NCBI RefSeq assembly: GCF_000142905.1
Contig: NW_013657656.1
Location: 344,991-408,990, forward strand
Direction of reading: 5' to 3'
Source: Thecamonas trahens ATCC 50062
Taxonomy: Eukaryota > Protista > Apusomonadida
DNA length: 64,000 nucleotides
This document shows, in pieces, positions 1-64,000 of the stretch. How positions within the stretch are numbered: position 1 is the stretch's first letter; every line of letters starts with the position of its first letter. A model generated the notes under the pieces. It was not told where the DNA came from. It did no database searches and worked only from the letters and a program-made list of their open reading frames with translations. Both the position numbers and the translations under genes were made by a program.

Positions 1-900
1 AACGAAGAGGTCTTTGCCATGTGCGTCGACTTTTGCATCCAGGCCGAGGCTGCAGGAGGAGGCGATGATGGGCACACGACCGGACGCAAGCTCGACGTTG
101 ACGCGCTGGTGGCGGCATCGCCTAAGGAACGGGCTGAGCGCCTTGCAGCGGCATCGCCAGGCGCGCTAGCCGCAGTGGTGGCGGCTGCTATCGACGCGCT
201 GGATCGCAATCGCATCAATGCTGCGCGCAAGATCCTGGCCGCAGAGGAGGACGCACGAGTGGCGAGCGAGCGGGGAGCCAGGGCAGCAGCGAAAGCCAGG
301 GACGCCGCAGCCTTGGCGGCAAGCGAGCTGAAAGATGTGGAGAAGGAGTTGGCATGCGTGCGGAGGGAGCTGGTGGTAGCTCGTGAGCTCGTGGCGGAGC
401 TTCAGGCGGCGGCGGTCGATGAGACGGGCGAGCGTGCGGCGCTGGAGGCCCGGGCCCGGGCGGCCGAGTCGGCGGCAGCGACGGCGCGGCTGGCGGCGAG
501 GGAGGCAGTAGAGGAGGCCGAAGCAAGCAACCGCCAGGTGCGGAAGCTAGTGCGTGACATGCGGGAGATGGCGGCGCAGGGTGTGGCGGCGCAGGCCCGC
601 ATCGATGCGCTGGAGGAGCAGGTCGGCATCCTCGCTGCCGCCGCCCCGCCCTGGTTCCAGCTCCCGGCGTCGCCGTCGGCGCAGCGGGACGGCGCATCAT
701 CGTCACGGGTGGTGCGTCTCGAGTCGCCAAAGGCGGCTGGCACTGGCGGCGGCCCAACGCTTACGGACCACCTCAATCACAAGCTCCTGGCGTCGATGCT
801 CGAGTCGGACGCGGCGGCGCGTTGGGGTCGAGACGACGATGGCGATGGCGACGGCGACGGCGACGGCGACGACAGTGACTCATCAGACTGGGACCCATGA
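1..900 (+). CDS. Coiled-coil hypothetical protein, probably 5'-partial
   Basis: Frame is open from base 1 through the ATG at 19 to TGA at 898-900; long A/E/R-rich heptad region; acidic DG tail. Confidence 0.7.
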   Translation, partial: NEEVFAMCVDFCIQAEAAGGGDDGHTTGRKLDVDALVAASPKERAERLAAASPGALAAVVAAAIDALDRNRINAARKILAAEEDARVASERGARAAAKARDAAALAASELKDVEKELACVRRELVVARELVAELQAAAVDETGERAALEARARAAESAAATARLAAREAVEEAEASNRQVRKLVRDMREMAAQGVAAQARIDALEEQVGILAAAAPPWFQLPASPSAQRDGASSSRVVRLESPKAAGTGGGPTLTDHLNHKLLASMLESDAAARWGRDDDGDGDGDGDGDDSDSSDWDP

Positions 901-923
901 GGTGGCAGAGGGTTTACGTCCTG

Positions 924-2820
924 TCATGCGCGCGGGTAGGCATCGGATCGTTTCGCGCCCTTGAGGAACGACTGGAGGGCGTCGAGCCGAGCGTTGATGT
1001 CGTAGATCTCGTCGCCTCGCGGCGGCGAGGAGCGCGGCGGCGAGGAGCGCGGCGGCGAGCGGCGGGCGTGGCGCGGCGGCGAGAGCGGCTCGTCGGTGAA
1101 GAACGAGTGCGCGGCGCCAGGTCCTGCACGCGGCGGCGCGACAAACAGGCCGTCTGCGCCCGGCGGGTTGCGCGGCGGAAGGGTGGCCTCGAGCTGCGAG
1201 GTGAGTGAGCGCTGCTTCGGCAGGCCGGATGGGGTAGCGCGGCTGCGCTTGTTGCGGCTGCTCGACCGCTTAGATCTGCTTGTCGGCGAGGCCTTGTTTG
1301 CCCTCCGAGACTTGGCCTTGGCCTTGGACGCCGACGTCGACGCCGAGTACAAGCGGTCGGCGACGTGTGCGGCGCGCGAGGCCGAGCGCGAGCGGCGGCG
1401 CGAAGTGCGGCGGCGCGAGTCGCCGATGGACGCGTCCGAGTCGAGCGAGCCGCGGCGGGACGAGGCCCGGGATGAGGCTCGCGACGACGAGCGTGACGAA
1501 GCCCGCCGCCGAGGTGGCGGGCCCCACTTGGAGCTGGTCTTGCTCGACGACGCCATCTTGCGTTTCTGCTCTCGGACATACGCTGTGGGGTCAAAGCGCG
1601 GAAAGGCGGCGCCGGCCGGCGAGCCCCCACGCGAGCGCGAGGTCTTGCGGCGGACACGGGCCTTGACCCGCGAGCGTGAGCGCGACGCCGACGCCGAGTC
1701 GGCGCCCGACGCGGCACCGGGCGACGGGTCGCGGCGCGAGCGCGAGGTTGAGCTGGCACGCCGCGGCCGGCCGGCTCCGGAGCGGCGCGGCGAGTCGCGG
1801 GCAGGCCGCGGCGCGGGCCGCGGCGCCCGCGGGCGCGCCGCCAGCTGCGCCTCCAGGTCAGCGATGATGCCCCGGAGCTCGTCGTTGCGGCGCGCAGACT
1901 CTTCGGCAATGCGACGCGACTGCTCGGCAGCCTCGGCGGCAAGGTCGCGCGCCATCCGAGCCTCCTCGCGCGCCTGGGCCAGCTCAGCCTGGAGCCGGGC
2001 AACGAGGGCAGTCTCGTCCGAGTGGGCAAACGAGACCGAAGCCGCGCCGGGCCCGGCCGCGCGCAGCTCAGCGATCTCACTCCGCAGCCGCTTGATGGTC
2101 CGCTGCAGCGTCGGCGCGTCAACATACTCTAGGTATGTGAGCGGGAGCGGAAAGTGGACCCGATCAAACTCGACGGCGTAGGTGAGAATGAGATACCGCT
2201 TTGAGGCGCGGGCATTGGGACCACCGGCGACCGAGCCGTTGAGCGCCGAAGCGCCATGACGATCAGCATGATTCCGCTTTTGCTTCAAGGCTTCCAAATC
2301 AGCATAGGTCAGCAAATCGATGTAAACAGAGTCAGACGAGCCGTCGAGAGCCGAGACGAGCATACGAAGAAAGACATGAAACGGTTTGTAGTTGCCCGTC
2401 TTGTGGGTGATCTCCTCCACGTACGAAGCCGGAAAGGTACCCCTCCACCTTGCACCCGAAGCAGCCTCTTCAACATCCACATGCAGCGCATTGTTATCCT
2501 CCACACTACATACAGTCACCACCAACACTTGTGAGTTGTTCCCTGAATCATATGCCCTCTCTAGCCCATACCATCCTCCCCTACATACCCACCCGCGTCG
2601 GCCCAAATCGCGCGCCAAAGCCAAAGAGCCACAGCCACAGCCACAGCCACAGCCACAGCCACAGACACAGGCTTCCCTCCCCACCCCCCCCCCCCCCCCC
2701 GCTGTCCAGGCAGACCAGGTTGGTTGGAATGGCATGTACGTACCCCACAGAAATGACATAGGGAACACCAGCAAATGTCAGCTCTGCCACAGACATGGGC
2801 TCCGGCACCGTGGTGGCCAT
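924..2820 (-). CDS. CCDC61: CCDC61/VFL3 centriolar protein (SAS6-like head, coiled coil, basic S/R tail); 2 exons, 2820-2744 and 2505-924
   Basis: WRGTFPASYVEEITHKTGNYK, LDLLTY-like YIDLLTYADLE and SKRYLILTYAVEFDRVHFPLPL match CCDC61; intron GTACGT(2743)...TGTAG(2506) joins MATTVPEPMSVAELTFAGVPYVISVG in frame. Confidence 0.92.
2626..2662. repeat. (AGCCAC)n microsatellite in the CCDC61 intron
   Basis: About six direct hexamer copies. Confidence 0.9.
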
Positions 2821-3080
2821 GGCTGGTGTCGGAGACAGTTGGGTGGCGGGAGAGTTGGTCGACTCGCGCCAACACCTCGACTCGGCGCCGCCAGGTAGCA
2901 GTCATCCCACAGCCATGTCGCTGACGATTGGTTCGGTGCCACATTGACTGGCTCCCCAAGGCAAAGACATGGATGATGGATGACGCTTGATCTGATTGGG
3001 TTGGCCCTGGTGATGGTAAAGGGGGCTAGTTTGGTTGAAATCGGTATGGGAATGCCTGTGCTGTTGCCATCCACCATGAC

Positions 3081-3333
3081 GAGGTCCTCAACATCACCCG
3101 ACAACACGCCACAGCCAATGACCACAGCCATGCACAACACCATGGCATATAAGGGCCATCAAGCCATGCCTAGCCTAGCCATGCCTAGCCATGAGGATCT
3201 CTCACCACGATGATGGCAGAGGCACTGGACGAGGCGAACGAGATCCTCAACATCACCCGACACACGCCACAGCCAATGATCACAGCCATGCACAACACCA
3301 TGGCAGATAAGGGCCATCAAGCCATGCCTAGCC
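3081..3333. repeat. Imperfect direct duplication of about 95 bp (3081-3175 and 3240-3333)
   Basis: CTCAACATCACCCGACA..CACGCCACAGCCAATGA.CACAGCCATGCACAACACCATGGCA.ATAAGGGCCATCAAGCCATGCCTAGCC occurs twice. Confidence 0.9.
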
Positions 3334-3917
3334 AAGACGGCCGTGAACATCTCCCACAACGATGATCAAACAGTGAAGAAGATTAAAGGTATGAGACCGC
3401 CTTGCCCATGTCAGCTGGTGTCCCCCCCCCCCCCCCCCGCAAGAGGAGGAGTGCGTTCAAGAGGCCACCACTTGACAACGGGCAGAATCCATGGGCGACG
3501 AGGACTCGTACGAATTGTCGTACGACTTTGTACGGTGACTTATTCCCGAGCTAGCACAGCCATGAACAAGGGTGGGAGGTGAAAGGGAGGAGGAGGGGGG
3601 GGGGGGGGGGGGAGGGGTATAGAAGAAGGTGGAGTACAAGGTGTGTCACCTTTATGGTGGGTTTGCTGTCTGTCTCTCTCTCTCTCTCTTTCTCTTTGTT
3701 GCTCTTGGCTTGGTTGTTGCCGTCCGCGGGTCGCTGACGGGCGGAACAAGCCATCCCCCCCAAGAGGTGGTGGGAGGAGGAAGGGAATGGGGAGGGGTTG
3801 AGGGGGGTTGAGGGGGCACCTTCCCTGGTCAGCTACCAAGAACGAGGGGGGTTGGAGGTGAAGGTATGGAGGGGGGGGATGAAAGACTCATGTGTTCATG
3901 GGTGTTGGTGTGCGTAG

Positions 3918-6481
3918 GAGTCGTACGCGGAGGAGGACGACATCGATGACCCGCTCATTCTGGCGGCATCGTGTGGAGACATGGCGTCGGTGCAGGAGCT
4001 GCTGGACCGGGGACACCCTGTAGACGTCGAGCAGACGACGTACGCACTGACGCCGCTGCTGGCGGCGTGCCAGCATGGTCACACAAACTGTGCTCGACTG
4101 CTGCTTGCTGCTGGGGCCACGATGACCGAGGCCAACACTGTCGGCGGCAAGACGTCGGCGCTGTACTTTGCTGTCGACTCGCGCCGAGTCACGCTCGTCC
4201 AGCTCCTGCTTAAGCGTGGAGTGGATCTCAACTCGCGGAACGGCCCGCGGAAGATCACCCCACTGTTCCTGGCAGTGATGAAGGAGGCGCGCGACATGGT
4301 CAATGTCCTGCTTGCTGCTGGCGCCAATCCCAACGTGGCGACGTCGGACAAGCTCGCCCTCCCCCTCAATCAGGCGGCCAAGTCCGGGTCGCTCGATATT
4401 GTGGCGCAGCTGCTACAGGCCGGCGCATCGCTCGACGTGGAGACCTCGACCGGCCACTCGCCGCTGTTCCTCGCGGTCGACGCAGGTCACACAGACGTGG
4501 TGGCTCTCATCCTAGAGGAGGGGGCCAACCCGCAGGCGCGTGTCAACCAAAAGAACGGGCCGGCCATGCTCACCGCGCTGCACGCAGCATCGGGCAACGG
4601 CGACTTGGAGATTGTGCAAATGTTGCTGGCAGCCGGCGCCGAAGCCGACCCCGTCTCTGCGCGGGCCCATTTTACGCCGCTGCACAATGCAGCACGGCGT
4701 GGGCACGCCGACGTCGTCATCGAGCTTTTGGACGCCGGCGCCAACGTCGGCGCGCTGACCAAGGGCGAGACAACGGTTCTGTTCTCGGCCGTCAAGTTTG
4801 CGCAGCGCAAGGTGGCCAAGATCCTCATCGACGCCAACGCACACATCAACGCCCGCAACGGCGAGCGGCGGGTGACTGCCCTGTACATTGCCGCCTGCCA
4901 GGGTTATGTCGACCTCTGCGCCGATCTCATTACCGCCGGCGCTCTTGTCAACGCAGTGTGCTCAGACACGTACTCGACGCCGTTCAACGCCGCGGTCCGC
5001 AACGGGCACACTGAGGTCGCCAAGCTTCTGCTCCAGCACGACGTCGACATCAGCATTCCCAACATCAACGGATACTCGTCGCTCTACATCGCGGCCGAGT
5101 TTGACCGCTGCGACATTCTCAAGGAGCTCCTGGCACGTGGCATGTCGCCCAACCAGGCGTGCGGACGTGGTAAGTTCTCACCCATTTACATTGCCTGCAA
5201 GCGCGGGCACCTCTACTGCGCCGAGCTTCTCATCCGTGCCGGCGCCGACATCAATGTCGCATCCAAGCACAAGCACCTGACCTCGCTCACCGGTGCGTGC
5301 CGCGGCGGCCGCCACGACATTGTGCAACTCCTCTTTGAGCACGGCGTCGACCATGCCATCCGGACCGAGAAGGGCTTTACCTCGCTCTTTGTCGCCGCCG
5401 AGTTTGGCCACAAGCACGTTGTCAAGTTTCTCATCGAGAACGGCGCGCCCGTCGACGACGCCAACGGGCCGGACAACCTCACGGCTCTTTACATTGCGGC
5501 CGAGAAGGGTCACTTTCTTGTGGCGCGCGTCCTTCTCGAGGCCGGCGCCGACCCCAACCTGGCCACCTCGCACGAGACGCCGACGCCGCTCCTCGCTGCG
5601 CTCCACTTTCAGCGGACCAACCTGGTCACCGAGCTCCTCAAGTGGGGCGCGTCGCCCAAGACCCGCACTGCGACGGGCCTTTCGGTTCTCTACGTTGCCG
5701 TTGCCACCAACCAAGCCGAGATCGTCGCCGCTCTTCTCGCCGCCGCCCCGCTCGACGACCTTGGCATCAACGAGGTATCTGGCGCGACGCCGCCTGCTTC
5801 GGGCGAGGCGGCTGCCAACCCGCTGCCCGAGACGCCGCTGCTGCGCGCCGTCACCGACGGCAACGACGCCATCGTTGACCTACTGCTGGACAACGGGGCA
5901 GACGCTAACGTGGCGGCCGCCGGCGTGGCGCCGCTGGCCAAGGCCGCAGCCGCCGGCTTTGTCTACATCGCCACCCAGCTCGTCGCCAAAGGCGCCGACG
6001 TCACAGTCACCAGCCCGGGCGGCCGCACCCCCTCCATCACGCCGTCCGCCACGGCTCCGTCGAGCTCATTGAGCTGCTCCTCACCAACGGCGCAGACGTC
6101 AACGCCAAGAACGACCGCGGTGCCACCCCGCTCTTCCTTGCCTGTCTCGAGGCCGACGCAGCAGCCGTCCAGGTCCTCCTCGCCGCAGACGCCGACCCCA
6201 ACATTGGCACTGCCCGCGACTACTACCCGCTCTTCTGCGCGGCAGAGTACGAGGCTGTCCCCATCGTCGGCCAGCTCATTGCAGCGGGCGCAAACGTTAA
6301 CCAGCCGAACGGCAAGCACGCCATCACCGCCCTCTTTGTCGCCTCGCAGATTGGCTCTTTGGCCATCGTCGACGCCCTCACCGCTGCCGGCGCAGAGCCC
6401 TTTGAGCATGGTACCGTTACCGTCACCGAGGATGAGGCTTTTGCCTCGGGTGACGACTCGGGCATTGGTGACCTCGAGTAA
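3918..6481 (+). CDS. Long ankyrin-repeat protein (about 20 repeats); apparent frameshift at about 6030; upstream exon unresolved
   Basis: Repeated TPL/SAL..AA..G..V..LL..GA motifs; adding one C to the run at 6028-6032 continues the repeats (GRTPLHHAVRHG...GATPLFLAC...) to TAA at 6479-6481; TAG acceptor at 3915-3917 is in frame. Confidence 0.88.
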
Positions 6482-6761
6482 ACCCCCCCCCCCCCCGCCA
6501 CGCACACACACACCCTCCTCGCATCTCGGCCGTCGCCATGTGCCCCCGACTTGATGCCCATCGCCATCGCCCATCGCCAGTCATCGCCGCCTCCGCCCCA
6601 TTGCGACTTGTCGCCACCGTCGCTTGCCCACCGCCCCCCCCCTAACACACACACACACACACACAAACACCTCACCCCTCACCCTCCATACTCCCACGGG
6701 CTGCAGCACTGCAGACGCTTGCTCCGTACCCCCCCCCCCCCTCCCCCCCCTTCCCTCCCAC

Positions 6762-7454
6762 ATGAAAGACATCCTGTTGACGGCCCGGACCAAGGGCAAG
6801 CGCGGGGCAAAGGTCAATGTGGTGGAAGCTGTGGCCAAGGCCGGCGGACGTGCTGCATACGCTCCTCTTGCTCGCCCTCAAGTCCCGCGGGCCATGATGT
6901 ACTCTTCCACCACGACAGAGGGTGCAGAGGTAGCGGCCCCTCGTGCGGCTGGCATCCGACCAGCCGATGCGGTGGCCGAGGTGACGGCAGCCAAGTTGGC
7001 GGACGCAGACAAGGCGCTCGCGGCTATCAACACCGACGCGCGTATCCTCAACACCACCCAGCACGTCATTGGCTCGACCGCCGGCGCATCGTCGGCCGGA
7101 TTTGATGTCTACCGCAAGACGCGCAACCTCGAGCGCAATCGCCTCGAGCGCCTGGAGCACCTCGATCGGGAGCTCGAGGCCCAGGCAGAGTACGCCCGCA
7201 AGGTCGCCGAGACCCAGGCCCGTCTCGATGCAGAGGCTGCCAAGAAGAAGCGCAAGCGCGAGGCCAAGAAGCAGCGCCAGCGCGAGCGCAAGCGCCAGAA
7301 GAAGCTCGAGAACATGCGATTCGAGCCGACCGCGCCGTTAGCCCAACCTCCTCCTCCCGCCACGTCAGGCCCTGCTCCTGCTCCTCCTCCTCCTCCTCCT
7401 CCCACCTCGTCGAGCCCTGCTCCTCCTCCTCCTCCTCGCCCAACCACACCATAA
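6762..7454 (+). CDS. PRKRIP1: PRKR-interacting protein 1-like (DUF1168; spliceosome-associated)
   Basis: GSTAGASSAGFDVYRKTRNLERNRLE resembles the GSSAGAGSGEFHVYR motif; followed by a KKKRKREAKKQR basic tail. Confidence 0.8.
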   Translation: MKDILLTARTKGKRGAKVNVVEAVAKAGGRAAYAPLARPQVPRAMMYSSTTTEGAEVAAPRAAGIRPADAVAEVTAAKLADADKALAAINTDARILNTTQHVIGSTAGASSAGFDVYRKTRNLERNRLERLEHLDRELEAQAEYARKVAETQARLDAEAAKKKRKREAKKQRQRERKRQKKLENMRFEPTAPLAQPPPPATSGPAPAPPPPPPPTSSSPAPPPPPRPTTP

Positions 7455-7922
7455 ACTGTCCAAGACAAAGCCGACACTCCAGGCAAAGCATTTGATCATC
7501 TCCTCGCTGTTGACCACCAACCACGTCGATGCACATCCGTAGCCAGGCAAGTCACGACAAAGCGACAAAGCGATCAACTGGTGACAAGGACGTCGCCAGC
7601 TCGTCAGTTTGCGCTTCCGAGCCGCAAAGCCGGAGTGGCGCCGACAGAGTGGCGCTGACCGAGTGGCACCAACTGTCACTTCACTCACCACCCACCACCA
7701 ACCACCAACCACGCACACAGAGCACACATACACATGCGGCAAACACCACAACGCATATATCCCATCCACAGCCACAGGACCAGCCCCTCATCTCCTTTTC
7801 TAGCCCGTGGACTCACTCGGTCGCCTGCCCCGTACCCGGCAACTCTGCCTCGTCCGCCACGGCCAGCTTCATCAGCTGCTGCTGCGGTTGCTGGTCGCGC
7901 TGGTTCCACATCATCGTCACCG

Positions 7923-10856
7923 ATGTATGATGGTGTCATGCATAGGCAGGGTGTGGTGGCAAGACCGGCGACTACGCTTTCGTTTTACTCTTCGTCAGCA
8001 CGCAAGCACAGACTTGATCCGCTGCCAAGAACAGGGCGCCATGCGCATCGCCGCCCGCCATCAACTGCACCATCGCCGCCTCGACATGTCTCGTCGACTG
8101 CTGCCGCTGCCGCCGCTGCTCGTCCGCCTTCGGCTGGCTCGCCGCGGCGGACATCTCGTCCGAGTCAGTATGCTGCGGGTGTTGGGCGGGCCCGGCGGCC
8201 CGGGGCTCAGAGACTGGCGCCGATGGCCTCGTTCGGATCGGACGTGGCAAGCGGCATGGATCACGGAAGTTGGATGGCGAGGAGCAGGCCAGGGGACAGC
8301 GACGACGACGACTCGTTCTCGGTCGCAACTGTTGTTTGCCCCTCGCCTGACCCAAGCTCGTCCTCGTCAGAGTCGATGAGCGGCTCGTTTGGATCGGCGG
8401 CCTCGGATCGCATCGCCTCGGGGTCTGAGGCCGAGCTCCCGGCGTGGTCAGCGTCGCAAGTCTCGGCCTCGGGAAGCGACGAGTCCGAGTATGGCTCGTT
8501 CTGCTCGGCCAACACCACTTGTGCGTTGCACGGGGTTCACGGCCTGCACGGGCCGCGTGCACCTGACGAGCCGGCGTCGTGGTCGACCGAGCAAGCCTCC
8601 AACTCGGCATCCACAGGTCCGGTCGGTGACGAAGCAAACCCGCTGTTTGCCGCTGACTGGCAGCAGCCGGGCTTTGTGCCGCGCTCGGCGCTTGTTGCCT
8701 CGCCCATGCCGCCCGTTTCTTCGCACCCTGCCCTCGAGGGCTCGTTCAACGTCTACCGGCCTGTCATCAACATCGACCTTCAGCTTGCCGAGGACCATAC
8801 TTCAGGCCGAGCAAACGGGCCGGGTGGAGCAGGCGGCGCAGATGCATATCTCGATGATGATGACTTTTCGTCCGACTCGTCCAACAGTGAGCACGGGCAG
8901 CAGCTCCGCGCCGCGTCATCCGCCAAAGCTGCTGACGACAATAGTGACAGCTCAGATGATGACGAGGCGCTCAACCTGATCTCGATCTCGCACGCCCAGT
9001 TTGCACATGCCTCGGACCTGGTTGTCAACTCGCTTCGCGGCCCGCCGGATCTCCGCAGGTCGCTTCGCTCGCTGACCAAGATGCCGGAGCCACACCTTCG
9101 CGAGCCAATCACTTACCTCTCAGGTCTTGGCGAGCTGCAGCTGGAGGCGTCGCGGCTGCCGGCTCAGGCGCTCGCCGAGGAGCTCCTGGCCAAGCACATG
9201 ACCGCGTTCCTTCCACCAGACCGCAAGTATGTAGCCCTACTTGCCACCCGGCACCTGATGAGTGCTGCCCTAGGCGACGCCGACTTTGTGCGGGAGTCGC
9301 TCTGCTCCGAGCCGTTCATTGCCTTTGTCCGGCGGACCGGGCCATCCAAGAAGCCGCTACTTGACGTCATCGAGGACATGGTTCACGAGTGCAAGGAGCT
9401 GCGAGTCCGCTCGGTCCTCCGCGACATCAAGACGAACAGCCCGCCAATGCACAAGGCCATCGGCATGCTGTGGGCGGTCAACACACCTGGCGTCCACTGG
9501 CGGACGGCATGGGATCTCTCGCAGCGGCTGGCCCGGCTGCTGGACCTCGACTCGCCGCACCATCTGGCCCGGCCCGATGTTCAGGCTGCGGTCATGGCGT
9601 ACGTCGAGTCGGGAGACCGCGAGGCCATGGCTGCTGCCGCCGCTGCTGCCACCGCCGCCGCCGAGGCCGAGGCCGCCCGCCAAACGCTCGCTGCCAACAT
9701 GCTTGCCGACTCGCAGCGGCGTGCGCTCGACGCTCTATCTATCAATCTCGGTCGCCTGGCAAGCCACGGGAGTGGCGTGTGGATGGCACTCCGTGATGCG
9801 CTTGTCAGTTGCCTCCGCCTCTTTCCAGAGCTTCGGCTCAAGGCGCTCGACAAGTTGATCAAAACTGCAGTGAGCGAGTACTCTGTTGTTGACGTCGATC
9901 TGCTTTCTCTCGTTCAGCACCCCTTTGCCGACGACGCGCTGGGCGCGCTGGGCAAGCGGCTTGCGCCGACACTGCCCAGATATGCAGCGCAGGCTGCGCT
10001 CACGCTGGTCGTCGTCCGCCGCGCCGAGGTCTTTGACAAGCTTCGCGCCATCGTCGCCGAGCCGTTTGCCTCAACCACCATGCAGAGCCTCGCGCTCGAC
10101 TGGACCTTCTGGCTCGTCGAGTACCCCGGCACAAAGCGTGTGCTGCGTGCCGAGACCCAGCTCGAGGAGCTGCTTGGCATGGAGTTTGTGGGCACCGACA
10201 ACAACGGTTCTGGTCAAGGCGGAGCCAAAGTCCACACGCCATCGACAGCATCCGAGACCTCGTGGGACGGCGACGAGGTCTTGACTGCCCGCTTCGAGCT
10301 TGCGGCATCGTCCATCACCAACTGGGTTCTGGAGCAGGCGCTCCACCACGCGCAAGCAGTTGCGCTCGGCACGTGGGTTGGTATCACCCGCACCAAATGC
10401 CGGATATGTCGTCTCCAGGTCTGTTACGTCTCGAAAGTAGAGGTCCCGCGCGGGAGCGCAGATCGGAGCCGGCGGCTTCGATGCGCGAGCTTCGAGTGCA
10501 GCGCCGGCGGCGGCGCTCCAGGTCTGCCGCCCGTCTGCGAGCATCCGGCCAAGCAGCGGGTAGTCACCCGCCAGCGGCTTCCTGCCACCCGAGTCTACCA
10601 GCCGCCGACGTGGCTGTACACGCTCGGATGTGCAGGGTGCGGGACCCGCCTTCGCAAAGCGACGTACATCGCCGGCTCGGGCACTAATGGAGATGTTGTG
10701 GTTGTCGACTCACTCATTGACAACGGCCGGACCGCCCAAGATCGTATCCAAGGCGGCTCCTCTGTCCTCCTTCTATCCAAGTCCGATCTCAAAGAGTGGC
10801 TCGGCGGCTGCACCCGCTTTGTCTCTGCCGTCCCCGCCCCCGAGCCGCTGCCGTAG
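7923..10856 (+). CDS. Large hypothetical protein: disordered N-terminus, helical core, Cys-rich C-terminus
   Basis: Open ORF of about 1000 codons with coding-like codon use; CRIC, CEHP and CAGC motifs near the C-terminus; start uncertain. Confidence 0.7.
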   Translation: MYDGVMHRQGVVARPATTLSFYSSSARKHRLDPLPRTGRHAHRRPPSTAPSPPRHVSSTAAAAAAARPPSAGSPRRTSRPSQYAAGVGRARRPGAQRLAPMASFGSDVASGMDHGSWMARSRPGDSDDDDSFSVATVVCPSPDPSSSSSESMSGSFGSAASDRIASGSEAELPAWSASQVSASGSDESEYGSFCSANTTCALHGVHGLHGPRAPDEPASWSTEQASNSASTGPVGDEANPLFAADWQQPGFVPRSALVASPMPPVSSHPALEGSFNVYRPVINIDLQLAEDHTSGRANGPGGAGGADAYLDDDDFSSDSSNSEHGQQLRAASSAKAADDNSDSSDDDEALNLISISHAQFAHASDLVVNSLRGPPDLRRSLRSLTKMPEPHLREPITYLSGLGELQLEASRLPAQALAEELLAKHMTAFLPPDRKYVALLATRHLMSAALGDADFVRESLCSEPFIAFVRRTGPSKKPLLDVIEDMVHECKELRVRSVLRDIKTNSPPMHKAIGMLWAVNTPGVHWRTAWDLSQRLARLLDLDSPHHLARPDVQAAVMAYVESGDREAMAAAAAAATAAAEAEAARQTLAANMLADSQRRALDALSINLGRLASHGSGVWMALRDALVSCLRLFPELRLKALDKLIKTAVSEYSVVDVDLLSLVQHPFADDALGALGKRLAPTLPRYAAQAALTLVVVRRAEVFDKLRAIVAEPFASTTMQSLALDWTFWLVEYPGTKRVLRAETQLEELLGMEFVGTDNNGSGQGGAKVHTPSTASETSWDGDEVLTARFELAASSITNWVLEQALHHAQAVALGTWVGITRTKCRICRLQVCYVSKVEVPRGSADRSRRLRCASFECSAGGGAPGLPPVCEHPAKQRVVTRQRLPATRVYQPPTWLYTLGCAGCGTRLRKATYIAGSGTNGDVVVVDSLIDNGRTAQDRIQGGSSVLLLSKSDLKEWLGGCTRFVSAVPAPEPLP

Positions 10857-11174
10857 CCAGTCGTCTTCGACCGTAGCACCCGATCTCAGCACTGCAAGCC
10901 CGCTGTGGGCACCAGAACAACCATCACTCTTATTTTAGCTCACAAGACGGGCGGGCCACGATGTGTCTGTGAGCATCGCCCCCCTACACGCACCTCACAC
11001 GAGCTCCAGGCCTCGTCATTCCCCCAATCAGGCGGAAGAGGCAAGTCGCCCCCGCGACCACGACCTGCCCGCCCCCGCCCCCATCACACTCATACACACC
11101 TCTCACCATCCATACCACACACGCATACACCCGCACGTACACACACACGCTAGTTACACATCCCCCTCGTAGGC

Positions 11175-13097
11175 ATGGCACTTGTGCCCACACGGTCTGT
11201 CTCCCCCACGCCGCGGCAGGTGGCGAAAGGCGACCAGGGTGATGCGACGAGTTCGGCAGGAAGGAGCAGCCAGACGGAGATGGGAGTTGGTGGAGATTCT
11301 GGCGGGAGCTCGAGTCAGGAGCGGCAGTCTGCCGGGAGTATGGCACGTGAGGTGGCCGAGGCCAAGGCGGCACAGGTGGCGGCCAAGGCGTCCCTGCTCA
11401 TGTATGAGGGCGTGGGCGAGATGCCCAAGCCTCAGAAGTTTGTCACGCCGCCGTCCGACTCGCTCATCTGCCCCATACATCTGGGCCTGTTTGTGGAGCC
11501 GGCCATTGCGCGGTGTGGACACACGTTCTGCCGCGAGTGCATTCTCGAGTCGCTCGACCACATGGCCCAGTGCCCGGTCGATGCGCAGCCGTTGGAGAAG
11601 GACATGCTGGTACCGAATCTGGCGGTCAAGGGCCAGATCAACGACCTGATTGTTTTCTGCCCCTACGGCCTCAAACAGGCCGACAATGCTGACGATCTCG
11701 GCCTTGACGACCAGTGGGTTGTCGATGAGCTCGGCTGCTCGGCGAGGCTGCGCATCGGTGACCTGGCGGCGCATGAGCGCGAGTGCGAGTTCCGTCCGGT
11801 CGTCTGCCCCAACTCGGTCAAGTGCGGTCTGCTCCGTGCGGCGGCGCTCGAGGCGCATCTGGAGACATGCGGGCGGATTGGGTGTCCCAACGCTGTCATA
11901 GGGTGCGACTTTGAGTCGACGATCGCAGGCGTGGAAGAGCACCTGCCCGGTTGCAAGTTTGAGGCGATGAAGGACGTGATGGCGGCGACCAACGCGCAGT
12001 TTACCGAGCTCAAGGACATGCTTGTGCTCAAGGACCGCGAGATTGCGCTGCTGACACAAACGGTGCTCGACCTCTCACATAAGCTCGAAAACTTGGCTGG
12101 CAACATCGAGCACAAGCTCGACATCTATGACCAGACCATCTGCAAAATGCACATCTCCATTGAGGACACGCGGAGGCAGGTGGGTCACTCGCTCGACGAA
12201 ATCACCATGGTCAAGCAGCGTATCGGCTCCGAGGCCGACACTCAGATCTACCCGCACCTCTACCGCTGCAAGGGCACGGTCTCGGGCCACTCGGGCCCGG
12301 TGTGGACGCTTGCTGCCACCGAGACGCTTCTCTTTTCGGGCTCGTCCGACGAGACCATCCGCGTCTGGTCGCTGGCGACGTACCAGTGCCTGCACACGCT
12401 CGAGGGCCACAACGGCATTGTCCATGCCCTGGTGGTGTACCACGGAGTCGACGGCGACATGCTCATCTCGGGCTCATCCGACTGTACCATCCGAGTGTGG
12501 GACGTGACCTCGTTCGAGTGCGTCCGCACCATCGACACCAACGAGAACGTGTGCACGCTTGCGGTCCACAACAACTTGCTCTTTGCCGGCACGCTCAAGC
12601 AGATCCTCGTTCACGACCTCGAGACCTTTGAGATTGTGCACGAGCTCAAGGACCACAACCACTGGGTCCGGGCCATGACCATCCACGAGAATGTCCTCTA
12701 CGCTGGATCGTACAACACCATCAAGGCGTGGGACCTAACCGACTTTACCTGCAAGGCCACCATCCAGTGCTCCGACGGATCGGTCTACTCACTTGCCGTC
12801 ACCGGCCCGTACCTGGTCTCGGGCACGTTTGAGAACCGGGTCCAGGTCTTTGAGCGTACTTCGCACGAGCTCGTCCACTCGCTGCAGGGCCACATCGGCA
12901 CTGTCTATGCAGTCATCGCCGTCCCGGGCTACGTCTTCTCAGGCTCGTACGACAACACCGTCAAGGTGTGGAACATCAAAACTTGGCAGTGTGTCCAGAC
13001 GCTTGTCCGCCACACCTCGTCGGTCGACGCCCTCATCTTTGCCCACAACAAGCTCTTTTCCGGCTCTGCCGACAACTCGATCAAGGTCTGGCAATAG
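11175..13097 (+). CDS. TRAF7: TRAF7-like E3 ligase (RING, TRAF-type zinc fingers, coiled coil, seven WD40 repeats)
   Basis: CPIH..CGHTFCREC..CPVD RING; NLAVKGQINDLIVFCPYG; HERECEFRPVVCPNS; GHSGPVW...WD repeats ending SADNSIKVWQ. Confidence 0.9.
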   Translation: MALVPTRSVSPTPRQVAKGDQGDATSSAGRSSQTEMGVGGDSGGSSSQERQSAGSMAREVAEAKAAQVAAKASLLMYEGVGEMPKPQKFVTPPSDSLICPIHLGLFVEPAIARCGHTFCRECILESLDHMAQCPVDAQPLEKDMLVPNLAVKGQINDLIVFCPYGLKQADNADDLGLDDQWVVDELGCSARLRIGDLAAHERECEFRPVVCPNSVKCGLLRAAALEAHLETCGRIGCPNAVIGCDFESTIAGVEEHLPGCKFEAMKDVMAATNAQFTELKDMLVLKDREIALLTQTVLDLSHKLENLAGNIEHKLDIYDQTICKMHISIEDTRRQVGHSLDEITMVKQRIGSEADTQIYPHLYRCKGTVSGHSGPVWTLAATETLLFSGSSDETIRVWSLATYQCLHTLEGHNGIVHALVVYHGVDGDMLISGSSDCTIRVWDVTSFECVRTIDTNENVCTLAVHNNLLFAGTLKQILVHDLETFEIVHELKDHNHWVRAMTIHENVLYAGSYNTIKAWDLTDFTCKATIQCSDGSVYSLAVTGPYLVSGTFENRVQVFERTSHELVHSLQGHIGTVYAVIAVPGYVFSGSYDNTVKVWNIKTWQCVQTLVRHTSSVDALIFAHNKLFSGSADNSIKVWQ

Positions 13098-13418
13098 TGC
13101 TCCGTCTGGCCATCGATCGCAACCGCTGCGACCACCCACTCCCCCAGATCCCCACATGCGAACTGTAGTGAGGGCCGCTTCTTAGCCTTGTCTCTCACCC
13201 CGCTAGACCGTGGCTTTCCTTCCGGCCCAATGAACGTTGTGTCTCCTTGGCTGCCACGCCCCGGCGAGGAGAGCCGGCAACCGCCGCCGAACCGGATTCG
13301 GTTGCCAGCACCAAGCCGCAGGTCAGCAAGGGCAAGGAGGCGCAACGTCAGCCACCTCACGTGACCACACACACACATAGACATAGACATAGACATAGCC
13401 TCATAAGAGCATCTCTAC

Positions 13419-13667
13419 ATGTCACGGAGAAGGACACCCGCACCGCCAGCCGAGGAGGAAGCCGAGGCGAAGAAGCCCGAACTGCCGCCGTATGGCCTTG
13501 TCGAACCGTTTGGCGATGCCTCGGTCGGCGTGTACCATGACAACAAGTGGGTCATGGTTCCTGTGGAGCCTCGCCGGCAAAAGGAGCCCTCGCTGCGTAT
13601 GTTCTGGGCGGCGGCTACTCCGTATGAGCCCAAGCTGAAGAAGAAGCGGAGGAAGAAGAAGAAGTAG
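13419..13667 (+). CDS. Possible small basic protein
   Basis: 82-aa ATG ORF with coding-like codons and a poly-Lys end; no recognised family. Confidence 0.35.
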   Translation: MSRRRTPAPPAEEEAEAKKPELPPYGLVEPFGDASVGVYHDNKWVMVPVEPRRQKEPSLRMFWAAATPYEPKLKKKRRKKKK

Positions 13668-14043
13668 TTGTCGTCGAGCTTGTCTGCGGGCTCGTCGTTG
13701 AGCTCGTCGTCGTCGCGTTGTCTCTCGCAGGGTCAGGCCCATCAGACTGCCGTCGTCGACGTCGTCGTTGTTGTCGCCGTCGCCGTTGTTGCCGTCGCCG
13801 GATCGGTCGCCATCGCTGGTTTCATTGCCATCGCCATTGCCATCACCATTGCCATCGCCTTCGCTGACCGGTGTGTGGCACGGCTCGGCTGTTCGGCTCA
13901 TCGATGGCTGGTCGAAGGAGGCAAGAGGGAGAGCTGGACAGGGGTTTCATACTATAGTAAAAGGGAAAGAGAGTGTTTGGTGATGGAACGGCCAGCGGAT
14001 GAGAGGGCGAGTGGGGTCCGCGCAACGACAAGCCAAAGAGCGA

Positions 14044-16616
14044 CTACTCGTTGAACCAAGCTGAGATCTCGGCCTGCTTCGTTGCGACAAAGGCCATGAT
14101 AAAGTCGACAGAGTCGGCTTTGGAGAGAACGCCTTCGGGCGTCTTGCCACCGATGGTCGGGTGGGGGAGAAAGGTGGTGTCCTGGTTATCAAAGATGAGC
14201 TCGGAGTGGACCTCGACCATGGATGTGGGGAAAAAGCCGACTTCGTCCGAGTCGACGAGCCGGCCGTGAAGCCAGCGCATGTCCGAGGTCGGCTTGACCT
14301 TGTCGAGCATCTGGTTAACCTCAAAGGACAGCTCGTCGTCGCGCTTGCCGTGAAAGGGGAAGAGCGGACGGGCGACCGAGACCATGCGGCCGCCGACGGC
14401 GAGGAGTGCCTGGAGGGCAAAGTCCATCTTTGGGGCAAGGGCGTCGAGCGTGAGGTTGAGAGCCTTCATGTACGGCGAGAGGGTGCCAAACTTTGCGCCG
14501 TTGGCCAGCTTTTGGATGGCCTTAGTGGTGAGCACCAGAGCTTTGCTCTCGCCGCGGCTCGGTGGCGCCGCAATGACGCCAAACTTATCGGCGAGATGAC
14601 GGCCGGACAGACAAAGCGGAGGAAGAAGAGCGAGCCGGTGACGGTGCGGCACTCGTTGGGGAACTTGTGCTGGGTTGCGGCAAAGAGGGACTTGAGCAGG
14701 AACTTGACCAAATCGGGCACCTCAGCGACACGCGACATGACCGACGACGCAAGCATCATGACGCCGGAGCACATAGCAGCAAGGGCGTGACAGACGGCGG
14801 CAAGGTCGACACCGTCGGTGCTACTCAGGCAACTGGCAAGAGGCGGCTCGCCGAGAGCAGCTTCCATGATCCGCCGCTGCTCAAAGTCGGTCTCGGCAGC
14901 GGTCATTGCGGCGTTGAGAATCCACTCCAAGGCGTCGTCGGTCAGCTCGCCAGAGAACGCCTTAGCGGTGGCATACGCCTCGGCATGGCTCTGGATGTAG
15001 GCGACGGGCTCGGCCATGGTGGCATGGAGAAAGTCGCCGCCGGCAGCGTTGAGGACGGCGGTGATGACCTTGGTTGAGAGGGTGTTGCCGCGGAAGAGCG
15101 AGAGCGCAAGCTCGCGCGGCGTCTTGCGAACCTCGTAGTTGACCAGCATCTGAATGAGTGGCAAGAGGCGGCGGTCGTCGTCGAATACTCTGATGCATGG
15201 CCAGACGAGGGTGTCGGCCTCGGACGAGGTGGCGACCGAGACGAGGACCGAGAGCAAGGTCCCGTACTGGTCGGTGAGCACGTTCTCAAAGGCGTCGGCA
15301 TCGTCGGTGGTGAGCCAAGAGAGAATGGCCGAGTGATCCTCGGCCTTGAGCTCGTGGTTCTCCTTCTCGTGCTTGAACATCGAACCGAGTTTCTGCGACA
15401 TGCGCGACATCCACTTGGGCTTGCGCGCAGAGTTGTCAGACCGCAGCCGCTCCTCGCCAAGCTCGAGGAACTGTTGGTAGATCGAGGGAAAGTGCGACAT
15501 GGTCGACACGCACACGTCTTTGGACAGGACGCAGACGGCAACGTCCGAGACGGCCTTGACCGACGCTGTCCGCTTCTTCTCCAGAAACAGCGCAATCTCG
15601 CCGAAAAACTGGCCAGCAATCAAGCGTGGGTTCTCACGGGCAACTCGCTTGGGCAGTTCGATCTCGACCACGCCCGAAACTAGAAAGTACATGGCCGTGC
15701 CCTTGCCGCCGACCTTGACAACGTACTCGCCGGGCTTATAGTGCTCAATGACAACCTCTTGCAGTAGACGGTCCAAAAACCGCACGCTCTCGGTCACATA
15801 CTTTGAGTCAATAGTGAGCGACATCCGCCGCTTGCGCATCCGACGCTGCGACGCCCCAAGGTCGGCAATCGGCCGCGGCGAGAGCTTGGTCCCGGCCGAT
15901 GAGACAGACGCCGAGCTCACTGCCGACGCCAGGCTCGCCGCCGACGTCGCACTTGCCGCCGACAGCGAGCCGCCGTCGAGACCTTTGCCGGTTCCGCTAG
16001 AGCTTAGCCGTGACCAGTGCGGCTGCTTGGCCGCAGGCACGGCCGAATCAGACGAGCTCGAGCTCGTTCCACCGTCGTTGGCAAAGCCAGAGCTTGCGCT
16101 GGATCCCGAGCTTGAGCTTGAGGCGTCGTCCGAGTCAGAGGTACTCGAACTGGTGGTCGAGTGGTCACCAGTGCTAGACGAGCTCGAGTTCGAGCCGCCC
16201 GAGCCACCGGACGAGTCGATGGCCCCGCGCATGGCGCTAATGTCGATCGAGGCCGACGATGTCCGGGCGATGGTAATCTGGACGCCGAGTGGCGGCAGGG
16301 TCGAGGCCGAGCCAATGGTGGTCAGGCCGGGTGGGGCCGAGCCGAGAATAGCCTCGGTATCGTGCGAGCCGTCTATGTTGCGCTGAGCGACTTCGGCGAG
16401 CGAGGCCGAGGAGACAGTGGAGACGTTGACGCCAACGAGCCAGTCACGCGGCGGAAGAACACGTAGTGCAGATGGACGATGGGGTATGATAGGCGTCACC
16501 GTGGCACAGGGCTCGTCGTCAGACAGAGCACCTTCCTCACGGTCGACAGCTAGCGTCCGTGAGAGAAGCAGAGCTTGCTTCAACTCCAATGAGGCCACAT
16601 CATTGTCGGAGGCCAT
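14044..16616 (-). CDS. cNMP-binding domain + RasGAP + SH3 protein; apparent frameshift at about 14590
   Basis: GQFFGEIALFLEKKRTASV (cNMP cassette); SLFRGNTLSTK, FFLRFVCPAVISP and KAIQKLAN (RasGAP); LFPFHGKRDDELSF..WLHG..GFFPTSMVE (SH3); one added base gives ISP-DKFG. Confidence 0.88.
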
Positions 16617-17487
16617 GGTCCCGTACAGAGAGAGCGAGAGAGAGACAGAGACAGAGAGACAGACAGACTCAGTGCCCCCCCTGTTACAGCCACCCCTCTT
16701 GTGAAGTGCGCTAACACTTCCCTTAACTTAGGGGAGGGGTGGGATGACCGATGAGCTCCCCCTCTCCTTGTTCAAGGCGGGAGGGGGAAGGGGGGGTCCG
16801 GGAGTGTGCCTGGAGGCAATTCGGATCGGCCGCAAAAAACTCGTCGAGGTGTATGAAAAGGGAGAGAGAGACCCACGCCGCTGTCAGCGGTCTTTTTTTC
16901 ACGGCAAAGAACACGGGGCAGAGAGGGAGGAGGAGAGGGAGGGGAGGATACGCGGGGGGGAGGGGGGGGGGGGGAGGGAGGGGGGTAACCATCGATATTC
17001 ATCAAGTTGTTGTTCATGTTGTCAATTGAAAGGCAGGCAAGAAACAACCAACAAGTCAGGTCCGAGAGGGAGGGAAGGGAGGGGAGACACAGATGTAGGT
17101 CGGTGTTGGGATGCTCGGCTCGATGAGAGTTCAGTTTGAGGGTTGAGGGCTGAGTGAGAGGCTATGCTTGGTAGATTGCAGTGGGTGGTGAGGGAGAAGG
17201 CGGGTACGGGTGGTGAGTGTCTGGGCTTCATCTCGAGTCTGCTGCCTCAAGTGTGCGTCTGGGCTGAGCCGAGGGAGCAACCACTACAGCAACCACCAAC
17301 TACATCACGCCCACACAAGGATCGACGTGTTTCAACAGCACCTCATACCCGCATTGACATAACAGCAAGCGATGGCGAGGCGGGTGACTGCGGAAGGAGG
17401 AAGGAAGAGGGGGGGGAGGAGGGAGGGGGGGGGGGGGGGGGGGGGGGGAGACAACAAGGCGACGAACGACGTACCAACCACGCGCCG

Positions 17488-17694
17488 NNNNNNNNNNNNN
17501 NNNNNNNNNNNNNNNNNNNNNNNNNNNNNNNNNNNNNNNNNNNNNNNNNNNNNNNNNNNNNNNNNNNNNNNNNNNNNNNNNNNNNNNNNNNNNNNNNNNN
17601 NNNNNNNNNNNNNNNNNNNNNNNNNNNNNNNNNNNNNNNNNNNNNNNNNNNNNNNNNNNNNNNNNNNNNNNNNNNNNNNNNNNNNNNNNNNNNN
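17488..17694. other. Assembly gap (207 N), flanked by poly-G tracts
   Basis: Run of N. Confidence 1.
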
Positions 17695-17919
17695 TTGAGG
17701 GGGGGGGGGGGGGGGGAGGACAACAATGGCAAGGGACTCAAACCCAATCGGCCGCACGCGCGTCGGTTGGGACGACGAACCAACAACGACCAACAGCCGC
17801 CAGCAGCACCGCCAATAGACGCCTGGGTCACAGAGCCAGGGTCAAGCACGTAGGCAGGCGATAACACTCGTCAGCAGAGCCGGACAGACGAAGACGGCAT
17901 TGGTGCGAGAGCAGCAGCC

Positions 17920-20900
17920 ATGGCTACGGCGAGTGTAGACTCGTTGCTGAAAGAGTAGGTGGGCGGGAGGAGAGGGGGGAGAGGGGGGAAGGGGTGGGGG
18001 TGGGGTGGGGGGAACTCACAGGGGCTGTGTGGGGAATGGGGCTGTGTGGGGAATATAGGCTGGTGGTGGCAAGGAAGGAGGTAGAGGAGCTGGAGCGGCT
18101 GGTGGGGAAGGAGCCGGGAGGTGGTGGTGGTGGTGGTGCGGAGAAAGAGCTGCAGGTGGGGAGAAACAGGGTGACGACGTTGACGGCGGCGTTGGAGCGG
18201 CTGGGCGCAACGCGGGCGGAGATCGAAGCGACGGACGGCCCGAGTGCTCGGGATCGGTTGGAGCTGCTGACAGGCGAGTCATTTGTGCTGTACGGCTTGG
18301 CGCTGCACGACTACGCGCCTACCGATGATGGTGCGGTTGGGTTTCACCGCGACGATCTGCTGTGCATTTCGGTCCGGGGCGGCGAGGGCGAGTGGTGGAT
18401 GGCCAAGGTCGGCTTGACCGGCCCACGAGGAGCCATTCCAGGCTCATATGTCGAGGTTGTGTCGCCGGAAGTAGCTCTGTCGGTTGCGCAGGCGAGCGCA
18501 GGCGAGGCCAAGGGCAAGACCAAGAGCAAGGGCAAGACCAAGGGCAAGACCAAGGGCAAGGGTAAGGACAAGACCAAAGGCAAGGGCAAGGCTGGTGCTG
18601 GCACGTACACAGTTGTTGCTGCCTACGACTTTGCGCCTGCTGCCGACCAGGCGACCGCCATCCCGCTGGTCAAGGGCAGGCGGTACATTGTGACCGACGG
18701 AGTCTCGTCCACCGAGTGGTTGTACGGGTACCCAGAGGACGGATCAGCAAGCAAGCAAGGCGACTTTCCGGCAGCGTTTGTGATCCGCGACGACGAGCCG
18801 ACAATCGACGAGTCCGAGCCGGCGTATGGTGTTGTACAGGCCGACTACACGCCGGCGGCCGACGTGGAGAACGGCCTGCGGCTGCGCAAGGGCGAGTTTG
18901 TCGTCCTCACTGATGCTGCCGACAGCGGGTGGTGGCTTGGCTACGCTGACACCGACGCGAGCAAGACTGAAGGTGTCTTCCCGGCCAGCTTTGTCAAGAA
19001 GCTCTCGGCAGCCGACTACCAAACGCTGACCGACAACGCGCGCGCGTCGGTGGCGCCGGAGACCGTGCTCGCCGAGCTAGAGCCTGGAGAGAAGGCCGTG
19101 GCTCGGTACGACTACGCTCCTGATGCCTCGCTCGACTCGGCGCTGCCGCTGACCAAGGGCGACATCATCTTCCTCACCGACTTAACCGACGCCAAGTGGT
19201 GGGTCGGGGTCCGCCGGTCGGATCCGCACCTGCTCGAGGGTGCATTTCCAGCAAGCTATGTCAAGAAAATCTCCGACGATAAGTACGCCAAGCTCGTCTC
19301 GCGCGCTGAGCGCAAGAACGCATCGTCGATCAAGGGCAAGGACAAGGCCAAGGCCAAAGACAAGGCCAAGGCCAAGAACTCGCACGCGGCCGAGCCTGTG
19401 TCCAGCCCCGCGCCCACCGACATTCCTGCTGATGCTCCTGCCGAGGCCGACTTGCTGTCGGATGTGACCCATCTGGAGTCGAGCCTCGAAAAAGCTCTGG
19501 TCCAGTTTGACTACACGCCTGACGCGTCGATCAACGGCGGTATGCCGCTGGTCAAGGGTGAGCTCGTCCTCCTCACCGACGCCGGCAACAGTGACTGGTG
19601 GCTCGGCATTCGGCGGGCAGACCCTACTCTCGCCGAAGGCGTCTTTCCCGCAAACTACGTCAAGAAGATCACCGACGCAAAGTACCAGCGGGTGCTCAAC
19701 CGCGGCTCGACCTCGCACTCGCAAAAGTCCAAGAAGAGCAAGAAGGTCAAGGCCAAGTCCAAGGCCAAGGCTGCAGTCGAGACGAGCAAGAGTGTTCAGT
19801 TTGCCGAGCATCCGCCGTCGGACAAGGCTCGTCGCAAGGTCAGGCGCCGCAAGCCGACGGCTTCAGGCCACCACAAGGCTGTCGACTCGATGGTGGCACC
19901 GCTCATGGAAAAGCGTCGCGGGTTTGTTGCCGAGCTGGCAGCAACAACAGACGAGGAAGAGAAAGACGACCTCCGGAGTCAGATTGCGGACATCACTGAG
20001 ACGCTGCTGATGCTCGGAGTAACCAAGACCGACATGGACGCGCCTCCCCGGAGCTCACAGGTCGAGTACGAGTACGTGTACGAAGAGGACGAGCCGGTAC
20101 CTCCGATGCAGCCCGAATCTGCACGCAGTGAGCCCAAGCCGCTGTCGGTAACGCCGAGCGTCGGCAAATCTGGTCCAAGTGGAGCCCAGCCGGCAGAGGC
20201 AGCGCCGAGCAAGTCTGGAGCGAGCGAGGCCAAAAAGAACGAAGTGCTCACGCTGTATCAGGTGTCCGACGACGATGATGATGAAGATGATGACGACGAG
20301 GCAATTGAGTCTGGTGCGCAAGCTGGAGGTGGAGTGACCTCGTCCGAGTCAGACGTAGACCTCTCGTCACCGGGTGCGCGCGCTGTGCTGGGTACACTTC
20401 TTAAGCGGGAGGAGGCGCTGCTGGAGACGCTCTCGCTGTTGCTGGACGAGGTGCAGCCGTACCTGATGCGAGCCGAGTTTATCTCGGCCGAGCACGCGGA
20501 CGTCCTCTTCTTTGGCCTCGATCTGATCCGTGAGGAGCACGTCAAGTTTGTTGGACAGTTTGCTGGTGAGCGGCGGTCCGGGTCGGCGTCGGTGTCGGCG
20601 TATGCCAAGGCGTTTGCGGCACACATGGCTGACGCTGAGTACCGCAGCGAGGTCCTCGACCTGTACCTAGAGTTTTTCCAGCGGTCGGTTGTGCACGCCG
20701 GTGAGCATGCGGCTGCGCAGCCGGACATGGTGGTGGAGCTGGCCGAGCACGGGGTTGCGCCGCGCAACCGCGACGGCCGCGAGCTTTCGGGCCTCCTGTA
20801 CCTGCCGTTCAAGCACTACGCTGGATACGCAATGTCGTTTGAGCGGCTGCTCGCCGAGACGCCTGCGTCGTCGCAAGACTACGCGCCAGTCTCGCAGGCA

Positions 20901-23900
20901 CTAGATGCGGCGCGGCTGTTGGCTGCGACGATTGCCGGGCTCAAGACCAAGCCGCGCGGCTCGCAGCTTGTCTTTGCGCTGCTCGACGTCCAGATCTCGC
21001 TTCAGTTTGCGCCTATCACACTGCTTGCACAACCGAGACGGCGGCTCTTGGCTCGCGGGCCCTCAGCGGTGTTGACGACCGGCATGGAAGTGGACAAGGG
21101 CGAGTTCTTGCTCTTCAACGACCTACTGGTGTGGTCGTCGATGGTGCCGTCGACCCGATACGCCGGCCACTGCTCGGTGGTAGGCGCAACGGCGGCGCGG
21201 CTGGGCGACGGTGATACCCACGGCCGGTTCCGGCACGGCGTAGGAATTTCCGGCGGCGAAGCGTCGCTGGCCCTCAAGGTCTACTGCCGGTCGGATGCGC
21301 AGGCCAACGAGTTGGTCTCAGCTGTCAACTACTCGGTGGTCAAGCCCGGATGGGAGCGCGGCCCACCGGACTTTGACATCATTTGTCCCGAAAAGTACGA
21401 CATTGCTGGCGAGCGCAAGAGCAAGAAGAAGAAGAAGAAGGGCAAGAAAGGCAAGAATAGCAAGAAGTCGGCGTCTAGAAAGGAAGCTCAGCCGACAAAG
21501 GATGCGGCCGAGCCTCAACCGGTGCCCGTGGCGGCGGAGCCTCAACCGGTGCCCGTGGCGGCCGAGCCTCAGCCGGTGCCCGTGGCGACCGAGCCTCAGC
21601 CGGTGCCCGTGGCGGCCGAGCCTCAACCGGTGCCCGTGGCGACCGAGGAGCCCAAAGCCAAGGCCAAGGCCAAGGACTCGTTCAAACCGCGGATCATCCA
21701 GCCAATGTCGATCATCATGGAGGAATCCGGTGACGAGTTTGACGAGACGGATGTCGTTCGGCCATCCGCACCTAAAACGCCGAGCTGCTCGCGATCGCGA
21801 TCGCGCTCGCGCTCGCGCTCGCGGTCACGATCGCGATCGCGGTCGGGAAGGAAGCTCTCGTTGTCGAGCGCGGAGCGGTTTGGGCTCGAAGCGCACATAC
21901 ACGACGACGCTGTGTCGGGCGAGCTTTCGTCATGTGGAACAGACCCAAACATGGACTCGTTTGTGGCGCCGCGAACGATTGCGGACCGGGTCTCCGGTCG
22001 CGAGACGCCGATCAAGGCGATCAAGAGCCCGTCGGTGACGCGTGAGCAGTCGCTCGGCTCGCGACTCTCGCGCATGCTCTCGATCAAGCCGGACTCGATC
22101 GAGGTGGAGCGAGCGGGAGCAAGCGCAAACGCGGCACCGTACTCGCCGGTTATTGCCACGCCGCCGTCGTCGCCCGAGGCTGACCATGGTGGGTTTGCCA
22201 TTGCGGTCAGCCGCGAGCAAGCCGCTTCCGACGAGCAATCGCGCGGACGTTCAGGCTCGCGGTCGCGGTCTCGGTCGGCGAGCGTGTCGGCCACACGCTC
22301 GATGTCCCGCGAGTCGCGGGCACCGGTCATGGTTGTGGGCGAGGACGGCCGAACGTACTACAAGCACACTCGAGTCAAAACTAAGACCAAGACGGTGCGG
22401 CGCAAGCGGCCGAAGCGGCGGCACTCAAAGAAGGACGCCGAGACAGCGTCGCCGCTGCCGTCGGCGTCGATGACTCAGGAAGACGAAATTGCCGACAGCG
22501 GCGTGCGGACTGTTGCGTCGCTGGCAGAACAGTCAGATTCAGGCTCGCGGATCATGTCTCGGCGGTTTGAGGACCTCATGTCGACTATCATCGACTCGGA
22601 CGCAAGCTCTGATGAGGACGTTGCCGATGGTTCTCTGCTGTTTGAAGGAGAGGCGAAGAAGCTGTTTGTGGATCCGGTCGACGAGGCGTACCGTGGCCTC
22701 GGCTCCGGTATGCACCAAGTGGCGCGGGCGCTGGAGGTCTTTGCCGTCTTTGATCTCCCGCTCCTCGACCGAGGCAAGAAGATGGTCGAGCGGGTGTCTG
22801 CCGCGCTTGATGCCACCCAGCTCGTGGTCAACGCACAGCTCGGGCTCGGCGGCGACAAGCCTGGGCCTGACCCGTCTCCCGACACCGACGCCGGTGTGGG
22901 GAGGTCAAGGGTCTTGCCGGGGCACTGGAGGCTGTGGATGCGTTTGCGGTGCTGTGGACCAAGGCCGTGGCCTCGTTTGTGACGCTTGGCGAGGCGCTGG
23001 TGGCCGGGAACCCGTCGCTGACCACTTCGCTGATGGGGTCGGACGAGAGCCTGGAGGAGATGAATCCGAACGTCGAGGTGGGTGAGACGCTCAAAGCCCT
23101 CCTTGCCTCGTACTACGATCTGGTTTATGCTGGCTATGGGCCAGAGAGCAGCGACGAGGCGCGGTGGGGGGTGAGGGACGAGCACGTGCGAGTGGTGCGG
23201 GAGCTCGAAGCCACCGCAGGCCGGCTTGTGGTCCGTGCGATTGCACAGATGGTGTACGCACCGGGCGCGATTCGCAAGTTTACACCGCACTCCCTGCACA
23301 CTGTCGGCCTCGACGCGTTTGAGGCGCTCCACACTGCTATTGAGAGCTACGATGCGGCCGATGGTGACTATGCGGGCGATGGCGACGACGTGGCGAGCAA
23401 GTCGGTTGAAGAAGGCCGCAGTGATGACGATAGAGTGCAGTCTGAGCAGGACTCACTGCCCAACGTCGGGCGCGAGCTGGCGGAGGAAGAGGCAGCAGAG
23501 CAGGCAGCGCGCGAAACGAGCATGTTACCGCCCGAAGTGGGCACCTCCCTTGCGGCGATGCGGGCGCGGATTGCGTCGCTGGTTCCGCATGTGGCGACAG
23601 GCGGAAGTGTGGCAGACGCCTACGGCTTCCTTGTCTCTGCAGGCGTCATGCTGACAACCAAGTACCACGACTTGTTGGTCCATCCGGCGTTCTTTGCCGA
23701 CTCAAACTCGTTCGTGGCGCGGCTCGGGGCGGTGCTACGGCTGCTCGCAGCTGCGTTCAAGAGCATGGCGTACGCCGGAGGCGAGCCGCGGGCGGCGATG
23801 GCGGCCGGGACGGAGCTGGCGAACCAGCTCAACTCGTTTGTGGGCCTCTCGTTTGGCATTGTCAACCACCTTGCGATGGATCCGCGGCTTCGTGCCGAGT

Positions 23901-25312
23901 CAAAGGAGCGGGTACGCGCACTCGCGGACGCTGCGGTGTGGCTGGTGGCGTCATGTGCGCGGTACGCAGCGAACCCGATGTCGAAGCTGGTGGCACTAGA
24001 GCACTCGACGGTGGTCGTGCAGATGGCGGAGCTGACGCGACTGGCAGCGCTGGACATGGTGGAGCGTGTGGTGCAGCTCGCGGCGCTGGAGCGGCCGCCG
24101 TCGCCGCCGCTGCTGCTGAACATGTCAGGCGAGGCGTCGGCAGCGCGGCGTGCGTTTGACCGCGACCGGTACGCGGCCCTTCTCGCGGCGCACGCGTCAC
24201 CGTCACCGTCGCCGGTGCGCGAGCCTGCTAGTGGGGGCGGGTACAGTCGGTTTGGCGGGACGCCCGAAGTGGAGCGGCCGGTCCGACTGGCGGTGGGCGA
24301 CTCGCTGCGGCTGGAGCGAGTTTCCGAGTCGCCGCACCCTGGGCTCGATCTCAAGCCGGACGGCACGCTCGTGGAGCATGTGCGAGCCGACGAGCTACAC
24401 GGAGAAGCTGTGCAAGCGCCGGCGACCAACCTGCTTTCGCGGTTTGTGTCGCCAGCTCGCGAGACGACGCCCAGCGGAGACCGCTGGGCTGTCTCGCCGT
24501 CGCAGCAGCGAGCTGTTGCAGCAGACGAGCCACCGATGCACGCTGCGGTGGCGGCTCCCTTGTCTGAGCTTGATGCTGAGGCCGATGCCAAGGCTGAGGC
24601 CAAGGCCGAGGCATATGCACCGTTTGTGGCGGGCGACGTGTCGGAGGTCGAGGTGTACGACTCATTTGGCGGAGTGGAAGCAAGCACTGGGGCAACACCT
24701 CAGTTTGTGGCACGAGAGGAGCTGCGGCCGTTCTCTGTGGTGGGCACGGTGTTCCGCGACGCAGACTTGCTGTTTCCGCACTTTGTGCAGGTGGGAGCGG
24801 CGTTTCGGCGGCTGGAGGAGCAGCGGCTTGTGACGAGCCGAGTGCTTGTGGAGCATGTGCGCGGAACGTGGAACGGAGTGCGCGAGATGGTGCAGGACCT
24901 TGCGCCCGGATCGCCGTCGGTGGGCAAGATCACAGTGCATTACCTTGCGCTTCGAGTGGCTGTCAACAAGTTGGTGCAGGCGACGACGAACGCGATCCGA
25001 CGGTACAACAGCGAGCTGGAGGGCGCAATGCGCGGCGAGCCGTCGCCGCTGGGGCTGACGGCCGACATGCCGCCGCACTTTGCTGCGGCATCGCAAAGCG
25101 AGATCGACCGAACGTTTGACAACGTCAAATCTGCATGTCTGGCGCTCCTACGCGCGCCTCGTGACTCTGTAGCACGATCGCAGGTGTTCGAGGCGCTGGA
25201 GCCGCTCGGGGTGGCGCTCACGCCCCTGGAGTTTGACCTTGAGTTTGCACGCGCGCTCTCAGCGCGGTTGGAGGCGGGACAGCGCAAGGACTCATCTTGT
25301 GCGATAATGTAG
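17920..25312 (+). CDS. About 2400-aa protein: five SH3, divergent DH-PH (RhoGEF-like), helical C-terminal region, CaaX; intron 17955-18058; apparent frameshift at about 22900
   Basis: Five ..YDY/DF..W..G..P..YV/FV SH3 units; LSGLLYLPFKHYAGY..LLAETP (DH-like); FLLFNDLLV (PH); GTAGGT...TATAG intron in frame; one extra G at 22898-22901 joins the two ORFs; ends SSCAIM*. Confidence 0.82.
21507..21645 (+). repeat. 27-bp coding tandem repeat (A/T)EPQPVPVA x5
   Basis: GAGCCTCA(A/G)CCGGTGCCCGTGGCG repeated. Confidence 0.95.
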
Positions 25313-25399
25313 AATTTGTTTGAAGGATGTGAGGTAATTAATTAGCTCGCTTGTTTGAGGAGTTGGAGGCATCGCGCTAGATGGTGGAGGACTCGAGCG

Positions 25400-27319
25400 C
25401 TAAGCCTTCTTCTTCTCGTCAAAGTTCATGGCTGGAGCCGCGGCGTCAAAGTCATCAAAGTCGCCGCCAGGCATCTCCATCGAGTCGTAGTCGGGGTTGT
25501 ATGCAGGTGGCGGACCAGACAACGCCGGGGCGTTGTAGACCGGAAGATCGGCCGAGTATGACGACGAGTCTGAGAGCGAGTGGCCACCGTTGTACGACGG
25601 GTTGCGAGCCAGAGCAACGGCACCAGTGTTGCCCAAGTTCTGCTCGCCATCGAGGGCGTCGAGTTCAACGTCCTTCTCGTTATCAAAATCGTCGATGGAG
25701 GCTGGCGAGCCGTTTGCGTTGGAGGCTTGCGATAGCGCAAGGAATCGCTTCTGGCCGAGAATCATGAGGACAACGGCAAGAATGAAAAGGATGGAGCACG
25801 AGAGCTGCGACTTGCGGATATCACCAAAGCCGCCGACGAGATCGTTGCACACGACGCCGTTGATGGCGGAGAGGAGGTTGTTGAGAAAGTCGCACTCGAG
25901 GATGGGCTGAACGTCGCCGCGGAGGATGTTGCGGTAGATAATAACGTCGTTGACCGAGTTGTAGACGGTGTCTGCAACGGTCTTGTTGATGCCGTCAACG
26001 CACGGGTTCGACGACTGGGTGCACTGCAGAAGCGAGATAACGGCGCCAGGCGCGCCAACACGTTCCGAGTACAGCGTCGACTCCTGGTACGACGGAAGGG
26101 TGGCCTCTGAGCAGGGGACGGAGGGGAAGCCGGTGTTGTCGCAGTTGAGGCCTAGGTGGCAGATGCCACCGACTTCAGAGCCATCGGGAAGGGTGCGAGT
26201 CGGCTCTGTAAGGGCGGTGCAAGCGATGGAGACAGCGCGGTCGATTCCGTCGTTAATGACGGTAGCGAGAGCACGGAATGGGTTGCTGGTGTCGTTGGCG
26301 GAGCAATGGAAAACAGCCTCAAGAGGGTTGTTCTGCGTCCGGCGCTGAGCCGGAGGGGTGAAGAGAAAGTCGCGGGCCTCAAAACAGAGGTCCGAGAACA
26401 AGATCTCGATGAGCCAGTGCAGGCCGGTGGAGATCCAGAGAAAGAAAAGGGCAAAAAGGACGAACATGGCCGAGAAGATGTGGATCCAGCAGAAGCGCAG
26501 GTTACCGATGCCGAGGGTGAACGAGAGAAAGGCAAAGAGTGAGGGGAAGATGAAGCCGATGTTGATGGCGGCAAAGCGATAAGAGTTGACGGTGCCGACT
26601 TTGGTGTCGATGTCGCGGATGGTATCAATGACGTCGTTACCGGCGTCGACGGCCGACTGCAGGTTCTGGTCGGCGTTTGGCGGGGCGGTGGAGGCAGAGA
26701 TAATGCGGCGCCGGATGTTGTCGATACGCTGGACAAGGTTCTCGCCTGTAGAAATGGCCACGCGAGTGAGACCCTTGATGCCGTCAGATGCCTTTTTGTT
26801 GCCGGCGTAGCCAAAGTAGAAGCCGAAGAGGACGCCAACGAGGCAGACGGCGAGGCCGATCTTGACGACAAGGATGGTGTTGCGGGTGTAGGTCGACTTG
26901 CCGGAGCAGCAGCAGGCACAGCATGTGCGGACAAGGAGAAAGACGGGGATGGCGAGGAGGCAGATGATGGCCATAAAGATGCACGGGACGACAAAGCCGG
27001 CGACGTAGAAGGCGTAGCCCTCGAGATCGCACTTGGAGTTCTCGTCGAGGCCACAGAACCGGTCACCGATGTAACCGTTCTTGATCCACACGTAGCGGCG
27101 GCCGTTCTTGGACGCCGCGAGAACGCGGCCGGCGAGCCGGACAACCGCGCCTGTCGGTCCGCCTGGCCCGTCCTCGGCAGCAGCAGCCCATGCGCCGACA
27201 GTCGCCGCCCCATGAGCCACGGCAACCGCCACCACCGAGAGGGCGAGCGCGAGTCCCACCACGACCAGGAGCGACGGCGGCGACGTCGGCGAGTGGCGGC
27301 GAGGAAGATGCATGTGCAT
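25400..27319 (-). CDS. Tweety/prominin-like multi-pass membrane protein
   Basis: TM followed by CCACCC; GFYFGYAGNKKASDGI resembles Tweety GFYGNSETSDG; FSDLC after the TM pair; Cys-rich loop; final TM; PPAY in the tail. Confidence 0.7.
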   Translation of the reverse strand: MHMHLPRRHSPTSPPSLLVVVGLALALSVVAVAVAHGAATVGAWAAAAEDGPGGPTGAVVRLAGRVLAASKNGRRYVWIKNGYIGDRFCGLDENSKCDLEGYAFYVAGFVVPCIFMAIICLLAIPVFLLVRTCCACCCSGKSTYTRNTILVVKIGLAVCLVGVLFGFYFGYAGNKKASDGIKGLTRVAISTGENLVQRIDNIRRRIISASTAPPNADQNLQSAVDAGNDVIDTIRDIDTKVGTVNSYRFAAINIGFIFPSLFAFLSFTLGIGNLRFCWIHIFSAMFVLFALFFLWISTGLHWLIEILFSDLCFEARDFLFTPPAQRRTQNNPLEAVFHCSANDTSNPFRALATVINDGIDRAVSIACTALTEPTRTLPDGSEVGGICHLGLNCDNTGFPSVPCSEATLPSYQESTLYSERVGAPGAVISLLQCTQSSNPCVDGINKTVADTVYNSVNDVIIYRNILRGDVQPILECDFLNNLLSAINGVVCNDLVGGFGDIRKSQLSCSILFILAVVLMILGQKRFLALSQASNANGSPASIDDFDNEKDVELDALDGEQNLGNTGAVALARNPSYNGGHSLSDSSSYSADLPVYNAPALSGPPPAYNPDYDSMEMPGGDFDDFDAAAPAMNFDEKKKA

Positions 27320-27710
27320 GGGTTGAGGGAGGGGGGAGGGCGGGGGGGAGGAGGGGGGGGGGACGAGAGGGAGGAAGATGGTGTGGTTGGAAGGGGTTTG
27401 AGAAGGGTGTGACGAGAGCAGCGTGCGATTCAATGCGTGGTTGTTCGGTTTGGGAGAAGGTTTGGAGAAAAGCATCAAATTGGTTTGCCTGCCAAGCCAC
27501 GAGCAGAGTTGCACATGGTTGGATTAGTGATGTGGAGGGAGGGGGGGGAGGGGACGAGGTTGTTCGGTTTTGGTGACCATGGAAAGGGGAGGACGGGCAC
27601 GAGGGCCTGTCGTTTGTCTGCTTGTGTCTGCTTGTATCTACTTGTATCTACACTGCTGCTGCTTTGGTATCACGCATTGACTGCGGTTGCCGTGACCGTG
27701 TCGTGTCTTG

Positions 27711-28889
27711 CTACCGCCAGCGAGAGAAAGCACGGCGGGGAGCGGGATAGGCTGGGAGCGGGTGGTAGGCCGGCTCGCGATACTGGGTAGGGACGGGCGC
27801 GGGCGCGCTGTTGCCGACCGAGGGGCGGGCGCCGAGCCAGGGCGTGGCGTAGTAGGCCTGTGCAGCGCGGGAGGCGGCGCCGTAGGTAGATTGTGTGGTG
27901 GCCGGGGGAGGCGCGGAGGAGGCGGAAGATCTGGCGGCGGCGCGGGACGAGGCAGTCGGGACTTGGCGCGGGGCCGGCAGCGCACCATGAGCGCCGGGTA
28001 GGACGCGCGGGAGCGGGTTGCTCGTCAAGGGCGAGGGCCGCGATGATGAGCGCGAGCCCGGGGCGGAACCCTCGAGGGCCAGGGATGTCGACGTCGAGGA
28101 GGGCAGGCGGCGGCGGCGGCGGGCGCGGCTCGAGACCGAAGCGCGCGAAGCGTCCCAGGCGAGAGCAAACTCGCGCTCGTTTGACTTGATGTCGCGGCCG
28201 TCGAGAGTGGTGAGGGTTGGCGCCGCAACAATGAGGCTGCGGCGGTAGCGGAGCGGGCGGCCGAGGCGCGGGTTGCCACGCACATCGAGCAAGCCAATGA
28301 CCGGCAGTTCTGCAGCAAGGTCCTGGACAGCATCGAGCGACGAGATGGCGTTGGATGAGATGTCGAGTGAGCGGAGGGCGGTGAGGACGGAGAGCGGCCG
28401 CGGGTCACGGATGTTGTTGCCCGAGATGTTGAGGACGCGGAGGCGCGGCGCGAGGTAGGCGAGGACCGAGGACGTGAGGGCAAACGGGCGCGGATCTGCG
28501 GTGGCCGGCACGCGCTGGTTCTGAATGTACAGCTCCTCCAGTGCAGTGCAGGCTTCAAGGCCCTTGAGCGAGGTGAGGGCGTTCGACGAGACGTGGAGCG
28601 TGGCAAGCGAGCGGAGCGCGGCGAGATCGTCGAGCGAGGACAGGGCGTTGTCCTGGACCGCCAGATGGGTGAGCCGCGGGCAAGCCGAGATGCCTGCGGT
28701 AGAGGTAAGGACATTGGAGAAGAGATGAACCACAAGTGCAGCACGGCAGAGCCCCAGGTTGGTCAGATCCGAGATGTTCCGCTCCTCCAGCGCCAGGTGG
28801 GTCAACCGCCCCAGGAACTGCTCTGTCGTCTCGCCCTTGTGCCTCCGTTGCGACCGCGAGGCGCCGAGCAGGACCTCAACCGACACCAT
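27711..28889 (-). CDS. PPP1R42: LRR protein PPP1R42/LRRC67
   Basis: ETTEQFLGRLTHL, LEELYIQNQR, LRVLNISGNNI, GNP..YRRSLI..LDGRDIKSNEREFALAW closely follow PPP1R42. Confidence 0.88.
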   Translation of the reverse strand: MVSVEVLLGASRSQRRHKGETTEQFLGRLTHLALEERNISDLTNLGLCRAALVVHLFSNVLTSTAGISACPRLTHLAVQDNALSSLDDLAALRSLATLHVSSNALTSLKGLEACTALEELYIQNQRVPATADPRPFALTSSVLAYLAPRLRVLNISGNNIRDPRPLSVLTALRSLDISSNAISSLDAVQDLAAELPVIGLLDVRGNPRLGRPLRYRRSLIVAAPTLTTLDGRDIKSNEREFALAWDASRASVSSRARRRRRLPSSTSTSLALEGSAPGSRSSSRPSPLTSNPLPRVLPGAHGALPAPRQVPTASSRAAARSSASSAPPPATTQSTYGAASRAAQAYYATPWLGARPSVGNSAPAPVPTQYREPAYHPLPAYPAPRRAFSRWR

Positions 28890-29169
28890 GGTAGCCGACG
28901 AAGAGGGGTGTGAAGTGGAGGGAGGGGGGAAGGGGGGGAGTAGAGTGGGTGTTGGCGAGAGGGTTGGCGTGGTCGTTGGGCGGGGCGAGTGGCGCCGAGT
29001 CGGTCGGTCGGCTGTCGGGCGAGTGTCGATGGCGGGCATGGCTCGATTGGAGGAGAGGGGAGGGGAAGGAAGGAAGCAGCAGGTAGGGGAAAGCAACACT
29101 TTTCTTGGTCGAGGCCGAGGCAGAGCAGGTGGTGGGAGCAAGTGCTTGAGCGAGTACAAGTCGCTGGAG

Positions 29170-29816
29170 ATGTTGCGAGTGACTGGCGCGCTGTGCGCTA
29201 TGACTCGGGCGACGGCGATGACGATGGTGGGTGGAAGGACGGGTGCTGGCAAACTGCGGGCGCTGAGCTCGGGAGAGGTGGCCGGCGGGGCAGACGGCGA
29301 TGGCGGTGGGGAGATCGTCCAAGTGTTCAGCAACCACGCGCCGCAGTTGGTGCAAGCGGCGTCGATTGGCTCGGTCTTCTTTGCCGGCTCGATGCTATTC
29401 ACTGGCGCGACAGTGTACGAGTACTTTACGCTCGACGTGACTGGTGGGCTACTCGCGCCCGATTCGGTGCGGACGGTGATGGCGGGCGTGTTTGGCCTGG
29501 CCGGGATCGGTGGTGGGTACGCCGGGCGGACGTTTGTCAGCCGGTACGTGGCCGAGCTCGCGTTCAACGCGGCAACCGATGAGGTCATTGTGGGCACGCA
29601 TGGCCTGATGGGCGCCTCGGCCCGCGGCGAACCTTTCCGCTCTCGCAGCTTGTCGTGGGCGTCCGCGAGTCTGCGGACGGCTCCGTCTCCAAGTGGCTCC
29701 CGATCAAGGCTGCCGGTGACAAGTCGTACTACGTCCTCGACATTGATCGCGGCACTGTGCGCGATGAGCGGCTTATGGAGCTGCTGCTTCAGGCCGACGA
29801 TGGGCGGCGAGGATAA
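29170..29816 (+). CDS. TMEM223: TMEM223/Mrx15-like mitochondrial membrane protein; apparent frameshift at about 29637
   Basis: Transit-like N-terminus, two TMs, SRYVAEL..VGTHGLMG; the -1 frame gives PLSQL...WLPIKAAGDKSYYVLDIDRG, resembling TMEM223 LPLKVKGRRFYFLLD, with TAA at 29814-29816. Confidence 0.65.
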
Positions 29817-29839
29817 ACAAAATGGGGCCTTTACTTATT

Positions 29840-30390
29840 ATTTTACGGTACGGAATGGACAAAAGTCGTCCATCGCGCAAGCTGCGCTCCGCAGACGTCG
29901 CAACGTCCATCAATCGCGGTGTAAGAGTAGTACAATGTGTTGATGGCTGCTGTGGCCACTGGTGGGCCACAACAGAAAACAGTTGGCAATGCAGAGATGG
30001 ACGCCGCACGCGGCGCAAAGGCCCGCGGCCGCCATCGCGTACCATGAAGCTTCCGGCAGGCGAGGCAGTCGCGTCGCAGAGCGGCTCGCTGGGGAAGGTG
30101 GTGATGACGAGCAGCCGCTGCAGAGGGACGCTTCCGCTAGCGCGACAGCGCGGAGCTGACGGCGTCGGCACTGGCGGCTAGGGGGTCGATGATGTCATAG
30201 AGAAAAGCCACGCGAGTTATGGCGTTGCATGACTTCAGGCGGGTGTCTACGTGTCGGCCGCCATCACGTGCGGGCGCGCCTCCCAAGCAGGCGTTGCGCA
30301 GCGTCGGCCGGTGACCTGGAAGTCAAGCATCATCGGGTTGTTCACTTTGAGACGCGCGTCAACGCGTCTGAACGACCGCACTGCTAAGGT
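29840..30390 (+). mobile_element. Degenerate copy of the TTAA/CCCT element family
   Basis: 30234-30390 is a near-identical reverse complement of about 62396-62572 (one short deletion) and is followed by TTAA at 30391-30394; TACGGTACGGAATGGACA at about 29844 resembles the other end TACGGTCCAGAGTGGACA. Confidence 0.65.
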
Positions 30391-30410
30391 TTAATACTTT
30401 AGAGTGATAG

Positions 30411-31207
30411 TTAGACCTTGCCACTGTTGTCGCCGCCGATGTCAGACGAGCCGTCGCGGACGTCCTTGGCGCAGGTGCCAAAGGTGAGGTGGATGGCGGC
30501 GGCGATGACCATCAGAATACCTGCAATGATGACCCCAATGTAGTTGAGCGAGAGCACGGCGTTGCCGCGGGCGCCGTCGGTGCCCTTGGCGTACTGGATA
30601 GCGATGACAAAGCAGAGGAAGGCGACGATGGCCTCGCAGAGGAAGGCGCCCAGCGTGGCAATCATACCATTGGTCGGTGCGGGCCCGCAGGAGTCCTCGG
30701 GAATGAAGAACAGAACTGCAAAGATGGCGGCAGGGACGAGTGCGATGATGGCAATGATGATCATGGCGAGCGCACCCTTGCCGGCCGACTCCCACTTGTC
30801 ACAGAACGACTTGATGCTTGGTGGGCACTTGTCAAACGTGAACTCGCCCAGATTGGACTGCTTGAGCGACGCCTTTTGCAGGCCAATGTGGTCCTGTGGG
30901 CATGGCTCAGTGTCGGTAGCTGTGAGTAGAGGTGGGAGGAGGGAGGGAGGGCGTGGTGTGTGCGATTCCACTGCACGACTTTTTTTGGCGTTCCGTAACA
31001 GCAAGAAATCAATGCCAGCAACAGCAGAGCGACGGAACGGTGCGAAGAGGGGGGGTAGGCATGGGTCCTTGCTCCACGTACATTGTTGATGGAGAGCCAG
31101 AGAAGGCCAGACGTGCCCCAAACAAGGAGGCAGAAGGTGACAGCGAGCATGATCATGGCACACACATTGCAGCATGGCCAGCAGCAGGAGCGTTCACAGC
31201 AGCCCAT
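30411..31207 (-). CDS. Four-TM claudin/PMP22-superfamily-like protein; exons 31207-31082 and 30893-30411
   Basis: GTACGT...CACAG phase-0 intron; spliced product has TM1-WL..GL..C..C-TM2-TM3-TM4 and a Cys-rich N-terminus (MGCC). Confidence 0.7.
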
Positions 31208-31989
31208 TCAGCAAAGTTAAGGAGAGGTGTAGCAGCGTGCGAGGCTCGGCTGGGATATACCCAGAACCCAAATCAGATCGAATGCCACAGCGTGCGCATC
31301 AAGAGCAGCTCAAGAAGGTACCCTCGCCCGGCGCGTAGCCAGTCAGCTGTCTGTGGCTGTGGAGGTGAGCGTCTCCAAAGTGCGCCGCTTATGGATTGAC
31401 AACCCAGGGCATGGCACCCAAGGCGTCCCTACGCATTGCTGCTGGCGAGATCAGGCTTATATAAGCTGCGTTCATCACGGCATGACAGACCATCCCGGCG
31501 TCCGGCGTCTCGAGGTGATTGGGCGTGGCGAGTAGCACCACAGGAGTCCACACAGCGGGCGGTCAGCGATGGTCGCTAGCGCAACACATGCACACCACGG
31601 TGCTTCAGCGCCATCGCCAACACAACGGAGCACACTTTGTGTGCCGAGCAATGGCGTTACCGCTGGACACGTCAGGCGAGGCTATCCCAGTCGAGTCTGC
31701 CGTGCTTCGATAGCAATCATCTGTGCCGTCATGGAACACTGACGACAGGCTGACTTTGGGTCGTCGCACGAGAGTCACGGCCACGGGGCAAGGGGAAAGA
31801 CACTCGACGCAAGTCGCCTTGTCTTTACGGACCAACACACATCGGTAGGCAAAGAGTTTGCCACAGAGACCAAGGCGGTGTCGGAGCAGACTCCGCCAGT
31901 CGGTGTAGGTCACGTCAGTGTCGGTGCCGGGAGCAAGGAACAAGTCGAGGCCGGCGATCAAGGCAGGCGAGCAGGGAGGTCACACAGCA

Positions 31990-33365
31990 TGTTGGCCGGC
32001 TTTACGGTCTCAGACTCATGCTCGGGCAATGGTGGCGATAGTAATGATGCCATTTATGCCAGGGCTGCAGTTGGTGTCGCTGCGACGGCCTTACCGGGCT
32101 TGCCGGGCCATGGAGGTGTGCCGTCGGACTCGATGTCCGACTCGAACGAGGCAGCCAATGCGAGCACAGGCGTCGCGGTGGCGCCAGTGGCCGAGGAGGC
32201 CGTGGCAGAGGCAGAGCGTGAAGCGGCCCGGCGCCAAAAGTTATGGGCAAGGCAGATGATGGTGCTTAGCTCGTCGAGCTCGTCGAGCTCGTCAAGCTCA
32301 TCGACGACAACGACGTCGGGGTCACTGAGCTCAACTTCGTCGACCGCGAGCTCGTCGTCGACCACCGGGTCGCATTTGAGCGCAGAGGCGCGGCAGTGGC
32401 GAAATCGGCCGTGGCGGCGGCAGCAGCGGCAGCGAAGGCGGCGGCGAAGGCGAAGGCGAGTGCGGCGGGATGAGGCATCATCGCCGCCTCTGCGGGTGCG
32501 GGCGCTGAATCTTCCGATAGACGAGGCCGGCCGCCGGCCGCGCTACTTTTGCCACGGATGCCGACGGGCCGGCGTGAGAGTGACGCCCGACCTGGCGTGT
32601 ACCTCGTGTGGCTCCGATTTTGTGGAGGAGCAAGCCGCCGTCGGAGGCGTGGACGGCGAGGCGATGCCGGCCTCGCTCCGCAACATGTTCTCGGTCATTC
32701 TCACCGGGCCAGGTGGATGGTCGTCTTCGGACGACAACGAGGAGGGAAACAACGAGAACGACGATGGGACTCCGGATCTTTCATCGATCTTTTCACAGCT
32801 TGTGCGGTCGCTGCTGGCGGATCTTGTGTCGAGCAACGAGCAGCTGGCCATGCAGTCCGGCGGGGTGCCGGGCGGGCGGAGCGGAAAGGCAACCAACCCC
32901 GAGGTTGTGGAGCAGCTGCCGATCATTGCGGCGAATAAGGCGGAGCAGGCCTCGCTCTGCCCAGTGTGCCAGGACGAGCTCAATCCGGAGGTTGGAAGTG
33001 GTGGCGGCCGGGCTGGTCCGTCGGACCCAGAGCTGGCCAAAGCCAATTGCGCCGACGGTGATGCCAGCGGAAGCCAGGCCACAGCGCCGCAGGCACGGAA
33101 GCGATCCAAGCTCCGAAACTTGTTGACCAAGTGGCGGACTGCACGGGCGCGGAGCAAGGCCGGACGGGCAAAGAAGGCGACCAAGGCCGAGGTGGTGGCG
33201 CGCCGCGAGGCGCGGACGGCCAACCCGTTTGACCCGGATGCGTACGCCGCGACCGACGTCTTTGTCCTGCCGTGCAGCCACCAGTTCCACGCCCAGTGCC
33301 TCATACCGTGGCTAGAGACTAACTCATCTTGCCCACTCTGCCGCGCCGACCTCAACACCAGGTAA
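31990..33365 (+). CDS. RNF115/RNF126-like RING-H2 E3 ligase with zinc ribbon
   Basis: YFCHGC..CTSCGSDFVEE zinc ribbon; CPVC ... LPCSHQFHAQCLIPWLETNSSCPLCR; start uncertain. Confidence 0.85.
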
Positions 33366-33822
33366 ACAGACCCCGACGTGAGTCACAGTCCCTCGCCCAG
33401 GGCGTCGCCCAGGGCGTCGCCCAGGGCGTCGCCAAAAAAAATGAGCGGTTGCATGAAGGCGCGGCGGAGCCAACGTTTTGCTGGGGGCGCGAGAGGCGGG
33501 CGAGAGAGGACGGGCCGGAGAGGGGAGGGGAGGGGAGGGGGAGGCAGGGGCGACCGGGGACAGGAGACGGAAGACAGCACACTTGACGGACACCCACGGG
33601 TGTTGCAGACGCAGGGAGAGCCAGCCGGTCGTAGAGCACGGCTAGTAGGTCGCTTGCGAACGAGGCAGGAGCCCCTTCCCAGGACCCCCCGTTGTTGCGG
33701 GTGGCGGCGGCGTGCGTTCCGGGGGCAAGCCGGCTCCGGGAACAGCAGCAAGGCGCAGGGGAGAGCGAGGAAAAGAGAGGAGGGACGGGCGGCAGGCAGA
33801 GGAGACGCGTGCAGGCGTAGGC

Positions 33823-35409
33823 ATGTCGGGACGCGGACGGGTCGACTCGTCGGCGCTGGAGAAGCGGCTGGACGAGATGGAGGCCTCCATGGACGTCGAG
33901 TTTGAAAAGCTGCAGTCGCTTATCTCGCGCCAGAAGCGGCGTGGGTCGTCGGTGGACCTGGCAACGAGCACGGGCTCGGCGGGCTCGTCGCCGGCACTGG
34001 GCCTGGCGACACCTACTATCGACACAAACTTGTCCTCGCGGTCCATTTCGGGACTTTCGCCGGGCGCCGCCGACGTCGCAGGCTCGCCTGGGCGGCGTGT
34101 GGGGCGGTCGCCACGGTCGGGCAAGTTTCCGTCGGCGGCGTCGCCGCGGGCGTCGCCACGGTCGGCACGGTTCCCGCCGCTCTCGCGGCCAGCTCACTCG
34201 GCAGGCGACTTGCTCAGCCGCGACGGGCCGGAGCAAGGCGGTGGATCCGCCGAGTTTGTTGTGACGCCGGTCAAGGCGCAACGGCGGAACTCGTCATCGG
34301 GCTCGCTCGAGTTTTCTGATGACTCGGCCGACGGCGGCGAGTACGGGACCATGGTTCGTGCCCGCGGTGGGAGCGCAGGCCAGGCAGCCGAGGACGAGGA
34401 GTCGAGCTCGAGCGTGGAGACCGGGACCATGGTACCGAATCGCGCGGCCGCCGGAGGCGACGAGGCTGCAACCGACGAGGAGGTCAAGTACTATCACCAG
34501 CCCAAGCGGAAGAAGAAGCGAAAGGACGACCCTTCGCTGCCGCACCGGTACCGTGACGGGCGGCGCGGGTCATCGGCGTCGAGCCTCCGACCCAGCTCGG
34601 GCACCTCGAAGCGGCGGACAAGCTCGCGGTCGGCATCGCCGGCGGTGGCGGCGGCAGCAGCGGCGGCCGGCCTCAACGTAGTTGGCTATCCGCGATCGAG
34701 CTCGCCCGGTGGGAGCTCAGGCGGGGCCGGGTCAGACAGGGTCCGGCGTCACCGGCGGAGCTCGTCGCGGGCGCGGGCTAGCGAGGCGGGTGGCGGCGGG
34801 CGGACAGCGACGAACAGGCGGGCCGAGTCGACGGCAAACAAGCGGAACGGGGCGGACTCATCAGGCGACGGCGACGATGTGTCGACGCTGCGGCGGAAGC
34901 GGCGCCGGCGAAAGCGGCGGTACGAGGACCTGCGGGTGCTCTCGGTCGACCAGCTCTCGGCCCGGCTGGTGGTCCTGGAGGCGCGGCAGGCGGCGTCGAT
35001 CAACAAGTGCAAAGCCAACTACTCGGCGCTGCGGCTTGTCATCTCACGAATGATCGAGATCCAGTCTGCGCCGTCACGGAGCAAGCCGAAGAGCTCAAGC
35101 CGGAGCTCGACGTCGCGCGACCGGGCGTCGCGGTCGTCACGCCGGCGCAAGGCCCCGTCGTCGTCGGCCTCGTCGTCGCCAGACTACGGGACCTCGGTCC
35201 GCCGACGGACAACAGGCGCCTCTGCCTCAGGCTCGGACGTCTCAGGCTCCGGCTCGGGCTCGGGCTACGACTACGGCACGGCGGTGATGCAAAAGCCAAA
35301 GGTCAAACCGTCGTCAGACGGCGGCAAGCGCGGAGGCAAAGCCAAGGCCAAGAGCACACAGCCCGAGACCGAGTTTGATGCCTGGTTTGCCCAGCAGCAG
35401 AAAAGGTAG
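33823..35409 (+). CDS. Disordered S/R-rich protein with SARAH-like helices and no kinase domain
   Basis: YEDLRVLSVDQLSARLVVLEARQAASINKCKANYSALRLVISRMIE aligns by eye with MST1 SARAH (YEFLKSWTVEDLQKRLLALDPMMEQEIEEIRQKYQSKRQPILDAIE); two GTMV motifs. Confidence 0.7.
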   Translation: MSGRGRVDSSALEKRLDEMEASMDVEFEKLQSLISRQKRRGSSVDLATSTGSAGSSPALGLATPTIDTNLSSRSISGLSPGAADVAGSPGRRVGRSPRSGKFPSAASPRASPRSARFPPLSRPAHSAGDLLSRDGPEQGGGSAEFVVTPVKAQRRNSSSGSLEFSDDSADGGEYGTMVRARGGSAGQAAEDEESSSSVETGTMVPNRAAAGGDEAATDEEVKYYHQPKRKKKRKDDPSLPHRYRDGRRGSSASSLRPSSGTSKRRTSSRSASPAVAAAAAAAGLNVVGYPRSSSPGGSSGGAGSDRVRRHRRSSSRARASEAGGGGRTATNRRAESTANKRNGADSSGDGDDVSTLRRKRRRRKRRYEDLRVLSVDQLSARLVVLEARQAASINKCKANYSALRLVISRMIEIQSAPSRSKPKSSSRSSTSRDRASRSSRRRKAPSSSASSSPDYGTSVRRRTTGASASGSDVSGSGSGSGYDYGTAVMQKPKVKPSSDGGKRGGKAKAKSTQPETEFDAWFAQQQKR

Positions 35410-35454
35410 CCGCCATCAACTGCGGCGGTCACAGCATTCGCTGCTGATTGTTGT

Positions 35455-36681
35455 TTACTCAGCGTCGGGCTTGGTAGCCTCCGCTTGGGCAAGCAGCTCA
35501 CGGGCAGCCTCGCGCTGCGACGACTCGAGCGCAGCACGGGCGCGACGCTCACGCATGTGGGCCACAAACTTGCGACCGACGTTTTCATGGCCGTAAAACT
35601 TGAGGAGAAGGCGGACGTCGGCAACCTTGTCGGCGACGACGGCACGGAGGAAGGGGAGCAGGGCGCCGAGCTCATTGTCGCCCGGCGCACCTGTCCACGC
35701 CGGGACGAGCAGAACGTTGTCCGGGTGCGAGGCGACGCGGCTTGGATCAGCCTCAATGGAAATGACCCTGTGAAGCGGGCGGTTGATCCGCGTGAGGTCC
35801 TTGACCGGCGCCCCGTCGTCGTTACTCTTGCACGACGGCCGGTACAGCTTGTATGCAAACATCTTCTCAAACGGATCAATCGAGCTGAGGACCGGGCCCG
35901 AAACAATGAACGACTTGACCGACCAGACCACAACTTCGTAGAGCGACGAGACCTCGCGGAGGAACGCGTCCATGCCCGGCCGCTTGAGCGTCTGGAACCC
36001 GGTCCGTGCATCGTACTTGGTGTGGATGAGCACCTCGTCGAGGCCCACAATGAGCGTGTACGGCTTGTAGAACGGAGGCGGGAGCGGGTCTGGGAGCAGC
36101 GGCTTGTTCGACTCGCCGGCAATCGAGTTGTACATGTACTTGCAGTTGGCCACAAGCTTGGCTACCAGCCCGGCGTCCTTGCCCTCATACAGCGGATGGT
36201 CCTCGGGAATGTCAAAGGTCGAGAGGACGTACGTCGACGACCCGATCGAGAACAGGCCCAGCAGCGCGAGCGAGATCCGGGCCCCGGTCGAGAGCGGGTT
36301 CTGTAGCGGCATCGGTGCCGAGTAGTCAGTGTCGAACGGGTCGTACGGGTCCTTCTCGGGGCCCTTCCACCACGGCCGCTTCTTCTCGCCTGCCGCCGCC
36401 GCCGCCGCCTCGCCCTCGCCTGCCGCCGCCGCCGCCGCCTCGCCCTCGCCCGCAGCTGTTGCTCCAGCGGCCGCAGCAGTTGCAGCCTCGTTCTGACCGG
36501 CACCCGAGGTCTCCGCGCTTGGTGTCGGCTCCTTGGCCTCACCGCTGCTGCCGTCCTTGGCCGCCGCCGCCGCTGGCGTGGTACGGACGCCGCGTGCAAC
36601 CATGTGCTCGGCGGCGCTCAGAGCCCGCGGTGCCGAGCACGACAGAGATGTTCCCACCCGCGAGTACAGAACGCGCAGCAT
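35455..36681 (-). CDS. TIM50: Mitochondrial import translocase subunit Tim50
   Basis: Transit peptide, single TM, PLLPDPLPPPFYKPYTLIVGLDEVLIH..KRPGMDAFL..VKDLTRINRPL. Confidence 0.93.
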   Translation of the reverse strand: MLRVLYSRVGTSLSCSAPRALSAAEHMVARGVRTTPAAAAAKDGSSGEAKEPTPSAETSGAGQNEAATAAAAGATAAGEGEAAAAAAGEGEAAAAAAGEKKRPWWKGPEKDPYDPFDTDYSAPMPLQNPLSTGARISLALLGLFSIGSSTYVLSTFDIPEDHPLYEGKDAGLVAKLVANCKYMYNSIAGESNKPLLPDPLPPPFYKPYTLIVGLDEVLIHTKYDARTGFQTLKRPGMDAFLREVSSLYEVVVWSVKSFIVSGPVLSSIDPFEKMFAYKLYRPSCKSNDDGAPVKDLTRINRPLHRVISIEADPSRVASHPDNVLLVPAWTGAPGDNELGALLPFLRAVVADKVADVRLLLKFYGHENVGRKFVAHMRERRARAALESSQREAARELLAQAEATKPDAE

Positions 36682-36949
36682 GGCTTGCGAGTGTGTAGCG
36701 AGAGGTGTGTGCGAAGAGCACAGCGGGCGTGGTAGTCCAGGGCGCGTCATGGTTGATCGAGGTGTGATGTGGGCGGATCGTCAGTTTCCTGCTCGATTCG
36801 AGTCCACAGTGAGTGATACAGCGTTGATGAGCAGGAGAACTTGACTAGAGGCAAAGAAAGAGTGCAGAGTATGCACGTAGTAGGGGTGGGATGCAAGCGG
36901 AGAAGGGACGGAGGAGAACGAGGACGAAATGACGACAACGCAAGAAACT

Positions 36950-37112
36950 CATGTTATGGGTACACTTTGAAATATATATTTATATAAATTGGTATAATTA
37001 TACATTTAGAATTAGAATTGAAAGGTATGGATTTGAAATTTGATTTCTAATCTATAGTATTATATTTTTATGTGAAAATGCAATGTGTTGAACGTTTTTA
37101 CGTTCTTGAATA
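36950..37112. other. AT-rich island between divergent genes
   Basis: Abrupt strongly AT-rich stretch in an otherwise GC-rich window. Confidence 0.85.
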
Positions 37113-37409
37113 TGCATGTGGTCTGGCGACCAGGTGAGCTCTCCCTGGCCTTGATCTGCCTCTTTACTCGCACACATGCATCTGTAACCAACCGCTCTAT
37201 AGTACCATGCATCATCCATCTTCAGCAACATCGCAACTGGGTCAACAGCCTTTCACAACCTTCTACAGCTCTCACACAGCCCAAAGTCTTGTCCAAAAGG
37301 CCAAAAGGCAGCAAGCTCATCTGTGATCACACAACACACCGACACATCCTCGTCCAAACCCTACACATCTCTCTCACACCTGCTCTTGCACCTGCCGCTA
37401 TCGACCGCC

Positions 37410-38807
37410 ATGGCCAGCCACGAGAAGACAGTGGCAACACCATTGCTCGAGTTGAGTCCAGCGCGTGCGGCGAGCATGGGCAAGGCACAGAGTGTGGGCC
37501 TCCCGGAGCTCGCACCCGGTACGGCGTCGCCAGCGTCGGCGGTGTTCAACGTGGCCAACCTCACGCTCGGATCGGGCACGCTCTCACTGCCATTCGTGTT
37601 TGCGGCGACGGGCATCGGGCTTGGATGCGTGCTGCTCACGGTGTGTGCGATTGCGGCGGGGTTCTGCATACTGCTGCTGACGCATGCTGTAGAGGCGACA
37701 TCGCGACCCTCGGCGGGAGGTGCGGCCGGGAGCGCGAGGATGGCGGCGTCGTACCAGGATCTGGCGCGCGAGTTCTTTGGGCGGCGGACGGCGATGGCGC
37801 TGGACGTGTTGATGACGGTCGACACGTGGTCGTCGATTCTGGCTTATTTGATTGTTATCGGCGACGTCATTCCGCCTGTCCTTCAGGCGTGGTTCGATGC
37901 CCCTGATGCGTGGCTCCTCCATCGGGCGACGGTGATGGCGGCAGTGGCCGGCGGCATCATCGTTCCGCTCTCCCTCTTGCGCTCGCTTGACGCGATGCGG
38001 TTTACCTCGGGCGCCGCCCTCCTCTGCATGCTGTACCTGGCGGGCGTCATTATTCACGCCGCCATTGCGTCTGGTTTTGACGACACTGCCGCGGGCAACG
38101 TCAACAACAAGGCAGATGTCCGGGCCGTGGCCTACGGCTGGCGGCTGGACGGCGCGTTCCTCTTTGTCTATCCCATCGTCACTTTTGCGTACACCTCACA
38201 CATCCAGATGCCTGCTGCGTACGGCGAGCTTCGAGCTCGATCAGTGAGCCGACTCATGGGCGTGGTGTGGTCAGCCATTGGTATCTGCACCGTCTTTTAT
38301 GCCACTGTTGGCATCTTTGCCTTTCTTACCTTTTACAACGGCGTCGACGGCAACGTCTTTAACAACTTTACCGACGAGGACGATGCGTTCATCGGGGCAG
38401 CTAAGCTCGCGCTCGGTCTCACGCTCGCCTTTTCGACGCCGCTGTTTGTGTATCCAACCCGTGAGCTCATTATCTCACTCGTATACCGGCGGCCCATGCC
38501 GTTTGCCTGGTTACGCCACAGCCTCGTCACCGCAGGCCTCATCAGCTTCACCCTTGTCATGGCCATCCTCATTCCGTCGGTCGAAGACGTGTTTGCGTTA
38601 TCCGGGGCCACAACAGGCACGTGCTCGGTCTACATTCTGCCGACCCTCTTCTTTCTCCGTTCTGGCCATCTCGCGCCCAACACCGTCAACACCTCGCCGC
38701 TGTGGCGGGCCGGTGCATGGGGCTTGCTGGCCTTTGGCGCTGTCTCAGGGCTGGCAGCCACAGCCACGGTGTTGTTGGACATCACCGGCGCTGTCTCTGC
38801 CAAATGA
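37410..38807 (+). CDS. Amino acid transporter (Aa_trans / SLC38-AVT family)
   Basis: AVFNVANLTLGSGTLSLPF, SYQDLA, PLSLLRSL, FAYTSH, GATTG..YILP; about 11 TMs. Confidence 0.93.
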   Translation: MASHEKTVATPLLELSPARAASMGKAQSVGLPELAPGTASPASAVFNVANLTLGSGTLSLPFVFAATGIGLGCVLLTVCAIAAGFCILLLTHAVEATSRPSAGGAAGSARMAASYQDLAREFFGRRTAMALDVLMTVDTWSSILAYLIVIGDVIPPVLQAWFDAPDAWLLHRATVMAAVAGGIIVPLSLLRSLDAMRFTSGAALLCMLYLAGVIIHAAIASGFDDTAAGNVNNKADVRAVAYGWRLDGAFLFVYPIVTFAYTSHIQMPAAYGELRARSVSRLMGVVWSAIGICTVFYATVGIFAFLTFYNGVDGNVFNNFTDEDDAFIGAAKLALGLTLAFSTPLFVYPTRELIISLVYRRPMPFAWLRHSLVTAGLISFTLVMAILIPSVEDVFALSGATTGTCSVYILPTLFFLRSGHLAPNTVNTSPLWRAGAWGLLAFGAVSGLAATATVLLDITGAVSAK

Positions 38808-38834
38808 ATAGCGAAAAACGATTCTATCTGTTGC

Positions 38835-39563
38835 TCAAACCCCGTCGCTGCCCAGCACCGCGAGATCGGCCTCGATAGCCTGCCGCAGCGCGGCCTCCAG
38901 CAGCGCGGCCTCGTCGCCGGGCTCAATGCTCGCTGGCTCCCCGGCTTCACCATCGTCAGACTCGTAGTATTCGTACTCGCATTGAGACCAGCCGTGGTCG
39001 TCACCATCGACCTCGTCGCCGCCTTTCCCTCCTGCCCTGCTCCGTACCACCGCCCGTAGCAGTGCCAGCTCAGAGTCGCGGTCGTGCAGCAGCGCACGCA
39101 TCCGCTCACCGTCGGCCTCGGCCTGGGCAGCAGCGCCCAGAGCCTCGCCATACCCATCCGCTACAGCCGCCTGTGTCTGCGCTGCTTCTACAAGCGCAGC
39201 TACCACGCCTTCCAGCTCGGCGAGCCGTGCCCACAGCGGCTGCTCGCGCGCTGCTACGGCCGCTGTCCGCGCCTCGGCCTCGGCAGCCCGCGCCTCGGCT
39301 TCGGCAGCCCGTGCCTCGGCTTCGGCAGCCCGTGCCTCGGCCTCGGCGGCCCGTGCCTCGGCCTCGGTAGCGCGTGTTTCGGCCGCGGCCAGTGCCTCAG
39401 CCGCGGTTGTTGCCTCGGCCGCCGTCCGCCGCCGGGTCTCGGCCAGTAACCGGGTCAGTCTGCGGACGGCAGGGTGGGCGGCGACGGCAGTGCGCGTTGC
39501 ACTGCGGTCTGCTTCTGCCGACGTAGCTGCAGGCTGGGCGTGTGCCATCGGCGGCTCAACCAT
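38835..39563 (-). CDS. Coiled-coil hypothetical protein with AEARAAE heptad repeats
   Basis: Open ORF; 21-bp tandem repeat at about 39265-39365; start uncertain. Confidence 0.6.
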   Translation of the reverse strand: MVEPPMAHAQPAATSAEADRSATRTAVAAHPAVRRLTRLLAETRRRTAAEATTAAEALAAAETRATEAEARAAEAEARAAEAEARAAEAEARAAEAEARTAAVAAREQPLWARLAELEGVVAALVEAAQTQAAVADGYGEALGAAAQAEADGERMRALLHDRDSELALLRAVVRSRAGGKGGDEVDGDDHGWSQCEYEYYESDDGEAGEPASIEPGDEAALLEAALRQAIEADLAVLGSDGV

Positions 39564-39695
39564 CGAGCTCGGCTCAGGCACCAGGCGCGCTCGTCCCGAC
39601 CGCCGCATCGACACGGGCCGCAATGTGGAGACGGGTGTGATGCGCGTTGAGGGCGGGGCAGGTGCACGCTGGTGGCGCCGGTATACCTGCCAGTG

Positions 39696-40026
39696 TATGA
39701 TATTCTCGTCACTTTGTCGGGCATCGACTCCTTCTGTGCTCTACGACACGCTGCATGCCATCAGGCAGGTCGGCATTCTGCTCACCATGTTTGTGGACAA
39801 GGTGACCGAACTGCTCCACAAACGGATCGTTCGCCTCGACCAGCGGTGCGACGTTCTCCGGACCGGCACATGCGCTGGTCTGGCGACAATGAAGAAGACG
39901 AAGAAGACCAGGAGGAGATCGACCGTCTCCAGATCTTGGTCTCCAAGATGACCACCATTGTCGACTCGAGTAAGTTCATTGAGGCGGTCAAGGTTCCCGC
40001 TCGCTCGGCCGGCGTTGCCAAGCTTC
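39696..40026 (+). pseudogene. Inverted, frameshifted fragment homologous to the 3' end of the 40204-41967 gene
   Basis: Encodes LYDT..KRIVRLDQRCD..RWS..EIDRLQILVSKMTTIVDS..VKV..SAGVAKL versus parent LYDT..KRIIRLEQRCD..RWS..EIDRHKLLISKMSTVVDS..VKV..SAGVAKL. Confidence 0.85.
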
Positions 40027-40030
40027 AGGG

Positions 40031-40156
40031 CACGACTTGAAGCCCGAGATGAAGCGGCACGTAGCGGTCGACGAGGCAACGTTTACAAACACAGTGTCCT
40101 TGATCGGGATCCGCTACAGGAGCAGGTTGTCCTTCTCCGAGACTAGGTCGAAAACT
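40031..40156 (-). pseudogene. Second fragment of the same gene family (internal part, same orientation as parent)
   Basis: FDLVSEKDNLLL*RIPIKDTVFVNVASST versus parent FDIVSENNHLLQKRINKNDAAFSNVASST; contains an in-frame stop. Confidence 0.8.
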
Positions 40157-40203
40157 TGGCCGGCGATGGGGGTAGCCGAGGCCAGGCAGCGCAGCCATGT
40201 GCG

Positions 40204-41967
40204 TCAAGTGCCCAGTGGGCCCGACAAGAGCTTGGCCACACCAGCCGATATCGACGAGAGGCCGATGCCAAGGAGCTTGGCGCGGAGGTTGGCATCGAGG
40301 GCGATGCCGAGGACCTTGACCGGCTCTGAGTATGTGTTTGAGTCAACGACGGTGGACATCTTGGAGATGAGCAACTTGTGGCGGTCGATTTCGGACTGCT
40401 TGTCACCGTCGTAGTCGTCGGACCAGCGGATGATGGCGGTCTGCAGTTGGTCGCACCGCTGTTCGAGGCGGATGATCCGCTTGCGGAGCATGTCACTCTC
40501 CTTGGTTACAAATGCCGTCAGGGAAATTCCGGCTTGCCCGATGGAGAGCAAGTAGACGAGGAGGACGACCGTGTCGTAGAGGGTGAAGATGGCGAGTTCG
40601 TCGAGGCCCGACGAGGTGATGAGAATGCGGTAGATCATGATGAGGGCAAATATGAGGACAAAAAACAGGGCCACAAGAGTGATGGGATCGCGGAGGACGG
40701 CGACGCGGCCCGACTCGCGGAACCGCACGTACTTGCGGATGCCGAGCCAGACTTTGAAGTTCCGCAGCGAGTTGAGCTTGAGATAGAACGGGATGTAGCC
40801 GGTCGACGAGGCAACGTTGGAGAAGGCGGCATCGTTCTTGTTGATTCGCTTTTGAAGAAGATGGTTGTTCTCGGAGACAATGTCGAAAAAGTGCGTGGCG
40901 AGGTTGACGTCTTGCCACAGATCGGCCGAGATGACCACCATGCACACGATAAAGACAAAGCCGACCACAAACGAGCAGTACATAGTCGAGAGGACAATGA
41001 CAACATCGGCAGCGTGCGGCGTGCCGTGAGAGCCCCAGAAGCCGCGCCCGTCGTCGATAATCGCCCGGAAGATCGGGCCGAGGAAAGCCTGGATAGTGGC
41101 GCCGAGAACAGCGAGCGCGAGCGTGGTCACGGCAAACGACGACTGGTTGAGAAAGTGCGCCTTGGACTCGAGGAGCTCAACAAGACGCGTCACCACCATT
41201 GTGTTGACCTCTTTCTGCCGCTCAAGCGTCAGCGAGTTGAGCACACGCTGCTTTTGTTGCTTGGGCGTGAGTGTTTTGATCGAGTCGTCGTCCGACGTCG
41301 ACGACGACGACGAGTAATCGTCAAAGTACGACGACTCGTTGCGGCCCTCCTCCTCGTCGGCCTCAAAGTGAATCGCCTCGTACCGCGCGTTGGCTCCATA
41401 CAGCAGGCCTGCAGACACTGCGATGGTGGCGTAGAAGATGACCGGCGCCACCGTCTCGGTCGTGGACACCGCCGTATCGATCGAGAGCGCAAGTGTAACG
41501 TTGAGCGCCGCAAGGATAGGAATCGGCACAAACAGCAGGAGCACCAGGTAGAAGATGCCCAGCTCGCCGCCGTTGTGCCTGTTGCGGAACGAGATGAAAG
41601 CAAATGGGGAGTAGCACACCAGTCCGATCCACACAAACGGCGCAGCCACAATAAAGAGCAGAGCAAGAAGTGTAATCCGCAGGCCCTGCGCCACATACGA
41701 CTCGGAGATGAGCCGCTTGACCGAAAAGTCGTTCTCCTCCTCCACGAGCTCGACCTTGAGATCCGTCTCCCACTGCATCAGCTTTCGCACCCGTGGATCC
41801 TCCCGCAGCTCGCGGTACTTGAGCCCGGCCATCTCGTCGATGTCCACCTCCTCCTCGGCTTGCAGAGTCGAAACGACCACATCGTTGACGTTCGCGTTGC
41901 GCTCTGGAAGCACAATCCCGCCCACAGACACCTCCGACTCTGCGTCCGGGTTAAATCGTCCGTCCAT
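40204..41967 (-). CDS. PHTF-like / 7TM ion-channel-superfamily membrane protein; N-terminus may extend to about 42197 across a frameshift
   Basis: Multiple TMs; IPFYLKLNSLRNFKVWLGIRKYV resembles PHTF PHFRLxKVxNIKxWLSLRSYL; C-terminal EPVKVLGIALD..LSSISAGV resembles PHTF PFRLYGLTMN..LSAVSGV. Confidence 0.65.
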   Translation of the reverse strand: MDGRFNPDAESEVSVGGIVLPERNANVNDVVVSTLQAEEEVDIDEMAGLKYRELREDPRVRKLMQWETDLKVELVEEENDFSVKRLISESYVAQGLRITLLALLFIVAAPFVWIGLVCYSPFAFISFRNRHNGGELGIFYLVLLLFVPIPILAALNVTLALSIDTAVSTTETVAPVIFYATIAVSAGLLYGANARYEAIHFEADEEEGRNESSYFDDYSSSSSTSDDDSIKTLTPKQQKQRVLNSLTLERQKEVNTMVVTRLVELLESKAHFLNQSSFAVTTLALAVLGATIQAFLGPIFRAIIDDGRGFWGSHGTPHAADVVIVLSTMYCSFVVGFVFIVCMVVISADLWQDVNLATHFFDIVSENNHLLQKRINKNDAAFSNVASSTGYIPFYLKLNSLRNFKVWLGIRKYVRFRESGRVAVLRDPITLVALFFVLIFALIMIYRILITSSGLDELAIFTLYDTVVLLVYLLSIGQAGISLTAFVTKESDMLRKRIIRLEQRCDQLQTAIIRWSDDYDGDKQSEIDRHKLLISKMSTVVDSNTYSEPVKVLGIALDANLRAKLLGIGLSSISAGVAKLLSGPLGT

Positions 41968-42587
41968 AGCTTGCTTGCTGTATCCGCAGAGTGGAGTCTG
42001 GATCTCGCTCGCTGCGTGCTGCTCCTGGCCAGCGCCGCTGCCTGCGGAACGGCCGCCGAACAAACGTTGCCCGCCGCCTGCTCGAAAGCCGTCGGCTCAA
42101 ACGCCGGCAGCTGGCCACCCTGTCCAAATGGCCGATGGACGCCCGTTGCAACGTCATCGCCATCTGTTGCCTGGCTGCCTTTCTCCGCATCTCGCATCTC
42201 CTCCCCTCTCTTTCCCTCCCACAACCTGATCATCCGCAGTCTGTTCACCCCCTCCCCCCCCTGTCCTCTGCCTTTCCCGGCGTGGTGCATCGAGTGCGGC
42301 AGCTGACATCCTCCGCACCTCGCCCACAGCCACGGCCACAGCCTTGGCCTCTGCCACTCCCCACTCCCCACTCACCACTCCCCACTCCCCACTCCCCACT
42401 CACCACCACTCATCGCCATTGCTGCCACGCTTTACTCTCACACTCGCCCGTAGTCGTGTCGTCCTCAGCCTCATACCCGCCCAGCCTGGGCTCGGAGCCG
42501 CCCAGCCTGGGCTCGGAGCCGCCCAGCCTGGGCTCGGAGCCGCCCAGCTCTGAGCTCGACGAAGCTGGCGAGGACTCGGCCACCTTC

Positions 42588-42633
42588 ATGGGCTCGGGTT
42601 TGGGCTCGGGCTCGGCTGCTATCGTGGGCTCGG

Positions 42634-42676
<43 letters not shown>

Positions 42677-44813
42677 CTCGGCCGCCGCAGGAGGAGTTGG
42701 TCTGGCCAACGTGGTGGCGTGGGGCCGAGCTTTGGTGGCCTCGCATGTCTTCCCCGCGGGGATGGTTGCGGCTGCAGCGACGGCAATCGAGCCGCACACA
42801 CTGCCCTTTGCGCTTGCTGCTGGGCTTAGTCTGTGGCTGCCGGGCATGGCCATGATGCGGCCCACAGCCGCTGTGCTGGCGCTGTACGCACTGGCGCTGC
42901 TGATCTCAGCCGCTGCTGGCGCTGTCTCCTCGGGCGTGGCGGCTGCAGCTGGAGTGGCGCTTGCTCCGGCCCTCGCTCGGGCTGCCCCCGCGGCAAGGGC
43001 CGAGCAACCGCCGGCAGCGATGTATTCTGGCGTCGGGCACGTGGTGTTGGGCGCCGGAGTGCTGGCGGCTGGCGGAACGGTGGCGCCAGCCATCCTGCCG
43101 GCGATCTATGTGGTGGGCTGCGGCGTGGCGGCGGGCGTTCGCATGGGCATGCTGGCGGCTGGACTGCTCACGCCGCTTGCTGGAATGGCCACGCTCCACG
43201 CTCTGGTGGCGCATGTATGGGCGTGGCCGAGCCTGACGTCGTCGACGGCGGCGATGGTCGGCCACGGCGCGGCGTCTCCGTGGATTGCCCGCGGTGCTCT
43301 GCTTGCCGCCGTCGGTCTGCGGCTGCTTGCGCAGACGCCTCAGGTTCCGCCGATGCGGCGGGGCGTCCTCCGCTGGCTCCGGCTCGCGGCGCTGGTGGCG
43401 CTGGTAGTGCTTGCCGTCGGCCTCGACTCGGTCCTGGGCCTTGCGCTGTTTGTGACCGGCTGCGCCAACCTGGTATTCCTCCCGGGAACCCAGGCGGCGC
43501 GCTGGTTGGCGGCGGTCACCGCTGGTGTCGTCTTTGGCGTCTTTGGCTACCGCTATGTTTCGGAGCTGGGCGATGCGCCGTCGGGGACCATGTTTGTCTT
43601 TGGATTTGGCCTCCTGGCAGTAGGAAGCGCTCTTGCAAGCGTTGCGCTGCGGCTGACATGCGAAGCCGTTGACGATGACGCTGAGAGCGGCCGCGGCCGC
43701 GGCTCTGGGTCACGGTCTGTGGTGAGCAGCGCAGACTCGTCATCGCCGCTGTGGGCGCTTGGCGTCCGCGCCGTGGCGCTGACAGTGCTGCTGGCCCTTG
43801 CACTTGCACGGCCGTCGTATGTGAACGCAGCGTATCTAGCGGCGGCGATGCTGGTAGCGGCACTACCGCTGGCGACGGTGGCGCGCGGCTGGCGTCTGTT
43901 GGAGGCGTACGCGCTTGCGGCTTGCACGGTGCTGTACGCGTTGCGACAGTTTGAGGTTGTCGACTCGCTTGCTGACTACAACTCGGCCTTTGATCTGCTC
44001 TCTTGGGAGCTGCCACTCGTTGCGGTCCTGCTTCTCCTTCAGCCGGTGGTGGGACGGGTGCTTGCGGCACCGCCGCGACCGTTGCAGCTCTCGCTTGTGC
44101 AGCGGGCCGCTACTCGGCCGGCGTTGGATGTGGCGCTGGCGTTTGCGGCGCTGGGACGGTACCAGCTTGGGCTCATCTCGTGCGGCTACCTGCTCCTCAT
44201 GCTAGTCGGCGGCATCAAATCGCTACGGCGCCAGGTGCCGATGCCAGCGCTTGTCTATGCCTCGGCGGTGAGCCTGGCGCGGATTCTGCAGCATGTGTTC
44301 AAGATCGACATTTGGGACAAGGTCGGGCTGGAGGCCATCGGCGGAAGCTCCGGCGAGCACTTTGCGCGGCGGCTCGGCGACGTGGTGTGGGACGTGGCTG
44401 CAGTCGGCGCGGCGTTTGCCGCGCTACGGCACACGCTGCGTGGAGCAGAGCGCAGGCCGCCGTTCCCGGCAGGCACCTCGGTGGTCCACCGTGGCTGCCT
44501 CGGCGCACTCTGTATTCTGGCGGCACTGCAAGCACCGTCGGTGAGCGGGACGCTGTACCTGGCGGCGGCGCTGGCAGTCTTTGCCTCGCTGGAAGCATCG
44601 ACGCGGCCGCGGCTGCTGCGCAAGCTGCTCTGCGGCGGCTCTGCTGCGCACGTGGTTCTGGCAGCCACGTACCAGCTCTGGGCGACCGAGCTCGGCATCG
44701 AGAGCCGAGTCACTTTCGAGTGGCTCGGCCTGCGGGTCTTTGACGGCTCGACCTGGGCACTCTTCTCGCTCGCCACCCCGCTCAGCGTCGCCGCCCTTGC
44801 TGCCGCTGCCTAG
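42588..44813 (+). CDS. Multi-pass membrane protein with Piezo-blade-like repeats; start uncertain
   Basis: Many TMs; recurring PSxxxxxYL, WRLLEAY..LYALRQF and WLGL/KVGL units; upstream in-frame PPSLGSE x3 and GS microsatellite. Confidence 0.55.
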
Positions 44814-46396
44814 CTATGACGCGGTGTTGTAGGTCGACGTGGCGATGGCTGACGGCACGAGTCCAATCGACTCGGCGTCAGTGCCGGTCTCCGCGTGCGC
44901 GCGCGCCAGCCGCTTGTGCCACAGTGAACACTGCCAAAACGCAACCATGCACGACGCGATGCCGAGGAGCGCTGCCACAATAGTGATCGAGTCGTGGGCG
45001 AGCCGGCCCCAGTGAGCGGTTGTCCACGTCGACGGGTTCGGTGGGCGGAAGAGGGCGCCCGGCTAGCCACAAGCGGCAGGGCCGAGAGCGTAGCTTCGTC
45101 CATGGTCGCGTCGATCGCGGTTGTGTTGCTCAGGCCCAGTCCCTCGCCGAGGACCAGCGCCGTCCACTCGAGAACAAAGCAGAGCGGGGTGTTGGCGAGC
45201 GCAAAGTCTGGCTCCAACCGCTCGCGATACGTCGTGGCTGGGAGCGCGCAGACAGTGCTCGCCACCTCACGGAGTTCCGCCAGCGACGGCACGTGCGGCG
45301 CGATACTGCCGGTCGAGTTGACGTAGCTGGCGGCGGCTTGGTAGCCGCGAGCAGCGATGCCCTGGAGCGAGACGTGAGCCGCTGTAAGCGGGGCTGGGAG
45401 CGAGATGCCATCCATGCCGGCACCACTGCTCATGTTGAGAAGCGGTGCTAGCTCGGCAGCGCAGCTGGCACCGTCGGCGGAGGCACCAAGCAGGCCGAGC
45501 GGACTCGCCGAGCCGGCGCCAACAAGCGCGACAAAGGCGGTGGCGGGGAGGCAAGCGGTGGTTTGGTTGGCGTTGGAGGCGCGGACAGCGGCGGTACCAG
45601 CGGAGCGCCAGGCCAAGGCCTTGGCGCCCGGACCAAAGGCCGGCCACGCGGCTGCCATCGACGACACATACGCGCGGCAGGCAAAGGTGAGGGTGGCGTG
45701 GGTGTCGGGCAGGCCCTGCGGGGCGGCAGCGCCGACAGCAAGAAACTCCCAGGAGAAGACGACGCCCGCAACAGACGCGTCGCCGCCGGCACAAACACCG
45801 CTTGCCAGCGGATTGGCGGCCAGCCAAGCGGCAGTGCCCGGAGCCGCCGCCGGCAGCGGCAGCGTCCAATAGCCCTTGTCCTCAAACTCCGAGTCTGCGA
45901 GGAAGCCGCGGAGCCGCATGGCAGCGGCATCGACCGCCTCCGCCTCAGCAGCGCTCGTCGGCGCAATATAAGTGTATATCGGCGTGGCGTAGCGGTCGTC
46001 GAACGGGACGACGGAGCGAGCGACGGCGAGGGCGGCGGCCAGCGGCGCCGGATCGGGTGCGGTGAACGAGGGCAGCCGGACGAGACGAGCCACGACGACC
46101 ACCGCGTCCGAGACAGCCGGCGCAGCCACAAGCGGGAGCGGCGGCGGCTGAGGGTGTGAGGCGGCAGGCAGCGGCGCTCCGGAGCCCGACACGGCCGCCG
46201 GCCAGGCTGCCACAACCAGAGCGGCTTCGCCCTCGTCGGCGGCATCGGTCACCAGCACCACCGCGTGCTGGGTCGCCGGCAAGGTGTCGCGGACCGCCAG
46301 GTTGAGCACGAGCACAATGACTGCAACCACAAGCCCGCCTGCAGCTGTTCCCGCCCATCCACTCCGCGGGCTCTGTCTCCATCCGCCGCCTTCCAT
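44814..46396 (-). CDS. GDA1/CD39 (E-NTPDase)-like protein with degenerate catalytic motifs; apparent frameshift at about 45060
   Basis: N-terminal TM; AVVLVTDAA, TPIY, GVVFSW, CLP, VASTVC, LCFVLEW..VLGEGLGL in CD39 order; the -1 frame supplies a C-terminal TM and TAG at 44816-44814. Confidence 0.55.
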
Positions 46397-46752
46397 TGTT
46401 TTCCACGGCCGGGCGGTGGGGGGGGGGGGTGGGTGGGGTGGGGTCACGTGTGCTGAGTGGGCTTTGATCACGGTCGCGGTGTTTGATCAAAGGCGTGATC
46501 GATCACCGGGGTGAGAGGTGGTGGTGGTGTGTGTGTGTGTGGGGATGGATGAGGGATGAGGCGAAGAGCCCCTGAATCTGCTTGGGAGCAGGCGCCACTG
46601 GCGGGGGTGGCTGCGGTGGTGGTCGTGGTCGGAGTGGACGGAGGTGGCAGACGCAGGCCAAGACGATGTGACGGACGGGGGTGACGGGCGGCGGTGATCG
46701 GCTCGGCTGGCCACTTTACGACCTTTTTCGGACGGGCAGACGGCGAGCTGGG

Positions 46753-48177
46753 ATGTCATCGATGGGGCGGACGGGGCTTCCAGGGAGGCGACTCGGACCG
46801 CGGCAGGCATGGGGACGGCTTGTGGGCGCGAGTGAGGCTGGGGCACGTCTAGTCATCCATCTCTTGGCTCGTAAGATTGTGCTGAGCCGGCGCAGGGGCG
46901 GGGTGCGGGCAGGCGTCTCTACCGGCGGCCGCAGAGCCGAGGTGGCGGCGACGGTGGCGACGGCGGCGACACGACGGGTCCACTGGATCCGAGGCGGCGC
47001 AGGCCGAGTGGCGGTAAACGGGCGGATGCTGAGTCGTGGTGCGGCGCGTGCTCTGCTCCATGGCGACGTGGTGAGCTTTGACGGCGCCGTCCTGGTCTTC
47101 CATGACCTGACTGTGACGAGCATGCCCGGCGGCCCGGCGGCGGCGGCGCGGCTGGCGCTCTGCAGCAGGGCGCCGGGCCTGCGGCGGACGCTATCGGCGC
47201 CACAACCTGCGGCGATGGAGCCCAAGCCCTGCGATGGGGCCTTTTGGGCGCTCGACATGCGGGCGCTGATGCGGGATGGGGCGCGGGCGCGGGCGGGCAG
47301 CAGGGGGGCAGCGACCCGGCTCATCATCGAGCGGCCACATGTGGCGGAGACGTCGTATGCGGCGGCGGTGTTCAAGACTGTTGAGCTTGCATTTCGTCGC
47401 TTTGTCAACAAGGATCGGGTGTACGTGGTCGATGCGGTTGAGGTGGTCGACAATCCGCAACTCGAGGCTGCGTTTGCCGAGCATGTCGAGGCGCTGGCGG
47501 CGCGGTCACCGCCTGCCACGCTCGAGCCGCCGGATGGAGCATCGCCGCTGCAGCGCAAGACGCTCGAGTCTCTGGCGGCATCGGTGGTAGGCAATGCGCC
47601 TCGCGGGACGCATCCGATCCTGGCGTGGCACGGGACAGGGCCGGCGGCGGTCGACGCCATCTGCGCGCAGGGCTTCCGCACGGGCGTCTCGAAGGCGCGC
47701 GACAGCGGATGGTACGGGGCCGGGACGGCGTACCTCACGCAGCTGCCCAACTATGGCATGCTGTACATCAAGGACAACGCGCGTGAGCCTGGAGCCTTTT
47801 CGCTCCTCCTTTCTTGGGTCTTGATGGGCAAGGTCTACCCTGTGACCGAGGTCATCGAGGGCAAGCCGCAGATGGATGGCTTCGACTCGCACTACGTCCT
47901 CGTCGACGAGTATGAGCCGCTGCCCTCGGCCGACGCCGAGCCGACGGGCGACGAGATCGTGGTCTTTGACCCTGCTGCTGTCCTCCCGCGGTTTGTCGTC
48001 CACTTTTCGGTCTCGAATGGCAAGCCCGAGCTCGATGCCGTCACTGAGCGCGAGGCAGGCGACGCTGGTTCTGGCGGGGAGAGTGGTGATGAGCAGAGTG
48101 ACGATGAGGAGAGTGGTGATGAGGAGAGCGGTGATGAGGAGAGTGACGGACCTCCGTCGAGCTGCACCATCTCGTAG
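46753..48177 (+). CDS. FHA-like + PARP-type ADP-ribosyltransferase with C-terminal CaaX
   Basis: VAVNGRML..LLHGDVVSFDG (FHA-like); LAWHGT, DSGWYGAGTAYLT, VLMGK, GFDSH, GDEIVVFD..VLPRFVV (ART); ends SSCTIS*; start uncertain. Confidence 0.8.
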   Translation: MSSMGRTGLPGRRLGPRQAWGRLVGASEAGARLVIHLLARKIVLSRRRGGVRAGVSTGGRRAEVAATVATAATRRVHWIRGGAGRVAVNGRMLSRGAARALLHGDVVSFDGAVLVFHDLTVTSMPGGPAAAARLALCSRAPGLRRTLSAPQPAAMEPKPCDGAFWALDMRALMRDGARARAGSRGAATRLIIERPHVAETSYAAAVFKTVELAFRRFVNKDRVYVVDAVEVVDNPQLEAAFAEHVEALAARSPPATLEPPDGASPLQRKTLESLAASVVGNAPRGTHPILAWHGTGPAAVDAICAQGFRTGVSKARDSGWYGAGTAYLTQLPNYGMLYIKDNAREPGAFSLLLSWVLMGKVYPVTEVIEGKPQMDGFDSHYVLVDEYEPLPSADAEPTGDEIVVFDPAAVLPRFVVHFSVSNGKPELDAVTEREAGDAGSGGESGDEQSDDEESGDEESGDEESDGPPSSCTIS

Positions 48178-48387
48178 GCAGGAAATGACACGAAATAATT
48201 TGGAGCATGCCGTGGAGCATGCGGTGGTGCAAGCGGTGGAGCATGCAGCTGACGTGCTTGGCAGGTGTGGCGTGGCATGCCACGACAGACCTGCCGCGCG
48301 GTGCTCCGCGCCGCCCACACCGCCAGCCAAGCTTGCGGAGGTAGAGCGTTGGTGTTTGCACATCTCTCTCACACATTGTATCGAGTT

Positions 48388-49305
48388 ATGTTCCGAGTTG
48401 CTGGTGGGTGCATGCGGCTGGGCAGTGGGTTGAGCGCGGCTAGTGGTCGGTTGGCCGCTCAGGTCCACGAGGTGGCTGCCAAGGGCTTTGAGGTCAACAT
48501 CGATGCGTACGAGCGGGCGCGGCCGTCTTATCCGGAGGGAGCGGTTCGGGCTGTGGCGGCGGGGCTATGCGCGCGGGGCGGGCAAGGCGCGCCGCTAAAG
48601 GTGCTGGAGATCGGGGCCGGGACCGGCAAGTTTACCCGCCGCCTTTTGGGCGAGTTGGCCGGGCGGGCGGGCCCGGGCGGGGTATCACTGACGGCAGTGG
48701 AGCCTGCGGCGGCGATGCGGGCTGCTTTTGCTGCAGCAGTGGTGGACGCGCCCGGGGTGGTGCCCGATGGTGCCGAGGTCTCGGTGGAGGCGGGGGCGGC
48801 CGACGCGCTGCCGGCTGCTGACGGCAGCGTCGATCTGGTGGTGGTGGCACAGGCCTTCCACTGGTTCGCCAACGAGGAGGTGGTGGCCGAGATGGCGCGG
48901 GTGCTGGCGCCGGGCGGGCGGTTGGCATTGGTGTGGAACATGGAGGATCGGACGGCGCCGTGGGTGGCCTCGCTCCGCGACGCTTACGAGGTGTACGAGG
49001 GCAGCGCGCCGCAGTACCGGCAGGGGAAGTGGAAGCAGGTGTGGACGACGGCGACGGCGAAGGAGGCTTTTGCGCCGCTTGCACACGTCCAGGTGGCATG
49101 GAGCATGCCAGCAGACCTCAAGACGATCTGGGAGCGGATCAAGTCCAAGTCGTACATCTCGCTGCTCGACGACGCGAGGCGCGAGGCGCTACAGGCCAAG
49201 GTCACCGCACTTGCGCTCGAGGCGCACCCGCAGCTGGCCGAGCAAGCTGGCGCCTCGGTGGCGTATCCGTACCACACCGACGGCTACATCACGCACAAGC
49301 TGTGA
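48388..49305 (+). CDS. Class I SAM-dependent methyltransferase (Methyltransf_11)
   Basis: YERARPSYP, VLEIGAGTGKFT, AVEP, SVDLVVVAQAFHWF, RVLAPGG. Confidence 0.93.
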   Translation: MFRVAGGCMRLGSGLSAASGRLAAQVHEVAAKGFEVNIDAYERARPSYPEGAVRAVAAGLCARGGQGAPLKVLEIGAGTGKFTRRLLGELAGRAGPGGVSLTAVEPAAAMRAAFAAAVVDAPGVVPDGAEVSVEAGAADALPAADGSVDLVVVAQAFHWFANEEVVAEMARVLAPGGRLALVWNMEDRTAPWVASLRDAYEVYEGSAPQYRQGKWKQVWTTATAKEAFAPLAHVQVAWSMPADLKTIWERIKSKSYISLLDDARREALQAKVTALALEAHPQLAEQAGASVAYPYHTDGYITHKL

Positions 49306-49322
49306 GGAGAGTGTTACACGGC

Positions 49323-50690
49323 TCAGCGCTTGAGATTGTCGGCGAGCTCGGCAAGGGCGTCGTAGTAAAGGTCAGACGAGTGGTCCTTGAGCATGGTATT
49401 GGAGAGAAGCAAGTTCTCAAATGTGTCATTGGGCACCTGATGGAGTCTGTACGACTCGGAGCCGATGCAATGCAGGTGGTAGACCTTGCCGGGCGGGAAG
49501 AGATTGGTCACCTCGTCGTCTTCGAGGTCGTCGTCGTCGTCGTCAGGCCGCGGCCCGCCGCGCGGGCGAACGGCACCGGCAAGGCGGCCGGCAGCCTTGC
49601 CTGCGGCCTTGGTGCCACGGCTTGCGGCCTTGCCTGCAGCCTTACCTCCGCGAGCGGCAGACTTGCCGGCGGACGACTCGCCGGCGCGCGAGGCGGCGCC
49701 GGCCAGGGCCTTGCCGGCTCGGGTCTCCTTGGCGGCCGCCAGGGCCTCCTGCTTCCACGGCGAGTCCTTGACCTCTTGACGGAGGTTGATGAGTGCCCGG
49801 GTGGAGGCGCGTGGGACGCAGTCGTCGGCGTGGACAACGGTGGTGACGTAGTCTGCGGCAGCCTCGGCGAGGTCGAGCGAGACGGCACAAGCCGGGGCAA
49901 GGACAAACGACTCGACGTCCATAAACTCTTCCTCCTTGAGCAGAATGGCAAGAAGAGCCGCTGTTCCACCGCCGAGCGAGTGACCGACAGTCATGACCGA
50001 GTACCCGTCGTGATCATTGAGGAGGGCGTAGATGTCGTCGAGGATGTTGTTCATGAACCACGAGGCGGCGGTGTAGATGCCGCGATGGGCCTTGCCGGTG
50101 AGGCACGGCTCAAGAGCAGCGGCAGCGTCTGTGATGGCGTCTGCTGCCGAGGCGGTGCCGCGGATGCCGACAACCACCTTCTGTTTGTCGTGATCGAGGG
50201 CGAGAAAGTAGGCCGGGCGGGACTTTTGCGAGGTCCAATCGGAGCGGACAATGTCATCGGCGCTCCATCCGAGAGCCTCGACAACGGCCTCATCCGAGCC
50301 TGAGTACGTGGCGAGGATGACGCGCGACCAGTAGAGCATGTGCTTGACCAGAGCCTTGTCCTTGATGGGCTTCTCCTTGAGATACGGATGCTCGCCCGAG
50401 GCCACGGCCTCCTCCGCCTTGCGCATGTGGGCCTTGCGGAGAAAGTAGAGACCGGCGGTCAGATCGGATGGCTTCCACGGACCCATATCCCGAGTTGCTT
50501 CCAGAATGGCCTTGGCCACCGACTTCATGGTCGCATCCTCGGATGGCTCATTCGCACTCGTTCCGGCTTCCTCCTCGGCTGCCGCTGCCTCTCGAGCCAC
50601 CTTGACCTTGCTCGGCTTGGGCGGCTTCTTCTTGGGCTTGGGCGGTGGTGGTGGCTCTTCCGGCGGCGGCTTGGATGACCCACATCCCAT
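49323..50690 (-). CDS. Class 3 lipase (DAG-lipase-like), predicted N-myristoylated/palmitoylated
   Basis: MGCGSSK start; VVGIRGT, AHRGI, GHSLGGG, DCVPR, MLKDH. Confidence 0.9.
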   Translation of the reverse strand: MGCGSSKPPPEEPPPPPKPKKKPPKPSKVKVAREAAAAEEEAGTSANEPSEDATMKSVAKAILEATRDMGPWKPSDLTAGLYFLRKAHMRKAEEAVASGEHPYLKEKPIKDKALVKHMLYWSRVILATYSGSDEAVVEALGWSADDIVRSDWTSQKSRPAYFLALDHDKQKVVVGIRGTASAADAITDAAAALEPCLTGKAHRGIYTAASWFMNNILDDIYALLNDHDGYSVMTVGHSLGGGTAALLAILLKEEEFMDVESFVLAPACAVSLDLAEAAADYVTTVVHADDCVPRASTRALINLRQEVKDSPWKQEALAAAKETRAGKALAGAASRAGESSAGKSAARGGKAAGKAASRGTKAAGKAAGRLAGAVRPRGGPRPDDDDDDLEDDEVTNLFPPGKVYHLHCIGSESYRLHQVPNDTFENLLLSNTMLKDHSSDLYYDALAELADNLKR

Positions 50691-50931
50691 ACTCCTTCCT
50701 TCCTTCTCGCCTGGCAGGCTGGCCGAGTTGGGTCTGGCTCGGCCTCGGCCCCTGCTGTTCGCTGCCGACTCCTGCCCTGTGTCTCGCTGTCTGCCAAGAT
50801 GTCCGTTGAATGACGGCTGAAGTCGAAGTGAGAGTGAAGTTGTTTCGGGGGGAGGGGGGGGGGGGGGAGGGGAAAGGGGATGGATGTATGTGTGTGGTGT
50901 GGTTAGTTGTTGGCTGATTGACTTGGCTGGT

Positions 50932-52161
50932 TTAGCTGCTAAAGGCAGGGATGCCGGTGATCTGGCGGCCGAGGATGAGCTTGTGGATGGTGTCAGTGCC
51001 CTCGTAGGTCTTGACGGCCTCGAGGTTGAGGACGTGGCGGATGACGTGGTACTCGTCGGCGATGCCGTTTCCGCCGAGCATGTCGCGGGCCTCGCGGGCA
51101 ATGTCGATGGCCTTGGCGCACGAGTTGCGCTTGATGAGCGAGATCATCTCGGGGCAAAGCTCGCCGGCGTCGATGAGGCGGCCGACGCGGAGCGCGGACT
51201 GGAGGCCAAGAGCGATCTCGGTGTTCATGTCGGCAAACTTGACCTGCGAGACCTGGTTGGCGGCGAGCGGGCGGCCAAACTGCTTGCGCTCGAGCTGGTA
51301 CTCGACAGCCTTCTCCATGCAAAACTCGGCGGCGCCGAGGGTTCCCCAGGCAATGCCGTAGCGAGCCTTGTTGAGGCAGCCGAACGGGCCGCCAAGGCCA
51401 CGCGCGTTGGGCAGCAGGTTCTCGGCAGGCACCTCGACGTCGTCCATGGAGATCGAGCCGGTGATCGAGGCGCGGAGCGAGAACTTGCCGTCGATCTTGG
51501 GCGCGGTCAGGCCCGGCATGCCCTTCTCCAGGATGAAGCCGCGGATGACGCCGTCGTCGACGGTCTTGGCCCACACCACAAACACGTCGGCAATGGGCGA
51601 GTTGGTGATCCACATCTTGGAGCCTGAGAGCTTGTACGACGAGCCGTCGCTTGACGGCACCGCCCGGGTCTCCATTGAGCCCGGGTCCGACCCGTGGTTC
51701 GGCTCGGTGAGGCCAAAGCACCCGATGAGCTCGCCCGTCGCCAGCTTGGGCAAGTACTTTTCGCGCTGCGCCTCGGTGCCGTACGCGTGGATCGGGTGCA
51801 TGACCAGCGAGGACTGAACCGACATGGCCGAGCGGTAGCCCGAGTCGACCCACTCCACCTCGCGGGCAATGAGCCCGTATGCCACATGCGAGAGCCCTGC
51901 GCACCCGTAGCCGTCGATGGTGGACCCGAGCATGCCCATGGCGCCCATCTCGGCCATGATCTCCGGATCAAACCGCTCCTCGCGGTGCGCCTCCAGCACT
52001 CGCGGGAAGAGCTTCTCGCGCGTGTACCGCCGCACCGAGTCCATCACAGACACCTCCTCTTCCGTCAGCTGCTCCTCCAGCGCCAGCGGATCCTTCCAGT
52101 CGTACTTGCGCAGCGACGACGCCATCCGCGCTATCCGCCAGTACCACACCCGCACCATCAT
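50932..52161 (-). CDS. GCDH: Glutaryl-CoA dehydrogenase, mitochondrial
   Basis: [64 protein letters not shown]. Confidence 0.96.
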
Positions 52162-52800
52162 AGCATTACTGATATGAGTCAATCGTCCCTCGCCCCATCG
52201 CCTCCATCACCTCCACGCTCCACCATCATTGGCTACTGAGTGCGGCGGAGGAGGCTGGGCCAGAGAGGAAGGACCAGCAGAGCACAAAGGCTCTGCCCGC
52301 AGTCCACCGCATGCCACCACAGCCCATCATGACAAGAAGTGTTTCCACCCTTGTAACAGCGACCTCTCTCCCCTTCCCCTCCCTGCCCCCCTTGAACCCC
52401 CTCTTCCTCTCTGCCTTCCCTGTCCCCCCCCCCCCCCTGGGCATACACACCTTCCCCGCCAAGGATCGTCCGGCTGACGTGTCAGGGATCGCCACCTCCT
52501 CCCTGCGCCCTCCCTTGTAGTTCCAAAGGTCGCAGCCCGCACACAAGCACCAACGCCAGCAAGCATGTTGAGACGAGTTGTGCCGCGTTGGCTCTGGGTG
52601 GGGTTCAGCCAGCTGACTGGAGCTGTGCGGGGCAGTTCCCCCCCCCCCCCCCTACCTCGGGGAAAGGGGGGGGGGGGGGATATTCGAGATCGGGGTTGAT
52701 CAAGTGACGCCAGAGAAGAAAGGGGAAGAAGACGAGAGGATGGTGGTGGGGACGGCTGCTGAGGGGTAGCTGGCTTGATGTCTGTCGGGAGCGGACGGAC

Positions 52801-52860
52801 GGCCGGGTACTGGCCGGGTACTGGCCGGGTACTGGCCGGGTACTGGCCGGGTACTGGCCG
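52801..52860. repeat. 11-bp tandem repeat (GGCCGGGTACT) x about 5.5
   Basis: Perfect copies visible. Confidence 0.95.
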
Positions 52861-53181
52861 CTTCGTCTCTGATTCCCGGTCGCTTGATGGCGCTTGTGGC
52901 TATTGCTTCTGGTCTCGGATCGAGCTCTCGCCTGACAACATCTTCCGATCAACCGGTGGCCGTATCGGCTCACTTCCTCGGATCTGCTGGTGCTGGCACA
53001 GTGTAGCAGCTGCGACCAAACTGCACCCTTCTCCACGACGGCATACTCGGAGAGGTCAAAGGCGTAGTCGTCGTCATCATGATCAACCTTTAAAGCCATC
53101 GATCCGATTGGTCGTCTTCATGGACGATCTCGTTGAGACGGCGGCGCGAGGACAATCAAGCACACTCGACTCGAACGCGCC

Positions 53182-54136
53182 ATGCCGAAAGCCAAGAGCG
53201 GACGAGCCAAACGCAAGGCAGCCGCGGCCGCGGTGATGCGGCGGACGACTGGACCGTCTCCTGCGGCCATTGCTACAGCTAGCACCATGAACGAAGATGA
53301 GAAGAAGCACGCTGGCCTAGTCTCACTGAGAGACGTGTTCGGTGTACGTACCGTCCGCTGCATCTCCTCCCTGCCCTGCTTACATGCTCCCTTCCCCACC
53401 GAGTGGCGGATGGGGCCGAATGATGGGCGCTCGCCTCCCATCCCTCCCCCGTTGGCGGTCATCATGCCCTGCCGACTGCACGGACTCTGCCACTCCGGAC
53501 TGTGACTCACGTACATGCGAACTGGGGGAGAGAGTGTAGGTCTCGGAAGTTGGAGCTGCAAAGGACGCACAGGATGAGCTCGAGGGCGTGGGTAACATTG
53601 ATCTCTCCATCCTGCCCAAGCGTGAGCGGCGGAGGGTCAAGGCCGCGGCGTTTGTCAAGCGGCTGGAGATCGAGGCGCAGCTGGCGAACGCCAAGGCTGA
53701 GATGCCGCTTGACCTGGCGGTCATGACCTCGACGCTTGATGAGATCCAGTCCTCGCTCGAGGAGGTCGATGCCGTCGGCAAGGCAAAGTCCGCCAAGGAC
53801 TTTAAGGGCGCTGCTGTGGCCAAACACGGTCGCACCACCCTCAAGATGCGCTCGCGGACCCGCCGCCAGGGCGTGGATCACTTTGCTCTCGTTGCTGCCC
53901 ACCCGGTCTTCCGCGACGATCCGCTGGCTGCCATCGAAGGCCACGTCCTCGCCACCGTCAAGGCCCGCAAGCCCACCCCGCGCAAGGGCAAGACAAAGTC
54001 TGGCATGGGCAAGGGTAAGGGCAAGGTCCAGAACACCCACCGTTCTGCATCGGTCAAAACCGCCCGCGCCACGCCGGGTTCTGCCCCATCGTCGCGCCGC
54101 AAGAACTTTGGCAAGTCGCAGCGCAAGCGGCGCTAA
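53182..54136 (+). CDS. SLX9: Slx9/FAM207A-like ribosome biogenesis protein; exons 53182-53343 and 53540-54136
   Basis: GTACGT...TGTAG phase-0 intron; HFALVAAHPVFRDDPLAAIEGHV resembles the Slx9 motif; basic N- and C-termini. Confidence 0.75.
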
Positions 54137-56158
54137 GCTCTGGCGCTCGTGCGCAGCCCCAAGACAGATCAAACGCCATCGCATCGGCCTTTTTACCTGC
54201 TGCAGAAAGTGTTGCCGCGACTGCTACGAGTCGCTAACACTCGCGGCCGGAGTCACAGCCCTGAAAAAGCGGCATAACTACATGAAGGACGGTGTCGTGA
54301 GGAAAGGGGGGAGGGGAGGCCGTCGACGGTGATGATGGTGATTTCCCCGGGCCGCTGGCTCGGCGGTTGTTGCACGAAGCCCTTCATATCGTGTGTACGC
54401 GAGCTATCGATGGGCGTTCATGTACACGCGGATCACCGTGCCAATTGCCATGATGTGCTGGCAAAGATGGTCAGCACAGTAAATGCGAGGAAATCTCACG
54501 CCGTCAAGCCAGCGGAGCGACCGCTCGGCCGGCGACCGAGTGTGTGCTCAGAGTTGGCTTGGGCAGCTTTCGCCGTTCTGCAACCTTGCAAGGAGCGAGG
54601 ACGACTGATCACGTTTTTTTCACAGTCACCTGCAGCGAGCGTGTTGGTACTGGTAGCGGCCAACTTTTGGATCTGTACGACGACAACTTGCCATCGCCTA
54701 CCTTGCAGTTAACGAGACCTGGCAGCGTTGTGGATGATGGTAGTCTGGCATTCATAGGCTATGGCTACAGCATTGGGTATCGGGAATGATGGAGGGGGAC
54801 GCTGAGGCTGGGGGGGGGGGTCGGGAAGATGGGGAGGGGTACCGGCAGGGATGGGGAGTAGGGAACGGGAAGCTGCAGGCTGGGGCCTGGCCAAGTGTGG
54901 GCAATCGTCGAGTACCGGCTGGTGCTCACTGAAGCGTGATCGTTGAGAGTGTGACGACGACGCGATCAAGCCATGGAAGCACACGCCGTGTCGTGACGAT
55001 GCGGAGGATGTGAAGGGTGGTGGTAAGAGCGATGGGGTGGTAGGGAGAGGTGGAGAGATGGAGAGGTGGAGAGGTGGCGTTTGGTTGATGGGCGGGTGTC
55101 CGATCAGTGGTGGCGGCGAGCGGGAGCAGACAAAGATGATGGTTCTTCTTCGGGGCGCCGCGATTCGGCTTGAATGGAAGGATTGGCCCTGGACAGGCGA
55201 CATGCTCAACACACTGACTGCAGGCATACTTTGCAGCGCGGTTCCATACGCATGCGTATAAAAAGCGGGTTATCCACGTTTGGGACGGTGAAGGGGGCTA
55301 GATGGGGTTTGAGGTGCCACATCGAGGATGGAGTATGGGCGGTTCCCGCGTGCGGGCCGCCACGTGCACCTCGCTCACTCACCCGACCGACAGAACGGAG
55401 AGCGTCATGGCCGAGACAGCGAGGAGACGGGCAATCCAAAGGCCAAAGCAGAGCGGTGGGCGGAGTTCTGAGAGCTTGATCTCGTTCTCAACAGAGTCGC
55501 AGTCGTTGTAGTTCTCAAAGTCGAGGTGATACGTCGTCGACATGGTGATGATGATACTTGCTGTTTGACTTGAAGCGAATGGAAATTTAACGCGGTAAAG
55601 TGCGGTGTGGCGGTGCGAGTAGCTGGGTGCGAGTGGCTCTGCCAGACGGGCGAAAACGACACCATTCAAACGTTTCGAACCGGCCAGATATCATCATCAC
55701 GTCTTCCTCTCCCTCGCAAGGCAGTATCAAACACTGCACGAAGAACATGGTTGATAGAGGAAGTCAATCAAGGAGGACACTCACTCTATCTTCTTCCCCC
55801 AGGCCACCTTGAAGATCATCAGCATCAGCCAGGCAGATGGCCTGCCAGTTGGATCGGTTCGTGTGGCATGAGATTTGTTCATTGCAGGATATTCGCCCCC
55901 TCACAACCGCAGTCTCCTCCCCCTCTCTCCCCCCCTCCCTTTCCCATTCAACCGCAGCCTAGCAAGCGTGACTATAGTGACCACCTCTCGCCCACCAACC
56001 ACACCCCCCCCCCCCCCCCCCTCCTCCTCCCTCCCCTCCCCTCCCCTCCCCTCTCCCTCCTCCCTCCCACTCCTTCCCTACCCCCCCCCCCTACCCCCTC
56101 GCTCTCCCTCCGCCTCAACACCCTTCTCCCCTAACCCGCTTCGCTGACTCTGCCGGGT

Positions 56159-59100
56159 ATGACGGACCGTGTTCTGCTGGACCCGTCGACAGTGATGGAG
56201 GTGGAGACGGCAGCAGGGGATGTGTTCCCTGGCTCTTCGGCTACCTTTACCATGCTCATTGATGATCCGTCGCCTGCTGTGGAATGGTACCGGAATATGT
56301 TCATTGGTCGTGATCATGTTCATTATGTGGCAAGCGATGACGAGGCCCTCGGTGGTGTGGTCATCTTCTCGGTCATGATGACGGCGGTGCAGAAAATCGG
56401 TGTCCAGTATCGGATCATTGTCTGGTCGGTCAAGTCGATTGTACGCAAAGTCATCGAAGCGCCAGCGCCAATGTCGTTTCCCGACCTCCTCACTGCCGTC
56501 GACCCGCACCTTGGCGCCCATCGCAAGCTCTTTGCCAAGCTCGACCGCGCGCATGTGACCTCGCCCTCGGCGCAGAACACGCTGCTCAAGCTCGAGAATG
56601 ATGAGCCCAAGCTCCGGATCAAGATTGGCGTCCTGTTTGCCAAGCAGGGCCAGACCGAGGAGACCGCCATGTACCAGAACGAGCACGGCTCGCCGGCGTT
56701 TGAAGAGTTCCTGGATCTGTTGGGCGACCGGGTCCGCCTCAAGGGCTTCACTGGGTACTCTGCCCAGCTCGACACGTCACACGACGGCTCAGGCACCCAC
56801 TCGGTCCACCGCTCCAAGTTTGCCGGCTACGAGATCATGTTCCACGTCTCGACGCTGCTGCAGTACGACCCGACTGACGAGCAGCGGATCCAGCGAAAGC
56901 GGTTCATCGGCAACGACATTGTCATGATTGTGTTTATGGACGGCGACACGACGTACAACATCGAGTGCATGGCGTCACAGTACACCCGGGTTGTCTTTGT
57001 TGTCCAACCTATCGACCACCCGGAGCTCGGCCCGGCCTACGCTGTCGCCGCAGGTACCATGAAGGGCCTCCGCGCTTTTGGTCCGCCGGTCTACTCGGTC
57101 TACCCGCGCTCCGAGGCCTTTATCGAGACTCTCCTCGCCAAGTGCATCAACGGCGAAAAGGCGACCATGGCGTCGACCGAGTTTGTCATCCGTGACCGCC
57201 GAACCCGCAAGGGCTACCTCGACATCTTCCACGCCGACTACGCAAACCCCAAGGCGCTGCGCAAGAAGCAGCTGCGCAAGGACAACTCGCTCGAGCTCAT
57301 TCCGGTCTACACCCAGGACCTTGCGGCGTCGACGGCGTCTGCGGCTCAGGCCTTTACCCTCGAGCTCGCCATGGACGCCTTTCCGCACCCGATCTCGGCC
57401 GTCGAGACCCACGGCGACTCGCTGCTCTTTGGCACGCCCGAGGGTCTTTACATCTCGGCCATCGGCTCGCTCGAGTGTCACAAGGTGGTCAACATGCCGT
57501 CCATCTCGCAAATTGTCGTCTCACCGACCACCGACTCGCTCCTGGTCCGGACCAACAAGCTCATTGTGGCACTCTCGCTTTCAGCTGTCCTCGCCGGCGA
57601 CTCGCCGGGTGTCGCCGTGGTCCCGGCGCGCAACCCGTCGGCGGTCGACGTGGCCACCATTGGCGAGACCACGTTCATTGCCGCCGTCCAGTGCTCGGCT
57701 GCCGGCGCCTCGGCCACCGACGGCTCGTACTCGCTCGAGGTCTTCCATGCTGCTTCTGGTGACATCACTCTCGCAAAGTCGGTCCCGCTCCGCGGCGCGC
57801 CGACGGCCCTGGCCATCGTCCCGTCGCTCCGCGGCGCGCTCATCGGCCTCGACCTGGACTTTGTCTTTGTTCCTTTCACCAACTACTTCTCCATGCCGGT
57901 CTGCACCCTCGCTACCACCAAGCCGATGCGGACTCGCCTGCTGAAGCTCCCCGATGACGCCATTGCCGGCGCCGGCGCCGCCGACCGTGCCTCGCTCGAC
58001 TCGGCCGCTGTCGCCAGACTCCTCGCCGCCGACGCCCTCACTCCCTCGGCGGCCCACGGCGTCTTTCCGCTCGCAGACTCGGGCGAGACGCTCCTCTGCT
58101 ACGACACCTTTGGCGTTGTCCTCAAGTCCGATCTCCAGCTCGACCGCAACCGCATCTTTGAGTGGGTCTCGCCGCCTGTCCACTACTTTGTGGCATCCAA
58201 CGCCCTCCTCGTCGTCGTCTATCGCACCTTTTCCGAGGTCTACTCGCTCCGCAACGGCTCATGCATCGAGTCGCATCTCGTCACCTCGCCTGCAGAGTAC
58301 TTTTGCCGCGGAAACTCGCTCTACCTGCCGTCATGGGAGCCGCTCACGTCCACTTGCTCGCTCTACCGCCTCCTGCCCAAGCCCTCGCCGTTCCTCGCCG
58401 CCAGTGCAGGAAACGCGCCCCCACCCCTCGCGCGGGCGTACTCCCGCTTCCCGGCACAGCAGTCGAGACCTACGCCTCGGTCGGCGATTGCGACTCGCTG
58501 CCGGATGTTGACCAGCTGAAGAGACCGAGCGGCGCCAAGCCGACGACCGTGGCTGACAGGCTTAAGGCCCGCGCGCCACCTAAGCGGACTCGCTCGGCCT
58601 CGGTCTTTGACCGAGTCTCGATGTTCCAGACAAAGGCCGAGGCCGCAGCCTCGATGCAGGCCCAGCCCAAGAAGCCTACCGCCGCACCGCCTGTCGCTTC
58701 GCCGCCGCTCAACAAGTCGTCGTCATCGCCGTCGGACCTGGCCTCCAAGCTCGAGGCCGCGCGCGCCGCCGCCGCTGCCGACACCGCAGGCGGCTCTGCC
58801 GCCGCCCGGACCGTCCCACCGCTGGTGCCGTCGGCGTCGGCAGCCTCAGTCGTGCTGGCCAAGCCGTCGTCCAAGCCCACCACTACCCAGCCGTCTTCGC
58901 CGTCGTCGCCGTCGTCGCCGTCGGCCTCGTCGTTTGCCTCCAAGCTCGAGCGCTTCAACTCGGAGGCCGCGCCGGCCCGGGTCCAAAAGGCCGCGCCGCC
59001 CGGACGCATCTCCAATGCCTCGCGCCGCCGCGACTTCCGCTCGCGCCGCCAGCAACTGGCAGTGGCCAAGACCACACGGTCGGCCTCGTCGTCACACGCC

Positions 59101-59256
59101 CACACTGACGCAGCTGCTGCTGCCTCGTCCTCGGCCGCCTCTTCGCGCCAAGCAGAGCGCCAGTCCAAGCGCGCCACCATCAATGACGCCGACGCCTACG
59201 ACATTGACATCGAGTCGCTCACCTCCAAGTGGGAGAGTATGGGCATGATCTCGTGA
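56159..59256 (+). CDS. GARNL3: RapGAP + CNH-domain protein (GARNL3-like); apparent frameshift at about 58420
   Basis: KIGVLFAKQGQT, FEEFLDLLG, EIMFHVST, QRKRFIGNDIV, AKCINGEKA (RapGAP); beta-propeller-like CNH region; disordered tail continues in the -1 frame. Confidence 0.82.
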
Positions 59257-59489
59257 TAAACAAGTCCTCCCCTCAAAAGTTGACAAAGACTTGCACTGTT
59301 GTAAACTTTAGTCGTCGTTGCGGCGAGTGCGACTCGCCCGAGTTTCTGTGTGCCCTGCGACGAAAGTGTGCCGTAACGTCGCCGCATGGAACGTTTTCGT
59401 TCCTTACTGCGGAGCAATTCACAACGGACACGCGACATCATCACTTGACTCTGCTACTGCACCCGCCAAGGACCATAGTCAACACCATC

Positions 59490-60521
59490 ATGTCGACTCG
59501 TGCCATCCGTAGTCTCACTCTTGCTCGTGGGAGCATCCGTGTCCATCGAGTTGCAAAGCGCTCGATGTTGACGTTTGGCAACGTCTCCAACGGCAACAAC
59601 TTTGAGCGCAAGATGCGACTCTACGTCGCCAAGGACGACTTGAACCGGTCGGAGAGTATGCGGGCATGTGCCAAGTTGCACCGCGTCGACCACATCAAGG
59701 CCTATTATGGCCGCCTTCAGACCAAGATCTCGGTCCCGCTCTGGGAGTCGGCTTGGAGCCCCTCCCGCAACGGCCAGCTCCCTGGCATGGGTGAGACCGT
59801 TCTCATCGCTGGAGTTCCTTACAAGGTCATCGATGTTGTAGTGAGCCAGTCTCGTAAGAACTTTGTTGTCACCATGCGGCAGATGGCAGAGGACAGCGCG
59901 TTGGTCGATGGCCAGGACCAGACCCCAGCCCCGGTGTCGTCCCCGCCGGTGGTCGAGGTGCCGCAGCGCCCCCATCTTGTTGCCGATGACGACCACGCAT
60001 TGTTTGCCACCACGCCTGACGGAAGTCAGCATGCGCCAAGCTCGCAGCTGCGCCTACAGCCGTCTTCGCCGGTTGCGACTGTTGCGACCGGCGCAACGAC
60101 GAGCATCGCAAACGACTCGGCGGCGAGCGGCACGGCTGACGCGCCGATGAGCCGTCGATCGCCCCGCAAGCGGAAGCAGCGTGTGCTTGACAACGTCGCG
60201 CCGTCGGTGTGCAAGAAGCGCAAGACCAACCGAGGGCGGCGAGCAGCACCGGCATTTATCTGGCGTGCGGAGCAGGCCGATGTTCTCCGCGATGTCTACA
60301 ACTTGATTGCCGTTCGCGACCCAAACGTCGAGGAGGAGCGCGACATAGACGATGACGATGTCACTTACGCCGCCGAGCTTCTGGCGATCGCATGTGCCAA
60401 CGTCGGCTGCGAGGACAACGAGGAGGCGTTCAAGTTCTGGATGCGCCCGACCTCACGCAAGCGCATTCTCAACAAGCTCAAGCGGATCCGTAGCTCCCTG
60501 CAGTGGAAGCGCGCCAGCTAG
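59490..60521 (+). CDS. Hypothetical nuclear protein with C-terminal HTH/homeodomain-like region
   Basis: Open ORF, NLS-like RKRK/KKRK, then FIWRAEQADVLRDVY...TSRKRILNKLKRIR. Confidence 0.6.
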   Translation: MSTRAIRSLTLARGSIRVHRVAKRSMLTFGNVSNGNNFERKMRLYVAKDDLNRSESMRACAKLHRVDHIKAYYGRLQTKISVPLWESAWSPSRNGQLPGMGETVLIAGVPYKVIDVVVSQSRKNFVVTMRQMAEDSALVDGQDQTPAPVSSPPVVEVPQRPHLVADDDHALFATTPDGSQHAPSSQLRLQPSSPVATVATGATTSIANDSAASGTADAPMSRRSPRKRKQRVLDNVAPSVCKKRKTNRGRRAAPAFIWRAEQADVLRDVYNLIAVRDPNVEEERDIDDDDVTYAAELLAIACANVGCEDNEEAFKFWMRPTSRKRILNKLKRIRSSLQWKRAS

Positions 60522-60997
60522 GGTCTCGCGCCGATGTGGAGTACCCTCCAATCATGCTCAACTGCACCCGTACACACCGACATCTCATCTTTGAAACAAC
60601 ATAAATGCACCACCACCACAGTAAGCTAGCTTCTCGATGCGCGACTAGACGATCCCCCCCCCCCCCCCCCCCCCCCCTCCCCCCTTTTCCTGCATGCTCG
60701 TAGGATGATCGGTCCAGGCGTTGGGCGGGCGTTGGGCGGGCTTTTGGGCGAATGGGCAAAAAGGCGACTGGGCGACGCCTCGGGTAGAAACGAGGAAAAA
60801 AGGCGGGAAACGTGAGCGAAAAATGGCGCGAACGGTAGCGGGTGAATGGTAGAAGGTAGACAAGACGGGGGAAAGGCAAGGAAGGTGGGGGAGGGGGGGG
60901 GAAGCCGGGGAAGGGCACGGGCACGGGTACGGACAAGACCTCACTCTGGTTGAAGAGACCAAAAGGGAGGGAGAGAGAGAGTCATTACCCCTTTGGC

Positions 60998-62382
60998 ATG
61001 AGCAACAGCATGCGTGTTGTGTGTGGTAGTCGGTGCATCCCCCTCGGTGAGGCCAACCATGTCGTAGGTCATGTCGGAGGTCACCCTGTCCCTGTCTACC
61101 TCCATAGCGACTACCAAGCACTCTATGAACAAACTGCGGGTGACATGAACGAACTCGCAGCAGAACTGGTGGATGTGTCGGGTGATAAGGCCATGGACTT
61201 GGTCCTCCATACCGGCATTCACCATCCCCTGTACAAGGCCGTGGCCAAGAATGCTACCACCACAGCCGCCAAGACCACCAAGACGGCCAAGACGGCCGAG
61301 ACTGCCGCCACCACGGCTCGTACCACCACAAACACTTGTTTGTATGGCTCGGCTTCTGCCTCTGCCTCTGCTACAGGATCATTCAAGGTCGACTCGGCCA
61401 AGCGGACGTACCCCATCGGCGACTTTTCTTTGGTTGCTACTGGCTCCTCGACCTTGCTCCCGAGCCTGGCTACCTCACGGCTCGTATCTGTACTTCTCCC
61501 GCGCCTGGTCCCTCGCCGATGGTGGTGGAAAAATCCGCCGTGAGTATGGCGGGCAAGTCGATGGCCAAGGGTGGTCTCAGCTCAACCTCGACATCATCGG
61601 CCATGGCGAGCATCATGCCCGAGCTGCCGCCGACGGTGGCCAAGAAGACCGCACAGCTTGCTCTCTCTCCGCTGGATTGGCTTGCCTCTGCCAGCGTCCT
61701 GAACAAGGGCGCTGCCGACGACGGCATTGACGACGCGGGCTTTGTCCGCCGCTCCACCCGCAAGCGCAAGCTGGCGACCGACGACGACGGCGACGACGCC
61801 GGCCGGCCTGGTGATCGTGCCGGCAGCGACGACGACGACGAGACTGCCAGCGAGCCGCCGGCGGTCAAGAAGCACAAGGGTCTTGCAGCCGCTGCCGGTA
61901 GCAGCGACGCCGAGGCGCCGGTGACCAAGGCCAAGGCCAAGTCGAAGGCCAAGGCCAAGGCCACGTCGAAAGCCAAGTCCAAAGCCAAGTCCAAAGCCAA
62001 GTCGCCGTCCAAGACGTCGGCCAAGAAGGTCAAGCCGACCAAGACAAGCCGCAGCAAGGCGACCGGCAAGACCAAGGCGAGCGGCAAGACCAAGGCGAGC
62101 GGCAAGACCAAGGCGAGCGACAAGAAGGGCAAGGGCAAGGGCAAGAAGGGCAAGGGCAAGAAGGCGGCGTCGCGGTTCCGGTTCGAGCCCGAGCACGTCG
62201 AGCTGTTCAAAAAGTACTACTTCAAGTCGTTTAACCCACGGTACGCCGTGTCGGACGCCATTGTGGAGGCCATGGCCAAGTTTGTGTCGACCAAGATCGG
62301 CAACGACGAGCTGCCGTACACCAACAAGCAGATGCGCGGGTGGATCACCTCGTTCCGCCGCAAGCAGGAGATGGGCGCGTAG
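60998..62382 (+). CDS. Lys/Ala-rich protein with C-terminal atypical homeodomain; two ORFs joined by a 35-nt intron (61342-61376) or a -1 frameshift
   Basis: RFRFEPEHVELFKKYY..NPRY...TNKQMRGWITSFRRK; GTATGG...CTACAG would join the frames. Confidence 0.6.
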
Positions 62383-62395
62383 TCCCCTCCTTTGA

Positions 62396-63389
62396 CCCTA
62401 AACGGTACGGTCGTTCGGACGCGTTGTCGCGCGCGTCTCAAAGTGAACAACTCGATGATGCTTGACTTCCAGCTCACCAGCCGACGCCGTGTCACGCCTG
62501 CTTGGCCTGCGGCTTGAGGTGGGAGGCGCGCCCGCACGTGATGGCGGCCGACACGTAGACCCCTGCCTGAAAGATGCCCGAGTTGCCGTCGCGGTGACGG
62601 ACGCCTGGGAGCATGGGCGGCGCGCGAGGTGCCGTACCGACGACCGGGAAGGAGACCATCAGTGAGTTGAACACAGCGGCCGGACGGGAGAGCGCGAGGA
62701 CGTTGTGGATCTTCTTGCGACGGACGAGCTTGCCGGTCGGCGTGGCCGATGCCGACATGAGGAGCGAGGACATGAGGCGGAAGCGCGCGAGGAGTATCGG
62801 GTGCTCGACGTCCTCGCCGAGGCCGACGACCGCCTTGCTCGTGCCCCACTCGGTGAACTTGGTCGAGAGCTTGGGGTCGCCCTTGGCGATGAGCGAGGCG
62901 ACGATGTCGGCAATCGACACCCGTCGGTGGTCGTTGGGCTTGGGCTTGTAATCGCCGGCGATGACGACCAGGCAGTTGGCCAGCGAGAAGGGTGCGAGCT
63001 CGCGGGGGAGCTTCTTCTCGGCAAACTCGGGCGCCGTCGAGCCCTTCTGCTGCCCGTACTTGGCGCGCTTCGGCGACGGGCGCCGTGCGCACGCCTTATC
63101 GCCACGCGCCAACTGCGCGTTGACTCTGAGCATCGTGAGAACCTTGTCAAGGACGAGCATGTCGCGCGACGCGAACGCGCCGGCGAGCGCCGAGCTGATG
63201 TCGAGGACGTCCGAGAAGACGCCCGCGACCGAAAAGTCGACAAAGACGTTGGGGAGCGTACCGTCGACGACAAAGCCCGAGTCGGCGAGCGAGGAGACGT
63301 CGTCCAGCGTCGGCGCCGCGCACGGGAGCGTTCCGTCGGCGAGCGCGGCCTTGAGGTCGGCAAATATGTCCACTCTGGACCGTATAGGG
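62396..63389 (-). mobile_element. Non-autonomous piggyBac-like (TTAA/CCCT) element, 994 bp, filled by an ORF with no 5' ATG
   Basis: Left TTGA|CCCTAAACGGTAC, right GGACCGTATAGGG|TTAA (inverted, 11/13 match); second partial copy at 30234-30390. Confidence 0.72.
62492..63385 (-). CDS. Element-borne ORF of about 300 codons with no recognisable family
   Basis: Open frame runs through the right terminal repeat; first ATG only at 63160; no DDD transposase motifs seen. Confidence 0.45.
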   Translation of the reverse strand: MRSRVDIFADLKAALADGTLPCAAPTLDDVSSLADSGFVVDGTLPNVFVDFSVAGVFSDVLDISSALAGAFASRDMLVLDKVLTMLRVNAQLARGDKACARRPSPKRAKYGQQKGSTAPEFAEKKLPRELAPFSLANCLVVIAGDYKPKPNDHRRVSIADIVASLIAKGDPKLSTKFTEWGTSKAVVGLGEDVEHPILLARFRLMSSLLMSASATPTGKLVRRKKIHNVLALSRPAAVFNSLMVSFPVVGTAPRAPPMLPGVRHRDGNSGIFQAGVYVSAAITCGRASHLKPQAKQA

Positions 63390-63433
63390 TTAAACACCAG
63401 TTGTTTCGCTACTACTGCCCAGAGGCAGCGGCT

Positions 63434-64000
63434 TTAAGCCAGTGGGCGGGTGTACTCTGAGCGCGACTCGGGCCGTGGCCCGCGGTCTGTAAACGGCGTG
63501 GTCGTGGCTGGAGTGGAGCCTGTGCGCGAGGCGCGTGACGAGGCGCGCGAGGTGCGCGAAGTGGGGCGCGAGGTGGGACGTGACTTGTTGCGCGAAGAGG
63601 CGCGCGAGGCGCGCGATGAGGCACGCGACGACCGCGACGGCGCGTCGGGCACCACGTTGGGCCGCTTGAGTAGGCCCTCGGGCACGCGCTGGAAGCGGGC
63701 AGACTCAGGATTGAACTCGGGCGTCTCGATAAACTGAAGGAAGAGGTTGAGGAGACGCTTTCGGAGGCCGGCGAGCGAGGCCGGCGAGCGGCCGCGGTTG
63801 AGGAGGTCGGCCTCGCGGTCGATGAGCTCGACAATGTCGCGGGTGAGGTCGCAATCGAACTCCTTGACGGTCCACTTGACGTGGAGTAGCACATCGAGGC
63901 GTTCGTCAAGGGTGAGGTGTGTGAGGCCAAGGCCATGGTACAGGTCGCCGAGCTCCTTGGCGCGGATGGTGAACGGGGTGTGGACCGAGGCGACGGAGCC
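63434..64000 (-). CDS. IQUB: IQUB/FAP253 radial-spoke protein, 3' part (gene runs off the window)
   Basis: TPFTIRAKEL, DERLDVLLHVKWTVKEFDCDLTRDIVELIDREADLL.RG, LRKR..LFLQFIETPEFNPE. Confidence 0.92.
   Translation of the reverse strand, partial: GSVASVHTPFTIRAKELGDLYHGLGLTHLTLDERLDVLLHVKWTVKEFDCDLTRDIVELIDREADLLNRGRSPASLAGLRKRLLNLFLQFIETPEFNPESARFQRVPEGLLKRPNVVPDAPSRSSRASSRASRASSRNKSRPTSRPTSRTSRASSRASRTGSTPATTTPFTDRGPRPESRSEYTRPLA

What the first reader, a model, noticed from the sequence alone, without database searches (positions are those of the whole stretch)
33823..35409. Kinase-less Hippo/MST mimic: SARAH-like helices plus MST-linker GTM motifs
Seen: a SARAH-like segment at about 34921-35058, a second shorter similar helix at the N-terminus (SSALEKRLDEMEASMDVEFEKLQ, compare VEDLQKRLLALDPMMEQEIEEIR), and EYGTMV, ETGTMV, DYGTSV and DYGTAV motifs in disordered sequence. 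There is no kinase, WW or RA domain. Known: SARAH occurs at the extreme C-terminus of MST/Hippo, Salvador and RASSF, and phospho-Thr-Met sites in the MST linker dock MOB1 and the SLMAP FHA domain. Inference: an undescribed Hippo-pathway scaffold or decoy in a unicellular flagellate that binds the kinase through SARAH and presents docking sites in trans.
Basis: partly seen in the sequence, partly recalled or inferred. Interest (0 to 1): 0.85.

Follow-up and report, generated by a model that had tools for sequence, protein, structure and literature searches.

The report
Kinase-less SARAH-like Hippo adaptor candidate
A mostly disordered 528-residue protein of the flagellate Thecamonas trahens carries, without any kinase domain, a divergent copy of the dimerisation helix and the short docking motifs found in the tail of the Hippo/MST kinase, so it may be an adaptor or substrate of that kinase in a lineage where none is known.

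Summary
ORF 33823-35409 (+) encodes 528 aa, is about 72% predicted disordered, and has no kinase, WW or RA domain. No kinase-like sequence lies anywhere in the 64-kb window. The organism is Thecamonas trahens, which has a true MST/Hippo kinase elsewhere.

Helix 2 (aa 367-412) scores only 13 bits against Pfam Mst1_SARAH, below the 23.1-bit cut-off. However, it is homologous (BLASTP E 4e-7) to an internal helix of a RasGEF in the same genome. A profile of the two helices matches MST SARAH by hhalign (93%, P 3e-7; best of 800 shuffles 19.0 against 33.8). Searched against all PDB sequences, that profile retrieves only Hippo/MST1 SARAH chains (34 of 34).

Nine of 13 MST1 interface hot spots are identical, and the predicted helix break falls in the same alignment column as in the organism's own MST.

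Four aromatic-G-T-x-V motifs match MST-linker motifs; YGTMV and YGTAV occur verbatim in amoebozoan-type MST linkers. A C-terminal FDAWF helix resembles the MST2 FMDYF MOB1-binding element.

The SARAH-likeness of the N-terminal helix is only suggestive. Binding and phosphorylation are untested.

The scan had separately noted the RasGEF helix (s1-753790).

The parts
33823..35409 (+). Single-exon gene, 528 aa. Ser/Arg/Ala/Gly-rich and mostly disordered; no kinase, WW or RA domain.
   Evidence: ORF and translation. Pfam finds sub-threshold hits only. AF2 gives 382 of 528 residues pLDDT <50. The ESM Atlas holds this exact 528-aa sequence. The coding frame is supported at the N-terminus by the orthologue, and in the middle and C-terminus by the RasGEF paralogue.
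33847..33939 (+). N-terminal amphipathic helix, aa 9-39. The most conserved element; weakly like the central part of SARAH.
   Evidence: AF2 helix 9-39, pLDDT 82-89. Identical in TARA orthologue P0001, with 14 synonymous and 0 replacement changes over codons 6-42. hhalign against MST SARAH: 74%, P 2.8e-5, and 1 of 400 hydrophobic/polar-preserving shuffles reaches it. A profile search of PDB finds no SARAH.
34339..34356 (+). Motif 1, EYGTMV (T176-M), followed by R-A. GTMVRA is identical to the MST linker.
   Evidence: Position. GTMVR is conserved in apusomonad MST linkers. GTMVRA is present in chimpanzee STK4. YGTMV is present in the MST linker of P0048.
34417..34434 (+). Motif 2, ETGTMV (T202-M), followed by P. 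It parallels FDTMVP in the RasGEF.
   Evidence: DTGTMVR occurs in the apusomonad MST P0003.
34504..34524 (+). Basic cluster KRKKKRK (aa 228-234), a likely nuclear localisation signal.
   Evidence: Read directly from the sequence. The function is inferred from composition only.
34891..34920 (+). Basic run RRKRRRRKRR (aa 357-366). It is predicted to extend the helix N-terminal of the kink.
   Evidence: Sequence. AF2 helix 350-371.
34921..35067 (+). SARAH-like helix-kink-helix, aa 367-415. The short arm ends at 371, the break is at 372-374, and the long helix is 375-415.
   Evidence: - Pfam Mst1_SARAH 13.0 bits at aa 367-404.
- My own MST-SARAH HMM matches aa 368-412 to HMM positions 3-47 of 51 without gaps; 15.2 bits in isolation, reached by 0 of 6000 shuffles.
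- BLASTP to the RasGEF helix, E 4e-7.
- hhalign of the pair against MST SARAH: 93%, P 3e-7.
- The pair profile against PDB returns 34 hits, all Hippo/MST1 SARAH.
- 9 of 13 MST1 interface hot spots are identical.
- The AF2 break is in the same column as in T. trahens MST.
35182..35199 (+). Motif 3, DYGTSV (T457-S), followed by RRR.
   Evidence: one of the three genome-wide [DE]YGTxV hits in this ORF.
35269..35289 (+). Motif 4, DYGTAVM (T486-A). It is shared with the RasGEF, which has YDCGTAVM.
   Evidence: Of 19 GTAVM DNA-pattern hits in the genome, only these two have the acidic-Tyr context. YGTAV is present in the MST linker of P0028.
35365..35403 (+). C-terminal short helix, aa 515-527, containing F518-D-A-W-F522. 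It is a candidate hydrophobic (HS-like) half of a bipartite MOB1 ligand and parallels EFQAW in the RasGEF.
   Evidence: AF2 helix 515-527, pLDDT 66-77. It contains the protein's only Trp and only F-x-x-aromatic-F match. MST2 FMDYF, the HS motif, forms a short helix that binds MOB1 together with a pTM motif up to about 43 residues upstream (PMC4511216). Here T486 to F518 is 32 residues.

Best explanation
The gene encodes a kinase-less, largely disordered and probably nuclear protein. It carries the C-terminal signalling module of the Hippo/MST kinase in rearranged form:
- four aromatic/acidic-G-T-(M/S/A)-V motifs of the kind MST kinases autophosphorylate in their linker;
- one divergent SARAH-type helix-kink-helix (aa 367-415);
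- a short F-x-x-W-F helix at the C-terminus.

Proposed mechanism, all of it inferred:
1. The SARAH-like helix pairs antiparallel with the SARAH helix of the T. trahens MST kinase, as Salvador and RASSF do in animals.
2. The tethered kinase phosphorylates the G-T-x-V threonines.
3. The phospho-threonines, with FDAWF as the auxiliary hydrophobic element, recruit MOB1 (pT pocket K-R-x-x-R conserved) or an FHA protein. The protein would thus act as an adaptor or substrate that presents docking sites in trans, or as a competitor for them.

What is shown here: the sequence and profile relationships, the predicted secondary structure, the absence of a kinase, purifying selection on the N-terminal helix, and a second protein (a RasGEF) with the same collinear module.

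What is inferred: binding, phosphorylation, localisation, and the sign of the effect on the pathway.
For: SARAH relationship
- Pfam's only SARAH match is at the predicted place.
- My MST-derived HMM aligns aa 368-412 to 45 of 51 positions without gaps. None of 3000 hydrophobic/polar-preserving shuffles or 3000 full shuffles reaches its 15.2 bits.
- A paralogous helix lies in the RasGEF (BLASTP E 4e-7). The two-sequence profile gives hhalign 93%, P 3e-7, over 43 ungapped columns. The best of 800 column shuffles scored 19.0 against 33.8.
- The same profile searched against 177,635 PDB sequences returns 34 hits at E<=10, and all are Hippo/MST1 SARAH; the best is 6bn1_A at E 0.027.
- The RasGEF helix alone gave Hippo E 0.6 amid noise, and the query alone gave nothing. 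Combining the two sharpened the signal.
- 9 of 13 MST1 interface hot spots are identical. That equals the count for the organism's own MST SARAH.
- The AF2 break at 372-374 is in the same alignment column as the break in T. trahens MST, followed by helices of 41 and 42 residues.

Motifs
- GTMVR is conserved in apusomonad MST linkers, and GTMVRA is in STK4.
- 111 of 120 MSTs have GT[MTVSA][VI] in the linker, and YGTMV and YGTAV occur verbatim in amoebozoan-type MSTs.
- Three of the 17 genome-wide [DE]YGTxV hits are in this ORF.

Pathway context
- A true MST with SARAH is in the genome (34.8 to 39.7 bits).
- The MOB1 orthologue keeps K153, R154, R157 and F167.
- pTM motifs dock MOB1 and the SLMAP FHA domain (PMC5663475; PMC4511216).

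Kinase-less
-. Read laying shows no credible joints.
Against: - The Pfam score is 10 bits under the gathering threshold. When the helix is scanned as an 80-aa piece, the SARAH hit disappears and DUF1192 scores higher (18 bits, also sub-threshold).
- A clearly unrelated Muted-like helix in the same genome scores 12.9 to 16.9 bits against SARAH, though over only 22 columns.
- The helix is internal, with 116 residues following it, whereas canonical SARAH domains are C-terminal.
- M455, E458 and K480 equivalents are not conserved.
- Two of the four motifs have Ser or Ala rather than a large hydrophobic residue at +1, the position that fills a hydrophobic pocket of MOB1.
- Only one orthologue fragment exists, covering the N-terminus only, so conservation of the SARAH-like helix and of the motifs across species is unknown.
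- Helix 2 is closer to the RasGEF helix than to the MST SARAH, so its partner could be the RasGEF or itself.
- There is no expression evidence beyond identical contigs in two metatranscriptomes.
Confidence: 0.5

Rival explanations
1. The helix is SARAH-related, but its partner is not MST. It would homodimerise, or pair with the paralogous helix of the RasGEF, making this protein a regulator or adaptor of that Ras exchange factor. The G-T-x-V motifs would then be sites for some other kinase or reader.
For: Helix 2 is much closer to the RasGEF helix (E 4e-7, 35% identity) than to the MST SARAH (Smith-Waterman shuffle p 0.003 against T. trahens MST and 0.17 against a relative). The two proteins share four collinear elements. 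SARAH helices are known to form both homodimers and heterodimers (PMC4089488).
Against: The shared module is MST-like in all its parts: linker motifs, SARAH, and an HS-like helix. It retains the MST1 heterodimer hot spots. Nothing excludes both proteins binding MST.
Confidence: 0.2
2. The resemblance is a chance one. On this reading the protein is a lineage-specific disordered nuclear Ser/Arg-rich protein with generic amphipathic helices, and the SARAH and TM likenesses are convergent low-information features.
For: - The Pfam score is sub-threshold.
- A comparable score comes from an unrelated Muted-like helix.
- DUF1192 scores higher on the isolated piece.
- Single-sequence searches of PDB, the protein atlas and Foldseek give nothing specific.
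- Composition is 19% Ser and 13% Arg.
Against: - All 34 hits of the profile search of PDB are SARAH domains of Hippo/MST1.
- hhalign score 33.8 against a shuffle maximum of 19.0.
- 9 of 13 hot spots are identical.
- The kink is in the same column.
- Independent MST-linker motifs co-occur in the same protein and in its paralogue.
Confidence: 0.15
3. The protein is a decoy rather than an adaptor. It would bind MST through SARAH, or soak up MOB1 or an FHA-phosphatase through its phospho-motifs, and so dampen or buffer signalling, perhaps by sequestration in the nucleus.
For: The anatomy is the same as for the best explanation. There are also two strong basic clusters (aa 228-234 and 357-366) and RS-like composition, which suggest nuclear residence. 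In animals the same pTM sites recruit both an activator (MOB1) and an inhibitor (STRIPAK-SLMAP).
Against: Nothing here distinguishes the sign of the effect. Localisation is inferred from composition only.
Confidence: 0.1

Closest known systems
SARAH domain of MST1/2/Hippo (Pfam PF11629; PDB 2JO8, 4NR2, 6BN1)
   Same: A helix-kink-helix of about 46 residues that aligns without gaps. It has 9 of 13 MST1 interface hot spots (L436, L444, L448, L451, I459, Y466, R470, I473, I477), and the predicted break is in the same column. It is the only family retrieved from PDB by the two-sequence profile.
   Different: 13 bits against a cut-off of 23.1. It is internal rather than C-terminal and is not attached to a kinase. 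M455, E458 and K480 equivalents are changed, and the conserved Pro472 is absent.
Salvador/SAV1 and RASSF1-6 (kinase-less SARAH partners of MST in animals)
   Same: The logic is the same: a non-kinase protein carrying a SARAH-type helix that could heterodimerise with MST. SAV1 and RASSF are the known precedents.
   Different: No WW or RA domain and no Nore1-SARAH match in the genome. The helix is MST-type: SAV and RASSF chains were not retrieved from PDB. It is therefore not an orthologue. It also carries MST-linker motifs, which SAV and RASSF are not known to have (that last point is from my own knowledge).
Bipartite MOB1-binding ligand of the MST2 linker (pTM plus FMDYF HS motif; Ni et al. 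2015, PMC4511216)
   Same: Acidic-G-T-M/A-V threonine motifs plus a short F-x-x-aromatic-F helix 32 residues downstream of T486. This is within the range of about 43 residues that is functional in MST2.
   Different: The elements lie in trans to the kinase. The HS-like helix lies after, not before, the SARAH-like helix. The two nearest motifs have Ser or Ala at +1. Binding is untested.
RasGEF of the same genome (G000:C27, L006:2185-5295 minus strand, 1037 aa)
   Same: A paralogous collinear module: x-T-M-V-P, a SARAH-like helix, Y-D-x-G-T-A-V-M, and E-F-x-A-W.
   Different: In the RasGEF the module sits upstream of RasGEF_N and RasGEF catalytic domains. It has one motif on each side of the helix instead of two, and no counterpart of the conserved N-terminal helix was detected.

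Membership tests
SARAH domain (Pfam PF11629 Mst1_SARAH) | Profile match at or above the curated gathering score (23.1 bits) | tested here: not met
   13.0 bits, E 0.11, aa 367-404. The hit is lost when the helix is scanned as an 80-aa piece. Bona fide SARAH domains of apusomonad MSTs P0003-P0005 also lack a precomputed PF11629 hit, so the model is insensitive in this lineage.
SARAH domain (Pfam PF11629 Mst1_SARAH) | Remote homology to known SARAH domains by profile-profile and reciprocal search | tested here: met
   hhalign 93%, P 3e-7, 43 ungapped columns; shuffle maximum 19.0 against 33.8. The profile against all PDB sequences returns 34 hits, all Hippo/MST1 SARAH.
SARAH domain (Pfam PF11629 Mst1_SARAH) | Short N-terminal helix, a kink, then a long helix of about 40 residues | tested here: met
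   This rests on AF2 predictions only. Query: H350-371, break 372-374, H375-415. T. trahens MST: the break is in the same alignment column, followed by a 42-residue helix. In MST1, h1 is 432-437 and h2 is 441-480 (PMC4089488).
SARAH domain (Pfam PF11629 Mst1_SARAH) | Conserved dimer-interface residues | tested here: met
   9 of 13 MST1 hot spots are identical, the same number as in the organism's own MST SARAH.
SARAH domain (Pfam PF11629 Mst1_SARAH) | Position at the extreme C-terminus of the protein | tested here: not met
   116 residues follow the helix. In the RasGEF paralogue about 590 residues follow it.
SARAH domain (Pfam PF11629 Mst1_SARAH) | Antiparallel homo- or heterodimerisation with MST SARAH | not testable with these tools
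   Structure prediction accepts single chains only. No multimer or binding assay is available.
MST/Hippo kinase (STE20/GCK-II) | Protein kinase catalytic domain | tested here: not met
   No Pkinase hit. tblastn of T. trahens MST against the 64-kb window gives a best E of 3.4. The flanking genes are a RING-H2 protein and a TIM50/NIF protein.
Salvador/SAV1 | WW domains upstream of SARAH | tested here: not met
   No WW hit at E<=10.
RASSF | Ras-association domain plus Nore1-type SARAH | tested here: not met
   No RA or PF16517 hit in the protein. There is no PF16517 match in the genome.
MST-linker type MOB1/FHA docking motifs (pTM plus HS; PMC4511216, PMC5663475) | Thr followed by Met or a hydrophobic residue in an acidic, disordered context, of the sequence type found in MST linkers | tested here: met
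   T176-M and T202-M are exact TM dipeptides; T457-S and T486-A are variants. GTMVR(A) is identical to apusomonad MST and STK4 linkers. YGTMV and YGTAV occur in amoebozoan-type MST linkers.
MST-linker type MOB1/FHA docking motifs (pTM plus HS; PMC4511216, PMC5663475) | Downstream hydrophobic F-x-x-Y-F helix within reach of a TM motif | tested here: inconclusive
   FDAWF lies in a predicted helix 32 residues after T486. This is a five-residue likeness only. It is shared as EFQAW with the RasGEF.
MST-linker type MOB1/FHA docking motifs (pTM plus HS; PMC4511216, PMC5663475) | Phosphorylation by MST and phospho-dependent binding of MOB1 or an FHA domain | not testable with these tools
   Only the context could be checked. 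The MOB1 orthologue keeps K153, R154, R157 and F167; H164 is replaced by Tyr.

The most novel reading that the evidence does not exclude
Kinase-less SARAH adaptors of the Hippo kinase exist outside Holozoa. Apusomonads would have spun off the linker-plus-SARAH tail of MST into at least two other proteins: this disordered nuclear-type protein and a RasGEF. That would give a SARAH-mediated adaptor layer, and a Ras-Hippo link, that parallels Salvador and RASSF but arose independently, in a lineage where only Hippo and Mats have been reported.
Probability: 0.35. Interest if true: 0.8.

Novelty: new variant of a known kind. Interest (0 to 1): 0.65.

Why it matters
Published surveys credit Thecamonas trahens (Apusozoa, sister group of Opisthokonta) with only Hippo/MST and Mats/MOB1 (PMC7035326). 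They place Salvador-type adaptors later in evolution.

If this protein and the RasGEF really dock to MST through a SARAH-type helix and present MST-type phospho-docking sites, two things follow:
- The scaffolded architecture of Hippo signalling is older than thought, or it was invented more than once.
- A direct exchange-factor link between Ras and Hippo would exist in a protist, mirroring the RASSF effector link of animals.

This would make the origin of SARAH-mediated regulation testable with a handful of recombinant proteins. The finding also shows that curated thresholds miss divergent SARAH domains in this lineage.

Tried and rejected
Searches for relatives
- Word-indexed homology search of the whole protein: no hit.
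- Exhaustive phmmer of 1.84 billion representatives: only one 103-aa fragment, from a TARA scaffold that ends there.
- Two scans of JGI metagenomes: nothing.
- Look-up of contigs encoding the exact protein: none on record.
- Whole-protein search of its own genome did not reveal the RasGEF paralogue. It surfaced only as a weak Pfam SARAH hit.
- Profiles A2 and A5 found no further members in the genome, although the tool's first look is limiting.

Searches against solved and predicted structures
- Single-sequence PDB searches with the protein or helix 2 alone: no SARAH.
- ESM Atlas: no usable feature hits. Structural neighbours of a lone helix are uninformative, although two of the ten carried SARAH.
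- Foldseek on the low-confidence model: nothing.

BLASTP
- BLASTP against the T. trahens MST and chimpanzee STK4 finds only the GTMVRA stretch (E 1.1 and 0.17).

Motif leads that were chance
- EYGTMV on C13 lies antisense to an F-box-like gene.
- The paired GTMVR hits on C44 flank an assembly gap.
- The 17 other GTAVM hits lack the acidic-Tyr context.

Other points considered
- Possible splicing of the upstream RING gene into this ORF: its stop codon lies in an AG|GTAAAC string, but neither nearby acceptor is in frame, and no read joint supports it.
- The two read laying joints (32360 to 35158 and 32469 to 35603) have only 21 letters on the shorter side, occur in metatranscriptomes and lie in Ser/Arg-coding low-complexity sequence. 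I disregard them, as the tool advises.
- Runs X7-X10 are of unknown kind and collinear with the genome, so they say nothing about transcripts.
- DUF1192 and ANG-1 are sub-threshold and carry no functional information.
Full report
**What is there.** The window is GC-rich (58-72%). Its genome is Thecamonas trahens ATCC 50062, the name carried by the genome's MST kinase in public databases. The window is G000:C24:344991-408990 of a 28.7-Mb assembly.

The ORF from ATG 33823 to the stop at 35407-35409 encodes 528 aa. The ESM Atlas holds exactly this sequence, so the public gene model is the same single exon. Composition is 19% Ser, 13% Arg, 12% Ala and 11% Gly.

AlphaFold2 (single sequence) predicts confident helices at aa 9-39, 350-371, 375-415 and 515-527, plus a short low-confidence helix at aa 273-281. 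It leaves 382 residues below pLDDT 50.

The neighbours are a RING-H2 gene (31878-33365, +) and a convergent TIM50/NIF gene (35455-36750, -). Pfam finds no kinase, WW or RA domain. tblastn of the organism's own MST kinase finds nothing kinase-like in the whole 64 kb; the best hit is E 3.4. 'Kinase-less' is therefore confirmed as far as genomic sequence can show.

**Is it a real gene?** Long spurious ORFs are common at this GC content, so I checked the frame.
- The only relative in 1.84 billion representative proteins is a 103-aa product on a TARA Oceans scaffold.
- Over codons 6-42 the two genes differ at 14 synonymous sites and at no replacement site. Immediately downstream they diverge. The N-terminal helix is therefore under strong purifying selection.
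- Contigs identical to 34840-35059 and 35304-35738 occur in two metatranscriptomes. This is compatible with expression but does not prove it.
- No credible read joint links the ORF to other exons.

**The SARAH-like helix: first pass.** The score is only 13.0 bits (E 0.11) against a 23.1-bit cut-off.

The genome has a genuine MST/Hippo kinase with a SARAH domain (34.8 to 39.7 bits). It also has two other sub-threshold SARAH hits:
- a Muted-like small protein (16.9 bits, 22 columns);
- an internal helix of a RasGEF (12.3 bits).

As an isolated 80-aa piece, helix 2 hits DUF1192 (18 bits) rather than SARAH. On this evidence alone the hit would be noise.

**The SARAH-like helix: deeper tests.** I built an HMM from 91 distinct C-termini of 120 MST kinases.
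- It aligns aa 368-412 to positions 3-47 of 51 without a gap.
- In isolation the helix scores 15.2 bits. None of 3000 shuffles that keep the hydrophobic/polar pattern reaches that, and none of 3000 full shuffles does.
The TARA orthologue scored 8.7, and the best ORF not selected for SARAH-likeness scored 6.3.

**The RasGEF paralogue.** This alignment was the turning point. The RasGEF helix (aa 401-447 of a 1037-aa protein with RasGEF_N and RasGEF domains, on G000:C27) is homologous to helix 2. BLASTP gives E 4e-7 with 21 of 60 residues identical.

A two-sequence profile (A2) was then tested in two ways:
- Against the MST SARAH alignment, hhalign gives 93% probability, P 3e-7, over 43 ungapped columns. 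In 400 pattern-preserving and 400 full column shuffles, the best score was 19.0 against 33.8.
- Against all 177,635 distinct PDB sequences, a natural decoy set rich in coiled coils, it returns 34 hits at E<=10. Every one is a SARAH domain of Hippo or MST1, including Fv-clasp chimeras. The best are 6bn1_A (E 0.027) and 2jo8_A (E 0.086).

Each helix alone is weaker. The RasGEF helix alone gives Hippo E 0.6 among noise, and the query alone gives nothing. Combining the two sharpened the signal, as expected of true homologues.

**Structural correspondence.** On the ungapped alignment Y367 pairs with MST1 Y433.
- The query is identical at 9 of the 13 MST1 interface hot spots listed by Hwang et al. 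(L436, L444, L448, L451, I459, Y466, R470, I473, I477).
- That is the same count as the organism's own MST SARAH.
- AF2 breaks the query helix at 372-374. It breaks the T. trahens MST helix at S363-P365, which is the same alignment column. That column corresponds to the h1/h2 kink of MST1 (S438-T440). Helices of 41 and 42 residues follow the break.

SAV1 and RASSF SARAH chains were not retrieved, and the genome has no Nore1-SARAH match. The helix is therefore of the MST type. I put SARAH homology of helix 2 at roughly 80%.

**The N-terminal helix.** It matches the central part of the SARAH profile:
- HMM positions 12-31, 13.3 bits in isolation, shuffle p about 7e-4;
- hhalign 74%, reached by 1 of 400 shuffles.

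Its profile retrieves no SARAH from PDB, and it does not resemble helix 2. It is real and strongly conserved. Calling it SARAH-like is only a suggestion.

**The motifs.** [DE][YT]GT[MSA]V occurs at aa 173, 199, 454 and 483.
- At the DNA level, [DE]YGTxV occurs 17 times in the genome, against 7 for the reversed-pattern control. Three of the 17 are in this ORF.
- The organism's MST linker has DYTGTMARV and DDGTMVRA. Both are conserved in two related apusomonad MSTs. GTMVRA is also in chimpanzee STK4.
- 111 of 120 MST kinases have GT[MTVSA][VI] in the linker.
- The aromatic form is typical of amoebozoan-type MSTs, among which YGTMV (P0048) and YGTAV (P0028) occur verbatim.
- In animals these TM threonines are autophosphorylated and dock MOB1 and the FHA domain of SLMAP (PMC5663475; PMC4511216).

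**A shared collinear module.** The RasGEF carries FDTMVP upstream of its helix, and DYDCGTAVM followed by EFQAW downstream. These parallel the query's ETGTMVP, YDYGTAVM and EFDAWF in the same order. Of 19 GTAVM pattern hits in the genome, only these two have the acidic-Tyr context.

The query's C-terminal FDAWF lies in a predicted helix 32 residues after T486. MST2's FMDYF 'HS' helix is the auxiliary half of a bipartite MOB1 ligand and works with pTM motifs up to about 43 residues upstream.

The T. trahens MOB1 orthologue (G000:C3) keeps the pT pocket K153/R154/R157 and F167 of the HS site. The HS likeness is a five-residue pattern and remains a lead.

**Interpretation.** The best-supported reading is a kinase-less protein built from the parts of the MST tail: linker motifs, a SARAH helix and perhaps the HS helix. 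It is one of at least two such proteins in this genome.
- Most likely mechanism: SARAH-mediated docking to MST, phosphorylation of the tethered G-T-x-V threonines, then recruitment of MOB1 or an FHA reader. None of these steps was tested.
- The basic clusters (aa 228-234 and 357-366) and the RS-like composition suggest a nuclear protein (inference from composition).
- Rivals: the helix pairs with the RasGEF or with itself rather than with MST; the protein is a decoy rather than an adaptor; or the likenesses are chance. I now think the last unlikely.

**Comparison with what is known, and novelty.** The protein works like Salvador or RASSF, which are non-kinase SARAH partners, but it is not a member of either family: it lacks WW and RA domains and has an MST-type helix. 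It fails two conventional SARAH criteria, the Pfam threshold and the C-terminal position. It meets the remote-homology, hot-spot and predicted-structure criteria. I therefore file it as SARAH-like, a new variant of a known kind.

Published surveys list only Hippo and Mats for T. trahens (PMC7035326). A full-text search found no report of a SARAH helix in a RasGEF. Another first-stage note of this scan (s1-753790) flagged the RasGEF helix. I had reached and tested it independently before seeing that note (then 70).

Noticed in passing
L006:2185-5295 (minus strand) = G000:C27 about 14181-17294: A 1037-aa RasGEF (RasGEF_N plus RasGEF domains) with an internal SARAH-like helix at aa 401-447. The helix is flanked by FDTMVP, DYDCGTAVM and EFQAW, the same collinear module as the query. 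This is a possible direct Ras-Hippo link in a protist.
   Followed up: yes
L004:5075-5386 (TARA scaffold ERZ2783005 scaffold_15528): The only orthologue found. The N-terminal helix is identical, the rest has diverged, and the ORF stops after 103 aa, 13 nt before the contig end (an intron, a frameshift or true divergence). Its neighbours (CD36, a mitochondrial carrier, an EF-hand protein) differ from those in T. trahens, so synteny is not kept.
   Followed up: partly
L002:1393-1695 (G000:C22): A small Muted/BLOC1S5-like ORF whose EIEAEAERIRAKYHK stretch scores 16.9 bits against Mst1_SARAH over 22 columns. It is a useful natural false positive for that model.
   Followed up: partly
L031 (G000:C3:384800-386600) and L028:446-1108 (G000:C14): The genome has at least four MOB genes. 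The two-exon gene on C3 is the close MOB1 orthologue and keeps K153, R154, R157 and F167. The C14 paralogue has F167 replaced by Lys and H164 by Tyr at the HS-binding site.
   Followed up: partly
window 35304-35738: The stop codons of this gene and of the convergent TIM50/NIF gene are only 45 nt apart. One metatranscriptome contig with no mismatches spans both 3' ends, so the 3' UTRs probably overlap.
   Followed up: no
window 32041-33308, 34840-35059, 35304-35738: Marine and subsurface metatranscriptomes (runs X1 and X2) hold contigs identical or nearly identical to T. trahens. The species, or a very close strain, therefore occurs in those environmental samples.
   Followed up: no
window 33355-33366: The stop codon of the RING-H2 gene sits inside AG|GTAAAC, a good 5' splice-site string. 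Neither nearby AG acceptor upstream of ATG 33823 would be in frame, and no read supports splicing.
   Followed up: partly
L008 (G000:C44:255500-262500): An assembly gap (a run of N) is flanked by duplicated sequence with an AINR-coding tandem repeat. It produced paired chance hits in the motif search.
   Followed up: no
P0003, P0004, P0005 (apusomonad-type MST kinases from metagenomes and EukProt): Their C-termini are clearly SARAH (61% identical to T. trahens MST in the linker plus SARAH) but carry no precomputed PF11629 hit. The curated model under-detects SARAH in this lineage.
   Followed up: partly
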